Origin: an uncultured Ruminococcus sp.
GTDB lineage: Bacteria; Bacillota; Clostridia; Oscillospirales; Acutalibacteraceae
Reading direction: 5' to 3'
Assembly: GCA_964646975.1 (NCBI GenBank)
Contig: CAZYGJ010000013.1
Span: 2,466-66,465, forward strand
Length of the DNA: 64,000 nt
Part shown: positions 1 through 64,000 of the stretch, piece after piece
How positions within the stretch are numbered: the first letter of the stretch is position 1
Layout of the letters: each line of letters opens with the position of its first letter
The notes under the pieces: generated by a model
Database searches by the model: none
The model's input: only the letters and a program-made list of their open reading frames with translations
Told to the model about the DNA's origin: nothing
Made by a program: the position numbers and the translations under genes

Positions 1-138
1 CTAAAAAATATTGCTCTACTGAACAAGAACATTATACCATTATTTGTTTTTTGTGTCAACTAATTGTTGTGGGCTATGGATATTTTGTGAACAATGATTA
101 ATTTTGCTTTGTGTGATTGTAAGTTTTTAACAACAATC

Positions 139-1419
139 TTATTTTCCGATAATCTCCTTGCCGCCCATATAAGGTCTGAGAGCTTCGGGGATTCTCACAG
201 TTCCGTCGGCGTTGAGGTTGTTTTCGAGGAACGCAATCAACATTCTCGGCGGAGCAACAACGGTGTTGTTAAGGGTGTGTGCAAAATACTTGCCGTCCTT
301 GCCCGAAACTCTGATTTTGAGTCTGCGAGCCTGAGCGTCACCCAGATTTGAGCAAGAGCCAACCTCAAAATACTTTTTCTGACGAGGTGACCACGCCTCA
401 ACATCAAGCGAACGGGTTTTGAGGTCTGCCAAGTCGCCCGAACAGCACTCAAGCGTTCTGACGGGAATGTCGAGTGAGCGGAACAGGTCAACTGTGTTTT
501 TCCAGAGCTTTTCAAACCACATTTTGCTTTCTTCGGGCTTGCAAACAACAATCATTTCCTGCTTTTCAAACTGGTGGATTCTGTAAACGCCACGCTCCTC
601 AATGCCGTGGGCACCCTTTTCCTTGCGGAAGCACGGCGAATAGCTTGTGAGGGTGTAGGGCAGGCTTTCTTCCTTGTTGATTGTGTCGATAAACTTGCCA
701 ATCATCGAATGTTCGCTTGTGCCGATAAGGTAAAGGTCCTCGCCCTCGATTTTGTACATCATCGAATCCATTTCGGCAAAGCTCATAACGCCTGTTACAA
801 CGTTGCTTCTTATCATAAACGGCGGAACGCAGTAGGTAAAGCCTCGGTCAATCATAAAATCACGGGCATATGAAATCACAGCACTGTGCAGTCTTGCGAT
901 GTCGCCCATAAGATAGTAAAATCCGTTGCCTGCCACCTTGCGAGCGGAATCAAGGTCGATTCCGTTGAGCTTTTCCATAATCTCCGTGTGATACGGAATC
1001 TCAAAATCAGGCACAATCGGCTCGCCAAAGCGTTCAAGCTCAACGTTTTTGCTGTCGTTTTCGCCCAAAGGAACGCACGGGTCGATAATCTGGGGAATCT
1101 GCATCATTACCTGAGTCAATTCTTCGCTCATCTCGGCTTCTTTTGCTTCAAGGTCTGCAAGCTCGTTTGCCTGCTTTACAACCTCTGCTTTCAGCTCCAT
1201 TGCCTCGTCCTTTTTACCCTGAGCCATCAACGCACCGATTTGCTTTGAGAGCTTGTTGCGGTTTGAACGCAGCTCGTCAGCCTGCTGTTTTACGGCACGA
1301 CCCTTTATGTCAAGCTCCATAGCTCTGTCAACAAGCGGCAGCTTGCTGTCTTGGTACTTTTTCTTGATGTTTTCCTTTACTGCAACGGGATGCTCCCTCA
1401 AAAATTTTATGTCAATCAT
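139..1419 (-). CDS. serS: Seryl-tRNA synthetase
   Basis: 426 aa ORF; N-terminal coiled coil, class II motifs (FRKEKGAHG..RGVYRIHQFEKQE, EVGSCSN, HTLNNT). Confidence 0.97.
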   Translation of the reverse strand: MIDIKFLREHPVAVKENIKKKYQDSKLPLVDRAMELDIKGRAVKQQADELRSNRNKLSKQIGALMAQGKKDEAMELKAEVVKQANELADLEAKEAEMSEELTQVMMQIPQIIDPCVPLGENDSKNVELERFGEPIVPDFEIPYHTEIMEKLNGIDLDSARKVAGNGFYYLMGDIARLHSAVISYARDFMIDRGFTYCVPPFMIRSNVVTGVMSFAEMDSMMYKIEGEDLYLIGTSEHSMIGKFIDTINKEESLPYTLTSYSPCFRKEKGAHGIEERGVYRIHQFEKQEMIVVCKPEESKMWFEKLWKNTVDLFRSLDIPVRTLECCSGDLADLKTRSLDVEAWSPRQKKYFEVGSCSNLGDAQARRLKIRVSGKDGKYFAHTLNNTVVAPPRMLIAFLENNLNADGTVRIPEALRPYMGGKEIIGK

Positions 1420-1438
1420 TGTTTTCTCCTCTTTTCTT

Positions 1439-2290
1439 TTATTTGAGCTTGTTTGAAAGCTCGGTCAATTCCTCGTCGGAATAAAATTCAATCTGTAAAA
1501 CGCCGCCCTTTTTGCCCTTGCTTTTGGTTATGCTAATCTTTCTGCCAAGGCTTTCGTTGAGGGCAAGCTCAACCATACTGTAAAACGACGGCTTTTTCTC
1601 AGGCTTTTCTTCAACAGGCTGTTTCGGCTTTGCCTTGCACAGCTTTTCTGTTTGGCGAACGGACAAATCCTTTTGAACAATCAGCTCTGCAAGCTCCAGC
1701 ATAGCTTTTTCGCTTTCAAGCGAAAGCAACGCTCTTGCGTGACCTGCCGAGATTTTGCCGTCCTTCAGATATTCGGCTACGCTGTCGGGCAGATTTAAAA
1801 GTCTGAGTGCGTTTGCAACGGCAGGACGTGATTTGCCCACAGATTGTGCAACCTCGTCTTGAGTAAAGCCGTGTTCGTTCATCAGCACGTTATAGCCCAA
1901 CGCTTCTTCAAGCGGAGTTAAATCCTCACGCTGGAGGTTTTCGATGAGAGCAAGCTCCATTGTTTCGGTGTCGCCCAGCTCCTTGATGATTACGGGGACT
2001 TCCTTAAGCCCTGCCATTCTGCAAGCTCTGTATCGTCTTTCGCCTGCCACGATTTGGTAGCCGCCGAGTGTGAGCGGACGCACCAAAAGCGGCTGCAAAA
2101 GTCCGTGCTTTGAAATGCTTTCGGCAAGCTCCGAAAGTGCCTTTTCGTCAAATTCTTTTCTCGGCTGACCTCGGTTTGGCTCAATTTCGGCAATGTCAAG
2201 TGTGACCGTGCCGTTGCTTTCTTCGTTTTCGTTTTCGATAAAAATAGCACCCAAGCCTTTGCCCAGACCGCCTAATTTTTTCGCCATCAA
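1439..2290 (-). CDS. parB: ParB/Spo0J chromosome partitioning protein
   Basis: GLGKGLGA N-terminus, QPRK, GLLQPLLVR, AGERRYRA, ENLQREDL motifs; directly downstream of parA. Confidence 0.95.
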   Translation of the reverse strand: MMAKKLGGLGKGLGAIFIENENEESNGTVTLDIAEIEPNRGQPRKEFDEKALSELAESISKHGLLQPLLVRPLTLGGYQIVAGERRYRACRMAGLKEVPVIIKELGDTETMELALIENLQREDLTPLEEALGYNVLMNEHGFTQDEVAQSVGKSRPAVANALRLLNLPDSVAEYLKDGKISAGHARALLSLESEKAMLELAELIVQKDLSVRQTEKLCKAKPKQPVEEKPEKKPSFYSMVELALNESLGRKISITKSKGKKGGVLQIEFYSDEELTELSNKLK

Positions 2291-3054
2291 TGTCGCTCCT
2301 TTGCAATGATTTCGCCCGCAAGCCGTGAATATGCCTCGCTGCCCTTGCAGGATTTGTCGTAATAGATAACCGGCATTCCAAAGCTCGGTGCTTCGGAAAG
2401 TCTGACGCCTCGTGTAATCACCGTGCCGAACACCTTGCCCGGAAAGAACTTTTTGACCTCCTCAACCACCTGCTGAGTAAGGTTGAGCCTGCCGTCGTAC
2501 ATCGTCAGCAACACGCCCTCCAGCTCGATTGAGCGGTTGTATCTGCGTTTGATTATTCTGACAGTACTCATAAGCTGGCTGAGTCCCTCAAGTGCGTAAT
2601 ATTCGCATTGAATCGGCACAATAAACGTGTCGGCAAGCGTGAGTGCGTTGGTTGTGATAAGCCCAAGCGACGGCGGACAGTCGATGATTATGTAGTCGTA
2701 ATACTGCTTTATCGGCAGGATTGCATCCTTTAAAAGAGCCTCTCTGTGAGGTCTTTCGGCTATCTCAAGCTCTGCCGCAGCAAGCTCTATGCCCGACGGC
2801 AAAACGTGCAGATTTTGATAAGGTGTGGTCAGCACGCATTGCTCGGCTTTTATCCCCTCAACAATGATGTTGTAGGTTGAATTTTGGATTTTGCTTTTGT
2901 CAATCGCAACTCCGCTTGTGGCATTGCCCTGCGGGTCGGCGTCGATAAGCAGAGTTTTTTTGCCTGCCGCACCAAGACAAGCGGCAAGATTTACAGCGGT
3001 AGTGGTTTTGCCTACTCCGCCCTTTTGGTTTGAAATAGCTATTACCTTTGCCAA
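2287..3054 (-). CDS. parA: ParA/Soj ATPase
   Basis: Deviant Walker A NQKGGVGKTTT, DADPQGNAT, IDCPPSLG, SEAPSFG. Confidence 0.96.
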   Translation of the reverse strand: MAKVIAISNQKGGVGKTTTAVNLAACLGAAGKKTLLIDADPQGNATSGVAIDKSKIQNSTYNIIVEGIKAEQCVLTTPYQNLHVLPSGIELAAAELEIAERPHREALLKDAILPIKQYYDYIIIDCPPSLGLITTNALTLADTFIVPIQCEYYALEGLSQLMSTVRIIKRRYNRSIELEGVLLTMYDGRLNLTQQVVEEVKKFFPGKVFGTVITRGVRLSEAPSFGMPVIYYDKSCKGSEAYSRLAGEIIAKERH

Positions 3055-3172
3055 AAAATCACCCTTCTACGTGTTTTCAACCCTATTTTTTAATAATTTC
3101 GTTACTTTTAAAAGTATAACACATTTGCAGAGGTTTTTAAAGGGTATAACGCAATTTTTATTATTTGTAATA

Positions 3173-3188
3173 TGTTTCACGTGAAACA
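3173..3188. promoter_or_regulatory. parS centromere site
   Basis: Perfect 16 bp palindrome TGTTTCACGTGAAACA matching the Firmicute parS consensus, just upstream of parA. Confidence 0.92.
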
Positions 3189-3263
3189 TTTTGCGTGAAA
3201 CTGTGTGGCGGTCAGTTTTGTTAGGTTCATAGATGTGGAAGGGTTGCAGATAAATTATGAAGC

Positions 3264-3880
3264 TGCTGCGACGGCAATCCCTCAGTCAGCTTCGCTGACA
3301 GCTCCCTTTGCACAAGAGAGCCTTGAAAGGTAGCACATTTTAATAACAATGATAGCTGTGAAAAAGTTTTCAGTTATTCTATTGTAGGAAATGTTATATT
3401 TAAATAATACGCTACTGCGACAGACAATCCCTCAGTCATTTTGCAGGCAAAATGACAGCTCCCTTTGCACAAGGGAGCCGTGAAAAGTTGCATATTTCGG
3501 ATAAATTGATAGATATGGAAAAGTTTTCTGATAGCTGAAAGTATAGTTTTTTTGCTCAACATTTCCGCAAAATCAAAGCCTCCCTTGTGTAAAGGGAGGT
3601 GGCAAAAATCGAAGATTTTTGACGGAGGGATTGAAAGCGTTTATGTTAGATGAACGTTAAAATTTAAAACCAAAGCTTCCACACGCACCAAGCCCTCACT
3701 TGAGGGAGGTGGCACGACGAAAGTCGTGACGGAAGGGTGAGCAAAGGAAATGGAGTTAATCAGTTACCCAAAATCATCATTGAGGGAATAAAGCTTCATA
3801 ATCACGGAAGCAATGCAGTGTGCGGACGGGTGTAATTTTTTAAAAATATATCAAACTCAACTGCGGTGAAATGCACTAAA
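3264..3880. repeat. Mosaic REP-like array 1
   Basis: Double-hairpin repeats at 3275-3322 and 3425-3479 (+), 3578-3633 and 3692-3741 (-), ~80 bp module near 3812-3877, linkers shared with the other arrays. Confidence 0.9.
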
Positions 3881-3995
3881 AGCAAAGAACCGTACAGGGG
3901 TCTGTACGGTTCTTCGCAAGGGGTTAGATAAGGAAATGGGTATGAGTGGAACGGATGCTTTCGCATCCAAGTGGAAAGTTAGTTAAACCGCCGAT

Positions 3996-4829
3996 TCAGG
4001 CGGATTTGTCGCTGTTTGACACACGCTTTTTCGGAATCCTGATTGTGTATTCAATAAAATTTTCGTTGTCTGTTTTGTTTGATTGAGCGTTAATTCCCGA
4101 AAGCCTCATCGTGTCAATAGCTTTGTTGATTGTGTTTAAAAAAATTCTTACGTCTTTTATCACCGCTTTACTGCTGCCCTGTTTTTTGTCGATTTTGGGG
4201 CTTTGTGTTGTTGTTGCACAGATTAGGCTCTCGGCTTGCCCAACGTTGAGGTTGTCGGAGATTATCCTTGACAATACTTCTCGCCGCAAATGCTCGTCCT
4301 CGATTTTCAGCAACGCTCGTGCGTGCCGTTCGGTGAGGTTGGAGCTTTCGATAAGCTCCTGTTCCTCGTATGTAAGCCTCAAAAGTCGCAGTTTGTTGGC
4401 TATGGTGGATTGCGATTTTCCGAGCTTGCGTGCTGTTTGCTCCTGAGTCAGACCATAACGGCGAATCAGCTTTGAAATTCCTCTTGCTTCCTCAAAAAAT
4501 CCGAGGTCGCAACGCTGGAGATTTTCAAGCAGAGCATAAACCGCCGATTCCTTGTCTGTGCATTTGATTATGATACAGGGAACTTTTTTCAGCCCTGCCG
4601 CAACCGCCGCCCTGAGCCGACGCTCGCCTGCAATCAGCTCGAACTCGGTTGCAGTTGCTTTTCGCACGGTTAGCGGCTGCAAAATTCCGTTTTCGGCTAT
4701 TGACTGTGAGAGCCTTGCAAGCTGTTCGGCATCAAATTGCTTGCGTGGTTGGGCTTTGTTCGGTCGAATTTTAATTATCGGTATTTCAGAGATTATGTTT
4801 TCGTTTTTAACTAAAAAATTCAACCGCAT
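3996..4829 (-). CDS. noc: ParB-family protein, Noc-like
   Basis: QPRKQF, GILQPLTVR, AGERRLRA, ENLQRCDL; canonical position between rsmG and parA. Confidence 0.75.
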   Translation of the reverse strand: MRLNFLVKNENIISEIPIIKIRPNKAQPRKQFDAEQLARLSQSIAENGILQPLTVRKATATEFELIAGERRLRAAVAAGLKKVPCIIIKCTDKESAVYALLENLQRCDLGFFEEARGISKLIRRYGLTQEQTARKLGKSQSTIANKLRLLRLTYEEQELIESSNLTERHARALLKIEDEHLRREVLSRIISDNLNVGQAESLICATTTQSPKIDKKQGSSKAVIKDVRIFLNTINKAIDTMRLSGINAQSNKTDNENFIEYTIRIPKKRVSNSDKSA

Positions 4830-4986
4830 TCACCCCGTATCGTTTAGCTCAGGGGTTGTCCCTGTGCTATTATAATACCACGGAGCGAGTGCGGTCTTTG
4901 TCAAATCGTGTGCAATTTTTATATATAGTTTTGGTATTAATTGGTAATTTCCCGATTTTTTTGTCGAAGCCTGTCTGTGAGCCTGA

Positions 4987-5700
4987 TTATAATGGGGCAG
5001 ATTTAATTTTTGCGGAGTTGCGTGGATATTTTTCGGGAGTGGGCTGAACCTTTTCTATTTGAATAACAGCACGTTCGCCGCCGTCAAGCGGAAGCAAAAA
5101 CTTCTGCACGTTCAAAAGCTTTCCGCCCAATGCCTGCACAGCACGCTTTGCACCGTCAAGCTCCAAATCCGCATCCTTGCCCTTGTAGGCTATGAAGCTA
5201 CCGCCCAAGCGAACATACGGCAAGCAGTATTCGCAAAGCACGTTTAGCCTTGCCACCGCACGAGAAACAGCAAAATCATAGGTTTCTCGCAAATCAATGC
5301 TTTGACCGCCGTCTTCGGCACGGCTGTGGATAAGCTCGGCGTCAAGCCCAAGCTCGTCAAGCACCGTCTGCAAAAACACAAGCCGTTTGTTTAGGCTGTC
5401 AAGCAGGGTAAGCCTTAGGTCGGGACGGGCGATTTTCAGCACTATACCGGGGAATCCCGCACCTGTGCCAACGTCAATAATTCGGCTGTTTTGGGGAATA
5501 TCAACGCAATCAAGCCCCGAAAGGCTGTCTGCAAAATGCTTGACGGCAACTTCTTTCGGCTCGGTAATGGCGGTGAGGTTGATTTTTTCGTTCCAGCTTA
5601 CAAGGAGCTTGTAATACGCCTCAAGCTGAGCAAGCTGAGTGTCATTAAAGCTTGTGTTAAAGTCGGCACAAGCCTCCAAAATATAGCTTTTAATCTCCAT
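4987..5700 (-). CDS. rsmG: 16S rRNA m7G527 methyltransferase
   Basis: NLTAIT, HFADSL, DVGTGAGFPG, SRAVA motifs; follows mnmG. Confidence 0.96.
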   Translation of the reverse strand: MEIKSYILEACADFNTSFNDTQLAQLEAYYKLLVSWNEKINLTAITEPKEVAVKHFADSLSGLDCVDIPQNSRIIDVGTGAGFPGIVLKIARPDLRLTLLDSLNKRLVFLQTVLDELGLDAELIHSRAEDGGQSIDLRETYDFAVSRAVARLNVLCEYCLPYVRLGGSFIAYKGKDADLELDGAKRAVQALGGKLLNVQKFLLPLDGGERAVIQIEKVQPTPEKYPRNSAKIKSAPL

Positions 5701-7573
5701 TTTGACCTCTGTTTTGTCCGCTCAGCCAGATGAGCAACACCGAAATATCGGCAGGCGAAACGCCTGAAATTCGTGACGCTTGCCCGATGTTGAGCGGTTT
5801 GATTTTGTTGAGCTTTTCCTGAGCTTCAAGCCGCAAGCCCTTGATGCCTTTGTAGTCAAAATCCTTGGGCAACAGCTTTTTTTCGAGCTTTTTCATCTGC
5901 TCAACCTGCTTTAACTGCTTTTGAATGTAGCCCTCATACTTGATTTCGATTTCGACCTGCTCAAAAATGTTGAGGTCGAGCGAGGGTCGTGTTACGTCAA
6001 CCTCTGCAAGTGAGGCATAGTCAAGCTGGGGTCGCTTCATCAGGTCAATCAACCGCACACCCGTGGTGATTTCGGATGTTTCACGTGAAACAAGTATCCG
6101 GTTCACCTGCTCGGTGGGCGAAATCACCGTTGTTTTCAGGCGGTTAATCTCCTGCTTTTTAAGCTCTTGCTTTTGCAAAAATCTCTTATAGCGTTCGTCG
6201 CTTATAAGTCCGATTTCATAACCGAGAGGCGTCAGCCTTTCGTCGGCGTTGTCTTGCCTCAGCACAAGCCTGTATTCGCTTCGTGACGTCATCATTCTGT
6301 ACGGCTCGTTTGCACCCTTTGTTACAAGGTCGTCAATCAGCGTGCCGATGTATGAGTTTGCACGGGTGAACACAACCTGCTCCTTGCCCAAGATTTTCAG
6401 TGCGGCGTTAATTCCAGCAACAAGCCCTTGGGCGGCGGCTTCTTCGTAGCCGGAGCTTCCGTTGAACTGACCTGCACCGTATAAGCCCTCAAAATCCTTA
6501 AATTCAAGGGTCGGGTTCATTGCAAGCGGGTCAACGCAGTCATATTCAATCGCATAGGCAGGTCGCATAATCACGCAGTTTTCCAAGCCCTTGATAGTGC
6601 GGTAAAATTTTAGCTGCACTTCCTCAGGCAAAGAGGAGCTCATTCCCTGCATATACATTTCCTCTGTGTTAAGTCCGCACGGCTCGATAAAGAGCTGGTG
6701 ACGTGGCTTGTCCTTAAACCGCATAACCTTGTCCTCAAAGCTGGGGCAATAACGAGGGCCAACTCCCTCGATTTTGCCTGCGTACAGCGGTGAGCGGTGA
6801 ATGTTGTCAAGGATAATCTGCTTGGTTTCGTCATTTGTCCAGCTTATGTGGCAAACCGCCTTGTTTTCACCGAGGGACTCGGTTTCATAAGAAAACGGCT
6901 GAGGCGGCTCGTCGCCACGCTGTTCTTCAAGGTCGGTAAAGTCAATTGAGCTTCTCAAAACCCTTGCAGGCGTTCCTGTTTTAAAGCGTCTGAGCGGAAG
7001 TCCGAGGTCTTTGAGGCTTTTGCCGAGTGCCGTTGCAGGGAAAATTCCGTCAGGACCGCTTTCGTAGGACACTTCGCCCACAAAAATCCTGCCTCCGAGG
7101 TATGTACCCGTGGCAATAATGACGGCTGAGCAATGGTATTGAGCAAGCATACGGGTTGCAAGCTCATAGCCGCCGTCAATTTTGCGAATGTCGGTGATTT
7201 CAGCCTGATGAAGCTCAAGATTTTCCTGCAATTCGAGCTTGTGCTTCATCGTGTCGGAGTATTTTCGCCTGTCAATTTGGGCCCGCAACGAATGAACGGC
7301 AGGGCCTTTGCCGCGGTTGAGCATACGGGATTGCAAAAAACACTCGTCGGCGGTTTTTCCCATTTCACCGCCGAGAGCGTCAATTTCTCGCACAAGATGC
7401 CCCTTGGCTGTTCCTCCGATTGACGGATTGCAGGGGCAGTTACCCACGGCGTCCATATTGATTGTAAAAATAACTGTTTTGCAGCCGAGCCTTGCACTTG
7501 CCAACGCTGCTTCAATTCCTGCGTGGCCTGCACCGATTACGGCAACATCAAATTTTCCGGCAAAATATTCCAT
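5690..7573 (-). CDS. mnmG: tRNA uridine-5-carboxymethylaminomethyl modification enzyme
   Basis: GAGHAG FAD motif, CNPSIGGTAKG, GPRYCPS, GQFNGSSGYEEAAAQG. Confidence 0.97.
   Translation of the reverse strand: MEYFAGKFDVAVIGAGHAGIEAALASARLGCKTVIFTINMDAVGNCPCNPSIGGTAKGHLVREIDALGGEMGKTADECFLQSRMLNRGKGPAVHSLRAQIDRRKYSDTMKHKLELQENLELHQAEITDIRKIDGGYELATRMLAQYHCSAVIIATGTYLGGRIFVGEVSYESGPDGIFPATALGKSLKDLGLPLRRFKTGTPARVLRSSIDFTDLEEQRGDEPPQPFSYETESLGENKAVCHISWTNDETKQIILDNIHRSPLYAGKIEGVGPRYCPSFEDKVMRFKDKPRHQLFIEPCGLNTEEMYMQGMSSSLPEEVQLKFYRTIKGLENCVIMRPAYAIEYDCVDPLAMNPTLEFKDFEGLYGAGQFNGSSGYEEAAAQGLVAGINAALKILGKEQVVFTRANSYIGTLIDDLVTKGANEPYRMMTSRSEYRLVLRQDNADERLTPLGYEIGLISDERYKRFLQKQELKKQEINRLKTTVISPTEQVNRILVSRETSEITTGVRLIDLMKRPQLDYASLAEVDVTRPSLDLNIFEQVEIEIKYEGYIQKQLKQVEQMKKLEKKLLPKDFDYKGIKGLRLEAQEKLNKIKPLNIGQASRISGVSPADISVLLIWLSGQNRGQNGD
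6077..6092. promoter_or_regulatory. parS site inside mnmG
   Basis: Second perfect TGTTTCACGTGAAACA; overlaps the VSRET codons of mnmG. Confidence 0.85.
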
Positions 7574-7648
7574 TTGTTATCTCCGATTGTTTGTATTTTT
7601 ATTGTTGGTGATTTGTAATTAGGTGTGGCTTTATGATGATAATTGGTT

Positions 7649-7790
7649 GTAGGGAACTGTCTTGACCGTTACGTACACCGCGTTTTATTCAAGCATTTTT
7701 GCCGCCTCTCTCATCATATGGAGGCTTGGTGCGTGCGGAAGCTTTGGTTTTAAATTTTAACGCTCATATAACATAAACGCTTTCTCTCCG
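7649..7790. repeat. Degenerate repeat remnant between mnmE and mnmG
   Basis: ttcaagcatttttgccgcctc, ggcttggtgcgtgcggaagctttggttttaaattttaacg and ataacataaacgctttc match array modules with many mismatches; GTAG-led imperfect palindrome at 7649-7672. Confidence 0.65.
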
Positions 7791-7800
7791 TCCTGCAAAG

Positions 7801-9183
7801 CTATTTGCCGACGCAGAAGTTATGGAAAACACGGTCAATGATTTCGTCGCTCGTTTTCTCGCCCGTCAGCTCCAGCAGCTCTGAAACTGCGTCCTCAAGC
7901 GACACGGTAACAGCATCATAAGTCAGCCCTGCGGCAAGCCCGCTTTCAGCCTCGTTTACAGATTTCAAAGCGTTAAAAACAGCCGTTCTCTGCCTTTCGT
8001 TTGAGAGAATTCCCTCGCTCGGATTCAGGCTTTGAGTTCCTGCAATTTTCTCAACAGCGGCGGCAATATCTTCTCTGCCGTCACCGTTTGCGGCAGAAAC
8101 AAACACAATATGCTCCACCTTTTCTTTAATCGCTTCAATGTCGAGCTGTTGCGGCAAATCGGTTTTGTTGATAATCGCAACGGTCGGGATTTCGGCGGCA
8201 GAGCTGAGCAGGTCAAGGTCGTTTTCGTCAAGCTCACGGCTGTTGTCAAACACCGCAAGCAAAAGCCCGCATTGTTCAAGTCGCTTTTTGGCACGGTCAA
8301 CACCGATTTTTTCAACGGTGTCGTCGGTTGCGTGAAGCCCTGCGGTGTCGCTGAGCCTGAGCAAAACATCGCCAACAAGCACCGTGTCCTCAACAATATC
8401 ACGAGTTGTACCCGGTATGTCGGTGACAATGCTCTTGTCGCAGCCTGCAAGCAAATTCATCAGCGTGCTTTTTCCAACGTTCGGTCTGCCCGCAATCACG
8501 GTGTCAATTCCCTGCTTAACAGCCTGTCCGCTGTCGTAGGTGTCAAGAAGCTTTTGCAAGGTGGATTTTGCCGCCTTGCAGGTGTCAAAAATCATATCGT
8601 CCGTAACCTCGGCAATATCCTCCTCAGGATAATCAGCCCAAGCCGAAAGGTGAGAGGCAAGGGTGAGCAGGTCATTTTTTACGCCATCGATTTTCTGCCT
8701 CAGCACTCCGTCCTTAACAAAAAGTGCGGCTCGTGCGGCACTTTTGCTTTTGGCTGTGATAATGTCAATAACCGCCTCTGCCTCGGTCAAATCAATTTTT
8801 CCGTTGAGAAACGCACGCTTTGTAAACTCGCCTGCCTGAGCAGGAGAAGCTCCTGCATCAAGCACGGCACGAAGCACCTGCTTTGTAATGTAAACACCGC
8901 CGTGGCACGAAAGCTCAACAACGTCCTCGCCCGTGTAGCTGTGCGGAGCTTTAAACACAAGGGCAACAGCTTCGTCAACCTCCTCGTTGCTTTGGTTGAC
9001 AATCTTGCCGAAAGCCGCTGTGTAGCCCTTCATTGAGCAAAGCCTTTTGCCGTTCACACCCTTGAAAACACGGTCGGCAACAGCCACGGCGTCATCGCCC
9101 GAAATGCGAATAACGCCGATTCCGCCCTCGCCCTGGGCTGTGCTGACGGCGGCAACGGTTTGGTTTTGATTTAAAGGATTCAT
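7801..9183 (-). CDS. mnmE: tRNA modification GTPase
   Basis: GGIGVIRISG, GRPNVGKS, GTTRD, DTAG, NKTD, FCVGK C-terminus. Confidence 0.97.
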   Translation of the reverse strand: MNPLNQNQTVAAVSTAQGEGGIGVIRISGDDAVAVADRVFKGVNGKRLCSMKGYTAAFGKIVNQSNEEVDEAVALVFKAPHSYTGEDVVELSCHGGVYITKQVLRAVLDAGASPAQAGEFTKRAFLNGKIDLTEAEAVIDIITAKSKSAARAALFVKDGVLRQKIDGVKNDLLTLASHLSAWADYPEEDIAEVTDDMIFDTCKAAKSTLQKLLDTYDSGQAVKQGIDTVIAGRPNVGKSTLMNLLAGCDKSIVTDIPGTTRDIVEDTVLVGDVLLRLSDTAGLHATDDTVEKIGVDRAKKRLEQCGLLLAVFDNSRELDENDLDLLSSAAEIPTVAIINKTDLPQQLDIEAIKEKVEHIVFVSAANGDGREDIAAAVEKIAGTQSLNPSEGILSNERQRTAVFNALKSVNEAESGLAAGLTYDAVTVSLEDAVSELLELTGEKTSDEIIDRVFHNFCVGK

Positions 9184-9224
9184 ACAATCACCAAAAAATA
9201 AAAGGGCGGAAAACCGCCCTGTTT

Positions 9225-10010
9225 TTATTTGTCTATTCTACCGTAAAGTCCGTTTGCTCCGCCTTCGTTAAGCGGCTTTCTGTCAGGATTAACGGGAGCA
9301 GGACTTGAATTGCGGTTTCCGCCGTAGGGACGTCTGCCGCCTCTGCCTCTGTTGTAATTATCTCTGCGATAATTCTTAGCCTTGGGGTCAACACCGATAA
9401 CAACGTGGCGGTTTGCGTTTTCGCCCTCGCTCCACGAGGTTGCACCGTTCACCTTTTGAACAGCGGTGTGAATAATTCTTCTCTCATAAGGATTCATAGG
9501 CTCAAGGCTTGACTTTTTGCCTGTTTTAACAGCCTTAAACGCAAGCTTTCTGCCCAAAATCTCAAGAGTTTTTTCACGCTTTTCTCTGTAATTGCCCGTA
9601 TCAATGGTAACCTTTAAATATTCATCCTTGCCACGGTTGGCAACAAGGCTTGTAAGGTACTGCAACGAGTCAAGAGTTTCGCCTCGTCTGCCGATAACGC
9701 TTCCGACTTCTTCGCCCGAAAGGTCAAACTTAATGCCGTTGTCGTCCTCGGTTTTTTCGATAGCAATTCCCGAAAGTCCCATTTTGTCAAGAACATTTCT
9801 CAAAAATTCGCCCGCCTTGTCCTCGGGAGTATCGGGCAAGGTCACCTTTACCTTTGCGGGAGCACCGCCGAAAAGCCCGAATTTCTTTTTCTCTGCACGT
9901 TGGATAAGTTCAAATTCAACTTCTGCCGTTTCGTCAAGACCAAGCTGTTTTTTGGCATCGTTAAGTGCCTCAAGCTCGGTATCACCAACGCCGATTGCTT
10001 CACGTATCAC
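9225..10010 (-). CDS. jag: Jag/KhpB (EloR) RNA-binding protein
   Basis: KH (IGRRGETLDSLQ) and R3H (ERRIIH) domains; probable GTG start at 10010 with AAGGAG SD. Confidence 0.92.
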   Translation of the reverse strand: MIREAIGVGDTELEALNDAKKQLGLDETAEVEFELIQRAEKKKFGLFGGAPAKVKVTLPDTPEDKAGEFLRNVLDKMGLSGIAIEKTEDDNGIKFDLSGEEVGSVIGRRGETLDSLQYLTSLVANRGKDEYLKVTIDTGNYREKREKTLEILGRKLAFKAVKTGKKSSLEPMNPYERRIIHTAVQKVNGATSWSEGENANRHVVIGVDPKAKNYRRDNYNRGRGGRRPYGGNRNSSPAPVNPDRKPLNEGGANGLYGRIDK

Positions 10011-10075
10011 GTTAATTCTCCTTCTTAATATATATATTCCTTGCAAGAGCCGAAGCTCACTGAAAGTCCGATTGA

Positions 10076-11092
10076 TTACTTTTTGTTTTTCTTTTTCTTC
10101 TTATCGGAAGATTTTTTTGACTGATTTTTGTTGTCTGTTGTGCTTACCTCGTGAGGAGCGTAAACATAGGGAACACTCGCCTCGTTTTGATAAAGCAGGG
10201 CAACGTGTCTTGCCTCCGAATTAGCTGTAAGCTGAGCGGGGCTGAAAATTTTGCCGAGCAAAATTGACTGAATCAAGCTGAGCAATGCCGAAATTATCCA
10301 ATAGAACGCAACTGCCGCAGGAACGGAGTATGCGATATATGCGGAAAACAGCGGAAGAATGTAAAACATAACCTTCATACAACCCTGTTGTTGATTCATC
10401 TGGTTGCCGTTTATCTTCTGCGTAATCACCTGAGAGCCTACGTTTGAAAGGAAGCACAGCACGGGGAACAAAATGTACCACGATGCAAAACCGAATTGGC
10501 TCGGAATTGCAAGCAAATCAACGCCCAATGTGTTAAAGCCCTGTTCAAACATCTGAATCTGAGCGATTTCAGCCGAGCTGAAAAGCCCCTGAATAGCCTC
10601 TGTGTTCTGAATGTTCGGGAAAATTGTCAACAAATTAATCTGCTGATATGTCTGGTTTGCGTTCATCACATAGCCGGGGATTGTGTCAATGTAGTTTACC
10701 GCCGCCTGAACGCTTTCGGAATTGAGGTGAAGTGTGTTTGTAAGCGGATATGCAACCGCATAAAATACGCCCAAAATTACAAGCAACGGAATAAGCATCG
10801 TAAGACAGCCGCCGCCAAACGGGCTGACGCCCTCTTTTTCGTACAGCTTGCTCATTTCCTCCTGAGCCTTTTGCTTGTTGTTGGCATATTTTTCTTTAAT
10901 TTCCTGTTGCTTTTTGCTCAGCCTTGCCGTGCTTGCCATAGACTTTTGCTGTTTGATTGAAAACGGGAACAGCACCAGCTTGACAACGAGCGTAAACAGG
11001 ATAATCGAAAGACCGAAGTTCTTAATAACATAGAAGATTCCCCACAATATGTAGCCGAGAAAGCCTCCGAGAAATCCGAAAATATATTGCAT
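10076..11092 (-). CDS. yidC: Membrane protein insertase YidC
   Basis: NFGLSIILFT, KLVLFP, GGGCL, YWIIS; canonical operon position. Confidence 0.93.
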   Translation of the reverse strand: MQYIFGFLGGFLGYILWGIFYVIKNFGLSIILFTLVVKLVLFPFSIKQQKSMASTARLSKKQQEIKEKYANNKQKAQEEMSKLYEKEGVSPFGGGCLTMLIPLLVILGVFYAVAYPLTNTLHLNSESVQAAVNYIDTIPGYVMNANQTYQQINLLTIFPNIQNTEAIQGLFSSAEIAQIQMFEQGFNTLGVDLLAIPSQFGFASWYILFPVLCFLSNVGSQVITQKINGNQMNQQQGCMKVMFYILPLFSAYIAYSVPAAVAFYWIISALLSLIQSILLGKIFSPAQLTANSEARHVALLYQNEASVPYVYAPHEVSTTDNKNQSKKSSDKKKKKNKK

Positions 11093-11134
11093 ATAGCTAC
11101 CTCTCTTTTGGCAGCATAGAATTAGGCTGCCGTT

Positions 11135-11362
11135 CTATTGCCTATTCTTTTTTGGTGGGACGGGGTCATAGCCGCCCTTAGAAAACGGGTTGCAGCGTAA
11201 AATCCGCCAAATCGTGAGAGCCGAACCCTTTAATGCACCAAACCTCTCGATAGCCTCAAGCCCATAATCCGAACAGCTCGGAATATACTTGCAGCTCGGC
11301 TTGGTGTGCGGAGAAATTGCGGCTTTGTAAAACCTAATCAATGCAAGAAGTACCCTTTTCAT
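11135..11362 (-). CDS. yidD: Membrane protein insertion efficiency factor
   Basis: [10 protein letters not shown] and [17 protein letters not shown] motifs. Confidence 0.95.
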
Positions 11363-11385
11363 ATTTCTATGACCTCAAAAGCCGA

Positions 11386-11721
11386 TTATTTCAAAACGCC
11401 GGCAGACTTCAAATGCTGCCTCATCGCCTTGCAAACAACCTGCGACTTCACAAACGGAGTTTTGCCTCTGGCTACAAACACAATATCATATCCACGATTC
11501 ATTTCGGGATAAAGCTGATAATAAGCCGCTCTGATAACTCTCCTTGCACGAGAACGCTTGACCGCCTTGCCGATTTTTTTGCCTGTGGTGATTCCAAAAC
11601 GCAGGTTATCGGATTTATTTTTTGTTACATAGGTCACCAAAACAGGACTGACAAAGGATTTTCCGCGTCTGTACAGTCTTGAAAAATCCCGATTGTCCTT
11701 TAGTGTGATATACTTTTTCAT
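11386..11721 (-). CDS. rnpA: RNase P protein component
   Basis: RFGITTGKKIGKAVKRSRARR (RNR-like motif); likely ATG at 11721 (ORF track begins at 11763). Confidence 0.93.
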   Translation of the reverse strand: MKKYITLKDNRDFSRLYRRGKSFVSPVLVTYVTKNKSDNLRFGITTGKKIGKAVKRSRARRVIRAAYYQLYPEMNRGYDIVFVARGKTPFVKSQVVCKAMRQHLKSAGVLK

Positions 11722-11784
11722 AACTTGTTGCGATTCAAGCCGTTGCCAAAAAAGATAGACCACTGATTAAAAGTGGCCTATACC

Positions 11785-11919
11785 TTAATAAGACAACCTT
11801 TTTCTACCTTTAGCTCTTCTTCTTGATAAAACCTTTTGTCCGTTAGAAGTGGACATTCTCTTTCTGAAACCATGCTCCTTTTTTCTGTGGAGCTTCTTAG
11901 GCTGATATGTTCTCAACAT
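11785..11919 (-). CDS. rpmH: 50S ribosomal protein L34 (absent from ORF track)
   Basis: Manual translation [44 protein letters not shown]. Confidence 0.96.
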
Positions 11920-11993
11920 ACTGAAAACCTCCCTTCAAAATATAACCTTGCAATATAGCATTATACCTTAGTTTTGCGTTTTCGTCAACACTT

Positions 11994-13372
11994 TTTTGCA
12001 TTTTTGTACATTTCACCGCAGGAATGTTTGATGTGCTTTCAAAGGCGTAAACACGTCCGAACACTGCATCTAATTCAAACATTTTTGTGCATTTCACCGC
12101 AGGAAGCTTTGATGTGCTTTCAAAGCTATGAACTCGTCCTAATACTGCATTTAAGTTATAATTTAGATGTCACTTTTCAAGGCTCTCTTGTGCAAAGGGA
12201 GTTTTTGTGCATTTCATCGCAGTAATGTTTGATGTGATTTCAAAGGCGTAAACACGTCCAAACACTGCATTTAATTCAAGCCTTTTGCCTACAAAATGAC
12301 TGAGGGATTGCCTGTCGCAGTAGCGTATTATTTAAATTTAACATTTTCTACAATAGAATAACTGAAAACTTTTTCACAGCTATCATTGTTATTGAAATAT
12401 GAACACTTCCAAGGCTCCCGCTTGAGGGGAGCTGTCAGCGAAGCTGACTGATGGGTGGACACTGCATTACTTCCGTGATTATGAAGCTTTATTCCCTCAA
12501 TAATGTTTTTGAAAAAATTTTAACTCCATTCTCTCAGCTCACCCTTCCGTCACGACTTTCGTCGTGCCACCCTCCCTCAAGTGAGGGCTTGGTGCGTATG
12601 GAATTTTTTGCTTGAAAATCTGACGCTAATCTAACAGAAATGTTTACAATCCCTCCGACAAAAATTTTTGTCTATTCAGCGTAGGCAGGTTATATTTAAA
12701 TCCAACATAACATTCTCGTCCTAATACCACATTTAGTTCAAGCATTTTTGCCACCTCCCTTTACACAAGGGAGGCTTTGATTTTGCGGAAATGTTGAGCA
12801 AAAAAACTATACTTTCAGCTATCAGAAAACTTTTCCATATCTATCAATTTATCCGAAATATGCAACTTTTCACGGCTCCCTTGTGCAAAGGGAGCTGTCA
12901 TTTTGTCTACAAAATGACTGAGGGATTGCCTGTCGCAGTAGCGTATTATTTAAATTTAACATTTCCTTAGCTCACCCTTCCGTCACGACTTCGTCGTGCC
13001 ACCCTCCCTCAAGTGAGGGCTTGGTGCGTATGGAATTTTTTGCTTGAAAATCTGACGCTAATCTAACAGAAACGCTTTCAATCCCTCCGACAAAAATTTT
13101 TGTCTATTCAGCGTAGGCAGGTTATATTTAAATCCAACATAACATTCTCGTCCTAATACTGCATTTAATTCAAGCATTTTTGCCACCTCCCTTTACACAA
13201 GGGAGTTTTTGTGCATTTCATCGCAGTTGTGTTTGATAATAATTCAAAGTTTACACCCGTCCGCACACTGCATTTTGGTTATAATTTAAATGTCACTTTC
13301 CAAGGCTATCTTTATTATTGAAATGTGCTACCTTCCAAGGCTCTCTTGTGCAAAGGGAGTTTTGCCCATTTC
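11994..13372. repeat. Mosaic REP-like array 2 (largest)
   Basis: Tandem 81 bp modules at 12000 and 12081; about 8 whole or partial double-hairpin repeats in both orientations; internal ~235 bp near-duplication (12537-12770 vs 12970-13203). Confidence 0.92.
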
Positions 13373-13428
13373 AGTGAATTAAAACAATGCTTTCAAAATT
13401 TTTCATTGCAAAAAGATAAAATTAAGTA

Positions 13429-13457
13429 TTGCTAACCGTGCAAAGGTTTGATATAAT
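13429..13457 (+). promoter_or_regulatory. Sigma-A promoter of guaB
   Basis: TTGCTA-17 bp-TATAAT with extended -10 TG. Confidence 0.7.
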
Positions 13458-13459
13458 AA

Positions 13460-14992
<1,533 letters not shown>

Positions 14993-15004
14993 AGGATTGA
15001 TATT

Positions 15005-15961
15005 ATGTATAGACTTGGCATAGACCTCGGCGGCACAAACATCGTAGCAGGTGTTGTTGACGACGTAAAGCACAAAATCATTGCAAAGGCTTCGTGCAAA
15101 ACCGCAGTTCCTCGCCCCGAAAGCGAAATCTGCGACAGTATGGCAGAGGTTGCCCTCAAAGCCATTGAAAAAGCAAAGCTGACAATCAACGATATTAAAT
15201 CAGTCGGAATCGGCGTTCCCGGTGCGGTTAACCCAAAAACGGGCGTTATTGAATATTCGGCAAACCTTTTCTTCCATAACTGGGAAGTTGTTAAGATGAT
15301 GGAAGAAAGGCTCAACAAAAAGGTTTTCATCGAAAACGACGCAAACGCCGCAGCCTTGGGCGAGTTTCTTGCAGGAAGTGCAAAGGGCTCAAAAAATGCG
15401 GTTGCAATCACTCTCGGAACAGGCGTCGGCGGCGGCATTATCATTGACGGCAAAATTTACAGCGGCTCAAACTATGCAGGTGCAGAGCTTGGCCATATGG
15501 TAATTGTTAAGGACGGCAAAAAATGTGCCTGCGGCAGACTCGGTTGCTGGGAAGCCTACGCTTCGGCAACGGGACTCATCAGCCTTACCAAAGAAAAAAT
15601 CCTTTCCGAAAAGCTTGAATTCAGCTATATGCTCAAAATGTGCGACGGCGACATCAACAAGGTTGACGGCAGAACAGCGTTTGACGCTATGCGTGACGGC
15701 GACCCCACAGCAAAAGCCGTTGTTGAGGAGTACCTCAGCTACCTTGCCTGCGGACTTGTCAATATCATCAACATCTTCCAGCCCGATGTGCTTTGTCTGG
15801 GCGGAGGAATTGCAAACGAGGGCGAAAATCTCCTTGCACCGCTTCGTGCAATAATCGAGAGAGAACGCTACACCAAGCACAACGACAAGCAAACCGTTAT
15901 CTGCAAATGCACCCTCGGCAACGACGCCGGAATCATCGGTGCGGCTAACTGCTACAACTGA
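15005..15961 (+). CDS. ROK family sugar kinase (glucokinase-like)
   Basis: GIDLGGT, ENDANAAALGE, TLGTGVGGG, ELGH, CACGRLGCWE. Confidence 0.92.
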   Translation: MYRLGIDLGGTNIVAGVVDDVKHKIIAKASCKTAVPRPESEICDSMAEVALKAIEKAKLTINDIKSVGIGVPGAVNPKTGVIEYSANLFFHNWEVVKMMEERLNKKVFIENDANAAALGEFLAGSAKGSKNAVAITLGTGVGGGIIIDGKIYSGSNYAGAELGHMVIVKDGKKCACGRLGCWEAYASATGLISLTKEKILSEKLEFSYMLKMCDGDINKVDGRTAFDAMRDGDPTAKAVVEEYLSYLACGLVNIINIFQPDVLCLGGGIANEGENLLAPLRAIIERERYTKHNDKQTVICKCTLGNDAGIIGAANCYN

Positions 15962-15996
15962 TTATACCTTTTATAATCAAATAAAAATATTAAAAA

Positions 15997-16030
15997 CTGA
16001 CTTGCTCGAAGTAAAGCAGGTCAGTTTTTT
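15997..16030 (+). terminator. Rho-independent terminator after guaB-ROK
   Basis: CTGACTTGCT-loop-AGCAGGTCAG followed by a T tract. Confidence 0.7.
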
Positions 16031-16035
16031 GCGTC

Positions 16036-17090
16036 TTTTGCCTATTCAACGCAGGTGGATTGTCAGCGTTTCTGTTAGATTAGCGTCAGATTTTCAAGCA
16101 AAAAATTCCATACGCACCAAGCCCTCACTTGAGGGAGGGTGGCACGACGAAGTCGTGACGGAAGGGTGAGTTGAGAGAATGGAGTTAAAATTTTTTCAAA
16201 AACATTATTGAGGGAATAAAGCTTCATAATCACGGAAGTAATGCAGTGTCCACCCATCAGTCAGCTTCGCTGACAGCTCCCCTCAAGCGGGAGCCTTGGA
16301 AGTGTTCATATTTCAATAACAATGATAGCTGTGAAAAAGTTTTCAGTTATTCTATTGTAGAAAATGTTAAATTTAAATAATACGCTACTGCGACAGGCAA
16401 TCCCTCAGTCATTTTGTAGACAAAATGACAGCTCCCTTTGCACAAGGGAGCCGTGAAAAGTTGCATATTTCGGATAAATTGATAGCTGTGGAAAAGTTTT
16501 CTGATAAATTAAACCTTAGATTTTAGTTGAACATTTCCGTAAAATCAAAGCCTCCCTTGTGTAAAGGGAGGTGGCAAAATGCTTGAATTAAATGCAGTGT
16601 TAGAACGTGAATGTTATGTTGGATTTAAATATAACCTGCCTACGCTGAATAGACAAAAATTTTTGTCGGAGGGATTGAAAGCGTTTCTGTTAGATTAGCG
16701 TCAGATTTTCAAGCAAAAAATTCCATACGCACCAAGCCCTCACTTGAGGGAGGGTGGCACGACGAAGTCGTGACGGAAGGGTGAGCTAAGGAAATGTTAA
16801 ATTTAAATAATACGCTACTGCGACAGGCAATCCCTCAGTCATTTTGTAGACAAAATGACAGCTCCCTTTGCACAAGGGAGCCTTGGAAAGTGACATCTAA
16901 ATTATAACCAAAATGCAGTGTTCGGACGTGTTTACGCCTTTGAAATCACATTAAACCTACCTACGCTGAAATACACAAAAACGTTTGAATTAAATGCAGT
17001 GTGCGGACGTGTTCACAGTTTTGAAAACACATTAAACTTAACTGCGGTGAAATGCACAAAAATGCTTGAATTTCGCCGCAGTAATGTTTA
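16036..17090. repeat. Mosaic REP-like array 3
   Basis: Same modules as array 2 in opposite overall orientation; 16070-16425 is nearly the reverse complement of 12283-12639. Confidence 0.92.
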
Positions 17091-17099
17091 ATATTCTTT

Positions 17100-17597
17100 T
17101 CAAATCCGTGTCGACACTTGCAAATCCTTAATATACCTGACGTCGCAGGCAAAATGCTCTGTTTTTGTCAAAGGCACAGCTATGCGTTCAAAGCCGTATT
17201 TCTCATAAAATCTTTGAGCTGCTTTCATATTATCAAGCGTTTCCAAATAGCATTTATCGTAAAATTCGGCGGCAAAGCTCAACGCCTTGCTCATCAGCTT
17301 GCCAGCCACGCCCGTGCCTCTTGCTTGGGGCAGGCAATACATTTTTTGCAGCTCGCACACATTTTGGGTATCACCGAGCTTTCCGATTCCCACGCCGCCA
17401 ACGATATTTCCCTGCTCATCTACTGCCACCCAATATTTGGAGCCGACGGCGTTATAAACCTCTGAAAATCGGCACAAATCGGGGTCTGCCCAAGCCGTTC
17501 CGTCGTGGTCTGCTCCAAACTCAACCAAGCAAGCCCTGATGACCGCCTCAACCTCGCTGTTGTCCTTTTCTTCAATTTCTCTGATTATATATTGCAA
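17100..17597 (-). CDS. GNAT family N-acetyltransferase
   Basis: CELQKMY..QARGTGVA acetyl-CoA motif, LETL..AQRFYEKYGF; probable TTG start at 17597. Confidence 0.88.
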   Translation of the reverse strand: MQYIIREIEEKDNSEVEAVIRACLVEFGADHDGTAWADPDLCRFSEVYNAVGSKYWVAVDEQGNIVGGVGIGKLGDTQNVCELQKMYCLPQARGTGVAGKLMSKALSFAAEFYDKCYLETLDNMKAAQRFYEKYGFERIAVPLTKTEHFACDVRYIKDLQVSTRI

Positions 17598-17675
17598 AAA
17601 ATCACACCTTTTATTAAGTATACAAAAATGGAGTGTCAAAAATCACCTGTTAAAGATGGTTTTTGACACTCCATT

Positions 17676-17763
17676 TGGTGCCGGTGACCGGACTTGAACC
17701 GGTACGGAGTATTAGTCCGAGGGATTTTAAGTCCCTTGTGTCTGCCTATTCCACCACACCGGC
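17676..17763 (-). tRNA. tRNA-Leu(TAA)
   Basis: Cloverleaf with long variable arm, anticodon loop CT-TAA-AA, encoded CCA. Confidence 0.95.
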
Positions 17764-17774
17764 ATAAAAAAGTT

Positions 17775-17849
17775 TGGTGACCCGGACGAGAATCGAACTC
17801 GTGTTACCGCCGTGAAAGGGCGGTGTCTTAACCGCTTGACCACCGGGCC
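17775..17849 (-). tRNA. tRNA-Glu(TTC)
   Basis: GGCCCGGTGGTCAAGCGGTTAAGACACCGCCCTTTCACGGCGG...CACCA. Confidence 0.96.
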
Positions 17850-17854
17850 GGATT

Positions 17855-17931
17855 TGGTAGCGGAAATAGGACTTGAACCTACGACACTTCGGGTATGAAC
17901 CGAATGCTCTAGCCAGCTGAGCTATTCCGCC
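17855..17931 (-). tRNA. tRNA-Met(CAT), elongator type
   Basis: GGCGGAATAGCTCAGCTGGCTAGAGC..TTCATAC..GCTACCA; paired first base, not initiator-like. Confidence 0.9.
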
Positions 17932-18013
17932 ATAACTGCTGACACTTAAAATCAGCAAGATTTATTATATTGCATAATATGAATTTTGTCAATACCTTTT
18001 TGAAAAGTTTTTG

Positions 18014-18754
18014 CTAATTTTGAAAATTTTCGTATTCAACAAGCTCCCATTCTTCTTTCAGCTCGTCAGACACAGGAAAAACCCTGTAAAGCATAACGCT
18101 GGATTTGCTGTCTGTTTTATTTTCTTGAGTGCTGAGCGAGAACACAAAGCCCTGATACCACACAGAATCGCCGCTGTCGGTTGTTACACGGTAAAAAACG
18201 TTTTCCAAAAAGCTCTCGCTTCCCGTCGGAAACTGACACACAGCCTCAGCCATAATCGCCGCATTTTCAAGGGTTTTGTTTGAAGCCTCGGCGTTACCCT
18301 CGTCCGACATAAAATTGCTGATAGTCGTGCCTAAGCCGACATTCACCAGCTTTTTGCTTTCAAGCTCAACCGTAGCGGTCAGATTGTAGGTGTCGCCGTT
18401 ATAGTAATAATAGCAAAGTGAAACGTGGTTTTCGTCCGCTTTCACGTCGCTTTTTTGCTTCCAACCGTCTTTTGGAATAAGGTCCTCCTCTCCCAAAGCA
18501 CGCTTGATTTTGTTGAATTTTTCCGTATATTCCTCAAGCGTCAGCGTAAACCTCACACCGTTCACGTTGTCGCTTTTTTCAATCGAGTTCAGGTTTTGTG
18601 CAGGATAAATCTCATCAACCGTAGATAAATTCGCTTGCACCTGTTGCTGATTGATTGCAGGGCTGTTTGAGCAAGCCGCCATACCTGCCGTGCCGACAAG
18701 CAAGGCAAGTATGACAAGCGTTGAATTTAAAATTTTAAAAACTGTGTGCTTCAT
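18014..18754 (-). CDS. Hypothetical lipoprotein
   Basis: Hydrophobic signal peptide ending GMAAC (lipobox); 246 aa. Confidence 0.7.
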   Translation of the reverse strand: MKHTVFKILNSTLVILALLVGTAGMAACSNSPAINQQQVQANLSTVDEIYPAQNLNSIEKSDNVNGVRFTLTLEEYTEKFNKIKRALGEEDLIPKDGWKQKSDVKADENHVSLCYYYYNGDTYNLTATVELESKKLVNVGLGTTISNFMSDEGNAEASNKTLENAAIMAEAVCQFPTGSESFLENVFYRVTTDSGDSVWYQGFVFSLSTQENKTDSKSSVMLYRVFPVSDELKEEWELVEYENFQN

Positions 18755-18767
18755 ATTTCAAAATTCG

Positions 18768-21308
18768 TTATTCGTTCACTTCGGAATTATCGGAATTTTC
18801 AGCATCGTCGGCAACCTCTGCCGTCTTCTCACCGCTTTCCTCGGTCGGCTCTGTGCTTTCCTCCTCGGCTTCGTGCGGAGCACGAGCCACAGTCACAACC
18901 TTGTCGCCGTCGCCTGTTTTCATCAGCGTAACGCCCTTTGCGGGACGTGAACAAATTCTGATGGTTTCGGCGGCAATTCTGATGATAATTCCGTCCTGAG
19001 AAATGATTATAACGTCGTCGTCAAGGTCTACCACCTTGATTGCGGCAACATCGCCGTATTTTTCAACGTGATAGTTGGTAAGACCCTTGCCGCCTCTGCT
19101 TTGAACACGATAGTCGTCGGGACTTGAAAGTCTGCCGTAGCCTGTTTCGGACACGGTGAGAACATAACCGCCCTCACGCACAACGCTCATTCCCACAACG
19201 CAGTCGCCCTCCTTGAGCTTCAACGCCTTAACACCACGAGCCTGTCTGCCCATAGGACGAACGTCGGTTTCATTAAAGCGAATTGCAACGCCCTTTTTGG
19301 TTGCGACAATAACCTGACTGTTGCCGTCGGTCATTCTTACCCACGCAAGCTCGTCGCCGTCGTTTAATTCAAGTGCAATCAAGCCGCCCTTGCGTGCCGT
19401 GTTGTATGCACTGAGTGCAATCCTCTTGATAATGCCATGACGGGTTACCATAATCAGGTATTTTTCCTCGTCAAACTCAGGCACTCTTATCATTGAAGTC
19501 ACCTTTTCGTCGGTAGAAAGAGGCAAAAGATTAGCAATGTTAATGCCCTTTGACTGTCTGCTTCCTTCGGGAACTTCATAGCATTTAAGCCTGTAAACCC
19601 TGCCCTTGTCGGTAAAGAACAGAACATAGTCGTGCGAATTGATGATAAACATTTCGGAGGCAACGTCCTCCTCACGCCTTGACATACCCGAAACACCACG
19701 TCCGCCTCGGCGTTGCAGCTTGTAGGTGTCAACCGCAAGTCGCTTAACATAACCGAACTGAGTGAGCGTAAGCACACATTCCTCCTGCGGAATAAGGTCT
19801 TCAATGTCAACCTCACCGCTGACTGAGCAAATCTCGGTTCTTCTGGGGTCTGCATACTTGTTGCGAAGAGCGATAAGCTCCTCTTTAACGATTTCAAGCT
19901 TTCGTGTTTCGCTTGCAAGAATTTCAAGATATTCCTTAATCTTTGCCTGCAAAGTGGCAATTTCCTCGTCAATCTTGGCACGCTCCATATTTGTGAGCTG
20001 TCCCAATCGCATCTGAACAATCGCCTGAGCCTGAATCTCGTCAAGACCGAAGCGTTCCATAAGTGCGGCTCTTGCACTCGGCAAATCGGGGCTTTTGCGA
20101 ATCAATGCGATAACCTCGTCGATAAAGTCAATCGCAATCTTCAAGCCCTCCAAAATATGCTCTCTGTCCTGAGCCTTTTTAAGGTCAAACTCGGTGCGGC
20201 GGCGGATAACCTCCTCCTGAAACTCAATGTAGCACTTGAGCATTTCCTTGAGTGTAAGGATTTTCGGCTCGCCGTCAACAATGGCAAGCATAATCGCACC
20301 AAAGGTAGTTTGAAGCTGAGTATAAGAAAACAACTGGTTAAGCACGATTTGAGGCGAAGCGTCACGCTTTACGTCAATTTCAATGTGCATACCGATTCTG
20401 TCGGAGTGGTCTTCAATATTTGAAATGCCCTCAATCTTTTTGTCTTTAACAAGGTTTGCAATGGTTTCAATCAGCCTTGCCTTGTTCACCTTGTAGGGCA
20501 GCTCGGTTACAATAATCTTAAATCTGCCGTTTTTAGCCTCAACGATTTCGGTTTTGGCACGAACGGTAATCTTACCCCTACCTGTTGCATAAGCGGCTCT
20601 TATTCCGCTTCTGCCCATAATTATGCCGCCTGTCGGAAAGTCCGGACCCGGCAACGCCTCCATAAGCTCGGCAACCTCGGCGTCGGGGTTGTCAATCAGC
20701 GTGCAAACAGCGTCAATGGTTTCGCCCAGATTGTGGGGCGGAATTTCGGTTGCCATACCAACGGCAATACCGCTTGAACCGTTTACAAGCAGGTTTGGAA
20801 AACGGCTCGGCAAAACAACAGGCTCTTTAAGTCTGTCATCGTAGTTGGGGATAAAGTCAACTGTGTTTTTGTCGATGTCGGTGAGCATATCCATAGATAT
20901 TTTGCTCATTCTTGCTTCTGTGTAACGATAAGCAGCAGGCGGGTCACCGTCAACCGAACCAAAGTTTCCGTGACCGTCAACCAGCATATATCTCATCGAA
21001 AAGTCCTGAGCAAGTCGAACCATTGCGTCATAAACCGAGGTGTCACCGTGAGGGTGATACGAGCCCAGCACAGAACCAACGGTGTCGGCACATTTGTGGT
21101 AAGGCTTTGACGGCTCAAGACCTCTTTCAAACATTGTGTAGAGAATACGACGGTGAACAGGCTTCAAGCCGTCACGCACGTCGGGCAAGGCTCTTGAAAC
21201 GATAACACTCATCGAGTAATCAAGAAAGCTCTTACGCATCTCGCTTTGCAGGTCAACGTCAATTATTCTTTTTTCTGTCTGCTGTTCATTCATCTGTTCA
21301 TTATCCAT
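18768..21308 (-). CDS. gyrA: DNA gyrase subunit A
   Basis: [22 protein letters not shown] active-site region, GyrA-box QRRGGRG. Confidence 0.98.
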
Positions 21309-21335
21309 TTTTTACCTCTTTTATATAATCAGCGT

Positions 21336-21925
21336 AATTTTGTGTATTTCAACGTAGTTAAATTTGATGTGTTTACAAAATAGTGAACGCGTCCTAACAC
21401 TGCATTTTGGTTATAATTTAGATGTCACTTTCCAAGGCTATCATTGTTATTGAAATGTGCTACCTTTCAAGGCTCCCGCTTGAGGGGAGCTGTCAGCGAA
21501 GCTGACTGAGGGGTGGACACTGCATTACTTCCGTGATTATGAAGCTTTATTCCCTCAATAATGTTTTTGAAAAAATTTTAACTCCATTCTCTCAACTCAC
21601 CCTTCCGTCACGACTTCGTCGTGCCACCCTCCCTCAAGTGAGGGCTTGGTGCGTGTGGAAGCTTTGGTTTTAAATTTTAACGTTCATATAACATAAACGC
21701 TTTCAATCCCTCCGACAAAAATTTTTGTCTATTCAGCGTAGGCAGGTTATATTTAAATTCAACATAACATTCACGTTCTAACACTGCATTTAATTCAAGC
21801 ATTTTTGCCACCTCCCTTTACACAAGGGAGGCTTGGATTTTGCGGAAATGTTGAGCGAAAAATAATACTTTCAGCTATCAGAAAACTTTTCCACAGCTAT
21901 CAACTAAACCAAAATATGCAACTTC
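21336..21925. repeat. Mosaic REP-like array 4
   Basis: ~80 bp module, hairpin repeats near 21474, 21595 and 21713-21833, shared linkers; fills the thioesterase-gyrA spacer. Confidence 0.9.
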
Positions 21926-21930
21926 TACAC

Positions 21931-22365
21931 TTACGCAAAAAACTTCAAATTGGCGTTGATTTTATCAAACAGGTCGGGCATACGTTTTTTGATGTTGCAG
22001 GGCTTAAAGGTTTTTGCGTCAATAAACCCGTGCTGAGTTGAGCCGTAGCCCAGCTCGGTTTCACTGCCGTCGTCGTTAATACGCTTTACGGAATACGAAA
22101 ACTCTATTCTTGCGGCACTGATAAACGTGCACCATGTGCGAATAATCAGATTATCGTCATATTTTGACGGCAGCTTGTAATGACAGTTAAGGTTCAGCAC
22201 GGGCGTCATAACCCCTGCCTCCTCCATATCTCTGTATGACGTGCCGAACTTTCTGATGTAATCTGCTCTGCCCATTTCATACCAAATAGGATAATTTGAA
22301 TGATGAGTAATTCCCATTTTGTCGGTTTCAACATATCTGACCTGTACTTTTGTTCTTGCGTGCAT
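21931..22365 (-). CDS. Acyl-CoA thioesterase (YbgC/4HBT family)
   Basis: VRYVETDKMGITHHSNY motif. Confidence 0.9.
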   Translation of the reverse strand: MHARTKVQVRYVETDKMGITHHSNYPIWYEMGRADYIRKFGTSYRDMEEAGVMTPVLNLNCHYKLPSKYDDNLIIRTWCTFISAARIEFSYSVKRINDDGSETELGYGSTQHGFIDAKTFKPCNIKKRMPDLFDKINANLKFFA

Positions 22366-22419
22366 AACGAACTTCCTTTTTAAATGCGGTTAATTAACCT
22401 TGTTGATAATCGAATAAAT

Positions 22420-24453
<2,034 letters not shown>

Positions 24454-24477
24454 TTACCTCTTTTATATAATCAGCGT

Positions 24478-25621
24478 AATTTTGTGTATTTCAACGTAGT
24501 TAAATTTGATATGTTTACAAAGTAGAGAATGCGTCCTAACACTGCATTTTGGTTATAATTAAAATGTCACTTTCCAAGGCTCCCTTGTGCAAAGGGAGTT
24601 TTTGTGCATTTCATCGCAGTAATGTTTGATGTGATTTCAAAGGCGTAAACACGTCCAAACACTGCATTTAATTCAAGCCTTTTGCCTGCAAAATGACTGA
24701 GGGATTGCTTTACCTCAATGTCTATATACTCACACACTCCACGAAAATTACTGTTTACTTCGTTATTAGGAATGCGAATTATTTTTAAGCTATACTCTTT
24801 AAGAAATTCAGAACGTTGTGCGTCCTTCTGAACATTACTGTCCTCGTAATGTTGTGAACCGTCCAATTCAATTACAAGCTTTGCTTCTGCACAATAAAAA
24901 TCTGCAATATATTTTCCGAGAATTTTTTGCCTTGAAAAACGTACGGGATATGAACGCAGAAAATCATACCAAAGATGCCTTTCTTCTTTTGTCATTTTTT
25001 TCCGCAGTTGCCTTGCAAACGGAACTAATTGCTTATTATGTTTTGGTTGCACAGCTACAATCCCTCCGTCAAAAATCTTCGATTTTTGCCACCTCCCTTT
25101 ACACAAGGGAGGCTTGAATTTTGCGGAAATGTTGAGCGAAAAATTATACTTTCAGCTATCAGAAAACTTTTCCACAGCTATCAATTTAATCTAAAGATAA
25201 AGCATTTCCAAGGCTCCCGCTTGAGGGGAGTTTTTGTGCATTTCATCGCAGTAATGTTTGATGTGATTTCAAAGGCGTAAACACGTCCAAACACTGCATT
25301 TAATTCAAGCCTTTTGCCTGCAAAATGACTGAGGGATTGCCTGTCGCAGTAACGTATTATTTAAATATGACATTTTCTACAATAGAATAACTGAAAACTT
25401 TTTCACAGCTATCATTGTTATTGAAATATGAACACTTCCAAGGCTCCCGCTTGAGGGGAGCTGTCAGCGAAGCTGACTGATGGGTGGACACTGCATTACT
25501 TCCGTGATTATGAAGCTTTATTCCCTCAATAATGTTTTTGAAAAAATTTTAACTCCATTCTCTCAACTCACCCTTCCGTCACGACTTCGTCGTGCCACCC
25601 TCCCTCAAGTGAGGGCTTGGT
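24478..25621. repeat. Mosaic REP-like array 5, containing the DUF559 gene
   Basis: Perfect 115 bp direct repeat 24594-24708 / 25226-25340; hairpin repeats on both sides of the nuclease ORF. Confidence 0.92.
24567..25052 (-). CDS. DUF559 (Vsr-like, PD-(D/E)XK) endonuclease embedded in a repeat array
   Basis: ARQLRKKMTKEERHLW..F.RQ..YIADFYC..KLVIELDGSQH..D..R..L..IIRIPN signature; probable GTG start at 25052; ~115 aa core plus a 46 aa repeat-encoded tail. Confidence 0.88.
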   Translation of the reverse strand: MQPKHNKQLVPFARQLRKKMTKEERHLWYDFLRSYPVRFSRQKILGKYIADFYCAEAKLVIELDGSQHYEDSNVQKDAQRSEFLKEYSLKIIRIPNNEVNSNFRGVCEYIDIEVKQSLSHFAGKRLELNAVFGRVYAFEITSNITAMKCTKTPFAQGSLGK

Positions 25622-25623
25622 TG

Positions 25624-25923
25624 CTATTTCTCACCCTTAAACTCGCAAAAATAAGGGAGAAGCAGGGAACCTATAAAAACTGTGGTTATATTTGTGAGCA
25701 TCAACGCCAAAAACGAAATATCCTCTATCACATACAGCTCAAAAGCGTCAACAATTGCAGTAATTAATGCAATTATTAAAAATAAAATCAAAAATTTTTT
25801 TCGTGACACCCTAAATTTCTTGCCGCAATGATAACATTCAACATTCTTTTTATACAAAAGGCTGTTCACATCTTTGTATCTGAAAATTGTTTTGCAATGT
25901 GGGCAAATCGGCAACTTGAGCAT
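25624..25923 (-). CDS. Hypothetical membrane protein with zinc-ribbon motifs
   Basis: CPHC and CYHC motifs, two hydrophobic segments. Confidence 0.6.
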   Translation of the reverse strand: MLKLPICPHCKTIFRYKDVNSLLYKKNVECYHCGKKFRVSRKKFLILFLIIALITAIVDAFELYVIEDISFLALMLTNITTVFIGSLLLPYFCEFKGEK

Positions 25924-25925
25924 AA

Positions 25926-26639
25926 TTAAAACCTTCTGTTTGACGAATATCTGTTGCCGTCCTGTCGTTCGGGCTTTTTGTCGGAAGTATCGTCAGAAGT
26001 TATGTAGTGACGTGTGCGACTTGCCGTAACGGGCTTTTCGGAATGTATTTTTTTCAGCGGAGCATTGTTATACGAATGTTTCTCGCTTACGTTGTCAATA
26101 ACGTGAACATACGGCTTTTCTTCCTCAGGCTCGATTACTTCGGAATTTTGTGTCAGTGCGTCCTTGCTCATCTGCTCTCTTGCGGCGTTGCGTTCTGCTC
26201 TGATAGTGTTAAACACATCGGCGTTAATTTGGAACTGTCCGCTGTCCTGCGAAACGGTAGACGGCTCTCGGCTTAACTCCGACACCATAAGATTGTCCGA
26301 ATATTCAATGCCTGCTTTCTTTGCCTCCATTGATTTTTTGTATTTTTTCAAAGGAACAAAATTAACAAACTTAGGCGATATGAACGTAAAAATGATAAAC
26401 GGAAGTGCAACAAGCAAAATTCCGAGCGGATTGTGTGAAAGTCCGCAGAAAAACCAAACTGCCATAATTATCAATGCCAAAGCCGCAAAGCCCGCAAAGG
26501 TGAGAACAATCATCTTGTTAATTACAACTCTCATTTGCTTGCCGCAGCGAGGGCAAACATATTCGGCTTTTCTTCTGCTTGAAAAAGCGGCTGCATATGA
26601 AATTCTTTTGCCGCAGTACGGACATCTTTTTTTCTTCAT
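25926..26639 (-). CDS. Hypothetical membrane protein with N-terminal zinc ribbon
   Basis: CPYC and CPRC motifs, two TM segments, polar C-terminus. Confidence 0.65.
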   Translation of the reverse strand: MKKKRCPYCGKRISYAAAFSSRRKAEYVCPRCGKQMRVVINKMIVLTFAGFAALALIIMAVWFFCGLSHNPLGILLVALPFIIFTFISPKFVNFVPLKKYKKSMEAKKAGIEYSDNLMVSELSREPSTVSQDSGQFQINADVFNTIRAERNAAREQMSKDALTQNSEVIEPEEEKPYVHVIDNVSEKHSYNNAPLKKIHSEKPVTASRTRHYITSDDTSDKKPERQDGNRYSSNRRF

Positions 26640-26667
26640 AAAGCTCCCTCTTTATATCGTTTTGCCG

Positions 26668-26925
26668 TCAAAACCTGACGGTGCGGATTCTCTCTTTTAA
26701 CGTTTTTGCCGAAAGCTGTGTGATATACACAACCTCCTTGCCGTCCCGAACGCAAATAACAAAGGACTTGGGCAGCTCATACGAAACATTCACCACCTGT
26801 CCCGATTTTTCGGCGGCAGTCAAAAAGTCCCTTGTTTTTTTCGACACGGTGCAGGCATCAATGTCAAACATAGCCACAATGCTCTCGGCTTCAATCACAG
26901 TTTCCTGTCCCAGATGTAGATACAT
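26668..26925 (-). CDS. remB: DUF370 / extracellular matrix regulator RemB (YaaB)
   Basis: MYLHLGQETVI..PKSFVI..SAKTL; canonical position after recF; ATG at 26925. Confidence 0.85.
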   Translation of the reverse strand: MYLHLGQETVIEAESIVAMFDIDACTVSKKTRDFLTAAEKSGQVVNVSYELPKSFVICVRDGKEVVYITQLSAKTLKERIRTVRF

Positions 26926-28021
26926 CAATAATTTCCCCGTTTTCAACTTGAAAAATTTTGCCCTTTTTAAGCTGTTCCTTGTTGGATTTTTCACAGCAGG
27001 TAATAAATACCTGACAATCCTTAATCTCGTTGAGCAGAAAATCCTGACGTTCGCTGTCAATCTCAGACAGCACGTCATCAAGCAAAATCACAGGCTCCTC
27101 GCCCATTTTTTCTTTCAAAACAGCCGCTTCGGCAAGCTTCAGCGACAGCACGGCACTCCGCTGTTGCCCCTGAGAAGCAAAGGCCTTTGCATTTTTGCCG
27201 TTAATCAAAATTTCAATGTCGTCACGATGCGGTCCTGCATTGGTCACACCCGTGCGAATATCATCACGCCTGTTGTCCTCAAACTTTTTTCTCAGCTTTT
27301 GCTCAATTTGCGTCAAGCTGTCGTCAAGCTCAATTTCAGACGATGAAACATAGCGAATTTTTAAATCTTCCTTGTCCTTTGAAATGCCCCGATGATAAAT
27401 TTTTGCCTTTTCGGTCAGCATTTTTACATATTCAAGCCTCTGTTCAATGAGCATTGAGCCGTATTTTATCAGCGGCTCATCCCACACGCACAGGGTTTCT
27501 TCAAGCGACGGACGCTTGTAAATATCCTTTAAAAGAGAATTTCGCTGAACCAAAATGCGGTTAAACTTTGACAAAATTACCGCATTTCTCAGCCTTTCTC
27601 TGCAAATTGCACTGTCAATAAATCTTCGCCTTTCGGACGGCCCTCTTTTTATCAGGTTGAGGTGTTCGGGCGAAAACACAACGGCATTGAATTTTTCAAT
27701 CAACGCCGAGGCAGAGGGCTTTTCAACACCGTTGATAACCACCTGCTTTTTGTTTTGCAAAAACACAATTTCGGCACTTTGCTCACGGTCTTGACCGAAA
27801 AACCTCATCTCAATCTTCGTTTTTTGACAGCCAAACTTTATAACCTCGTTGTCCTTGGCACTTCTAAACGAATGACCTCCGCAAAACAGCCACAAAGCCT
27901 CAATAAGGTTGGTTTTGCCCTGAGCATTTTTGCCGTAGATTATGTTTACTCCGTCGCAGGGAGTGATTATATCGCTTTTAAGATTTCTGAAATTTTCTAC
28001 TTTAAGTGCAATTACTCTCAC
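26891..28021 (-). CDS. recF: DNA replication/repair protein RecF
   Basis: NFRN, GKNAQGKTN Walker A, GPHRDD, SQGQQRS, LLDDVLSE. Confidence 0.97.
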   Translation of the reverse strand: MRVIALKVENFRNLKSDIITPCDGVNIIYGKNAQGKTNLIEALWLFCGGHSFRSAKDNEVIKFGCQKTKIEMRFFGQDREQSAEIVFLQNKKQVVINGVEKPSASALIEKFNAVVFSPEHLNLIKRGPSERRRFIDSAICRERLRNAVILSKFNRILVQRNSLLKDIYKRPSLEETLCVWDEPLIKYGSMLIEQRLEYVKMLTEKAKIYHRGISKDKEDLKIRYVSSSEIELDDSLTQIEQKLRKKFEDNRRDDIRTGVTNAGPHRDDIEILINGKNAKAFASQGQQRSAVLSLKLAEAAVLKEKMGEEPVILLDDVLSEIDSERQDFLLNEIKDCQVFITCCEKSNKEQLKKGKIFQVENGEIIDVSTSGTGNCD

Positions 28022-28037
28022 TTTAAAAAATCAATCC

Positions 28038-28259
28038 CTACTGCTCGACGGTAATTTTTACATCTTCAAATTCAACAACGTCTCCACCACGCAGCTTTTT
28101 GCCACGCATAGTGCAAACCTCGCCGTTTACCTTTACCTCACCGTTTTGAATCACAAGCTTTGCCTCGCCGCCTGTCAGCGTAACTCCGCACAGCTTGAGC
28201 AAATCCTGCAATTTTATGTATTCGGTGTCAATTTTTATATTCTCAGCTCTCATTTGCAA
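28038..28259 (-). CDS. yaaA: S4-domain RNA-binding protein
   Basis: [24 protein letters not shown]; between dnaN and recF. Confidence 0.9.
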
Positions 28260-29349
28260 GCCTCATAGGAACAACAATGTTCAAAAAGCTGTCGCCCTTG
28301 ACAGGTTTAATGATAATCGGTGACTTTGAGCCGTTGAGTATCATTCTTATCTCGTCGGTGTCGGTGTTTTTGAGAGCGTCAATCATATATCTGTTGTTAA
28401 AGCCAATCTCAACGTCCTCTCCGATAATTTGCACGGAGATTTTGTCATTACCACTTCCGTTTGCTGAAGCACACGAAAACTTTATCTCATCATTTGCAAA
28501 TCTGCACCTTACGGGGCTTTGGATTCGCTCGTTATTCAAAAGAGCCATTCTTTCAACAGAGCTGATAAGGCTTCTTGTCGAGATTATAAGCTCGGTTTTT
28601 GTTTCGTTCGGAATAGCCGTGTTATAATCAATAAAGGTTCCCTCAATAAGTCGGGAAATAACACGGTAGTTTTTGATTTGAAACGCAATGTGACGCTTGC
28701 CGATGATAACATCAACATTTTCGTCGTCATCATTCAAAAGCTTCAGAACCTCAAGCTGAGTTTTGCCGGGTACAACAAAGGCTGTGTTTGATTGCGAATC
28801 AACGTTTTCACTGCGGATAGCCATTCTGTAACCGTCAATCGCAACGATTTTGAAAACGCCGTCCTCAATCTCATAAAGCGAGCCTGTGTAAATCGGCTTT
28901 GACATATTGTCGCTCACTGCATAAACCGTCTGCCTTATCATATCACGCAAAACCTTTGATTGCAGGGTGATAACATCTGTTTGCTCAAACGACGGCAAAT
29001 CGGGATATTCAACCGACGACATACCGATAACGCTGAAATCGGAGCTTCCCGATTTTACGTTTACAACCATCTTGTCGTTGATGTCAATGGTAACAATTTC
29101 TTCGGGCATATTACGCACGATGTCAAGAATGAGCTTTGCATTGATAACAAATTCGCCCTTTTCCTGAACTGTGGCTTCAATTTCCGTGGTTATGCCGATT
29201 TCAAGGTCATAGCCCGAAATATTCAGCCTGTCGTCCTCGCCTTTTATCAGCACACCCTCCAATGCGGGAATGGAGGCTTTTGAAGAAACAGCTCTCGAAA
29301 CATTTGAAATAGCACTTGATATATCTGTTCTGAAACACGAAAACTTCAC
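28243..29349 (-). CDS. dnaN: DNA polymerase III beta clamp
   Basis: 368 aa; [26 protein letters not shown]. Confidence 0.96.
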
Positions 29350-29586
29350 GCAGTGAAACCTCTCTTCTTTATATCATAATAATTATAGTAGTAGTAATAG
29401 GCAATGTTAAAATGTAGCAAAACCTCGAAAAACGGCTTGAACATTTCAAAAATCCGTCCACAAAACTTAAAGTCAAAATGTTTGAGTTTGTGAAATAAAA
29501 TTCAACAAAAATCAACATTCAACATTGAGTTAAAAGATGTGGAGATAATGTTAATGAAAATGTTAAAATTTTCAAGAGAATAAAAG
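29350..29586. other. Probable oriC unwinding region (dnaA-dnaN spacer)
   Basis: DnaA-trio run (minus strand CCTATTACTACTACTAT, ~29385-29401) beside an AT-rich tract; no canonical TTATCCACA boxes, but repeated WWTYAACA-like motifs. Confidence 0.7.
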
Positions 29587-30912
29587 CTATCTGTCACGGA
29601 TATTTTTGATGGTATCCTCAATAAGCTCCTTAACCTTTGTGTCCTTTTCCATCATCTTTTGAACCTTTTGCAGGGTATAGATGATTGTTGAATAGTGGCG
29701 GTTGCCGAATTCCTCACCGATGGCAACCATCGACAGGGTGGTCATTTCTCTTGTAATATAGATAGCAATGTGCCTTGCATTGCTGATGTTTGAGCTTCTG
29801 TTTTTTTGCGAGCGAATCTCGTCCGAGGAAATGCCGTAGGTTCTTGCAACCTCGTCAATGATTTTTTCCACGGTAACCTCAGGCGGAACGTCGTTGTTGA
29901 GAATGTCAGAAATAACCTCCTGAGCGGTGGAGAGCGTGGGCTTTTCGTTGTTTAAAAGCGACTTTGCCTTCAGCTTTTTCACCGTACCCTCAAGCTGGCG
30001 AATGTTTGACTTAATTCGTGATGCAATAAAGTTGCACACCTCGTCCGAAATTTCAATTCCGTCAAGCTCTGCCTTGCGTTTGATGATAGCAGTTCTTGTT
30101 TCAACATCGGGAGGCTGAATATCCGCAATAAGTCCTTGCTCAAAGCGTGAACGCAGACGGTCGTCAAGTGTTTTGATTTCAACGGGAGGACGGTCTGACG
30201 TAAGCACAATTTGCTTTTTGGCTTCATACAGGGTGTTAAAGGTGTGGAAAAACTCCTCCTGAGTGCTTTCCTTGCCGCCGATAAACTGAACGTCGTCCAC
30301 CAACAAAACATCGGCTTGTCTGTATTTTTGTCTGAACTCAATCATTTTGCCCAGCTTCAGAGATTCGATAAGCTCGTTTGTAAAGTCATCGCCCTTTATG
30401 TAGCAAATTTCCTTGTTTGGATAGGTTCTTTTGATTTCGTTGCCGATAGCGTAAAGCAGGTGAGTTTTGCCCAAGCCCGAATTGCCGTGCAAAAACAACG
30501 GGTTGTATGAATTTGACGGGTTTGTGGCAACGGAAAGACAGGCGGCGTGAGCAAACCTGTTTGATGAGCCTACAATAAAGGTATCAAAGGTGTATTCGTA
30601 GGTTGTGTCCTCAACCTTTTCTTCAGCCTTTGGTTTTGCGGTGTCGCTGTCGTCAAGCTCATCGGGAGTTTGTAACGCAATTATAAATTTATTCTGAAAA
30701 ATTGCCTCAAACGCTTTATTTAAAAGTGGAATATAGCAACGAGTGATTGTTTGACGGTGGAAATCATTAGGCACAAGAAGATAAGCTGTGTTTGATGAAA
30801 AATCAAGCCTTACGGGTTTAATTCTGCTTATCCAAGTGTTATATGCGACGTCGGTAATTTCATTTTTCAAATATGAGCAAATCAGCTCCCAAGCGTCCTG
30901 AAATGAATCCAT
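29587..30912 (-). CDS. dnaA: Chromosomal replication initiator DnaA
   Basis: YTFDTFIVG, NPLFLHGNSGLGKTHL, LLVDDVQF, RLRSRF, NIRQLEG. Confidence 0.98.
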   Translation of the reverse strand: MDSFQDAWELICSYLKNEITDVAYNTWISRIKPVRLDFSSNTAYLLVPNDFHRQTITRCYIPLLNKAFEAIFQNKFIIALQTPDELDDSDTAKPKAEEKVEDTTYEYTFDTFIVGSSNRFAHAACLSVATNPSNSYNPLFLHGNSGLGKTHLLYAIGNEIKRTYPNKEICYIKGDDFTNELIESLKLGKMIEFRQKYRQADVLLVDDVQFIGGKESTQEEFFHTFNTLYEAKKQIVLTSDRPPVEIKTLDDRLRSRFEQGLIADIQPPDVETRTAIIKRKAELDGIEISDEVCNFIASRIKSNIRQLEGTVKKLKAKSLLNNEKPTLSTAQEVISDILNNDVPPEVTVEKIIDEVARTYGISSDEIRSQKNRSSNISNARHIAIYITREMTTLSMVAIGEEFGNRHYSTIIYTLQKVQKMMEKDTKVKELIEDTIKNIRDR

Positions 30913-31015
30913 TTTTATCCCTTCCTTCAGTTTATTCGGCTGTCAAAGCAAAAAATTCAACAGCTTGATAAATCCCTTAATTCTATAAATTAAGCCTAAA
31001 ATACCATTCTTTTAT

Positions 31016-31044
31016 ATTATACTATATTATTGCAAGAATTGCAA
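31016..31044 (-). promoter_or_regulatory. Sigma-A promoter of dnaA
   Basis: Minus strand TTGCAA-17 bp-TATAAT. Confidence 0.6.
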
Positions 31045-31189
31045 GCGGTTTTAAGCAATGACTAAATTTGCGAAAAACGGCATAAACAGTGGATTTTTCG
31101 GCATATTTAAATTAAAAAATTTCAGATATTTTTCACTTGACATTTTGTAAGTATGAATATAGAATAAATTGTGAATGTGAGGTTTTGAT

Positions 31190-31969
31190 ATGAAACATTT
31201 TAAAAATATTATTTCGGCGGCTGTTGTAATGACGATGTTATTTTCATTTTCCGCCTGCAGCGAGAGTAATTCAAGCTCAAAAACAGAAGAAACCACAGCA
31301 GAACAGCAGACAACTGCGGTGATAACGTATGAAAAAGAAGCCGATTTGACAAAGCTGCACAAATATGACCTAAACGGCGACGATTTTGCGGGAATGTGGA
31401 AAATAACCGAGGGAGTAGGGGACAGCCTTGAAAGCTTTATCTTTGGCTTTGACGGCAACAAAATGGCTTATCTGATGATTGACAATATCGGCTACATCGG
31501 CAAATACAGCTTTGGCGAAAAGGACGGTGAAAAGACCTTTAACACTCAGCTTTTGTTCGGCTTGGACGGCACATATACCTATAAATTCAGCGACGACAAA
31601 GCAACGGTTGAGCTTGTAAATGTTGAAGACCAAACAAAAACCGTTATGCAAAAAATTGACAATTTCAGCAGTATTCCCACAGCAAAGGAAAATCCGAAAA
31701 TCGACGAAGAATTGTTGGGTGCGTGGATGTCAAGCTTTGGAGAATATCTGTATTTTGACAAAAACGGAATAATGTACGATTCGTTCAGCTTCCAATATAC
31801 ATTCAGTAATTATAATGCGGAAAACGGCGTGATTACTTCAACATATAAAATGAAGCAGGACATTGAAGATGAGTATGAATATAAAATTGACGGCGATGTG
31901 CTGACGTTTAATAATGACACCTTTATGCGTATTTCTGCCGAAGAAATTTATGATACCTATTCTCTGTAA
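31190..31969 (+). CDS. Hypothetical lipoprotein
   Basis: Lipobox FSAC; promoter TTGACA-17-TAGAAT at 31137-31165; two similar internal ~110 aa domains. Confidence 0.72.
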   Translation: MKHFKNIISAAVVMTMLFSFSACSESNSSSKTEETTAEQQTTAVITYEKEADLTKLHKYDLNGDDFAGMWKITEGVGDSLESFIFGFDGNKMAYLMIDNIGYIGKYSFGEKDGEKTFNTQLLFGLDGTYTYKFSDDKATVELVNVEDQTKTVMQKIDNFSSIPTAKENPKIDEELLGAWMSSFGEYLYFDKNGIMYDSFSFQYTFSNYNAENGVITSTYKMKQDIEDEYEYKIDGDVLTFNNDTFMRISAEEIYDTYSL

Positions 31970-31981
31970 AAAAACAAATAT

Positions 31982-32580
31982 TTGCATTTTTGTGCATTTT
32001 TGTGCATTTCACCGCAGTAATCTTCGATATGTTTTCAAAGTAGTGAACACGTCTTGATACTGCATTTAATTCAAACGTTTTTGTGCATTTCAACGTAGTT
32101 AAATTTGATATGTTTACAAAGTAGTGAACACGTCCTAATACTGCATTTAAGTTATAATTTAGATGTCACTTTCCAAGGCTCCCTTGTGCAAAGGGAGCTG
32201 TCAGCGTAGCTGACTGAGGGATTGCCTGTCACAGTAGCGTATTATTTAAATATAACATTTCCTACAATAGAATAACTGAAAACTTTTTCACAGCTATCAT
32301 TGTTACTAAAATATGAACACTTCCAAGGCTCCCTTGTGCAAAGGGAGTTTTTGTGCATTTCAACGTAGTTAAATTTGATATGTTTTCAAAGTAGCGAACA
32401 CATCCGCACACTGCATTTTATTCAAGCATTTTTGCTTGCAAATGACTGAGGGATTGCCTGTCGCAGTAGCATATTATTTAAATATAACATTTCCTCAGCT
32501 CACCCTTCCGTCACGACTTCGTCGTGCCACCCTCCCTCAAGTGAGGGCTTGGTGCGTGCGAAAGCTTTTGATTTTGAAAA
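31982..32580. repeat. Mosaic REP-like array 6
   Basis: Tandem ~80 bp modules, hairpin repeats near 32177-32224, 32327 and 32499-32548; lies between convergent genes. Confidence 0.9.
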
Positions 32581-32727
32581 TTAACATTCATTAAAACTTC
32601 ACCTTTATTCCGATAAAAACAGGGAACGGCACAAAACCGTTCCCTTTAACTTTAGGTTTATAAAAATATGGGCTTTTCAGAATTTTATGTTCAGCAACAA
32701 AGCGTCAAATTACAAAATCAGCTTCAC

Positions 32728-33633
32728 TTAACGGGCAAAAATTTTAAACAATTTCAGGCAGGAGGTAGCTAAGTCCACCTTGCCGAGTGCAAGAAAATTG
32801 TCGTTGTTGTCATAAACTCTGAGCAAGGTTGAGTCGGGCAGGGCTTTGTTTCTAAGCTGAGTTCTCGAAAGGTCAATAGCACCGCCGTTTGAAAACCTCC
32901 TTGTCTGAGCTTCGGAAATTTTCACCCTGTCATACGTCATAAACAAGCCGTCAATCGGCTTCAAAACACTTTCAAGCTCGCCGTTTTGAGCAAGCTCTTT
33001 TGCTTTTTCAAGAGTGATACAGCTTTCAATGTCAAAGCCGCAGGCCTTTGTCCTTACAAGGTCGGTCATAATCGCACCCGTCTGCAAAAGCTTGCCCATA
33101 TCGTCAATTATCGTGCGAATATAGGTGCCTTTTGAGCAAGAAATTTTGAATTTGCCCTCTTGCTTTTTCTCATCAAAATCAAGAAGCTCAATATCATACA
33201 CCGTGACCCTGCGACTTTTTCGTTCAACCTCAATGCCTTGTCTGGCAAGGTCATAGAGCCGTTGACCGTTGATTTGCACCGCCGAAAACATCGGAGGAAG
33301 CTGTTCAATCTCGCCCTTAAAGGTAAGCAAAGCATTTTTAACGCTGTCAAGGTCGGCTTTTTTGTCAAATTCAGCGTTGATTTCTCCCCAAGCATCAAGT
33401 GTGTTTGAGGTAAGACCGAGCTTAAAATGTGCAACATAGGTTTTGTCGTGGTTTATGATAAGGTCTTGAGCCTTTGTTGCAGAGCCGAGCAAAATCGGCA
33501 AAACCCCCGTTGCGTTGGGGTCAAGCGTGCCTGTGTGTCCTGCCTTTTTTTGATTTGCAAGCCTCCGCATTACGGCAACCACATCAAATGAGGTAAAATC
33601 CTTTGGCTTGTCAATGAGAATCAATCCGTTCAT
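32728..33633 (-). CDS. truB: tRNA pseudouridine(55) synthase
   Basis: GHTGTLDPNATGVL, PPMFSA, CSKGTYIRT; ATG at 33633. Confidence 0.96.
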   Translation of the reverse strand: MNGLILIDKPKDFTSFDVVAVMRRLANQKKAGHTGTLDPNATGVLPILLGSATKAQDLIINHDKTYVAHFKLGLTSNTLDAWGEINAEFDKKADLDSVKNALLTFKGEIEQLPPMFSAVQINGQRLYDLARQGIEVERKSRRVTVYDIELLDFDEKKQEGKFKISCSKGTYIRTIIDDMGKLLQTGAIMTDLVRTKACGFDIESCITLEKAKELAQNGELESVLKPIDGLFMTYDRVKISEAQTRRFSNGGAIDLSRTQLRNKALPDSTLLRVYDNNDNFLALGKVDLATSCLKLFKIFAR

Positions 33634-34565
33634 AATATAGCTTCCGCCGCCGCCGCAAGCATTGCACGCACTTCGTTCAGCTCGCCCTTGATTGAACAGC
33701 CTGCCGCCGCAGAATGTCCGCCTCCGCCGAATGCTTCGCAAAACTCGGCAGCGTTCACATTATCGTTTGTACGCACCGAAATTTTAAACACGCCGCCCTC
33801 TTTTTCTCGCATAGTAATGCCGATTAGCACGCCCTCAATCTGACGGGGAACAGAAGCAAGCCCCTCCAGCTCGTCATCGCTGATGTTAAGAGCATTTTGC
33901 ATAGCCAGCGTGGTGTAAATAATCGCACATTTGCCGTTTGCACAGTAGAGCATATTTTCATACACCGCACGTTCAAGGCGAACCTTTGCCTTTGATTTGG
34001 TTTCAAACATCACCTTGTTGATGTACTCTGTGTCACAGCCGATGTCCATAAGCTCGGCGGCGATTTTGAGCGTTGACGAAGTGGTGTTTGTGTAGCGAAA
34101 ACAGCCCGTGTCCGTTGAAATTCCCGTGTAAAGGCAGTTTGCAATCTGCTTTGTAATTTTGACGTTGAGAGCCAAAATCAGCTTAAAAATAATCTCACAG
34201 TTTGCCGCCGCCTTTGCGTCAACAAATTTTATATCGGCGTTGACCTTGTTTGTCATATGGTGGTCAATGCACAAGTTGATTTTCCCCTCATATGCTTCTC
34301 TGTTTGAGCCAAGCAGCTTTTCGTCGGCAACATCTGTGCTGATGATTGTTTGAGTCTCAAAATCCTGATTTTCAACGCCGTCTGTCAAAAATTGAAAATT
34401 GCGGGGAATATTTGTGGTAATAACCCTTGCATTTTTGCCTGCCTGTTGAAGTGCAAGGCAAAGAGCAAATCCGCTGCCGAGAGTGTCGCCATCGGGATAT
34501 GCGTGGGTGAGAATTTCATAGTTGTCGTGCAAAAGCAAAAAATCTGCAATCTCAGTTATCGTCAT
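33630..34565 (-). CDS. nrnA: DHH/DHHA1 phosphoesterase (NrnA-like)
   Basis: HAYPDGD, IDHH, TDTG, GGGGH..AAG motifs. Confidence 0.88.
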   Translation of the reverse strand: MTITEIADFLLLHDNYEILTHAYPDGDTLGSGFALCLALQQAGKNARVITTNIPRNFQFLTDGVENQDFETQTIISTDVADEKLLGSNREAYEGKINLCIDHHMTNKVNADIKFVDAKAAANCEIIFKLILALNVKITKQIANCLYTGISTDTGCFRYTNTTSSTLKIAAELMDIGCDTEYINKVMFETKSKAKVRLERAVYENMLYCANGKCAIIYTTLAMQNALNISDDELEGLASVPRQIEGVLIGITMREKEGGVFKISVRTNDNVNAAEFCEAFGGGGHSAAAGCSIKGELNEVRAMLAAAAEAIL

Positions 34566-34929
34566 CTTCACTAACCTCTTGGGTGTCAATATCCAAATCG
34601 TGTAAAATTCTGTTGATGTGGGCACTGTATTCAATGCTGTCGGTTGCCTTAAAAATCAGCTCCGGAACATGGCGAAGCTTCAGCCTGTGGCCAAGCTCAC
34701 GTCGAACAAAGCCCGAAGCCGATTCAAGCCCCTTTACAGCCTGCTTTGCACGGTCAAGACCCTCAATAGCACTAATCGAAACCGTGCAGTAAGAAAGGTC
34801 GTTTGTAACCTCAACACGCACAATCGACAAAAAAGCATTGCCGACACGTGGGTCTTTCAGCTCTCTGAAAATCGCCGTAAGCTCACGCTTAATATCTTCT
34901 GTTGTTCTTTCAATTCTGTGTCCTGCCAT
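34552..34929 (-). CDS. rbfA: Ribosome-binding factor A
   Basis: LKDPR, LKLRHVPELIF..DSIE. Confidence 0.95.
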   Translation of the reverse strand: MAGHRIERTTEDIKRELTAIFRELKDPRVGNAFLSIVRVEVTNDLSYCTVSISAIEGLDRAKQAVKGLESASGFVRRELGHRLKLRHVPELIFKATDSIEYSAHINRILHDLDIDTQEVSEDDDN

Positions 34930-34974
34930 TTTTATCCTCTTTTTTATTATGAGTGTTTATTAACTGAATTATAA

Positions 34975-35030
34975 GTGTTCACAATTTTGAAAACGCATCA
35001 AACATTACTGCGATGAAATGTGCAAGAATA
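34975..35030 (-). repeat. Solo partial ~80 bp module between infB and rbfA
   Basis: gtgttcacaattttgaaaacgcatcaaacattactgcgatgaaatg matches array copies such as 17009-17056. Confidence 0.7.
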
Positions 35031-35046
35031 TGCAAAAAACTCACAC

Positions 35047-37449
35047 TCAGTCACGGTATTCTTCGATGGTATAAACCTCGAACATATCGCCCTCTTTGAG
35101 GTCGTTGAATTTTTCAAGACCGATACCGCACTCGTAGCCCTCGTTAACCTCTTTAACCGCGTCCTTAAAACGCTGAAGCGAAGCAATGCTGTCCTCGGCA
35201 ATAACAATGCCGTCACGAATAACTCTTACGCCGCCGCCACGCTGGATTTTACCGCTCTTAACATATGAACCTGCAACCGTGCCGACAGACTTGATTTTGA
35301 TAACATTGCGGCACTCTGCCATACCCAAAACAACCTCACGCTGTTTGGGAGCAAGCATACCCTTCATAGCGGCTTCAATCTCGTTGATGCAGTCGTAAAT
35401 AATGCTGTAAAGTCGCATATCAACGCCTGCACGCTCGGCACTTTCGGCTGCAACAGCGTCGGGACGAACGTTAAAGCCTACGATAATCGCAGACGAAGCC
35501 TCTGCAAGCATAACGTCGGATTCGTTGATTGCACCGACAGCCCCGTGGATAACGTTTACTCTTACTTCTTCGTTAGAGAGCTTAACAAGTGACTGAGTAA
35601 CAGCCTCAACCGAGCCTTGAACGTCGGCTTTTACGATGATTTGAAGCTCCTTAACCTCGCCCAGCTTCATCTGGTCAAACAGGTTGTCAAGCGTAATCTT
35701 GGTTTGTGCGTTGAAAATTTCTTCTTTCTTTGCAGATTTTCTCTGGTCGGCAAGGGTGCGTGCAAGACGCTCGTCGCTTACTGCGTCAAAAACATCGCCG
35801 CCGGTCGGCACCTCGTCAAGACCTGTGATTTCAACAGGAACAGACGGACCTGCCTCTTTAACTCTTTCGCCCTTGTCGTTTGTCATAACTCTTACTCTGC
35901 CCACGCTTGTGCCGGCAATGATTGTGTCGCCCTTGTGCAGAGTTCCGTTTTGAACAAGAACCGTTGCCACGGGGCCTCTGCCCTTGTCAAGCTTTGCTTC
36001 GATAACAGTACCCTTTGCGGCTCTGTCGGGGTTGGCTTTAAGCTCTTTCATCTCGGCAACAAGAGCAACCATTTCAAGCAGGTCGTCAAGACCCTCCTTG
36101 GTCTTTGCCGAAACAGGAATACACGGTGTGTCGCCGCCCCATTCCTCCGGAATAAGCTCATGCTCGGTGAGCTGTTGCTTAACCTGTTCGGGATTTGCTC
36201 CGTCTTTGTCCATCTTGTTTATGGCTACAATAACCGAAACTCCTGCCGCCTTTGCGTGGTGGATAGCCTCAACCGTCTGCGGCATAATACCGTCGTCTGC
36301 CGCAACAACAAGAATTGCAATGTCGGTAACCTGAGCACCTCTTGCACGCATTGTTGTGAACGCCTCGTGACCCGGTGTGTCAAGGAAGGTGATGGGCTTG
36401 TCGTTTATCATAACTCTGTAAGCACCGATGTGCTGAGTAATTCCGCCTGCCTCACCTGCTGTAACGTTTGCGTGGCGAATAGCGTCAAGAATCGAGGTTT
36501 TGCCGTGGTCAACGTGTCCCATAACAACAACTACGGGAGCTCTGCCCACAAGCTTTGCCTCGTCGTCCTCGCTGTCGTCAATAATCTGTTCTTCAATTGT
36601 AACAACAACCTCTTTTTCAACCTTTGCGTGAAATTCCATTGCAATGAGTGAAGCTGTGTCAAAGTCAATGGTGTCTGTTGCGGTTACCATTGAGCCCATA
36701 AGGAACGCCTTTTTAACAACCTCGGCAACAGTAGCCTTGAGCCTAAGTGCAAGCTCCGACACCAAAATTTCTTCGGGAATCTGCACCGTGATAGGCTTTT
36801 GCTTTCTCTCAAGTGCAATACGCTTCAAACGCTCTGCCTCTGTTTCACGTCTGCCCTGACGTCTGCCCTTTTGACGCTGAGAGCGGTTTGCAAACTTCTG
36901 CTTTTTGATTGTGTTGTCCGTGTTACGCATCTTTGAGCTGTCGCTTGCCATATCGTCATATTTTGAGTTGTACTTGTCAACGTTGATGTTGCTTGTACGG
37001 GTGTCGATAACTCTGCGTTTTCTCTGCACGGATTCTTCGGGCTTTTCGTCGGAAGTGTTCTCGCTCTTTTTGGCGGGAGCTTCCTTTTTGGTTGCTTGAG
37101 CCTTTGATTTGTCGGACTTTGCATTTTTTTCGCTTTTTTCGGCTTTGTCCGACTTCTTTTCATTTTTTGCAGAAGCTTGTTTTTTCTCTGTCTTTTCTTC
37201 AGGCTGAGCCTGTGAGTCTTCTTTAGCTTCGGCGTCATCAAGCCTTGCGTTGCGTGTTGCAAAGTATGAATCAAAGCTGTCAACACTGTTTTCTTTGGTG
37301 ATGACATCAAAAATCATATCAAGCTCGCTTTCTTCAAGAGCTGTCATTGTCTTTTTTGTAATGCCACAGTATTCGCCGAGAATATCAATGATTTTTTTGT
37401 TTGACACGCCCAAATCGGCGGCAACCTCTTTAACCTTGTATTTTACCAT
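35047..37449 (-). CDS. infB: Translation initiation factor IF-2
   Basis: [28 protein letters not shown]; ATG at 37449. Confidence 0.97.
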
Positions 37450-37768
37450 ATAATTCTCCTCCCAATTCTTCGTTTGTAAGACCGACAAGCTTGTCGGCAA
37501 AGCCTTTGTCCTCAACCGAAACCACTCCGCAAATCTTGCCGAGTGCAAGGCTGAGCTGTTCCTTGCTTCTGTTTATTTCAAATGCTTTAACATTATTTTT
37601 GTGAGCCGCTTCCAAAACGGGCTTGATGCTGTTGTGCGAAAAATCGTTTGCATAGAAAACAACGCTTGATTTGTGCTTGTTGATTGATTCAACCACGGGG
37701 TCTGCCCCCAAAATCAGCTTACCCGCACGTCTGCAAAGACCGAGAAGCGATAGTAATCTGTCTGTCAT
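37430..37768 (-). CDS. L7Ae/L30e family protein (YlxQ-like)
   Basis: [21 protein letters not shown]; canonical position before infB. Confidence 0.88.
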
Positions 37769-37784
37769 TTCAGCCTCTTTTCAA

Positions 37785-38087
37785 TTAATCGGTGTCATAG
37801 CTTTCAAGCTGTGAATGAAGCTGAGCATAAACCTCGTCGGGGATTTTGCAAGAAAGCGAACGCTCAAACCTGCGTGCCTTAAACGCCTTTTCAAGACAAG
37901 CCGTGCTTTTGCAAACATACGCACCCCTGCCTGATTTTTTGCCTGTAAGGTCAAGCGAAATTTCACAAGCTTTGATAACCTCGCCGTTTTCGTCCTTGAC
38001 CTCGGGAGCTTTCACAACTCTTATCAGCTCCGCCTTAGGCTTCATTTCCATACAGCCCGTGCATTTTCTCAATGGTACTTTTTTCAT
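37785..38087 (-). CDS. ylxR: YlxR/RnpM (DUF448)
   Basis: PLRKCTGC..LIRVV..GKKSGRGAYVC. Confidence 0.92.
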   Translation of the reverse strand: MKKVPLRKCTGCMEMKPKAELIRVVKAPEVKDENGEVIKACEISLDLTGKKSGRGAYVCKSTACLEKAFKARRFERSLSCKIPDEVYAQLHSQLESYDTD

Positions 38088-38141
38088 TTTATCACCGTTT
38101 GTAAAAGGATTGAATAATGATTTTGCAGCTTAGTAAAGCAA

Positions 38142-39263
38142 TTATTCTTCAACAGCTTCGGTTTGTTCCAAAGCCTCAGCTTCGTTTGAAGCCTCGTCGT
38201 CCTCGTCCTCTCCGAAGAAGCCGCTTTCGGGGCGGATGTCAATTCTCCAGCCTGTCAGTCTTGCGGCAAGGCGGGCGTTTTGACCCTTGTTGCCGATAGC
38301 AAGTGAAAGCTGACTGTCGGGAACGGTAGCCTTGCAGCTTTTCTTTTCCTCGTCAACGATTTCAACCTTGCACACGGTTGCAGGCGAAAGAGCAGCGGAA
38401 ATGTACTTTTCGGGGTCGTCACTGTATTCGATTATGTCGATTTTTTCGCCGCCAAGTTCCTCAACAATGTTGTTTACACGCACACCCTTGGGGCCGATGC
38501 AGGAGCCGATTGCGTCGATGTCGGGATTGTTGCTGACAACAGCCATCTTGGTTCTTGAGCCTGCCTCACGGGAAACAGACTTTATCTCAACAATGCCGTC
38601 AAAAATTTCGGGAACCTCCTGCTCAAACATACGTCTTACAAAGCCGGGGTGAGTTCTTGAGATGATAGCGTGAGGGCCTCTTTCGTTGTCCTTAACGTCT
38701 GCGATATACACCTTGATGTGGTCGCCCTCGCTCAGGTTGTCATAGCCGAGCTGTTCACCCTTGGGAAGCATAGCCTCGCTTTTGCCGATTCTGATTGTAG
38801 CCGCACCGTTTTTGGGGTCGATTCGCTCAACCAAAGCCGTAACGATTTCACCGAGCTTGCTCTGGAACTCAATCAAGGTCTGACCCTTTTCGCCGGCACG
38901 AATACCCTGACGGATAACGTTTCTTGCCGAAGCAACGGCAATTCTGCCCAAATGCTTGGTGTCAAGCGGAGTTTCAACGGTGTCGCCCACAACGAATTTT
39001 TTGCGTTTGTTAATTTGCTGAGCTTCCTCAAGCGTAACCTCAAAGTTGGGGTTTTCAACCTCCTCAACAATGGTTTTAACAAGCTTTGCGTCAAAGGTGT
39101 TCTTTTCGGGGTCAATCTTGAACGCAACGTTTTCGTTGCCGCCGTAGTTGTTTTTGCAGGCAATTTCGATGGCTTTTTTGATTTGCTGAAGCATATAGTC
39201 CATCGGAATATTCTTTTCAATCTCAAACATTCTCAACGCTTCAAATAAGTCCTTGTTTGTCAT
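38142..39263 (-). CDS. nusA: Transcription termination/antitermination factor NusA
   Basis: S1 and KH domains, REAGSRTK, AIGNKGQNARLAARLTGW. Confidence 0.97.
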   Translation of the reverse strand: MTNKDLFEALRMFEIEKNIPMDYMLQQIKKAIEIACKNNYGGNENVAFKIDPEKNTFDAKLVKTIVEEVENPNFEVTLEEAQQINKRKKFVVGDTVETPLDTKHLGRIAVASARNVIRQGIRAGEKGQTLIEFQSKLGEIVTALVERIDPKNGAATIRIGKSEAMLPKGEQLGYDNLSEGDHIKVYIADVKDNERGPHAIISRTHPGFVRRMFEQEVPEIFDGIVEIKSVSREAGSRTKMAVVSNNPDIDAIGSCIGPKGVRVNNIVEELGGEKIDIIEYSDDPEKYISAALSPATVCKVEIVDEEKKSCKATVPDSQLSLAIGNKGQNARLAARLTGWRIDIRPESGFFGEDEDDEASNEAEALEQTEAVEE

Positions 39264-39286
39264 TTTCCAAATCATCCTTTACTTAA

Positions 39287-39766
39287 TTAATCAAAATCGT
39301 CAAGCTTTATCCAAGCCGCGTCTTTTTTGTCGATAGTAACTTCGTTTTCGTCGGAATGGTCACGAATCGTGACCTTGCCGTTGTCATAGGCCTTTAGCAC
39401 GCCGTTAAATTCCTTGCCGATGCCCTCAATGGGACGACGCATATTAACCATAATATCCGCCCCGATAAACCGCTCAAAGTGTTCGTCACGCACAAGCTCA
39501 CGCTCAATTCCGGGCGAGCAAACCTCAAGACAGTAGGCGTTTTCGATAGGGTCAAGCCTGTCAAGCGGCTCGTTTACGGCACGAGAAACAGCCTCGCAGT
39601 CGTTGATGTCAACACCGCCGTCCTTGTCGATAAAGATACGCAGAAACCAGCCTGCACCCTCCTTGACATAGCGAACGTCCCAAAGTGAAAGCCCAAGCTC
39701 AGATATAAGCGGCTCGCAAAGCTCCCAAACCTTTGAAACGGTAACTCCTCCCTTGCTTTTAGACAT
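39287..39766 (-). CDS. rimP: Ribosome maturation factor RimP
   Basis: LRIFIDKDGGVDINDCE..YCLEVCSPGIER. Confidence 0.95.
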   Translation of the reverse strand: MSKSKGGVTVSKVWELCEPLISELGLSLWDVRYVKEGAGWFLRIFIDKDGGVDINDCEAVSRAVNEPLDRLDPIENAYCLEVCSPGIERELVRDEHFERFIGADIMVNMRRPIEGIGKEFNGVLKAYDNGKVTIRDHSDENEVTIDKKDAAWIKLDDFD

Positions 39767-39999
39767 ATGATACCTCCCAAAGCGATAAATACAAAGGAGC
39801 GGGTTTGCTGCCCACTCCTTAGTTTAAAATATTCAACATTAGAATTATAACACCGTTTTGCGGTATTATCAAGAGTTTTTTCGGATTTTTTGGAAGAAAA
39901 TCAAAAAATTTTTAAAAATTTTTCAAAAAACATTTGAAATTATGATATATATATGGTATGATATAAAAACAGATGCTTTGAGAAAGCAAAATTTAATAC

Positions 40000-40075
40000 G
40001 CTGATATAGCTCAGGAGGTAGAGTGCGTCCTTGGTAAGGACGAGGTCACGGGTTCAAATCCCGTTATCAGCTCCA
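40000..40075 (+). tRNA. tRNA-Thr(GGT), integration site (attL)
   Basis: 76 nt cloverleaf, anticodon loop TT-GGT-AA, CCA; promoter TTGAAA-17-TATGAT at 39934-39962. Confidence 0.96.
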
Positions 40076-40242
40076 AGGTGAAAACCGCATTGGAAAGCCG
40101 TTTTTAGGTATTATCCCGTGTGGTTTTTCTTTTTCTTTAAAGGAATTATAGGGTGATTTGCTGTTTATTTGACGTTTATTGTCGCTCTGATTTACTTTTA
40201 TTTACTTCAAATCACAAAAAGATAGAGGTATACAGCCTTGTT

Positions 40243-41430
40243 TTATGCTCTTTTTCGATTGGTGTTTAAAATTGCTTCAAAGGTGTTTGCGGCTTCCTTT
40301 TCGGCTTGTTCTACTGCGTGCACATAACGGTTGGTAGTTTTTAACTGAGTGTGACCAAGTCTTGTGGCAACGTTTTTGATGTTTGTTCCGTTGCTTAGTA
40401 AAAGCGTTGCCGAGGTATGCCGCAAAGCGTGGAATTTTTTGTGTTCCAATCCGTTACGCTTTAGAAATTTGCTAAACCATTGTGTGGGCGTTGTCGGGTA
40501 CATAGGCTTTCCGTCTGCTTGCGTAAATATCCAATTATCGCCGCTCCAACGGTCACCGAGCAACAGTTGATATTGTGCTTGCTCTGCCTTGAATTGTTTG
40601 AGCATGGTGAGCATATACGGCGGCAACATTATAGCCCTGCTTTTGCCTGTTTTTGGGGATTTGCTTTTTATCTCTGTTTCGCCTGTCAGCTTGTAATTAC
40701 TGCGGCATACACTTAAAATGCCTGTTTTATAGTTTACATCTTCCCATTTTAATCCCACAAGCTCACCACGGCGGCAACCTGTGTTTAATGCAAGGTGTAT
40801 CAATAATTTATATTGCAACGGCTCATTTTCTAAGCAGTCAAGAAGCTTTGCAAGCTCATCATCTGTGAATATTTCCGTTGTTTGTTCTTCAAGTTTCGGC
40901 AGGGTTATACGGTCGCTGTCGGCAGGGTTTATGCCTATTAAGCCGAGCTTGTAGGCACTGTGTAATATTGATTGCAACATTGTATAATATCTGCGTACCG
41001 TTGAGCTTGACAGCTTGCCGCTCGTTCCGTCAAGGTGTGTGTCACGTTCTTCAAGTGCATTTACAAATTTTTGTATGTGTATGGGTTTGATGTCTTTGAG
41101 CTTCATATGTCCGAGCATTGGGATAATGCAGATATTAAGCATACGGTTGTATTTTTCAAAAACCACGGGTGAAAGCCTGTGCTTTGCGTTTTCAAGGTAT
41201 ACAGGCACATAATCAGCTAATTTCATTCTGCCGTCAGCGGCGGCAGCTCCGTTGTTGCATTGTTCCTCAAACAACACCGCCTGCCGCTGTACTTCCTTTT
41301 CAATCTGTCTTGCGGTCATATTAGGCTCTGGCGTATAGGTCATTGTGCGGCGTATCTGTTTACCGTTTAGGTCATAGCCGCAGGAAACCGTTATTTGATA
41401 ACTGCTTTTGCGTTTACGAATTGTTGCCAT
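40243..41430 (-). CDS. int: Tyrosine recombinase/integrase
   Basis: TGCRRGE, FHALRH, LGH..TTNRYVH; N-terminal arm-binding domain. Confidence 0.95.
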   Translation of the reverse strand: MATIRKRKSSYQITVSCGYDLNGKQIRRTMTYTPEPNMTARQIEKEVQRQAVLFEEQCNNGAAAADGRMKLADYVPVYLENAKHRLSPVVFEKYNRMLNICIIPMLGHMKLKDIKPIHIQKFVNALEERDTHLDGTSGKLSSSTVRRYYTMLQSILHSAYKLGLIGINPADSDRITLPKLEEQTTEIFTDDELAKLLDCLENEPLQYKLLIHLALNTGCRRGELVGLKWEDVNYKTGILSVCRSNYKLTGETEIKSKSPKTGKSRAIMLPPYMLTMLKQFKAEQAQYQLLLGDRWSGDNWIFTQADGKPMYPTTPTQWFSKFLKRNGLEHKKFHALRHTSATLLLSNGTNIKNVATRLGHTQLKTTNRYVHAVEQAEKEAANTFEAILNTNRKRA

Positions 41431-42187
41431 TGCTTTCACCTGCACTTTTTATAATTATATCATCCATCAATATTAGTTTTTCTTTTACTGTTTTTTCTTT
41501 TTCTTCAATTTCGTTTAGCTTATCACTTGCAAATGATTTAAACGCTTCTTTAAAATCATCAGTAATGAGGTGTCGGTTAATTCTGATATTTTTTCTTATC
41601 TCACTTGTTTTTGTATAAAAAGTTAAATACTGTTGTGTTAAGTGAGGAACATCTACTTCATTTATGTCAAAGTCAATAATCTGATTATACAATGCAATAC
41701 AACATTCTATATTCCTATAATAATCATACAAGACAGAGCCTTGCTCATTAAAAACAGGGTTATATTTAGAGGATAAAAAACCGTTTATAAACGTCAAATC
41801 AAGTTCGGCATTTTGAGAATTTTTGCCGCTTATTATTAATGATATTTTTTCTGCTTTTGCGTTGTTTTTATTCGCTTTTATTTTTTGAATATAGTGTAAT
41901 CTTTTGACCGATTTTTCATCAAGTCCTGTGTATGAACAAATTAATTGCAGATTTTCATTTGTTGTGGCAACATCAGATAAACCAAGTAAATAGTCTGTTG
42001 TTGTGTTATAATGAGTGGCAATAATAACTAAATGTTCTAAATTCGGCACTCTTGCCCCGTTCTCATAGTAAGAAATTATTTGCCTTTTAACTTTAAGTAA
42101 CGCTGCTAATTCTTCTTGTGTTTCCGTTTTTGCTTCCCTTAATTTTCGTATCCTGTCACCTGTTTTGATTTTGCTGATTTTCGACAT
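41414..42187 (-). CDS. XRE-family HTH repressor
   Basis: RIRKLRE..TQEELAALL..ISYYENG..P; AAGGAG SD before ATG 42187. Confidence 0.88.
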   Translation of the reverse strand: MSKISKIKTGDRIRKLREAKTETQEELAALLKVKRQIISYYENGARVPNLEHLVIIATHYNTTTDYLLGLSDVATTNENLQLICSYTGLDEKSVKRLHYIQKIKANKNNAKAEKISLIISGKNSQNAELDLTFINGFLSSKYNPVFNEQGSVLYDYYRNIECCIALYNQIIDFDINEVDVPHLTQQYLTFYTKTSEIRKNIRINRHLITDDFKEAFKSFASDKLNEIEEKEKTVKEKLILMDDIIIKSAGESNGNNS

Positions 42188-42330
42188 TTTCAAACTCCTT
42201 TGCAACATATGTGTTGCAATTAATTAATTATGCAACAAAACTGTTGACTTGTTGATGTTGTTACCTTATAATATTAGTGTAACAGTTGAATAATTCATTG
42301 TCAACAATTTTATGAAAGGAAGAATAAACT

Positions 42331-42519
42331 ATGGTAACAAACAAAGAAATCAGAAAAGCGGCAACAGAAAGGGGCGTGTTCCTGTGGGAAATTGCTGATA
42401 CTCTCGGAATATATGACAGCTCATTCAGTCGCAAACTGCGGAAAGAGCTTCCGAGAGCGGAAAAACAGAGAATATTGCAAATCATTGATGAAATTGCAGA
42501 CAGAAAAAATAAGAGTTGA
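42331..42519 (+). CDS. Small Cro-like HTH protein
   Basis: LWEIADTLGI..SFSRKLRKEL; promoter TTGACT-17-TATAAT at 42244-42272, divergent from the repressor. Confidence 0.75.
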   Translation: MVTNKEIRKAATERGVFLWEIADTLGIYDSSFSRKLRKELPRAEKQRILQIIDEIADRKNKS

Positions 42520-42641
42520 TAAAAGAAAACTGCCGCTCTGACATCAACCTATCAGAGCGGCAAAGAAAAAAAGATATACAGCCTAATATTATTATAACAT
42601 ATTATTATGGGCTGTAAAGATATATACGAAAGGAAATTTAT

Positions 42642-42920
42642 ATGAAAAACATTCAATTAATATCAGAACAGCCGACACTTCCCCGTATGAGAACAGTTGC
42701 GGAAGCGACAGCAGAAATAAAAGCGGCAGACCCCAACACGGGTGTCACGGAGTATCATATACGACAGCTTGCAATATCGGGAGTTTTGCCGAGGGTAAAA
42801 GCAGGAAGAAAAATGCTGATAAACCTTGATGTGCTTATTGAATACTTACAAGACCCGACAGCAGAAAAATTCAAGGTTCGCAACGCCGCTGCGAATAACG
42901 GTATCAAAAGAATTGTGTGA
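42642..42920 (+). CDS. Excisionase-like DNA-binding protein
   Basis: MRTVAEA..IRQL..LPRVKAGRKMLINLD, MerR/HTH_17-like pattern. Confidence 0.75.
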   Translation: MKNIQLISEQPTLPRMRTVAEATAEIKAADPNTGVTEYHIRQLAISGVLPRVKAGRKMLINLDVLIEYLQDPTAEKFKVRNAAANNGIKRIV

Positions 42921-42933
42921 GGCGGCGGAACAA

Positions 42934-43305
42934 ATGGCAAAGTCAAAACCAACACCTTTTAAACCGTGGGAAACAACAAAAACAAACGGCATTGAACTGC
43001 GATATATAAGAATGGGTGTTACTCAAATGTCGCACCCTGCAACAAAATCTCTTTCACATTCAGCGTTTAGAGTTTATGAATATATGAAAATCGAAAGTGG
43101 CGGACACAAAGAGTTTGAATACCCGTACTCAAAATTTAAAACAATCATTTCAAAAAAAGGTTTTCAAAGTGCAGTTGCTGAACTTGTAGAAAAAGGATTT
43201 ATTGTAATTGTTGAAAAAAACAAAAATTTGCGGCTTCCCAATAAATACGCTTTTTCCGATGGTTGGAAAGAGTTTAGCCTTAGAAGTGAAAACCCTTTTA
43301 TTTAA
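42934..43305 (+). CDS. Winged-helix protein, possible replication initiator
   Basis: LSHSAFRVY..FQSAVAELVEKGFI pattern; followed by palindromic direct repeats. Confidence 0.5.
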   Translation: MAKSKPTPFKPWETTKTNGIELRYIRMGVTQMSHPATKSLSHSAFRVYEYMKIESGGHKEFEYPYSKFKTIISKKGFQSAVAELVEKGFIVIVEKNKNLRLPNKYAFSDGWKEFSLRSENPFI

Positions 43306-43333
43306 AAGAATATATGGCTATATATAGAATATC

Positions 43334-43472
43334 TGACTACTACGAAGTCAAGCAAGATTTGAATTTATGTGCAATGCTTGACTACTACAAAGTCAAGGTA
43401 ATAAGAAAATAATAAATATCTTGACTACTACGAAGTCAAGGCATCGGGTTTGCTTGACTACTACAAAGTCAG
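43334..43472 (+). repeat. Four iteron-like palindromic repeats
   Basis: TGACTACTAC(G/A)AAGTCA at 43334, 43379, 43422, 43455. Confidence 0.85.
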
Positions 43473-43648
43473 CAAAACAAACTATTGCCTAATTCTATAC
43501 AACTCTATACAAGCAACATTAAACGCCCCGTACCAACCGATTTCGGTTGATATGAGGCGTTTATTTCTTATGCACCATTTGCACCCCTGCGTGATGGTTT
43601 CCGCTCTGCCTTGTTGCAGCAAGATAGAGCGGCTTTATAAGATTGTAA

Positions 43649-43888
43649 TTATCGGCAGCTCCTCTTTTTTGCTCGTTCTTCTCTTATACCTTGTATTCTG
43701 CCTGTGTCATACATAAAAGAAAGCACCTTAAAAAAGTCCCATAGTATATCCTTGTCTACTGCTTTGGTTGCTCTGTATGCAACGTACAATAATTTTACCC
43801 TGTGTATTTCCTCTATTTTCATGTAATTGCTGAGAGCTAAAGCCTCCTGCGGTTCTATTAATGCAGATGGCAAGTGTTTTCCGTTCAT
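43649..43888 (-). CDS. Hypothetical protein
   Basis: 79 aa ORF with AAGGAG SD, ends YDTGRIQGIREERAKKR. Confidence 0.5.
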   Translation of the reverse strand: MNGKHLPSALIEPQEALALSNYMKIEEIHRVKLLYVAYRATKAVDKDILWDFFKVLSFMYDTGRIQGIREERAKKRSCR

Positions 43889-44039
43889 AAATTCTACTCC
43901 TTTAAATTGATTTTTCAGAGCGGCAAGGTTATGCTCTGATATAAGCGAGGTTTATTAACATCGGAATAATGTTGGAAAATGTTGGAGATTAGGCATTAAG
44001 TGTGTACATTGTTTTCACTCCCTTTCAGTTAGTGTGGAT

Positions 44040-44471
44040 TTACACCTTCAATTCAATTTCTAATCCGTAATTCATAAAGGATTGAAACATTCCTTTAACT
44101 TCACGGAAACGGCTTGTAATTGTCTTTCCGCTGTCAATCAACGGAGCTACAAAAGCCGCCAAAGTCTTTGGAAGATAGCCCATAGTATAAGCCCCTTTGT
44201 TTCTGACTGTTGCAATTACCGCTACTGCGTTGCTGTCATAACAGTTTGAGTGGTCACGATACAGGCTTATTTTTATATCCTCGGAGCGGTAGTGCGTTAA
44301 GTTTTCAATGGCCTTTTGGCGTTTGCCGTAGGTCACGCCCGAAACCTTTGTTGATACACTTTGCATTTTGACGAGTACCCACGCTTTAACCATTGCATTA
44401 GCTCTGTTGTAACCCTGCTTTACAAGTTGGTTTGCTATTGTCATTACTTTGCTATGTGCTGTGCGTTTCAT
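44040..44471 (-). CDS. HIRAN-domain protein
   Basis: KVSGVTY..RQ..L.R..N.YDSNAVAV..GYLP. Confidence 0.82.
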   Translation of the reverse strand: MKRTAHSKVMTIANQLVKQGYNRANAMVKAWVLVKMQSVSTKVSGVTYGKRQKAIENLTHYRSEDIKISLYRDHSNCYDSNAVAVIATVRNKGAYTMGYLPKTLAAFVAPLIDSGKTITSRFREVKGMFQSFMNYGLEIELKV

Positions 44472-44664
44472 CTGTAACGCCCCTTTCCTTAACTCTGTAA
44501 CTATATTGTATCATAGTTAGTACATTAATGCAATAGTCGAAGTGTACAAACTTTGATACAAAACTTTGTTTATATTTGTACTTGCGTTAATACATAACTT
44601 GTGCTATAATTTGTATAGTGGAAAAGATGACTTATATAAAAACAGTCCCGAAAGGAGTGTAAAA

Positions 44665-44889
44665 ATGGCAATTTCAATGCTGAAAGTAAAAGATATTATG
44701 GATAAAAAGGGGCTTAAAAAGTTTGATTTACGAAAAGCGGGATTTAATCCAAATATAGTAGATAAAATATTATCAGGTCATTTAAGCAAGCAAAAAAGAG
44801 TTGATACTGAAACCATTAACCGCCTTTGTGAATATCTCGAATGCCAACCCGGGGACATAATGGAATATGTGGAAGATACGGCGAAATAA
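44665..44889 (+). CDS. Cro/C1-type HTH (YozG/DUF739-like)
   Basis: KVKDIMDKKGL..ETINRLCEYLECQPGDIMEY. Confidence 0.82.
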   Translation: MAISMLKVKDIMDKKGLKKFDLRKAGFNPNIVDKILSGHLSKQKRVDTETINRLCEYLECQPGDIMEYVEDTAK

Positions 44890-44909
44890 GATTGAAAGGC
44901 TATTAAATA

Positions 44910-45284
44910 ATGCGTACAGATGTTGAAAAGCTCGGAATTATCGGAAAGGATATTGTAAAAAAATTTAATTTGACAATTTCGCCCGATACACCTATTTTTA
45001 TAGGCTTAAACAACAGAATACATATGGAAAATAACCACGGTGAAATTTACCGACAATATTCCGATTGCTTGGGAGAAATAATAAAATCACCCGATTATGT
45101 GGGAGTAAATCCGCACGATAATTCATTGGAGTATTATAAAATATACGGAAATGTAACGTTGCATATAAAACTTGCCGTACGTCCAACAAAGGGTGGTGTT
45201 TACTTTGCTAAAACTATGTATGACATAAACGAACACAGCTTAAAAAGCTATTTAGAAAAGGGCAGAGTTAAGGCGGTAAACTAA
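44910..45284 (+). CDS. Stand-alone PBECR2/PBECR3-like nuclease (Barnase/EndoU/ColE5-D/RelE fold)
   Basis: RIHM..H..EIIKSPDYVGVNP..SLEYYK..KLAVR..YFAKTMY pattern, recognised by eye without an HMM. Confidence 0.65.
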   Translation: MRTDVEKLGIIGKDIVKKFNLTISPDTPIFIGLNNRIHMENNHGEIYRQYSDCLGEIIKSPDYVGVNPHDNSLEYYKIYGNVTLHIKLAVRPTKGGVYFAKTMYDINEHSLKSYLEKGRVKAVN

Positions 45285-45292
45285 AATTGTTG

Positions 45293-45321
45293 TTGACAAA
45301 ACGTGCTTTATACTGTATAAT
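45293..45321 (+). promoter_or_regulatory. Consensus sigma-A promoter with no downstream ORF
   Basis: TTGACA (45293-45298)-17 bp-TATAAT (45316-45321). Confidence 0.85.
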
Positions 45322-45327
45322 TTAAAT

Positions 45328-45477
45328 ACAGAAAACATAAATTATAGTGTATGCTTTTGAGGACGGAACGGGCAGCCGTAGCCCCTCGCAAGAGGTTAGG
45401 AGATGTGGGAGTGTCGCCCCACCAAAAACATACACACAACAGGCAAGCTCTGAAATATGAGCTTGCCTTTTCTTTTT
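45328..45477 (+). ncRNA. Candidate ~145 nt four-way-junction small RNA
   Basis: Closing stem 45347-45359 / 45423-45435, three inner hairpins including a GCAA tetraloop; terminator AGGCAAGCTC/GAGCTTGCCT plus T tract at 45441-45477. Confidence 0.65.
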
Positions 45478-45909
45478 GCTTGCGACAGCTAAATCACCGC
45501 ATTGAGTGAAGCTGTGAAGATAATATTTTTATGTTGTGCCGCTCTAAATGCCAAAACAATAAATAAAATGCCGCTCTTTTCCTTATATACGCCCTGTGTG
45601 GGGTTTTTACGGCTTTGAAAGGTAAACACCTGTGGCTTTTAAAATAAAAGCAACAAAAACGAAATACAGCGATATTTTAAAACGCAGTACAGAGTAAAAT
45701 AATCTGTCAGAGCGGCAACACAAAATAAGATGTTTTCAAGTCTTAAAAATCCGCACAATTCACGACAAAAATTTGATGTTTATTTGACGTTTGTTTCTGC
45801 AATAAACAGCAAATAATTATTACGGTTCGCAAAGGGTAAACCCTTAAAAATCGCATAAACAAGCCGTTTATCGACATCTATAAAAATCCACAAAACCACA
45901 AAAAACACG

Positions 45910-45955
45910 TTGGTAAGGACGAGGTCACGGGTTCAAATCCCGTTATCAGCTCCAA
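45910..45955 (+). other. attR (3' half of tRNA-Thr)
   Basis: Identical to 40031-40076. Confidence 0.93.
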
Positions 45956-46206
45956 AACAAAAGCCACCCAAAGGGTGGTTTTTTTGGCAAAGCGATAGGG
46001 ATTTGAAAGGGCGACAAGAAAACAGTTCGGTGAACTGTTTTCCGCCCGTCGCGATGATGAACGGAAATTGATTGCACACACCGCAACAGACGAGATGAAG
46101 TTTTGCAAAGCAGAACAAAGTTATCAGCTCCAAAACAAAAGCCACCCAAAGGGTGGTTTTTTTGGCAAAGCGATAGGGATTTGAAAGGGCGACAAGAAAA
46201 CAGTTC
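45942..46206 (+). repeat. 87 bp direct repeat (period 178 bp) starting with the tRNA 3' end
   Basis: 45942-46028 = 46120-46206; contains a GCCACCC/GGGTGGT hairpin and an inverted T-arm copy GGGATTTGAA. Confidence 0.88.
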
Positions 46207-46307
46207 TGAAAGCTTCGGCGGGAGTTTCCCGACCAAGACATTATTAAAGCAATGTATGATGAGCTTTCTGTGTCTAAAAGGAAATCGTAAGATTGGGAGG
46301 AGATTAT

Positions 46308-46688
46308 ATGTTAAAAAAATTTAAGTTAAGTTTTGATGCTTGGGGATTAATTTTATTTCTGATTATAATGATACCGAATTTTATTTGGTTTGCTGTTCCT
46401 GCACCAAACGATATATTAAGGTCGGATTCAATCACAGGAACGCTTGATACGGTAGCTTCTCTGTTTCAAGTCTTGATGATTGTTGCTTTGTGTATTTTAA
46501 AAAACAGAGAATGTAACAAAATATGTGTAAACCCGTTTGTTATCCTCATATCAAGCTGTTGTTTATTATACTTTTTCAGTTGGATAGCCTACTATAACAG
46601 CATAGTAAATGCGATTGTAATATTAGGCTTGACAATATTCCCTTGCTTGGCGTTTTTGTTTTTTCAATTGACAGAAAGAATTGGATAG
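46308..46688 (+). CDS. Hypothetical integral membrane protein
   Basis: Four hydrophobic segments, GGAGG SD; may be 3'-truncated by a frameshift (hydrophobic coding-like sequence continues to ~46755). Confidence 0.6.
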   Translation: MLKKFKLSFDAWGLILFLIIMIPNFIWFAVPAPNDILRSDSITGTLDTVASLFQVLMIVALCILKNRECNKICVNPFVILISSCCLLYFFSWIAYYNSIVNAIVILGLTIFPCLAFLFFQLTERIG

Positions 46689-46824
46689 CCCTGATTCCAG
46701 CTTCACTTTTTACAATTTGTCATTTAATATATGCAATAGCAAATTTTATAATTTGATAAAATTCAAGTCTCAGAACGGGAGATTTCCACGACTATCACCC
46801 TAAATAAAATATGTGACTTTTCCT

Positions 46825-47500
46825 GCCTCCATTTGATGAGGAAGGTAGCAAAAAAGCTTGAAGTAAATGCAGTGTGCGGACGTGTTTGCTGCTTTGAAAG
46901 TACATCAAATATTACTGTGATGAAATGCACAAAAACACCCCTCAAGAGGGAGCCTTGGAAATGCTTTATCTTTAGATTAAATTGATAGCTGTGGATAAGT
47001 TTTCTGTTCAATAAAACCTTAGATTATAGTTGAGCGTTTCTGTAAAATCCAAGCCTCCCTTGTGTAAAGGGAGGTGGCAAAAATCGAAGATTTTTGACGG
47101 AGGGATTGAAAGCGTTTTTGTTAGATTAACGTCAGATTTTCAAGCAAAAAATTCCGTCCGCACCATGCCCTCACTTGAGGGAGGGTGGCACGACGAAGTC
47201 GTGACGGAAGGGTGAGCTGAGGAAATGTCATATTTAAATAATATGCTAATGCGACGGCAATCCCTCAGTCATTTTGCAAGCAAAATGACAGCTCCCTTTG
47301 CACAAGGGAGCCTTGAAAAGTGACATCTAAATTATAACTTAAATGCAGTGTGCGGACGTGTTCACATCTTTGAAATCACATCAAACATTACTGCGATGAA
47401 ATGCACAAAAAAGCTTGAAGTAAATGCAGTGTGCGGACGTGTTTACGCCTTTAAAATCACATCAAATATTACTGCGGTGAAATGCACAAAAAAGCTTGAA
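46825..47500. repeat. Mosaic REP-like array 7
   Basis: Hairpin repeats near 47052-47108, 47167-47217 and 47257-47312; tandem ~80 bp modules 47340-47500. Confidence 0.9.
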
Positions 47501-47646
47501 TAGCTAATTCTTCACCGTGGCAATAAAATGCTTGCAATAACGTTGATAAAATATTATAATAAAATAATGAATATCTATATATTAGGAAAGCTGTGGGCAA
47601 AAGCATTGTCGCTCGCAGTTAAATTTGACGGAACGGGAGTAGTTTT

Positions 47647-48684
47647 ATGAGAATAGTTGTTCTTGCAGGCGGACTTAGCACCGAGCGTGACGTGTCCGTA
47701 TCTTCGGGAATTTTGGTTGCGGAGGCACTCAGAAGCAAGGGACATGAGGTTGTTTTGCTTGACGTGTTTACGGGGTATGAAGAAAACATCTGCGATATTG
47801 ACGCACTTTTTAAGAATAATTACAGCTTTGCGGACAAATTCAGCGTTGGCAAAACAATTTCCAACATTAACGAGGTCAAAGAAAATCGCCTTGACAAGTC
47901 AGACAGATTTATCGGCAGCAACGTGATTGAAATTTGCAGCTATGCCGACATCACCTTTCTTGCACTTCACGGAGGTGAGGGCGAAAACGGACAGATTCAG
48001 GCAACCTTTGATTTGCTCGGCATAAAATATACAGGCTCAGGCTATTTAGGCTCGGCACTTGCTATGCACAAGGGCCTTACCAAAAGCGTGCTTGTGCAAA
48101 ACAAAATTCTCACACCAAAGGGCGAGGTGTTCAAATCTGCCAAGCAAGCCGAGAGCTGGAGCGTTTTTCCCTGCGTTGTCAAGCCCTGCTCAGGCGGTTC
48201 AAGCGTGGGAATAACCGTTGCCGAAACCAAAGCGGACTTTGCTTCTTCGGTCAAGGAGGCGTTTGCCTACGGTGAAACCGAAATTGTGGTTGAGCAGTTT
48301 GTAAAGGGCAGAGAGCTTTCCGTGGGCTTGCTCGGCGGCAAGGCTTTGCCACCCATCGAGATTATCCCAAAATCGGGCTTTTATGACTACGCTTCAAAAT
48401 ATCAGGCAGGTGCCACAACCGAAATCTGCCCTGCCGACATTTCCGCAGACGCTGACAAAAAGCTCAGAGAGGCGGCAGAGGCGGCTTATAAGGCACTTTA
48501 TTTGGAAAGCTACGCAAGAATTGACTTTATCCTTGACGAAAGCAACGACGTCTACTGCCTTGAGGCAAACACCCTGCCGGGAATGACCCCCACAAGTCTT
48601 TTGCCGCAGGAGGCAGGCGTTGAGGGTATGAATTATGCCGATTTGTGCGAAAAAATAATAGAAATTTCGCTGGAGAAAAATTAA
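47647..48684 (+). CDS. ddl: D-alanine-D-alanine ligase
   Basis: GGLSTERDVS, LHGGEGENG, KPCSGGSSVG, YDYASKY, EANTLPGMT; promoter TTGCAA-17-TATAAT at 47532-47560. Confidence 0.95.
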   Translation: MRIVVLAGGLSTERDVSVSSGILVAEALRSKGHEVVLLDVFTGYEENICDIDALFKNNYSFADKFSVGKTISNINEVKENRLDKSDRFIGSNVIEICSYADITFLALHGGEGENGQIQATFDLLGIKYTGSGYLGSALAMHKGLTKSVLVQNKILTPKGEVFKSAKQAESWSVFPCVVKPCSGGSSVGITVAETKADFASSVKEAFAYGETEIVVEQFVKGRELSVGLLGGKALPPIEIIPKSGFYDYASKYQAGATTEICPADISADADKKLREAAEAAYKALYLESYARIDFILDESNDVYCLEANTLPGMTPTSLLPQEAGVEGMNYADLCEKIIEISLEKN

Positions 48685-48685
48685 T

Positions 48686-50035
48686 ATGAAGCCTTTTACA
48701 CTTGAAGAAATCGCCGCTTCGTGCGGTGGTGAATACATAGGAGAAGAAAGCCTGAAATCCACGCAAATCACCTCGGTTGAGCGTGACAGCCGCCAAATAA
48801 AGGACGGCTCGCTGTTTCTTGCAATCAAGGGTGAGCGAGTTGACGGTCACGATTACGTTGAAAAATGCTTTGAAAGCGGTGCTGTGTGTGCTGTTTGCGA
48901 GCGTAAAATTCCAAATGCGTCAAAGCCGTATATTTTGGTGGAGTCAACGCTTGAAGCGGTCAAAAAAATCGCAGAAGCCTATCGCCTGAAGTTTGATATT
49001 CCCGTTGTGGGAGTGTCGGGCAGCGTGGGCAAAACCTCAACCAAAGAAATGCTGTATGCGGTGCTTTCTCAAAGGTTTTTAACTCACAAAACTCAGGGCA
49101 ACCTCAACAATGAGCTTGGTGTTCCGCTGACAATTTTGGCTATGCCCGAAAACACTCAGGCGGCTGTTATCGAGATGGGCATTTCCGACTTCGGCGAAAT
49201 GTCACGCCTTGCAAAAATCGTAAAGCCTACTGTGTGTGTGCTGACGATAATCGGTTGCTGCCACCTTGAAAATCTCGGTGACCGTGACGGCGTTTGCAAG
49301 GCAAAAACCGAGATGTTTGACTATGCCTCAAAAGACGCCGAGTTTGTGCTTAACGGCGACGATGACAAGCTGTCGCAAATTAATGATGTCAACGGCAAAA
49401 AGCCGATTTTCTTCGGACTTGATTCAAAAAACAGGTATTATGCCGAAAATATACAAAACAACGGTGAGGGCGGAGTGCTTTGCACGCTTTGCTTTGACGG
49501 TGCAAAAATCAACGCAACAATCCCCGCAATCGGCAGCTATATGGTGTCAAACGCACTTGCAGCCGCCGCTGTGGGCAAGCATCTGGGGCTGAGCAACGAG
49601 CAAATCAAAAACGGCGTTGAAGCCTACAAAACCGTGGGTAGTCGTGCCAACGTTATCAACACGGGCAAAATCAGGATTATTGACGATTGCTACAACGCAA
49701 ACCCCACCTCGGTCAAGGCGTCCCTTGCAACGCTTGCGAATTTTGAGGGCAGAAGGGTTGCGATTTTGGGCGATATGAAGGAGCTTGGCAAGGATGAGCT
49801 GAAGCTTCATTTTGAAACAGGACTTGAAGCCAAGAAAAATGCAGACGAGGTTGTTGCAATCGGTGAGCTTTCAAAAGAGCTTGCAAAAGCCGCCGAGGGC
49901 AGTTGGTTTGAAAGCATTGATGAGGCAAAGCCCGAAATTGCGGCAAAAATCAAGTCGGGTGACACAGTGCTTGTAAAAGCATCGCACTCGATGCAGTTTG
50001 AAAAAATCGTGGAATTTTTGAGAGAAAAATTTTAA
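48686..50035 (+). CDS. murF: UDP-MurNAc-tripeptide:D-Ala-D-Ala ligase
   Basis: SGSVGKTSTKE, NNELGVP, DDCYNANP, KASHS. Confidence 0.96.
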   Translation: MKPFTLEEIAASCGGEYIGEESLKSTQITSVERDSRQIKDGSLFLAIKGERVDGHDYVEKCFESGAVCAVCERKIPNASKPYILVESTLEAVKKIAEAYRLKFDIPVVGVSGSVGKTSTKEMLYAVLSQRFLTHKTQGNLNNELGVPLTILAMPENTQAAVIEMGISDFGEMSRLAKIVKPTVCVLTIIGCCHLENLGDRDGVCKAKTEMFDYASKDAEFVLNGDDDKLSQINDVNGKKPIFFGLDSKNRYYAENIQNNGEGGVLCTLCFDGAKINATIPAIGSYMVSNALAAAAVGKHLGLSNEQIKNGVEAYKTVGSRANVINTGKIRIIDDCYNANPTSVKASLATLANFEGRRVAILGDMKELGKDELKLHFETGLEAKKNADEVVAIGELSKELAKAAEGSWFESIDEAKPEIAAKIKSGDTVLVKASHSMQFEKIVEFLREKF

Positions 50036-50091
50036 GCTCTGCAATCAATACGGATTAAATAAATTAAAGATAAAGAAAGGCGGTATAAACT

Positions 50092-50718
50092 ATGTCAGTA
50101 TCCTATATGACACATCCTCTTATCAAACACAAAATCACAATTCTACGCAAGCAGGAAACCCCTACGGGCGAATTTCGCAGCCTGATTGAAGAAATCGCAA
50201 CCCTTATGGGCTATGAGGCACTCTCGGATTTGCCCACAACGGAAATCAAGGTGCAAACTCCGATTGAAGAAACCGAACAGCCCGTAATTCAGGGCAAAAA
50301 GCTCGCCGTTGTGCCTGTTTTGAGAGCAGGTCTTGGTATGGTGAACGGAATTTTGGCACTTGTACCCTCGGCAAGAGTGGGACACATCGGACTTTATCGT
50401 GACCCCGAAACCCACGAGCCTCACGAATATTACTGCAAGCTGCCCGAAAAAATCGACCAACGCCAAATCGTTGTGGTTGACCCGATGCTTGCAACAGGCG
50501 GCTCGGCTATTGCGGCGGTTGATTTCATCAAAAAGCACGGCGGCAAAAAAATCAAGTTTATGTCAATAATCGCCGCACCTGAGGGAGTCAGTGCCCTTAT
50601 GCAGGCTCACCCCGACATTCAGCTTTATGTGGGCTGTCTTGACAGATGCCTTAACGAAAAAGCCTACATCTGCCCCGGCTTGGGCGATGCAGGCGACAGA
50701 ATTTTCGGCACATTATAA
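50092..50718 (+). CDS. upp: Uracil phosphoribosyltransferase
   Basis: [31 protein letters not shown]. Confidence 0.97.
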
Positions 50719-50780
50719 TCGGTGCATCAAATAACCCCGATTTAAGGCTTGGGTTAATGAAAATCAAATACTTAATGCGA

Positions 50781-50818
50781 CAAGCGACGGAAATTTAACC
50801 CGTCGCTTGTTTTTTTTT
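50781..50818 (+). terminator. Rho-independent terminator after upp
   Basis: CAAGCGACGG-loop-CCGTCGCTTG plus 9 T. Confidence 0.85.
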
Positions 50819-51002
50819 GTTAGATTGTTTTGCTTTGAGCAGGCAAAGCGATTGATGGTCAAAAATGTCACTTTTGTTTTATATGTTTTACACAAAATCT
50901 CGCACATTTACAAAAATATTATTGATTTTTAATAAACTGAGTGTTACAATAAAATAGAAGCAATATCTGTTTATATTAAAATACATAGGCAACAATTAAG
51001 TT

Positions 51003-51405
51003 GATTTTGCACAAAAACTCCCCTCAAGCTGGAGCCTTGGAAATGTTCATATTTCAATAACAATGATAGCCTTGGAAAGTGACATTTAAATTATAACCAA
51101 AATGCAGTGTTAAGACGCGTTCGCTACTTTGTAAACATATCAAATTTAACTACGTTGAAATGCACAAAAACTCCCTTGTGTAAAGGGAGGTGGCAAAAAT
51201 GCTTGAATTAAATGCAGTGTTTGGATGTGTTTGTGCCTTTGAAATCACATTAAACCTTACTGCGGTGAAATGCACAAAAATTTTTGTCGGAGGGATTGAA
51301 AGCGTTTATATTATATGAACGTTAAAATTTAAAACCAAAGCTTCCGCACGCACCATGCCCTCACTTGAGGGAGGGTGGCACGACGAAGTCGTGACGGAAG
51401 GGTGA
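51003..51405. repeat. Mosaic REP-like array 8
   Basis: Two ~80 bp modules and three hairpin repeats in minus orientation. Confidence 0.9.
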
Positions 51406-51496
51406 ACCTTGAAACAATAACTTTGAACCAAAGGCAAATCTTAAATTTTAGACAAGCCTAAAAATTTTAAAAACCTAAGCGAAAGGAGACATATCT

Positions 51497-53767
51497 ATGT
51501 CAAACAAAAAGAAAAAAGTCACGGCAGTTGCGGCAATAGCCACAGCGGCGGCACTCTTGCTCGGCGGAACGTTTGCTTGGCAGAGTATCAGCCAAACGGC
51601 TCTCAACGAAACCGATGACATCATCAACCCCGGCGGACGTTTGCACGACGATTTTGACGGCTCTAACAAGGACGTTTACGTTGAAAACTTTGCAGATAAC
51701 CCGATTTTCGCCCGTATTCGTCTTGATGAATATTTTGAAATCACGATGAACAAAAACACCCCTGCCGAGGCCACTGAGGTTATCACAACAGGAGCGACAA
51801 AGGGCGACACAGACACCTATTTGACCCACTATTTTGACCAAGAAAACTTGACCGACACATATTGGGAGTGGGCAACAGGCGGCTCAACAACCTATATGCC
51901 GACTTTCAACAAGAACAAGGACAGCTTAAAGGCAGACATTAACGGCACATACGATATGGATTTCGACGATTATGTTGCATATACTGACGGCGAAACAAAA
52001 ATCGACAATGCAGTTTATGATGCAGATTCAAACAGCGTTGAGGACGAAAATGTCACCACCGTTGAAGAAACCCATTATGCAACAACAACTATCAACGGCG
52101 ACTTGATGAGTATGCAGGAGTGGATTGATGCAGGCTCGACCGCAGGCGATTATTGGGTATATGACACCGACGGCTGGGTATATTGGGCAAATGCAATTCA
52201 GCCAAATACAGCAACAGGATTGTTGCTTGACGGCATATCGCTGAAAGACAAAATGGACGACAGCTATTACTATGCAATTAACGTTACTGCTCAGTTTGTC
52301 ACAGCAGATGACGTCGGCAAGGACGACAACACAGGCTTCTATGACACCACAGCAGGCACCGTTCCGAGTGCAGATGCAGAAAACTTACTCCGTGCAATCG
52401 GCGTTGATATGGGAGAAGAACCCACAACCGAGCCGATAACCGAGCCGCTGCCCACAGGCGACACGGTTTACAGCGTTTACACAACTAACGCAGACGGAGA
52501 TTATGATATGATTCTGTTCTCGTCTGCCGACAACATCACAAAGGCTCAGGCTGCTGCCATTGCAGGAATAAGTGAGGATGCGGTTGCTTTTTATTCGGAT
52601 ATGAATATGACCTTTTCAAACGGCGAAGAACTAACCATAGACGAAGATAAAGCTATGTCAATAATAGAAAACAATATGAAGGTTTCGTCAGTATCGTTTG
52701 CAAACGAAGTTAAGCCTACAAATATGAACTACTACTTTGGTTTTGTAGGCGAAAACGTTTCAAAAGCTCCGACGTTTGATTTTACAAATCTTGACACCTC
52801 AAGTGTTACAAGTATGGAATCTACATTTGGAAACTGCACGGCAACAGAGCTTGACGTTTCTTCTTTTGACACATCAAATGTTACCAATATGTCAAGTATG
52901 TTCTCAAAAATGAAAGAAATGACAAGCTTGACATTAGGTGATAATTGGGACACTTCAAAGGTTACCGATATGAACAATATGTTTAGATATTGTCAGAAAT
53001 TGACGGAGTTTGATTTATCTGATTTTGACACATCTAAGGTAACCGATATGTCGGGCATGTTCCATTATTGCGACGGTTTGACTGACTTGAACGTGTCATC
53101 GTTTAATACATCAAACGTTACGGATATGAACCGTATGTTTGCGGATTGCAAAAACTTAACCTCGTTGAATCTGACTTCGTTTGACACATCTAAGGTAACT
53201 GATATGTCGTATTTATTTGGCGGAGCGGGAAAAATCTCCGACTTAGACTTATCATCATTTGATACATCTAATGTAACCAATATGTCCAATATGTTCAATT
53301 GCTGCGAAGGCTTGACCGACTTAGATGTAGCTTCATTCAATACATCAAAAGCTACTGATATGTCCGATATGTTTGCTAATTGCAAAAACTTAATCTCGCT
53401 GAATCTGACGTCCCTTGATACAAGCGGTGTGACAAATATGTCAATGATGTTTGCTAATTGCAAAAACTTAACCTCGTTGGATCTGACGTCCTTCGATACA
53501 AGCCGTGTAACAGATATGTACTATATGTTTTCCGAGATGTCTAATCTTACAAGCATTACACTCGGTAACCAATGGGAGACCGCGTCCGTGACAACAATGC
53601 GTGGAATGTTTTATTCTACTAAAAACCTATCATTGGATTGCTCGGAATGGGATATAAGTATTGTTGGCGATTATGAATACTTTGATGAATACGAAGATTA
53701 TTCCAGCGGCTCTTTGGAATACAAAGATATTGAAGGCATAATCGAACCTGCTTGGTTAAACGAGTAA
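51497..53767 (+). CDS. Exported protein with SipW-type signal peptide and BspA-like (DUF285) leucine-rich repeats
   Basis: LLLGGTFAW signal motif; about ten ~25 aa repeats of type L.L.SFDTS.VTDM..MF in the C-terminal half. Confidence 0.8.
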   Translation: MSNKKKKVTAVAAIATAAALLLGGTFAWQSISQTALNETDDIINPGGRLHDDFDGSNKDVYVENFADNPIFARIRLDEYFEITMNKNTPAEATEVITTGATKGDTDTYLTHYFDQENLTDTYWEWATGGSTTYMPTFNKNKDSLKADINGTYDMDFDDYVAYTDGETKIDNAVYDADSNSVEDENVTTVEETHYATTTINGDLMSMQEWIDAGSTAGDYWVYDTDGWVYWANAIQPNTATGLLLDGISLKDKMDDSYYYAINVTAQFVTADDVGKDDNTGFYDTTAGTVPSADAENLLRAIGVDMGEEPTTEPITEPLPTGDTVYSVYTTNADGDYDMILFSSADNITKAQAAAIAGISEDAVAFYSDMNMTFSNGEELTIDEDKAMSIIENNMKVSSVSFANEVKPTNMNYYFGFVGENVSKAPTFDFTNLDTSSVTSMESTFGNCTATELDVSSFDTSNVTNMSSMFSKMKEMTSLTLGDNWDTSKVTDMNNMFRYCQKLTEFDLSDFDTSKVTDMSGMFHYCDGLTDLNVSSFNTSNVTDMNRMFADCKNLTSLNLTSFDTSKVTDMSYLFGGAGKISDLDLSSFDTSNVTNMSNMFNCCEGLTDLDVASFNTSKATDMSDMFANCKNLISLNLTSLDTSGVTNMSMMFANCKNLTSLDLTSFDTSRVTDMYYMFSEMSNLTSITLGNQWETASVTTMRGMFYSTKNLSLDCSEWDISIVGDYEYFDEYEDYSSGSLEYKDIEGIIEPAWLNE

Positions 53768-53983
53768 TTTAAAGCACATTAAATCACGCCCCTCAGACGA
53801 GGGGCGTTGTTAGTTCAATGTTTCTTCGTTTTCTTCAAATAATCTTTTGCACATTTTCACCCTATTACATTATACCATATGACCTTTGTCTGTCATATTA
53901 TAAAAAAGAAGATACTAATTTCTTAATATCTCCTTACAACTTGCTATTTTATCCTACTTATATATTGTAATTTCTTGTTATAA

Positions 53984-54775
53984 TTATTTTAAAACAATGT
54001 TATGTGCTAAATTAGATATCCAGTGTGGAATAATAGCTCCATATAATGAATTTGTTTTTAAATAAATAAAATTAAAAATTATATGTGTAATAAATAAATC
54101 TACAATCCATCTCAAATTATTTATTGTTAAATCACTTAATGTCATTCCATAAGCTATCATTCTATAAGGGAAGTGCATTATAATAAACAAAATTCCGGTT
54201 AAACATATAGCAATATACTTGTTCTTAAAAAATCCATATATCCTTGTTCCAATATATCCTCTAAAAACAAGTTCTTCACAAACTGATACTAATAAATAAT
54301 AAATTATTAACATTGGAAGTTGTTCTAAAGGAACAAGCTTACTTCCGTTTACTAAATAAGATATACAGTTATTATAAGAGTAAAATATTGCAATTATTAC
54401 TCCTATAATAATACTCATTTTCCATTTACCTTTAAAAACACCTATTGTGTCGATCTTTTGCTTATTCAATTTAACAAATAGAATTGTAATAATTATCATT
54501 AATAAATTAGATACACAACCAAATATCATTATATTTTTATTTACAAAATCAAAATTATTTTGTAATATTCCAAGGATTGAATATTCAATTATTACAATTG
54601 CAAATAGTGCCAATGCTAATATTCCATCTTTTTTTGTATACTGTTTTAAATTATTATTATATTCTTCATTTGATTGTAATATTTTTAACATATTTCTCTC
54701 CGATTTAAAAAACACAAATTTTAATTTTTTGTTCAAAATAATATGCTTCATTTTTGCTATTTTGAATTGTTGCAT
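53984..54775 (-). CDS. CPBP/Abi family intramembrane (CAAX-like) protease
   Basis: EELVFRGY, F..H, H..SN motifs; multiple TM segments; very AT-rich. Confidence 0.85.
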   Translation of the reverse strand: MQQFKIAKMKHIILNKKLKFVFFKSERNMLKILQSNEEYNNNLKQYTKKDGILALALFAIVIIEYSILGILQNNFDFVNKNIMIFGCVSNLLMIIITILFVKLNKQKIDTIGVFKGKWKMSIIIGVIIAIFYSYNNCISYLVNGSKLVPLEQLPMLIIYYLLVSVCEELVFRGYIGTRIYGFFKNKYIAICLTGILFIIMHFPYRMIAYGMTLSDLTINNLRWIVDLFITHIIFNFIYLKTNSLYGAIIPHWISNLAHNIVLK

Positions 54776-55112
54776 TACTATAAATTAATATTTGTTTAAT
54801 AGGATTATATCATATTTTTTTAATGTTAGCAATTTCTAATTCTTCTAGTAGCACTTCAAATAATACCAAAGTATTATTTAATTCTTCCATTGATGTTCTA
54901 AGATAAGTAGATAATCTAAGCCGTTCAATAAAAATCTTCTATAAATTCATCGTATTTTTTATATCTTATCTCATCAAATCACCGACACGCCAAAAAAACA
55001 AGCGACAGCTTAATGCCCTCGCTTGTAATTTATCTATTCATTTTCGGGTTTACCTCAACTATTGAAATTGAGCCAAAAAACAAGCACCAACCGTTTGGCT
55101 GGTGCTTTAACT

Positions 55113-55189
<77 letters not shown>

Positions 55190-55374
55190 ATATTTATATG
55201 CTGTCCTGTACAGCTTTTTTATTATAGCACAAGCTCACACTGTTGTCAAGGGCTAATTTGTACTTACTTAATTATATGCTGTTTTCGGTGATATATTCCC
55301 ATAAAACCAGAAAATTTAATTAAATTTATGAGAATCAGCACTTCGGAATTTGAGCCGAAGTGCTGATTTGTTGT

Positions 55375-55830
55375 TTATTTGATTTTTTCCAAAGCTGGCA
55401 AAACTTCTTTAATCAGGCTGATTTTCGACCCCAACGCCATATGAGAAACAAAGCCGTGCGGAACGGGCGGATTTTTAAGATAGTCTTTCAAATCATTAAC
55501 GTCCATAGGCTTTTTGAACTCCAAGCAAAATTCTTCGTTGAGCGAAAAGAGATAACCGTCTTTCACGCCCCAGCCCTCGGAAACACCGAAATAACACCGC
55601 TTATCCTCCGTGCGGAAAATTCTTTCGTTATCACCAAGCTTACCGATGCAGATTACGGGCGTGCTTGACAGATGCTTGTCCCCTTGCACCTCCGAAAAGA
55701 ACAACGCTCCCTTAAAGCGGTCGTTCACGCTTACATCGTTGCTGTGATGACAAATTTCATAAAATTCTCTTTTCTTCAAATTTTTTACCGATAACATAAT
55801 CGTATCCTCCTTTAGATTTTTAAAACCCAA
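55375..55830 (-). CDS. Hypothetical protein
   Basis: 151 aa ORF (possible start 55797, with AAGGAGG SD); no recognisable motif. Confidence 0.55.
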   Translation of the reverse strand: MGFKNLKEDTIMLSVKNLKKREFYEICHHSNDVSVNDRFKGALFFSEVQGDKHLSSTPVICIGKLGDNERIFRTEDKRCYFGVSEGWGVKDGYLFSLNEEFCLEFKKPMDVNDLKDYLKNPPVPHGFVSHMALGSKISLIKEVLPALEKIK

Positions 55831-55841
55831 AAGAGCGACAA

Positions 55842-56002
55842 AAAACGCCCATCGTCAGACGGGCGTTATTGCTGATATTATGCCCATCATTCAAGCATTA
55901 CCACCTTTCCGTTCGGCAGGTTGGTGTGCGGTCAACGAGCTTGTCTCTCACGCACTCTTTATAGGTTAATTATATTTTACCGCCGAATTGTGAAAATGTC
56001 AA
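55842..56002 (-). promoter_or_regulatory. Promoter plus structured leader/attenuator (or remnant small-RNA locus)
   Basis: TTGACA-17-TAAAAT at 55974-56002; hairpins; terminator AACGCCC/GGGCGTT plus T tract. Confidence 0.5.
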
Positions 56003-56241
56003 CAGCATTTTTGTTCTTTCAACGCAAGCTCACCAAATGGACAAAAGTGTATAAATATTCATCGACTGTTAAGGCATATTGCTGAAAAACATTCCGATAT
56101 TTTGGTGAAAGTGATAAATATCTTGACACAATCACCCAATTATGCTATCTTTTTATAGTAATTTTATAGGAGGAAAATATGAAAAAACTTACAAAAATTG
56201 CGGCTGTTATTTCAATACATAGATTTTAAAAAATATAAAAT

Positions 56242-57033
56242 TTAATAATCTACGCCCTCTTGTTTTAGCATATTATCTTCAATTTTATAGTGTTTGGTAA
56301 TTTCCATATTATCAGCAACCCACAGTGCTAAATCGCCCGAAGAAAGTTCTGCATTATCGTCAAAAGCTCCGCATACGGAAAAATCGTCATCACGGTAGCA
56401 ATTAATAGCTTTATATGTTTTATCTATAATTATGTAGGAATATTCGACCGCAATAATATTTCCGTTCTTACCGTTATATTCACTGAAAGTAAAATCAAAT
56501 GCCCATTTTTTGTCATTCCATGACTCTGGCGTTGTAACATCTGGTGTACTTATATCGTTAACAAGCATATTAAAGTAATCCATAATGCTTTCAGGAGTTT
56601 CAAAAGTAACATCTGGGAAACTGTCCATTACCTTGCCTATGTTTATATATTCAATATTATCGCAAATTAAATCTTTAATACCATCATATTTGCCATTAAA
56701 TATATCTTTATAAGCTTGTTTATATTTGTCATCAATTGGCATTAGAGATGGAATGATATAGTTTTCTATACTTAACTTGTAGGGAGAAATTTTATCGCTG
56801 GCATTTGTTTCATTTGCTTTAGAACTAAAACAGGCAATAGAAACATAATCTTGAGTTAATACTTTCCAATCTGATGGCACGTCAAGTGAAAAAGTTACAT
56901 AATCTTCTTGGCTGTTTTTCGTTACCGTTTTTGTTTCTACATCAGGCTTAATAATGGTATTATTCTGCTGACATCCTACGAGTGAAATCATAAGCACGAT
57001 GGATATTATTGCTGATAAGAATTTGTTTTTCAT
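56242..57033 (-). CDS. Hypothetical lipoprotein
   Basis: Lipobox LVGC; AT-rich. Confidence 0.7.
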   Translation of the reverse strand: MKNKFLSAIISIVLMISLVGCQQNNTIIKPDVETKTVTKNSQEDYVTFSLDVPSDWKVLTQDYVSIACFSSKANETNASDKISPYKLSIENYIIPSLMPIDDKYKQAYKDIFNGKYDGIKDLICDNIEYINIGKVMDSFPDVTFETPESIMDYFNMLVNDISTPDVTTPESWNDKKWAFDFTFSEYNGKNGNIIAVEYSYIIIDKTYKAINCYRDDDFSVCGAFDDNAELSSGDLALWVADNMEITKHYKIEDNMLKQEGVDY

Positions 57034-57264
57034 TTGTATGCTCCTATTCCTATTATATATTTTAACTGAAAATTATTTGAGATTTTTTGATTTTATGCAT
57101 TTAATATAACTAAATTGTGATATTTATTATACTTCTTGTATTGCTTTTTGTAAAGTAATAATAAAAATAAAATTCAAACTTAATTAAAGTAATAAAGGTA
57201 AGTATATCAGGACTTATGCAAAGTTATGTGGGATATGTTTGTTCTACGAAAGGTGGCATAAGAT

Positions 57265-57609
57265 ATGGATATACTTGAAGATTTATATTATGGCAATTTA
57301 TTTCCTCATGAACAGTGTGAAAAGCTTGATGATGAGGTTAAGGAGCTATTGAAACTGCTCAACAGAAATGAAGAAAACCCCTCTGCCGAATCAGTCTTTG
57401 ATTCAGGCAGAGGGGTTCTGTATCCTCATTATTCAATTAAAACCAACCGCAACAGCGTTGCAGTTTCTTCTCTTTATCTCCTGCGTTACCTTTGCAACAT
57501 AATCCAAAATCAACTCTGCTTTGAAGAAAAGCAGAAAGAACAACGGACGGATAAAAAGTTGCAACAGAAGATTAATGATAAGAAACGAGATCGAGGATTG
57601 AAGATGTAA
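57265..57609 (+). pseudogene. Truncated/chimeric DUF6809-like ORF
   Basis: MDILEDLYYGNL..E start typical of that family, then interrupted by a strong inverted repeat (CCCCTCTGCC...GGCAGAGGGG, ~57377-57415). Confidence 0.4.
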
Positions 57610-57654
57610 TCACAGATTTAATGAATAAAGTTGGCAAAAGGGATTTTCTTTAAA

Positions 57655-58368
57655 TCAATCTAATATCGGTAAATTGTTTAAACATGGAGGTAGATGCATC
57701 ATATGATGGTCAGTCATTGGAGTTAAAATCATACCTCCCATTGTTAACCTTCCCCAAAATACTAATAACCATACCGAGCGAAAATCTGTTGTTACTCCAC
57801 CTTCTTCTAATATTCTCATTACCCATTCTTCCGGTACCATTGAATTTATCTGTACTAATGTTAGATTTCCTAATATATTACGTGTGTTTTTACCAACTGC
57901 GAGCATATATTCATGAAGAGCTTCAACGTTTATCTCTTTTCCAAACGCTATTGCTTCATCAAGTTCCAAAGCATTGCCTGTATCTGTAATAGGTGAACCA
58001 ATTTTTCTTTGCCATTCTTCATTGAATATTTGATTTTGATTTGCCATTAAAATATTGCTTACTAAATCTTCAATTCGATATGTATGCCAAAATTGCCAAC
58101 ACAAAGGAACGGTTCTAGTGCCTGCGTAATGTAAATCCACATCATAATCCTCTCTGGGCACTAATTCATTTTGATTGCCTTTTAACATATAATCCAAAAC
58201 ATAATCTGCAATAGTTTTTTCAGTTCTTCCAGAAATTTCAGCAGGATGCACCATAGCGTGAACTTCTAAAGTAAGTTCTCTTATTTTATCTATATCTGTT
58301 CCTTGTAATGCAAGTTTTAGTTCATTATATTTCTTCGTTATTGGATCAAATAATTCTTCCTTTGTCAT
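57655..58368 (-). CDS. DinB-superfamily-like protein
   Basis: FWHTYRIED and HHMMHL histidine motifs; helical. Confidence 0.6.
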   Translation of the reverse strand: MTKEELFDPITKKYNELKLALQGTDIDKIRELTLEVHAMVHPAEISGRTEKTIADYVLDYMLKGNQNELVPREDYDVDLHYAGTRTVPLCWQFWHTYRIEDLVSNILMANQNQIFNEEWQRKIGSPITDTGNALELDEAIAFGKEINVEALHEYMLAVGKNTRNILGNLTLVQINSMVPEEWVMRILEEGGVTTDFRSVWLLVFWGRLTMGGMILTPMTDHHMMHLPPCLNNLPILD

Positions 58369-58621
58369 AGGATTAACCTCCTGAAATTTATATTTTTTGA
58401 TCGATTATTTATAATTATCTTACCATATATATAGGAAATTGTCTATCAAAAAATCAGCTTACCACCAAGGGATAATTGCACCCAAACCGTGACGGGTGCC
58501 TCCTGTCATCATGCTAAGACAAGAACTACCCACTATAAGATATTACAGCAGAAAGAAAAAATATATTATACTCAAGGAAGTACATAACGCAAGCGGACGA
58601 GTGGTTACATTCGCCCGCTTT

Positions 58622-58686
58622 TTTGCAGTAATCTTCGATGTGATTTCAATGATGTGAACCCATCCGAACACTGCATTTAACTCAGG
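58622..58686 (+). repeat. Solo degenerate ~80 bp module
   Basis: gcagtaatcttcgatgtgatttcaa...ccgaacactgcatttaa. Confidence 0.6.
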
Positions 58687-58833
58687 TGTATTTAGTGTTG
58701 CGAAATGCTTTGAATCATAACATCAAGCTCACCTTGTCGAAAACTAAAATATTACAAAATAAAAAAAGACCTTTTATATTTTGCAGTTTTATATTATAAT
58801 TTATTATGTATAATTGTATAAAGAGGTGTCTTT

Positions 58834-59406
58834 ATGGATAAAAAGAGGGTCAGCGTTCAGATTGAGGGGCGAAGCTATGCGATAATCACGTCCGAGGACA
58901 AGGCTTACGTTCAAAAGGTTGCCGCCGAGGTTACCGAGAGTATACGCAACGCCGCAAGTCACAGCACACAGCTTGACACGAGAGATTGTGCGATTTTGGC
59001 GGCACTTGATTTTTGTGACGACCGCAACAGAGCCGCAAAGAAGAACGGCGATGTTGTCAAAAAAGCAGACCAAATAATCGCCCACGCAAATGAGCTGAAC
59101 AAAACCTGCACCGAATACAAAGAAAGGCTTGCCGAGGCAATAAACGAAAACACAAGGCTTTCAAAACGTATCAAGGCTTTGGAAAATCAGCTCAGAATAC
59201 TCAGCGAAGAAAACGAGAGGCTGAAAAAGTCCCGTGATTCAAGGCACGCAGACAACCTGAAAAAGAGCTTTGAAAAAACCGTAAATGACAAAAAATCAGA
59301 AAAAATGATGGGCTATGTTCCGATGCGTCAGTATTCTTTGTTTGAGGACGGCAAAAAGAACGGCTTGCAAAACACAAATGACACCGAGAATAATGAACAA
59401 TCATAA
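58834..59406 (+). CDS. zapA: Cell division protein ZapA
   Basis: VQIEGRSY..YVQKVA..V..AILAAL, followed by a long coiled coil. Confidence 0.8.
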   Translation: MDKKRVSVQIEGRSYAIITSEDKAYVQKVAAEVTESIRNAASHSTQLDTRDCAILAALDFCDDRNRAAKKNGDVVKKADQIIAHANELNKTCTEYKERLAEAINENTRLSKRIKALENQLRILSEENERLKKSRDSRHADNLKKSFEKTVNDKKSEKMMGYVPMRQYSLFEDGKKNGLQNTNDTENNEQS

Positions 59407-61465
59407 TCGCAGAATAGAAATCCTTGCACCCGCAGGCGGCTTTGACAGTATCGTCGCCGCAGTAAGGAGCGGTGCAGACGCCGTTTATGTCGGTGAAAAG
59501 CAGTTTTCGGCTCGCTCCTCCGCCAAAAATTTTGACGAAGCCGAGCTTAAAAAAGCTGTGGCATACTGCCATATTCACGGCGTAAAGCTGTATGTTACGA
59601 TAAACACGCTTGTTTTTGATGAGGAATTTGAACAGCTAAAGCACGCAATAATCGCTGCCGCACAAGCCGACGCCGACGCTCTTATCGTGCAAAATATGGG
59701 TGTGGCGGCTTTGGCACGGCAAATTGCCCCAAGCCTTGCCCTGCACGCATCAACGCAAATGAGCGTTCACACCTCGTCGGGTGTGAGAGCGTTGTACGAA
59801 ATGGGCTTTAAGCGTGTTGTGCTTTCTCGTGAGATGTCAAAGCAAGAGATAATCAAAGCGGCTCAAATCCCCGTGGAGCTTGAGGTTTTTGTTCACGGTG
59901 CGTTGTGTATGAGCGTGTCGGGGCAATGCTACTTCAGTGCGATGCTCGGCTCACGAAGCGGCAACCGAGGTGCTTGTGCCCAAACCTGCCGACTGCCGTT
60001 TTCGCTCGGCACGTCAAGGGATGGTCACGCACTCAGCCTAAAGGATAACAGCCTTGTCGAATACATTTCCGAGCTTGAAGAAATCGGGGTCGCTTCCGCC
60101 AAGATTGAGGGCAGAATGAAACGCCCCGAATATGTTGCGGCGGCTGTGAGAGCGTGCAGAGAGCAGCGTGACAACAGCTTTGTGAACAGCGACACCGCCG
60201 AAATGCTCAGAGGGGTGTTTTCTCGCACAGGCTTTACCGACGGCTATTACACAGGCAGGCTCGGCAAAGAGATGTTTGGCACTCGCACAAAGGGCGATGT
60301 GGTTTCCGCCGACGAAAAGCTCTTGTCAAAAATCAGACAAGCTTATAAGGACGAGGTTCAAAACGTTTGCGTCACGGCAAGCTTTTCCGCCAAAATCGGA
60401 GAAAATCCCGTGCTTGCGGTGAGCGACGGCAAGCACACCGTGACCGAAACGGCTGACATAACCTGCGAAAAGGCACTAAATGTTCCGCTGACGGCTGAAA
60501 AATGCAAAGCTCAGCTCTGCAAAACGGGAGGCACGGCGTATTGCATCGACGACATTAAAATCGACATTGAAAGCAATTTGTCACTGCCGACTTCCTCGTT
60601 GAACAATTTGCGGCGAAACGCATTTGCAAGACTTGACAGCCTGCGTGCAACTGTTCACAATTATGTGATAAACGATGTTGAAATCCCAAAAATAAAGCCG
60701 TATTGCGGCAAAAGCCAAGGTCTGCGTGCCGTGGTTAGCGGTACAAGGCTCGGTGAGGGCTTTAAGAAATGCGAAATCGTGTTTGTTCCGCTTTTTTCCG
60801 AAGCAGATGAAATTTTAAGGCTAATCGGTGAAAGCTATAATGTCGGCGTTGAAATTCCAAGAGGAATGTTCGGGCGAGAGGCTCAAATTCAAAATCGGCT
60901 CGAAAAGCTCAAAAATTTGGGCGTCAAGCACGCAATGTGCCATAACATCGGTGCGTTGTACCTTGCAAAACAGCTCGGCTTTACCCTGCACGGCGGCTTC
61001 GGGCTGAATATAGTCAACACAGCAGACCTGCTCTGGGCTGAAAGCTACGGCTTAAAGGATGTTGAGCTGAGCTTTGAGCTGAAATTTGAGCAGATTAACA
61101 GGCTCGGCGGAAGCATTGACAGAGGAATTATCCGATACGGTCACCTGCCGCTGATGCTTTGCAGAAATTGCCCTGCAAAAAGCGAAGGGCTAAGCTGTAA
61201 ATCTTGCAAAAATCAATCAAAATTGACGGACAGAAAAGGCAAGAAATTCTATCTGAAATGCGACGGCTGCTGCACGGAAATTTTGAATTGCGTTCCGGTT
61301 TTTGTTTCCGATAAGGAAATTTCAGATTTGAACGTAAATTTTGAGATTTTTCGCTTCAATGTTGAAAACTATGTGGAAAATGTTAAAGAAATCACCGATT
61401 TTAATGACTTTTCAATGTTAAAACAGAAAATCACCCACGGTTTATATAAACGTGGTGTTGAATGA
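59393..61465 (+). CDS. U32 peptidase family protein (long RlhA-like form with DUF3656)
   Basis: EILAPAG, HASTQM, EVFVHGALC..SGQC, RSGNRGACAQTCR, KIEGRMK. Confidence 0.9.
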   Translation: MNNHNRRIEILAPAGGFDSIVAAVRSGADAVYVGEKQFSARSSAKNFDEAELKKAVAYCHIHGVKLYVTINTLVFDEEFEQLKHAIIAAAQADADALIVQNMGVAALARQIAPSLALHASTQMSVHTSSGVRALYEMGFKRVVLSREMSKQEIIKAAQIPVELEVFVHGALCMSVSGQCYFSAMLGSRSGNRGACAQTCRLPFSLGTSRDGHALSLKDNSLVEYISELEEIGVASAKIEGRMKRPEYVAAAVRACREQRDNSFVNSDTAEMLRGVFSRTGFTDGYYTGRLGKEMFGTRTKGDVVSADEKLLSKIRQAYKDEVQNVCVTASFSAKIGENPVLAVSDGKHTVTETADITCEKALNVPLTAEKCKAQLCKTGGTAYCIDDIKIDIESNLSLPTSSLNNLRRNAFARLDSLRATVHNYVINDVEIPKIKPYCGKSQGLRAVVSGTRLGEGFKKCEIVFVPLFSEADEILRLIGESYNVGVEIPRGMFGREAQIQNRLEKLKNLGVKHAMCHNIGALYLAKQLGFTLHGGFGLNIVNTADLLWAESYGLKDVELSFELKFEQINRLGGSIDRGIIRYGHLPLMLCRNCPAKSEGLSCKSCKNQSKLTDRKGKKFYLKCDGCCTEILNCVPVFVSDKEISDLNVNFEIFRFNVENYVENVKEITDFNDFSMLKQKITHGLYKRGVE

Positions 61466-61624
61466 GATGCCGAAAATGTTAAAAAATTGAAATATTTTTC
61501 AAAAGAAAAATAAAAAATTCCCTTTTGGAAAATAAAGCTTTTTAAAATTCCCAAGGATAATTTCAAACGAGAAATATAAATCAAAAAATGAATTAATTAT
61601 GCAAAAAATTGCAAGAAATGAAGG

Positions 61625-62074
61625 ATGGATAATATGGAACTCAAAATCAAAAAACTCAAAGACAACGCCAAAATCCCCAAGCGTGCAACAAACGGCTCAG
61701 CCGGAATGGACCTTTATGCCTGCATTGACAGCAGTGTAACACTTGCTCCCGGTCAGCTTACAATCATACCCACGGGTATAGCAATTGAGCTGCCCGATAA
61801 CACCTGTGCCGCATTTTTGTATGCACGCAGCGGACTCGGAGTTAAGCACGGAATCTGCCTTTCAAACGGCGTGGGCGTGATTGACAGCGATTACAGAGGC
61901 GAGGTTTGCGTGGGACTTTGCAACGTGTCAGACAAGCCCTATGTTATTGAGCCTGACGAGCGTGTGGCACAAATGGTAATTTCACCCGTGCTTACTCCTG
62001 AAATCACCGAGGTTGCGGAGCTTTCCGACACCGTGCGTGGCGGAGGCGGCTTTGGCTCAACGGGCAGAAGCTGA
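61625..62074 (+). CDS. dut: dUTPase
   Basis: AGMDL, ARSGLG, GVIDSDYRGE, RVAQM, RGGGGFGSTG. Confidence 0.97.
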   Translation: MDNMELKIKKLKDNAKIPKRATNGSAGMDLYACIDSSVTLAPGQLTIIPTGIAIELPDNTCAAFLYARSGLGVKHGICLSNGVGVIDSDYRGEVCVGLCNVSDKPYVIEPDERVAQMVISPVLTPEITEVAELSDTVRGGGGFGSTGRS

Positions 62075-62159
62075 CTTTTGTTCGACAAAATACCGTTGCT
62101 TCGGCAGTATTATTGCTATATAATTAATTTTTGCAATCGGCAAAGAAGGAGCTGTTTAA

Positions 62160-63179
62160 ATGTTTTCATTTTCTAAGGATATAGGAATCGACCTCGGCAC
62201 GGCGAACACACTTGTGTGTTTAAAGGGCAAGGGAATAATTTTGCGAGAGCCGTCTGTGGTGGCGGTTGATATGCGTAGCGACAACGTGCTTGCCGTGGGA
62301 GCACAGGCAAAGGATATGATAGGCAGAACGCCCGGCTCAATCGTTGCGGTCAGACCGCTAAAGGACGGCGTTATTGCAGACTTTGACATAACAGCAAAAA
62401 TGCTTCAGCATTTTATCAAAAAAGCCGTCAAGCCGGGAATTTTCAGCAAGCCGAGGGTGATAATCTGTATGCCTACAGGCGTTACCGAGGTGGAACGCAA
62501 GGCGGTTGAGGACGCAGCGTATCAGGCAGGAGCAAAGCCGCCTGTTGTGCTGATAGAAGAACCTATGGCGGCGGCTATCGGTGCAGGCTTGCCGGTTGAC
62601 GAGCCGACGGGCAGTATGGTGGTTGATATAGGCGGCGGCACAAGCGAGGTGGCTGTGATTTCGCTGGGCGACATTGTTACAGCCTGCTCTGTCAGGGTTG
62701 CAGGCGACAAGTTTGACGAGGCGATAATGACCTATATCAAGAAAAAATACAACCTGCTTATCGGTGAACGCACGGCAGAGGATATAAAAGTAAAAATCGG
62801 CTCTGCCTATCCTCAGGAAAACGAAAAAAGTATGGTTGTAAAGGGCAGAAACCTTGTTGACGGCTTGCCCAAGGACATCACGATTTCGGCACAAGAGGTC
62901 AGAGATGCACTTGCAGACCCGCTTATGACGATAATCGAGGCGGTTAAAACCACGCTTGAAAAAACTCCGCCTGAGCTTTCGGCAGACATCATCGACCACG
63001 GAATTATGCTCACGGGCGGCGGTGCGTTGCTAAAGGGCATTGATATGCTTGTGATGCAGCAAACGGGTATGCCTGTGCATATTGCCGAAAAGCCGCTTGA
63101 CTGTGTGGTGGACGGTGCAGGCAAAAGACTTGTGAAGCCCGCAGGAATTCAGTATAAACACAACCGCCGAGGCTTTTAA
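62160..63179 (+). CDS. mreB: Rod shape-determining actin homolog MreB/Mbl
   Basis: [37 protein letters not shown]. Confidence 0.93.
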
Positions 63180-63196
63180 GGAAAGCTTTTGCTCGC

Positions 63197-64000
63197 ACCA
63201 AAGCTTCCACACGCACCATGCCCTCACTTGAGGGAGGGTGGCACGACGAAGTCGTGACGGAAGGGTGAGCTGAGGAAATGTCATATTTAAATAATACGTT
63301 ACTGCGACAGGCAATCCCTCAGTCATTTTGCAGGCAAAAGGCTTGAATTAAATGCAGTGTTTGGACGTGTTTACGCCTTTGAAATCACATCAAACATTAC
63401 TGCGATGAAATGCACAAAAACTCCCTTTGCACAAGGGAGCCTTGAAAGGTAGCATATTTCAATAACAATGATGGCTGTGGAAAGTGACATTTAAATTATA
63501 ACCAAAATGCAGTGTGTGGACGGGTGTAAACTTTGAATTATTATCAAACACAACTGCGATGAAATGCACAAAAACTCCCCTCAAGCGGGAGCCTTGGAAA
63601 TGCTTTATCTTTAGATTAAATTGATAGCTGTGGAAAAGTTTTCTGATAGCTGAAAGTATAATTTTTCGCTCAACATTTCCGCAAAATTCAAGCCTCCCTT
63701 GTGTAAAGGGAGGTGGCAAAAATGCTTGAATTAAATGCAGTGTTAGGACGATAATGTTATTTTGATTAAAATATAACCTGCCTACGCTGAATAGACAAAA
63801 ATTTTTGTCGGAGGAATTGAAAGCGTTTATGTTATATGAACATTAAAATTTAAAACCAAATCTTCCACACGCACCAAGCCCTCACTTGAGGGAGGGTGGC
63901 ACGACGAAGTCGTGACGGAAGGGTGAGCTGAGGAAATGTCATATTTAAATAATACGCTACTGCGACAGGCAATCCCTCAGTCATTTTGCAAGCAAAATGA
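63197..64000. repeat. Mosaic REP-like array 9 (runs off the window end)
   Basis: Starts ~18 bp after the mreB stop; ~63312-63426 is the reverse complement of the 115 bp unit flanking the DUF559 gene. Confidence 0.92.

What the first reader, a model, noticed from the sequence alone, without database searches (positions are those of the whole stretch)
44910..45477. PBECR-like RNase followed by an independently promoted cloverleaf-like small RNA: candidate toxin/RNA-antitoxin or tRNA-decoy pair
Seen: 9 bp after the nuclease stop is a perfect TTGACA-17-TATAAT promoter, then ~145 nt with no ORF ending in a strong terminator. The RNA folds as a four-way junction: closing stem GTGTATG/CATACAC plus TTTTG/CAAAA, P2 ACGG/CCGT (45363-45379), P3 CCTC-GCAA-GAGG (45384-45395), P4 GTGGG/CCCAC (45405-45422). 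Known: the PBECR fold groups with colicin E5/D tRNases and RelE/barnase RNases, which usually need a neutralising partner. No immunity ORF is adjacent, apart from a small upstream HTH. Inferred: the RNA is a tRNA-shaped antitoxin or decoy, giving the element an addiction or anti-phage module.
Basis: partly seen in the sequence, partly recalled or inferred. Interest (0 to 1): 0.8.

Follow-up and report, generated by a model that had tools for sequence, protein, structure and literature searches.

The report
Skipping-rope RNA beside PBECR3 nuclease
The small RNA is a real, already catalogued but functionally unexplained bacterial RNA (the "skipping-rope" motif), and here it proves to be the constant companion of a small predicted RNA-cutting enzyme, which makes a toxin/RNA-antidote pair a testable but unproven explanation.

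Summary
ORF 44910-45284 is a PBECR3 nuclease-fold protein. A perfect sigma-70 promoter follows it, then a four-stem RNA and a terminator.

The RNA is not new. It is Rfam RF02924, the skipping-rope RNA (62.7 bits, threshold 36.7). Weinberg et al. 2017 described it as an orphan RNA with a "compelling association" with a nearby protein.

What I add:
- In 98 of 98 informative loci picked by the nuclease alone, the RNA lies directly downstream. These span prophages, small integrative elements and chromosomes.
- Starting from the RNA, only about half of the copies have the nuclease: 20 of 50 viral and 23 of 44 metagenomic.
- Paired RNAs nearly always have their own near-consensus promoter. Solo RNAs do not.
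- RNA subtypes track nuclease subfamilies.
- A 3-bp loop-loop pseudoknot covaries.
- The upstream HTH gene is not conserved.

The nuclease is never found without the RNA, while the RNA is often found alone. This fits a type III-like toxin/RNA-antitoxin module best, at about 0.45 confidence, but nothing has been tested functionally. The module sits in a 5.9-kb element integrated in tRNA-Thr.

The parts
44665..44889 (+). Small Cro/C1-type HTH gene (74 aa from the ATG at 44665). It lies 20 nt upstream of the nuclease gene and is probably co-transcribed. It is a local regulator, not a conserved partner of the module.
   Evidence: Pfam HTH_26, E 2.9e-14. A homolog is found upstream of the nuclease only in the window and L001, out of about 50 distinct loci.
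44910..45284 (+). PBECR3-family predicted endoribonuclease, 124 aa, a solo domain.
   Evidence: Pfam PF18812, 63 bits. Conserved H38 in the N-terminal helix, R91 and T102. AF2 model with pLDDT 89. Fold matches to MuF-C and polyvalent 'Nuclease' domains (TMq 0.6-0.75). Weaker matches to the CdiA-CT entry 7m5f and to BrnT 3u97.
45293..45321 (+). Sigma-70 promoter of the RNA gene: -35 TTGACA at 45293-45298, 17-nt spacer, -10 TATAAT at 45316-45321.
   Evidence: 12 of 12 matches. An equivalent promoter scoring at least 9 of 12 lies between the nuclease stop and the RNA in 31 of 32 distinct paired loci.
45328..45478 (+). Predicted primary transcript of the skipping-rope sRNA, about 150 nt. The 5' end is inferred from the promoter and the 3' end from the terminator.
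   Evidence: Inference. There is no direct transcript mapping for this locus. Homologous RNA cores do occur in metatranscriptome assemblies.
45344..45439 (+). Skipping-rope RNA core (Rfam RF02924). It is a four-way junction P1-P4 with a loop-loop pseudoknot: G45371, G45372, C45373 (and A45374) pair with C45415, U45414, G45413 (and U45412).
   Evidence: Rfam match at 45352-45430, 62.7 bits, E 3.6e-14. My own covariance model matches 45344-45439 at 87.8 bits.
45441..45478 (+). Intrinsic terminator of the RNA gene.
   Evidence: 10-bp stem with 6 GC pairs, followed by TTTTCTTTTT. Conserved in the closest relatives.
40031..45955 (.). The 5.9-kb integrative element that carries the module. It is bounded by a perfect 46-bp direct repeat of the 3' end of tRNA-Thr(GGT): attL 40031-40076 and attR 45910-45955.
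   Evidence: Direct repeat D3. tRNA-Thr at 40000-40075. Tyrosine integrase at 40243-41445 (-). CI-like repressor at 41414-42208 (-). Xis-like HTH_17 gene at 42642-42920. Rep-like ORF followed by four 21-nt iterons at 43330-43471.

Best explanation
The PBECR3 gene and the skipping-rope RNA gene form one two-gene module, carried here as cargo of a small integrative element. I propose that it works like a type III toxin-antitoxin or abortive-infection system.

- The protein is a metal-independent BECR-fold endoribonuclease that would damage cellular RNA.
- The compact, pseudoknotted four-way-junction RNA is made in excess from its own near-consensus promoter. It binds the nuclease directly and holds it inactive.
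- When RNA synthesis stops, through loss of the element or phage shut-off of host transcription, the nuclease is freed.
- Copies of the RNA without a nuclease, common in phages and other elements, would be leftover or acquired antidotes. They would protect against related nucleases.

Shown: the identity of both parts, the obligate linkage of the nuclease to the RNA, the independent promoter, the structure and the subtype matching. Inferred: RNase activity, toxicity, direct RNA-protein binding, neutralisation and the role of the solo copies.
For: 1. Asymmetric linkage. In loci chosen by the protein alone, the RNA lies directly downstream on the same strand in 5 of 5, 69 of 69, 15 of 15 and 9 of 9 informative loci. 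Identity to the window protein goes down to about 21-40%. The settings include prophages, small integrative elements and ordinary chromosomal neighbourhoods. In loci chosen by the RNA, only 20 of 50 and 23 of 44 have the nuclease.
2. A related element, about 94-96% identical over the aligned flanks, has a deletion of 44957-45332. This removes the nuclease and the RNA promoter but keeps the RNA. The opposite state, a nuclease without the RNA, was never seen.
3. Promoter. A near-consensus sigma-70 promoter lies between the nuclease stop and the RNA in 31 of 32 distinct paired loci. In the RNA-first set, 23 of 26 paired RNAs score at least 10 of 12, against 3 of 36 solo RNAs and a 4.5% background.
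4. No conserved protein partner. The HTH gene is present in 2 loci only, and upstream genes vary.
5. RNA subtypes, defined by the P2 loop, the J3/4 linker and the P4 loop, track nuclease subfamilies.
6. The predicted catalytic His and Thr/Ser are conserved, matching the PBECR active site described in PMC5512222. The best solved-structure matches are a contact-dependent inhibition entry (7m5f, CdiA-CT) and the RNase toxin BrnT.
7. Two loci have a convergent arrangement (L070, L102), and some loci carry a second, different-subtype RNA copy.
8. There is no special antisense complementarity between the RNA and the nuclease translation start. This favours protein binding over antisense control.
Against: - There is no functional datum of any kind: toxicity, RNase activity and binding are all untested.
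- The architecture differs from every known type III system. It has a single structured RNA downstream with its own promoter, and no tandem repeats.
- Half of the RNAs are solo and mostly lack a recognisable promoter. They score as well as paired ones, so the RNA may have a function of its own.
- The similarity to solved toxin structures is weak (E 0.04-0.1, TM 0.4-0.6).
- There is no PADLOC hit.
- PBECR domains were proposed to be offensive phage effectors, not addiction toxins (PMC5512222).
- Co-inheritance alone could explain the subtype matching.
- The RNA-first samples were drawn with an exact-core pattern, so decayed RNAs are invisible.
- The protein-first samples centre on subfamilies first found next to the RNA.
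Confidence: 0.45

Rival explanations
1. Functional ribonucleoprotein or substrate relationship. The RNA is the working part, or the enzyme's dedicated substrate or cofactor. The PBECR3 protein processes, loads or stabilises it. The complex, not the free nuclease, then carries out a task such as recognising or cutting a target RNA. The nuclease is not a toxin that needs neutralising.
For: This explains the same asymmetry: the protein always needs the RNA, while the RNA can work alone or with host factors. The very high conservation of unpaired nucleotides and the pseudoknot fit the 'sophisticated biochemical function' expected by Weinberg et al.. Iyer et al. suggest that some PBECR domains act by RNA binding. 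RNA subtype tracks protein subfamily.
Against: No variable, guide-like single-stranded segment is visible in the alignment. Solo RNAs lose the dedicated promoter, which is odd for an autonomous effector. The catalytic residues are conserved as in toxin-type BECR RNases.
Confidence: 0.3
2. Independent neighbours. The skipping-rope RNA is a free-standing regulatory sRNA of mobile elements, acting on host or phage transcripts or proteins. The PBECR3 gene merely travels with it as a linked accessory gene.
For: Half of the RNAs occur without the nuclease, in varied accessory regions: next to integrases, lysins, Panacea, PemK, Abi_2 and HigB-like genes. The RNA has its own promoter and terminator in the window.
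Against: Linkage in 98 of 98 loci, at a fixed distance and orientation, across nuclease subfamilies that are only about 21-40% identical and sit in unrelated genomic contexts, is not expected from hitch-hiking. Subtype matching also argues against it.
Confidence: 0.1
3. Ordinary type II toxin-antitoxin pair. The upstream HTH_26 protein (44665-44889) is the antitoxin of the nuclease, and the RNA is unrelated to neutralisation.
For: The HTH gene lies 20 nt upstream on the same strand. Xre-type HTH antitoxins are common (general knowledge).
Against: The HTH gene is found with the nuclease only in the window and L001. In other loci the upstream gene is a lysin, integrase, transposase, AraC-type regulator or some other gene.
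Confidence: 0.05
4. Cis-acting 3' element or antisense regulator. The structure stabilises or terminates the nuclease mRNA, or base-pairs with it.
For: The position is immediately 3' of the gene. Solo copies often sit right behind other genes without a promoter.
Against: A conserved consensus promoter lies between the gene and the RNA. There are convergent arrangements. The RNA has no more complementarity to the translation start than shuffled sequences: -23.3 against a mean of -26.4 kcal/mol. The conserved junction and pseudoknot are far more elaborate than a terminator needs.
Confidence: 0.05

Closest known systems
Skipping-rope RNA motif (Rfam RF02924; Weinberg et al. 2017, NAR, PMC5737381)
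   Same: This is a full-length member at 62.7 bits. It has the same four stems and conserved nucleotides, a 3' intrinsic terminator and a specific protein gene nearby. A few convergent cases match the paper's 'either orientation and side'.
   Different: Nothing structural differs. The paper's main text does not name the associated protein or a function, and its supplement was not available to me. Here the partner is identified as the solo PBECR3 clade, and the linkage is quantified in both directions.
Type III toxin-antitoxin systems (ToxIN, CptIN, TenpIN; AbiQ/antiQ). Comparison from my own knowledge.
   Same: An endoribonuclease-type protein is paired with a non-coding RNA gene instead of a protein antitoxin. 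The modules are carried on mobile elements. The expression logic is 'RNA in excess'. RNA copies occur without the toxin.
   Different: Known type III antitoxins are tandem repeats upstream of the toxin, separated from it by a terminator and processed by the toxin. Here a single RNA of about 95 nt, a pseudoknotted four-way junction, lies downstream with its own promoter. The protein fold is BECR, not ToxN/AbiQ-like. There are no tandem repeats.
Phage-encoded pseudo-antitoxins (pseudo-ToxI of phage phiTE). Comparison from my own knowledge.
   Same: Solo skipping-rope RNAs occur in phage genomes without the nuclease: S. mitis phage MissC, satellite Javan99 and the 107-kb Enterocloster phage CB473P3. 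They could neutralise a host-borne nuclease.
   Different: This is purely an analogy. Solo copies are equally common in general metagenome contigs, and no phage-host pair has been tested.
BECR-fold RNase toxins with protein immunity (colicin D/ImmD, colicin E5/ImmE5, CdiA-CT/CdiI, BrnT/BrnA)
   Same: The predicted fold class and the His plus Thr/Ser catalytic layout match. The best PDB matches are the contact-dependent inhibition entry 7m5f (CdiA-CT) and BrnT. A neutralising partner is needed.
   Different: There is no conserved immunity protein. The invariant neighbour is an RNA.
DUF3800-I to -XI and drum RNA motifs (Weinberg et al. 2017)
   Same: These are also orphan structured RNAs with terminators, each tied to one protein family encoded nearby. 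The authors noted a possible relationship with the skipping-rope-associated genes.
   Different: The RNAs and proteins are different. PBECR3 shows no Pfam similarity to DUF3800 at E <= 1. The relationship was not tested here.
tRNA and tRNA-like structures
   Same: The helix connectivity is the same: a closing stem, a 2-nt linker, an arm whose loop carries an invariant GG, a 1-nt linker, a variable third arm, a 4-nt linker, a 5-bp arm and no linker back to the closing stem. The GG pairs with the loop of the last arm.
   Different: ARAGORN and the Rfam tRNA model do not detect it. The third arm carries a tetraloop and is dispensable. The loop-loop contact is a 3-4-bp Watson-Crick helix, not a T-loop/D-loop elbow. 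There is no CCA end.

Membership tests
Rfam RF02924 skipping-rope RNA | Full-length covariance-model match above the gathering score | tested here: met
   62.7 bits against a gathering score of 36.7, model positions 1-80 of 80, E 3.6e-14. The match is also found in the whole-window gathering search.
Rfam RF02924 skipping-rope RNA | Multistem junction with conserved junction and loop nucleotides, supported by covariation | tested here: met
   The invariant GAG..GGAA..GG..CC..GAGATG core is present. P1, P2 and P4 covary, with 0 of 500 shuffles reaching the observed score.
Rfam RF02924 skipping-rope RNA | Followed by a Rho-independent terminator | tested here: met
   10-bp stem at 45441-45468 plus a T-run. 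A crude scan finds a terminator after 19 of 26 paired RNAs.
Rfam RF02924 skipping-rope RNA | Association with one specific protein family encoded nearby | tested here: met
   The PBECR3 gene ends 60 nt before the RNA. Linkage is 98 of 98 from the protein side. I could not check whether this is the protein meant in the 2017 paper, because the supplement is not held.
Pfam PF18812 PBECR3 | HMM match above the curated cut-off | tested here: met
   63 bits against 30, residues 13-110.
Pfam PF18812 PBECR3 | [quoted passage not shown] 2017) | tested here: met
   H38 lies in helix 33-42 and is at least 90% conserved. T102 (Thr or Ser in all aligned subfamilies) lies in strand 98-106.
Pfam PF18812 PBECR3 | BECR fold (N-terminal helix followed by a 4-5-stranded sheet) | tested here: inconclusive
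   The AF2 model (pLDDT 89) has a helix pair followed by four strands. BFVD matches to MuF-C and polyvalent nuclease domains give TMq 0.6-0.75. Matches to solved BECR/RelE-like toxins are weak (E 0.04-0.12).
Pfam PF18812 PBECR3 | Endoribonuclease activity | not testable with these tools
   This needs an enzyme assay.
Type III toxin-antitoxin system | RNA antitoxin binds and inhibits a protein toxin | not testable with these tools
   The evidence is indirect only: obligate linkage, a separate strong promoter and subtype matching.
Type III toxin-antitoxin system | Antitoxin encoded as tandem direct repeats upstream of the toxin, separated from it by a terminator | tested here: not met
   There are no tandem repeats in 44000-45770. 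The RNA is single-copy, downstream, and has its own promoter.
Type III toxin-antitoxin system | Toxin belongs to the ToxN/AbiQ, CptN or TenpN families | tested here: not met
   Pfam gives only PBECR3 and PBECR2. PADLOC gives no hit.
Type II toxin-antitoxin system (HTH antitoxin) | Conserved adjacent protein antitoxin gene | tested here: not met
   The HTH_26 neighbour occurs only in the window and L001. Upstream genes vary.
tRNA / tRNA-like RNA | Recognised by tRNA models | tested here: not met
   ARAGORN finds no gene at 45340-45440. There is no Rfam tRNA-clan match there at E <= 10.

The most novel reading that the evidence does not exclude
Skipping-rope RNA plus the solo PBECR3 nuclease is a widespread, unrecognised class of toxin/RNA-antitoxin (abortive-infection) module in Firmicutes mobile elements. 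A single pseudoknotted RNA with tRNA-like topology directly inhibits a BECR-fold RNase. Phages and rival elements carry promoter-less solo copies of the RNA as antidotes against it.
Probability: 0.35. Interest if true: 0.8.

Novelty: new member of a known kind. Interest (0 to 1): 0.55.

Why it matters
Skipping-rope has been on the list of conserved, complex-looking bacterial RNAs of unknown function since 2017. I found no functional follow-up in the searchable literature.

Three results turn an orphan motif into a concrete experiment (express the nuclease with and without the RNA):
- Its invariant partner is a predicted BECR-fold RNase.
- The dependence runs one way only.
- Paired copies carry a dedicated consensus promoter.

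If the pair is a toxin/RNA-antitoxin system, it would be a type III-like family with a new architecture and a new RNA fold. The same logic might apply to the related orphan RNA-protein pairs (drum, DUF3800-I to -XI). It would also bear on phage-host and element-element conflict in gut Clostridia and streptococci. If the idea is wrong, the tight linkage still points to a specific RNA-protein complex worth solving.

Tried and rejected
- Riboswitch or leader: rejected. The RNA has a terminator, no downstream gene is served, and neighbours vary.
- tRNA or tmRNA: rejected. ARAGORN and Rfam find nothing there.
- HTH as antitoxin: rejected as a general partner.
- Antisense control of the nuclease translation start: no excess complementarity. 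A first, larger duplex computation timed out.
- ToxI-like repeats: none.
- Known defence system: PADLOC gives no hit for the nuclease.
- Sequence search of the PDB with the family profile: only chance-level hits.
- RNA-seq evidence: only assembled contigs of metatranscriptomes were available. They show that homologous RNA cores and whole loci are present, but give no transcript ends or relative expression.
- A broad 23-sequence protein alignment was too diverse for the search for related loci, so two subfamily alignments were used instead.
- The Weinberg supplement and the 2026 BECR-classification preprint could not be read.
- A literature search for 'spbA', the name given to the homolog in Streptococcus phage records, found nothing.

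Full report
**What is in the window.** ORF 44910-45284 (+) encodes 124 aa and matches Pfam PBECR3 (PF18812, E 3.1e-17, 63 bits against a cut-off of 30), with a weaker match to PBECR2. Eight nucleotides after its stop codon comes a perfect TTGACA-17-TATAAT promoter at 45293-45321. A strong intrinsic terminator lies at 45441-45468, followed by a T-run. P1 is 45347-45359 with 45423-45435, P2 is 45363-45379, P3 is 45384-45395 and P4 is 45405-45422. The minimum-free-energy fold gives the same stems at -49.9 kcal/mol, z = -3.74.

**The RNA is a known family.** A scan against Rfam gives a full-length match of 45352-45430 to RF02924, the skipping-rope RNA (62.7 bits, gathering score 36.7, E 3.6e-14). 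Weinberg et al. [quoted passage not shown] They considered these unlikely to be riboswitches and found no self-cleavage. [quoted passage not shown] The supplement that describes the protein is not held. I found no later functional work. One paper only notes the motif among non-coding RNAs in the phage sequence fragments it used for host prediction.

**Structure.** I collected skipping-rope RNAs from viral contigs with a core pattern, aligned 73 of them (A3) and built a covariance model (R1). That model aligned 101 RNAs, 95 of them distinct (A8).
- On A8, 85.5% of cells pair against 64.4% in shuffles. The covariation score is 0.53 against 0.17. Slid controls give 0.09-0.13.
- P2 and P4 switch freely between A-U, U-A, G-C and C-G.
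- P3 is variable and absent in about ten members.
- Three bases of the P2 loop (GG[C/U]) pair with three bases of the P4 loop ([G/A][C/U]C) in 95 of 95 sequences. The middle-to-inner pair changes C-G (64), U-A (27) and U-G (4) with no mismatch. This is a loop-loop pseudoknot. In the window it is G45371-C45415, G45372-U45414 and C45373-G45413, plus A45374-U45412.
- The helix connectivity (2-nt, 1-nt, 4-nt and 0-nt linkers) is that of a tRNA cloverleaf. However, tRNA models do not recognise the RNA, and the third arm is dispensable. I treat 'tRNA-like' as a resemblance only.

**Linkage from the protein side.** Homologs of the nuclease (63-87% identical) led to five genome loci. All five have the RNA about 70-80 nt downstream. 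I then fetched loci by two more distant nuclease subfamilies, without reference to the RNA. Model R1 finds the RNA immediately downstream on the same strand in all 69 loci that have sequence after the gene. The only misses, L129, L171 and phage record Javan254 (L115), end at the stop codon. Eight further protein clusters sampled through the profile search and contig look-ups gave 15 of 15 and 9 of 9. One extra locus has a run of N at the spot. These include plain chromosomal neighbourhoods, such as between an AraC regulator and an SNF2 helicase, or next to argininosuccinate synthase. They also include the Streptococcus relative of Javan254. The total is 98 of 98.

**Linkage from the RNA side.** Among 50 distinct viral-contig RNAs with at least 600 nt on both sides, 20 have the nuclease and 30 do not. 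Among 44 from general metagenome contigs, 23 do and 21 do not.
- Where the nuclease is present, it almost always ends 18-91 nt upstream on the same strand. Two cases are convergent (L070, L102).
- Solo RNAs sit in accessory regions. Neighbours include integrases, lysins, a Panacea-domain gene, a PemK-like gene, an Abi_2 fragment, DUF3644 with a restriction-endonuclease-like domain, and a Gp49/HigB-like pair.
- Annotated examples are S. mitis phage MissC (between autolysin and integrase), Streptococcus satellite Javan99 and the 107-kb Enterocloster phage CB473P3.
- S. suis prophages carry the pair, with the nuclease annotated 'spbA'.
- A metatranscriptome contig about 94-96% identical over the aligned parts of the window element has a deletion of 44957-45332. 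It retains the first 47 nt of the nuclease ORF and the whole RNA.
- L020, a 6.4-kb contig, has the window-type RNA directly behind a small upstream ORF and no nuclease.

**Expression signals.** A promoter scoring at least 9 of 12 lies between the nuclease stop and the RNA in 31 of 32 distinct paired loci, and most score 11-12. In the RNA-first set, 23 of 26 paired RNAs have a promoter scoring at least 10 of 12, against 3 of 36 solo RNAs. The background is 4.5%. A crude terminator test gives 19 of 26 against 12 of 36. The dedicated strong promoter therefore goes with the presence of the nuclease.

**Partner specificity.** Nuclease subfamilies and RNA subtypes match. The 'AVR...T/S' proteins go with AAC-nGGCAG loops and (A/U)GGAGAU linkers. 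The 'GIK...ST' proteins go with AAA-UGG(U/C)UC loops and CUGAGAU linkers. The N-terminally extended proteins go with AAGAGAU linkers. The few exceptions are second, extra RNA copies in the same locus. The upstream HTH_26 gene is shared only by the window and L001. No other neighbour is conserved, except that a HIRAN gene and a small ORF recur in one distant lineage.

**The protein.** H38 in the first long helix, R91 (K in one subfamily) and T102 (Thr or Ser throughout) are conserved. This matches the His plus Thr/Ser active site that Iyer et al. 2017 described for PBECR families. The AF2 model is confident (pLDDT 89). It resembles MuF-C and polyvalent-protein 'Nuclease' domains of phages (TMq 0.6-0.75). 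More weakly, it resembles the contact-dependent inhibition entry 7m5f (CdiA-CT) and the RNase toxin BrnT. PADLOC has no model for it.

**Interpretation.** The nuclease is never seen without the RNA, while the RNA is often seen without the nuclease. The RNA carries a dedicated consensus promoter only when the nuclease is there. No protein partner is conserved. The RNA shows no antisense potential against the nuclease message. This is the pattern expected of a toxin and its antidote, so I rank a type III-like toxin/RNA-antitoxin (possibly abortive-infection) module first, at 0.45. It is not a member of the known type III families. There are no repeats, the gene order is opposite, and the toxin fold is different. 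The main rival, at 0.3, is a working ribonucleoprotein or dedicated enzyme-substrate pair, which predicts the same one-way dependence. Mere co-travel, an HTH antitoxin and a cis 3' element are each unlikely. No experiment supports any of these, and transcription of this locus was not shown directly.

**Context.** The module is the last cargo of a 5.9-kb element integrated into the 3' end of tRNA-Thr(GGT). The element is bounded by a perfect 46-bp repeat (40031-40076 and 45910-45955). It carries an integrase, a CI-like repressor, a small HTH gene, an Xis-like gene, a Rep-like gene with four iterons, a 79-aa ORF and a HIRAN gene, and it has no structural genes. Close relatives are labelled Ruminococcus and Acutalibacteraceae, and runs holding the sequence are gut metagenomes.

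**Verdict.** The feature is real, and it is a new instance of a known orphan RNA family together with its associated gene. The value added here is the identification of that gene as a solo PBECR3 nuclease, the two-way linkage statistics, the promoter contrast and the pseudoknot. Together these make the function testable.

Noticed in passing
window 40031-45955: A 5.9-kb integrative element lies in the 3' end of tRNA-Thr(GGT), bounded by a perfect 46-bp direct repeat (attL and attR). It carries an integrase, a CI-like repressor, an Xis-like gene and a Rep-like gene, and has no virion genes. It looks like a satellite or a small integrative mobilisable element.
   Followed up: partly
window 45942-46028 and 46120-46206: A perfect 87-nt direct repeat holds the last 14 nt of the tRNA, the tRNA's terminator and about 50 nt beyond it. 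This gives a third partial copy of the attachment site. It may be the scar of an earlier tandem insertion or excision.
   Followed up: no
window 43330-43471: Four 21-nt direct repeats (consensus TGCTTGACTACTACAAAGTCA), spaced 33-45 nt apart, lie just after the Rep-like ORF (42826-43305). They look like iterons of a replication origin.
   Followed up: no
window 40156-40180 and 45771-45795; also 42546-42570, 43903-43926, 45695-45725: A 25-nt repeat lies near both ends of the element and may be an arm-type integrase site. A recurring CAGAGCGGCAA motif occurs in three intergenic regions and may be a regulator site.
   Followed up: no
window 44040-44471 (-); L190-L193 1071-1493 (-): A HIRAN-domain gene lies divergent from the HTH-nuclease operon. 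The same HIRAN / small ORF / PBECR3 / RNA order recurs in a lineage whose nuclease is only 38% identical. The HIRAN protein gives weak PADLOC hits to the candidate system PDC-M03B.
   Followed up: partly
run X22 contig laid on window 44842-44956 and 45333-45627: A related element in a gut metatranscriptome assembly, about 94-96% identical over the aligned parts, has a 376-nt deletion. It removes the nuclease ORF from codon 16 onward, together with the RNA's promoter, but keeps the RNA and its terminator.
   Followed up: partly
L146, L148, L149, L159 (2900-2994 and 3067-3162); L130 (2922-3017 and 3029-3125); L234, L278, L292: Some loci carry two skipping-rope RNAs in tandem. The second is of a different subtype from the one that matches the adjacent nuclease.
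   Followed up: partly
L006, L032, L050, L082, L085, L101, L111 (upstream of solo RNAs): A cluster of homologous ORFs recurs next to solo skipping-rope RNAs in 7 loci. The L006 member matches the Panacea domain (SocA_Panacea/DUF4065). Elsewhere a PemK/MazF-like gene (L066), an Abi_2 fragment (L069) and a Gp49/HigB-like pair (Javan99) are adjacent. Solo RNAs therefore sit in toxin-antitoxin and defence islands.
   Followed up: partly
L015, L050, L072, L101 and L062: A TnpB-like (IS200/IS605 OrfB) gene or an IscB-like RRXRR-HNH gene ends about 220 nt upstream of some solo skipping-rope RNAs. These calls were made by eye from the sequences and not confirmed by a domain search. They are probably insertion sequences landing next to the RNA.
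   Followed up: no
window 55881-55967 (-): A SAM riboswitch (RF00162, 50.5 bits) lies elsewhere in the window. It is ordinary and unrelated to this finding.
   Followed up: no
L192 about 2377-2440: A run of N in the public assembly sits exactly where the skipping-rope RNA lies in otherwise identical contigs. It is a masked or unassembled stretch, not an absence.
   Followed up: yes
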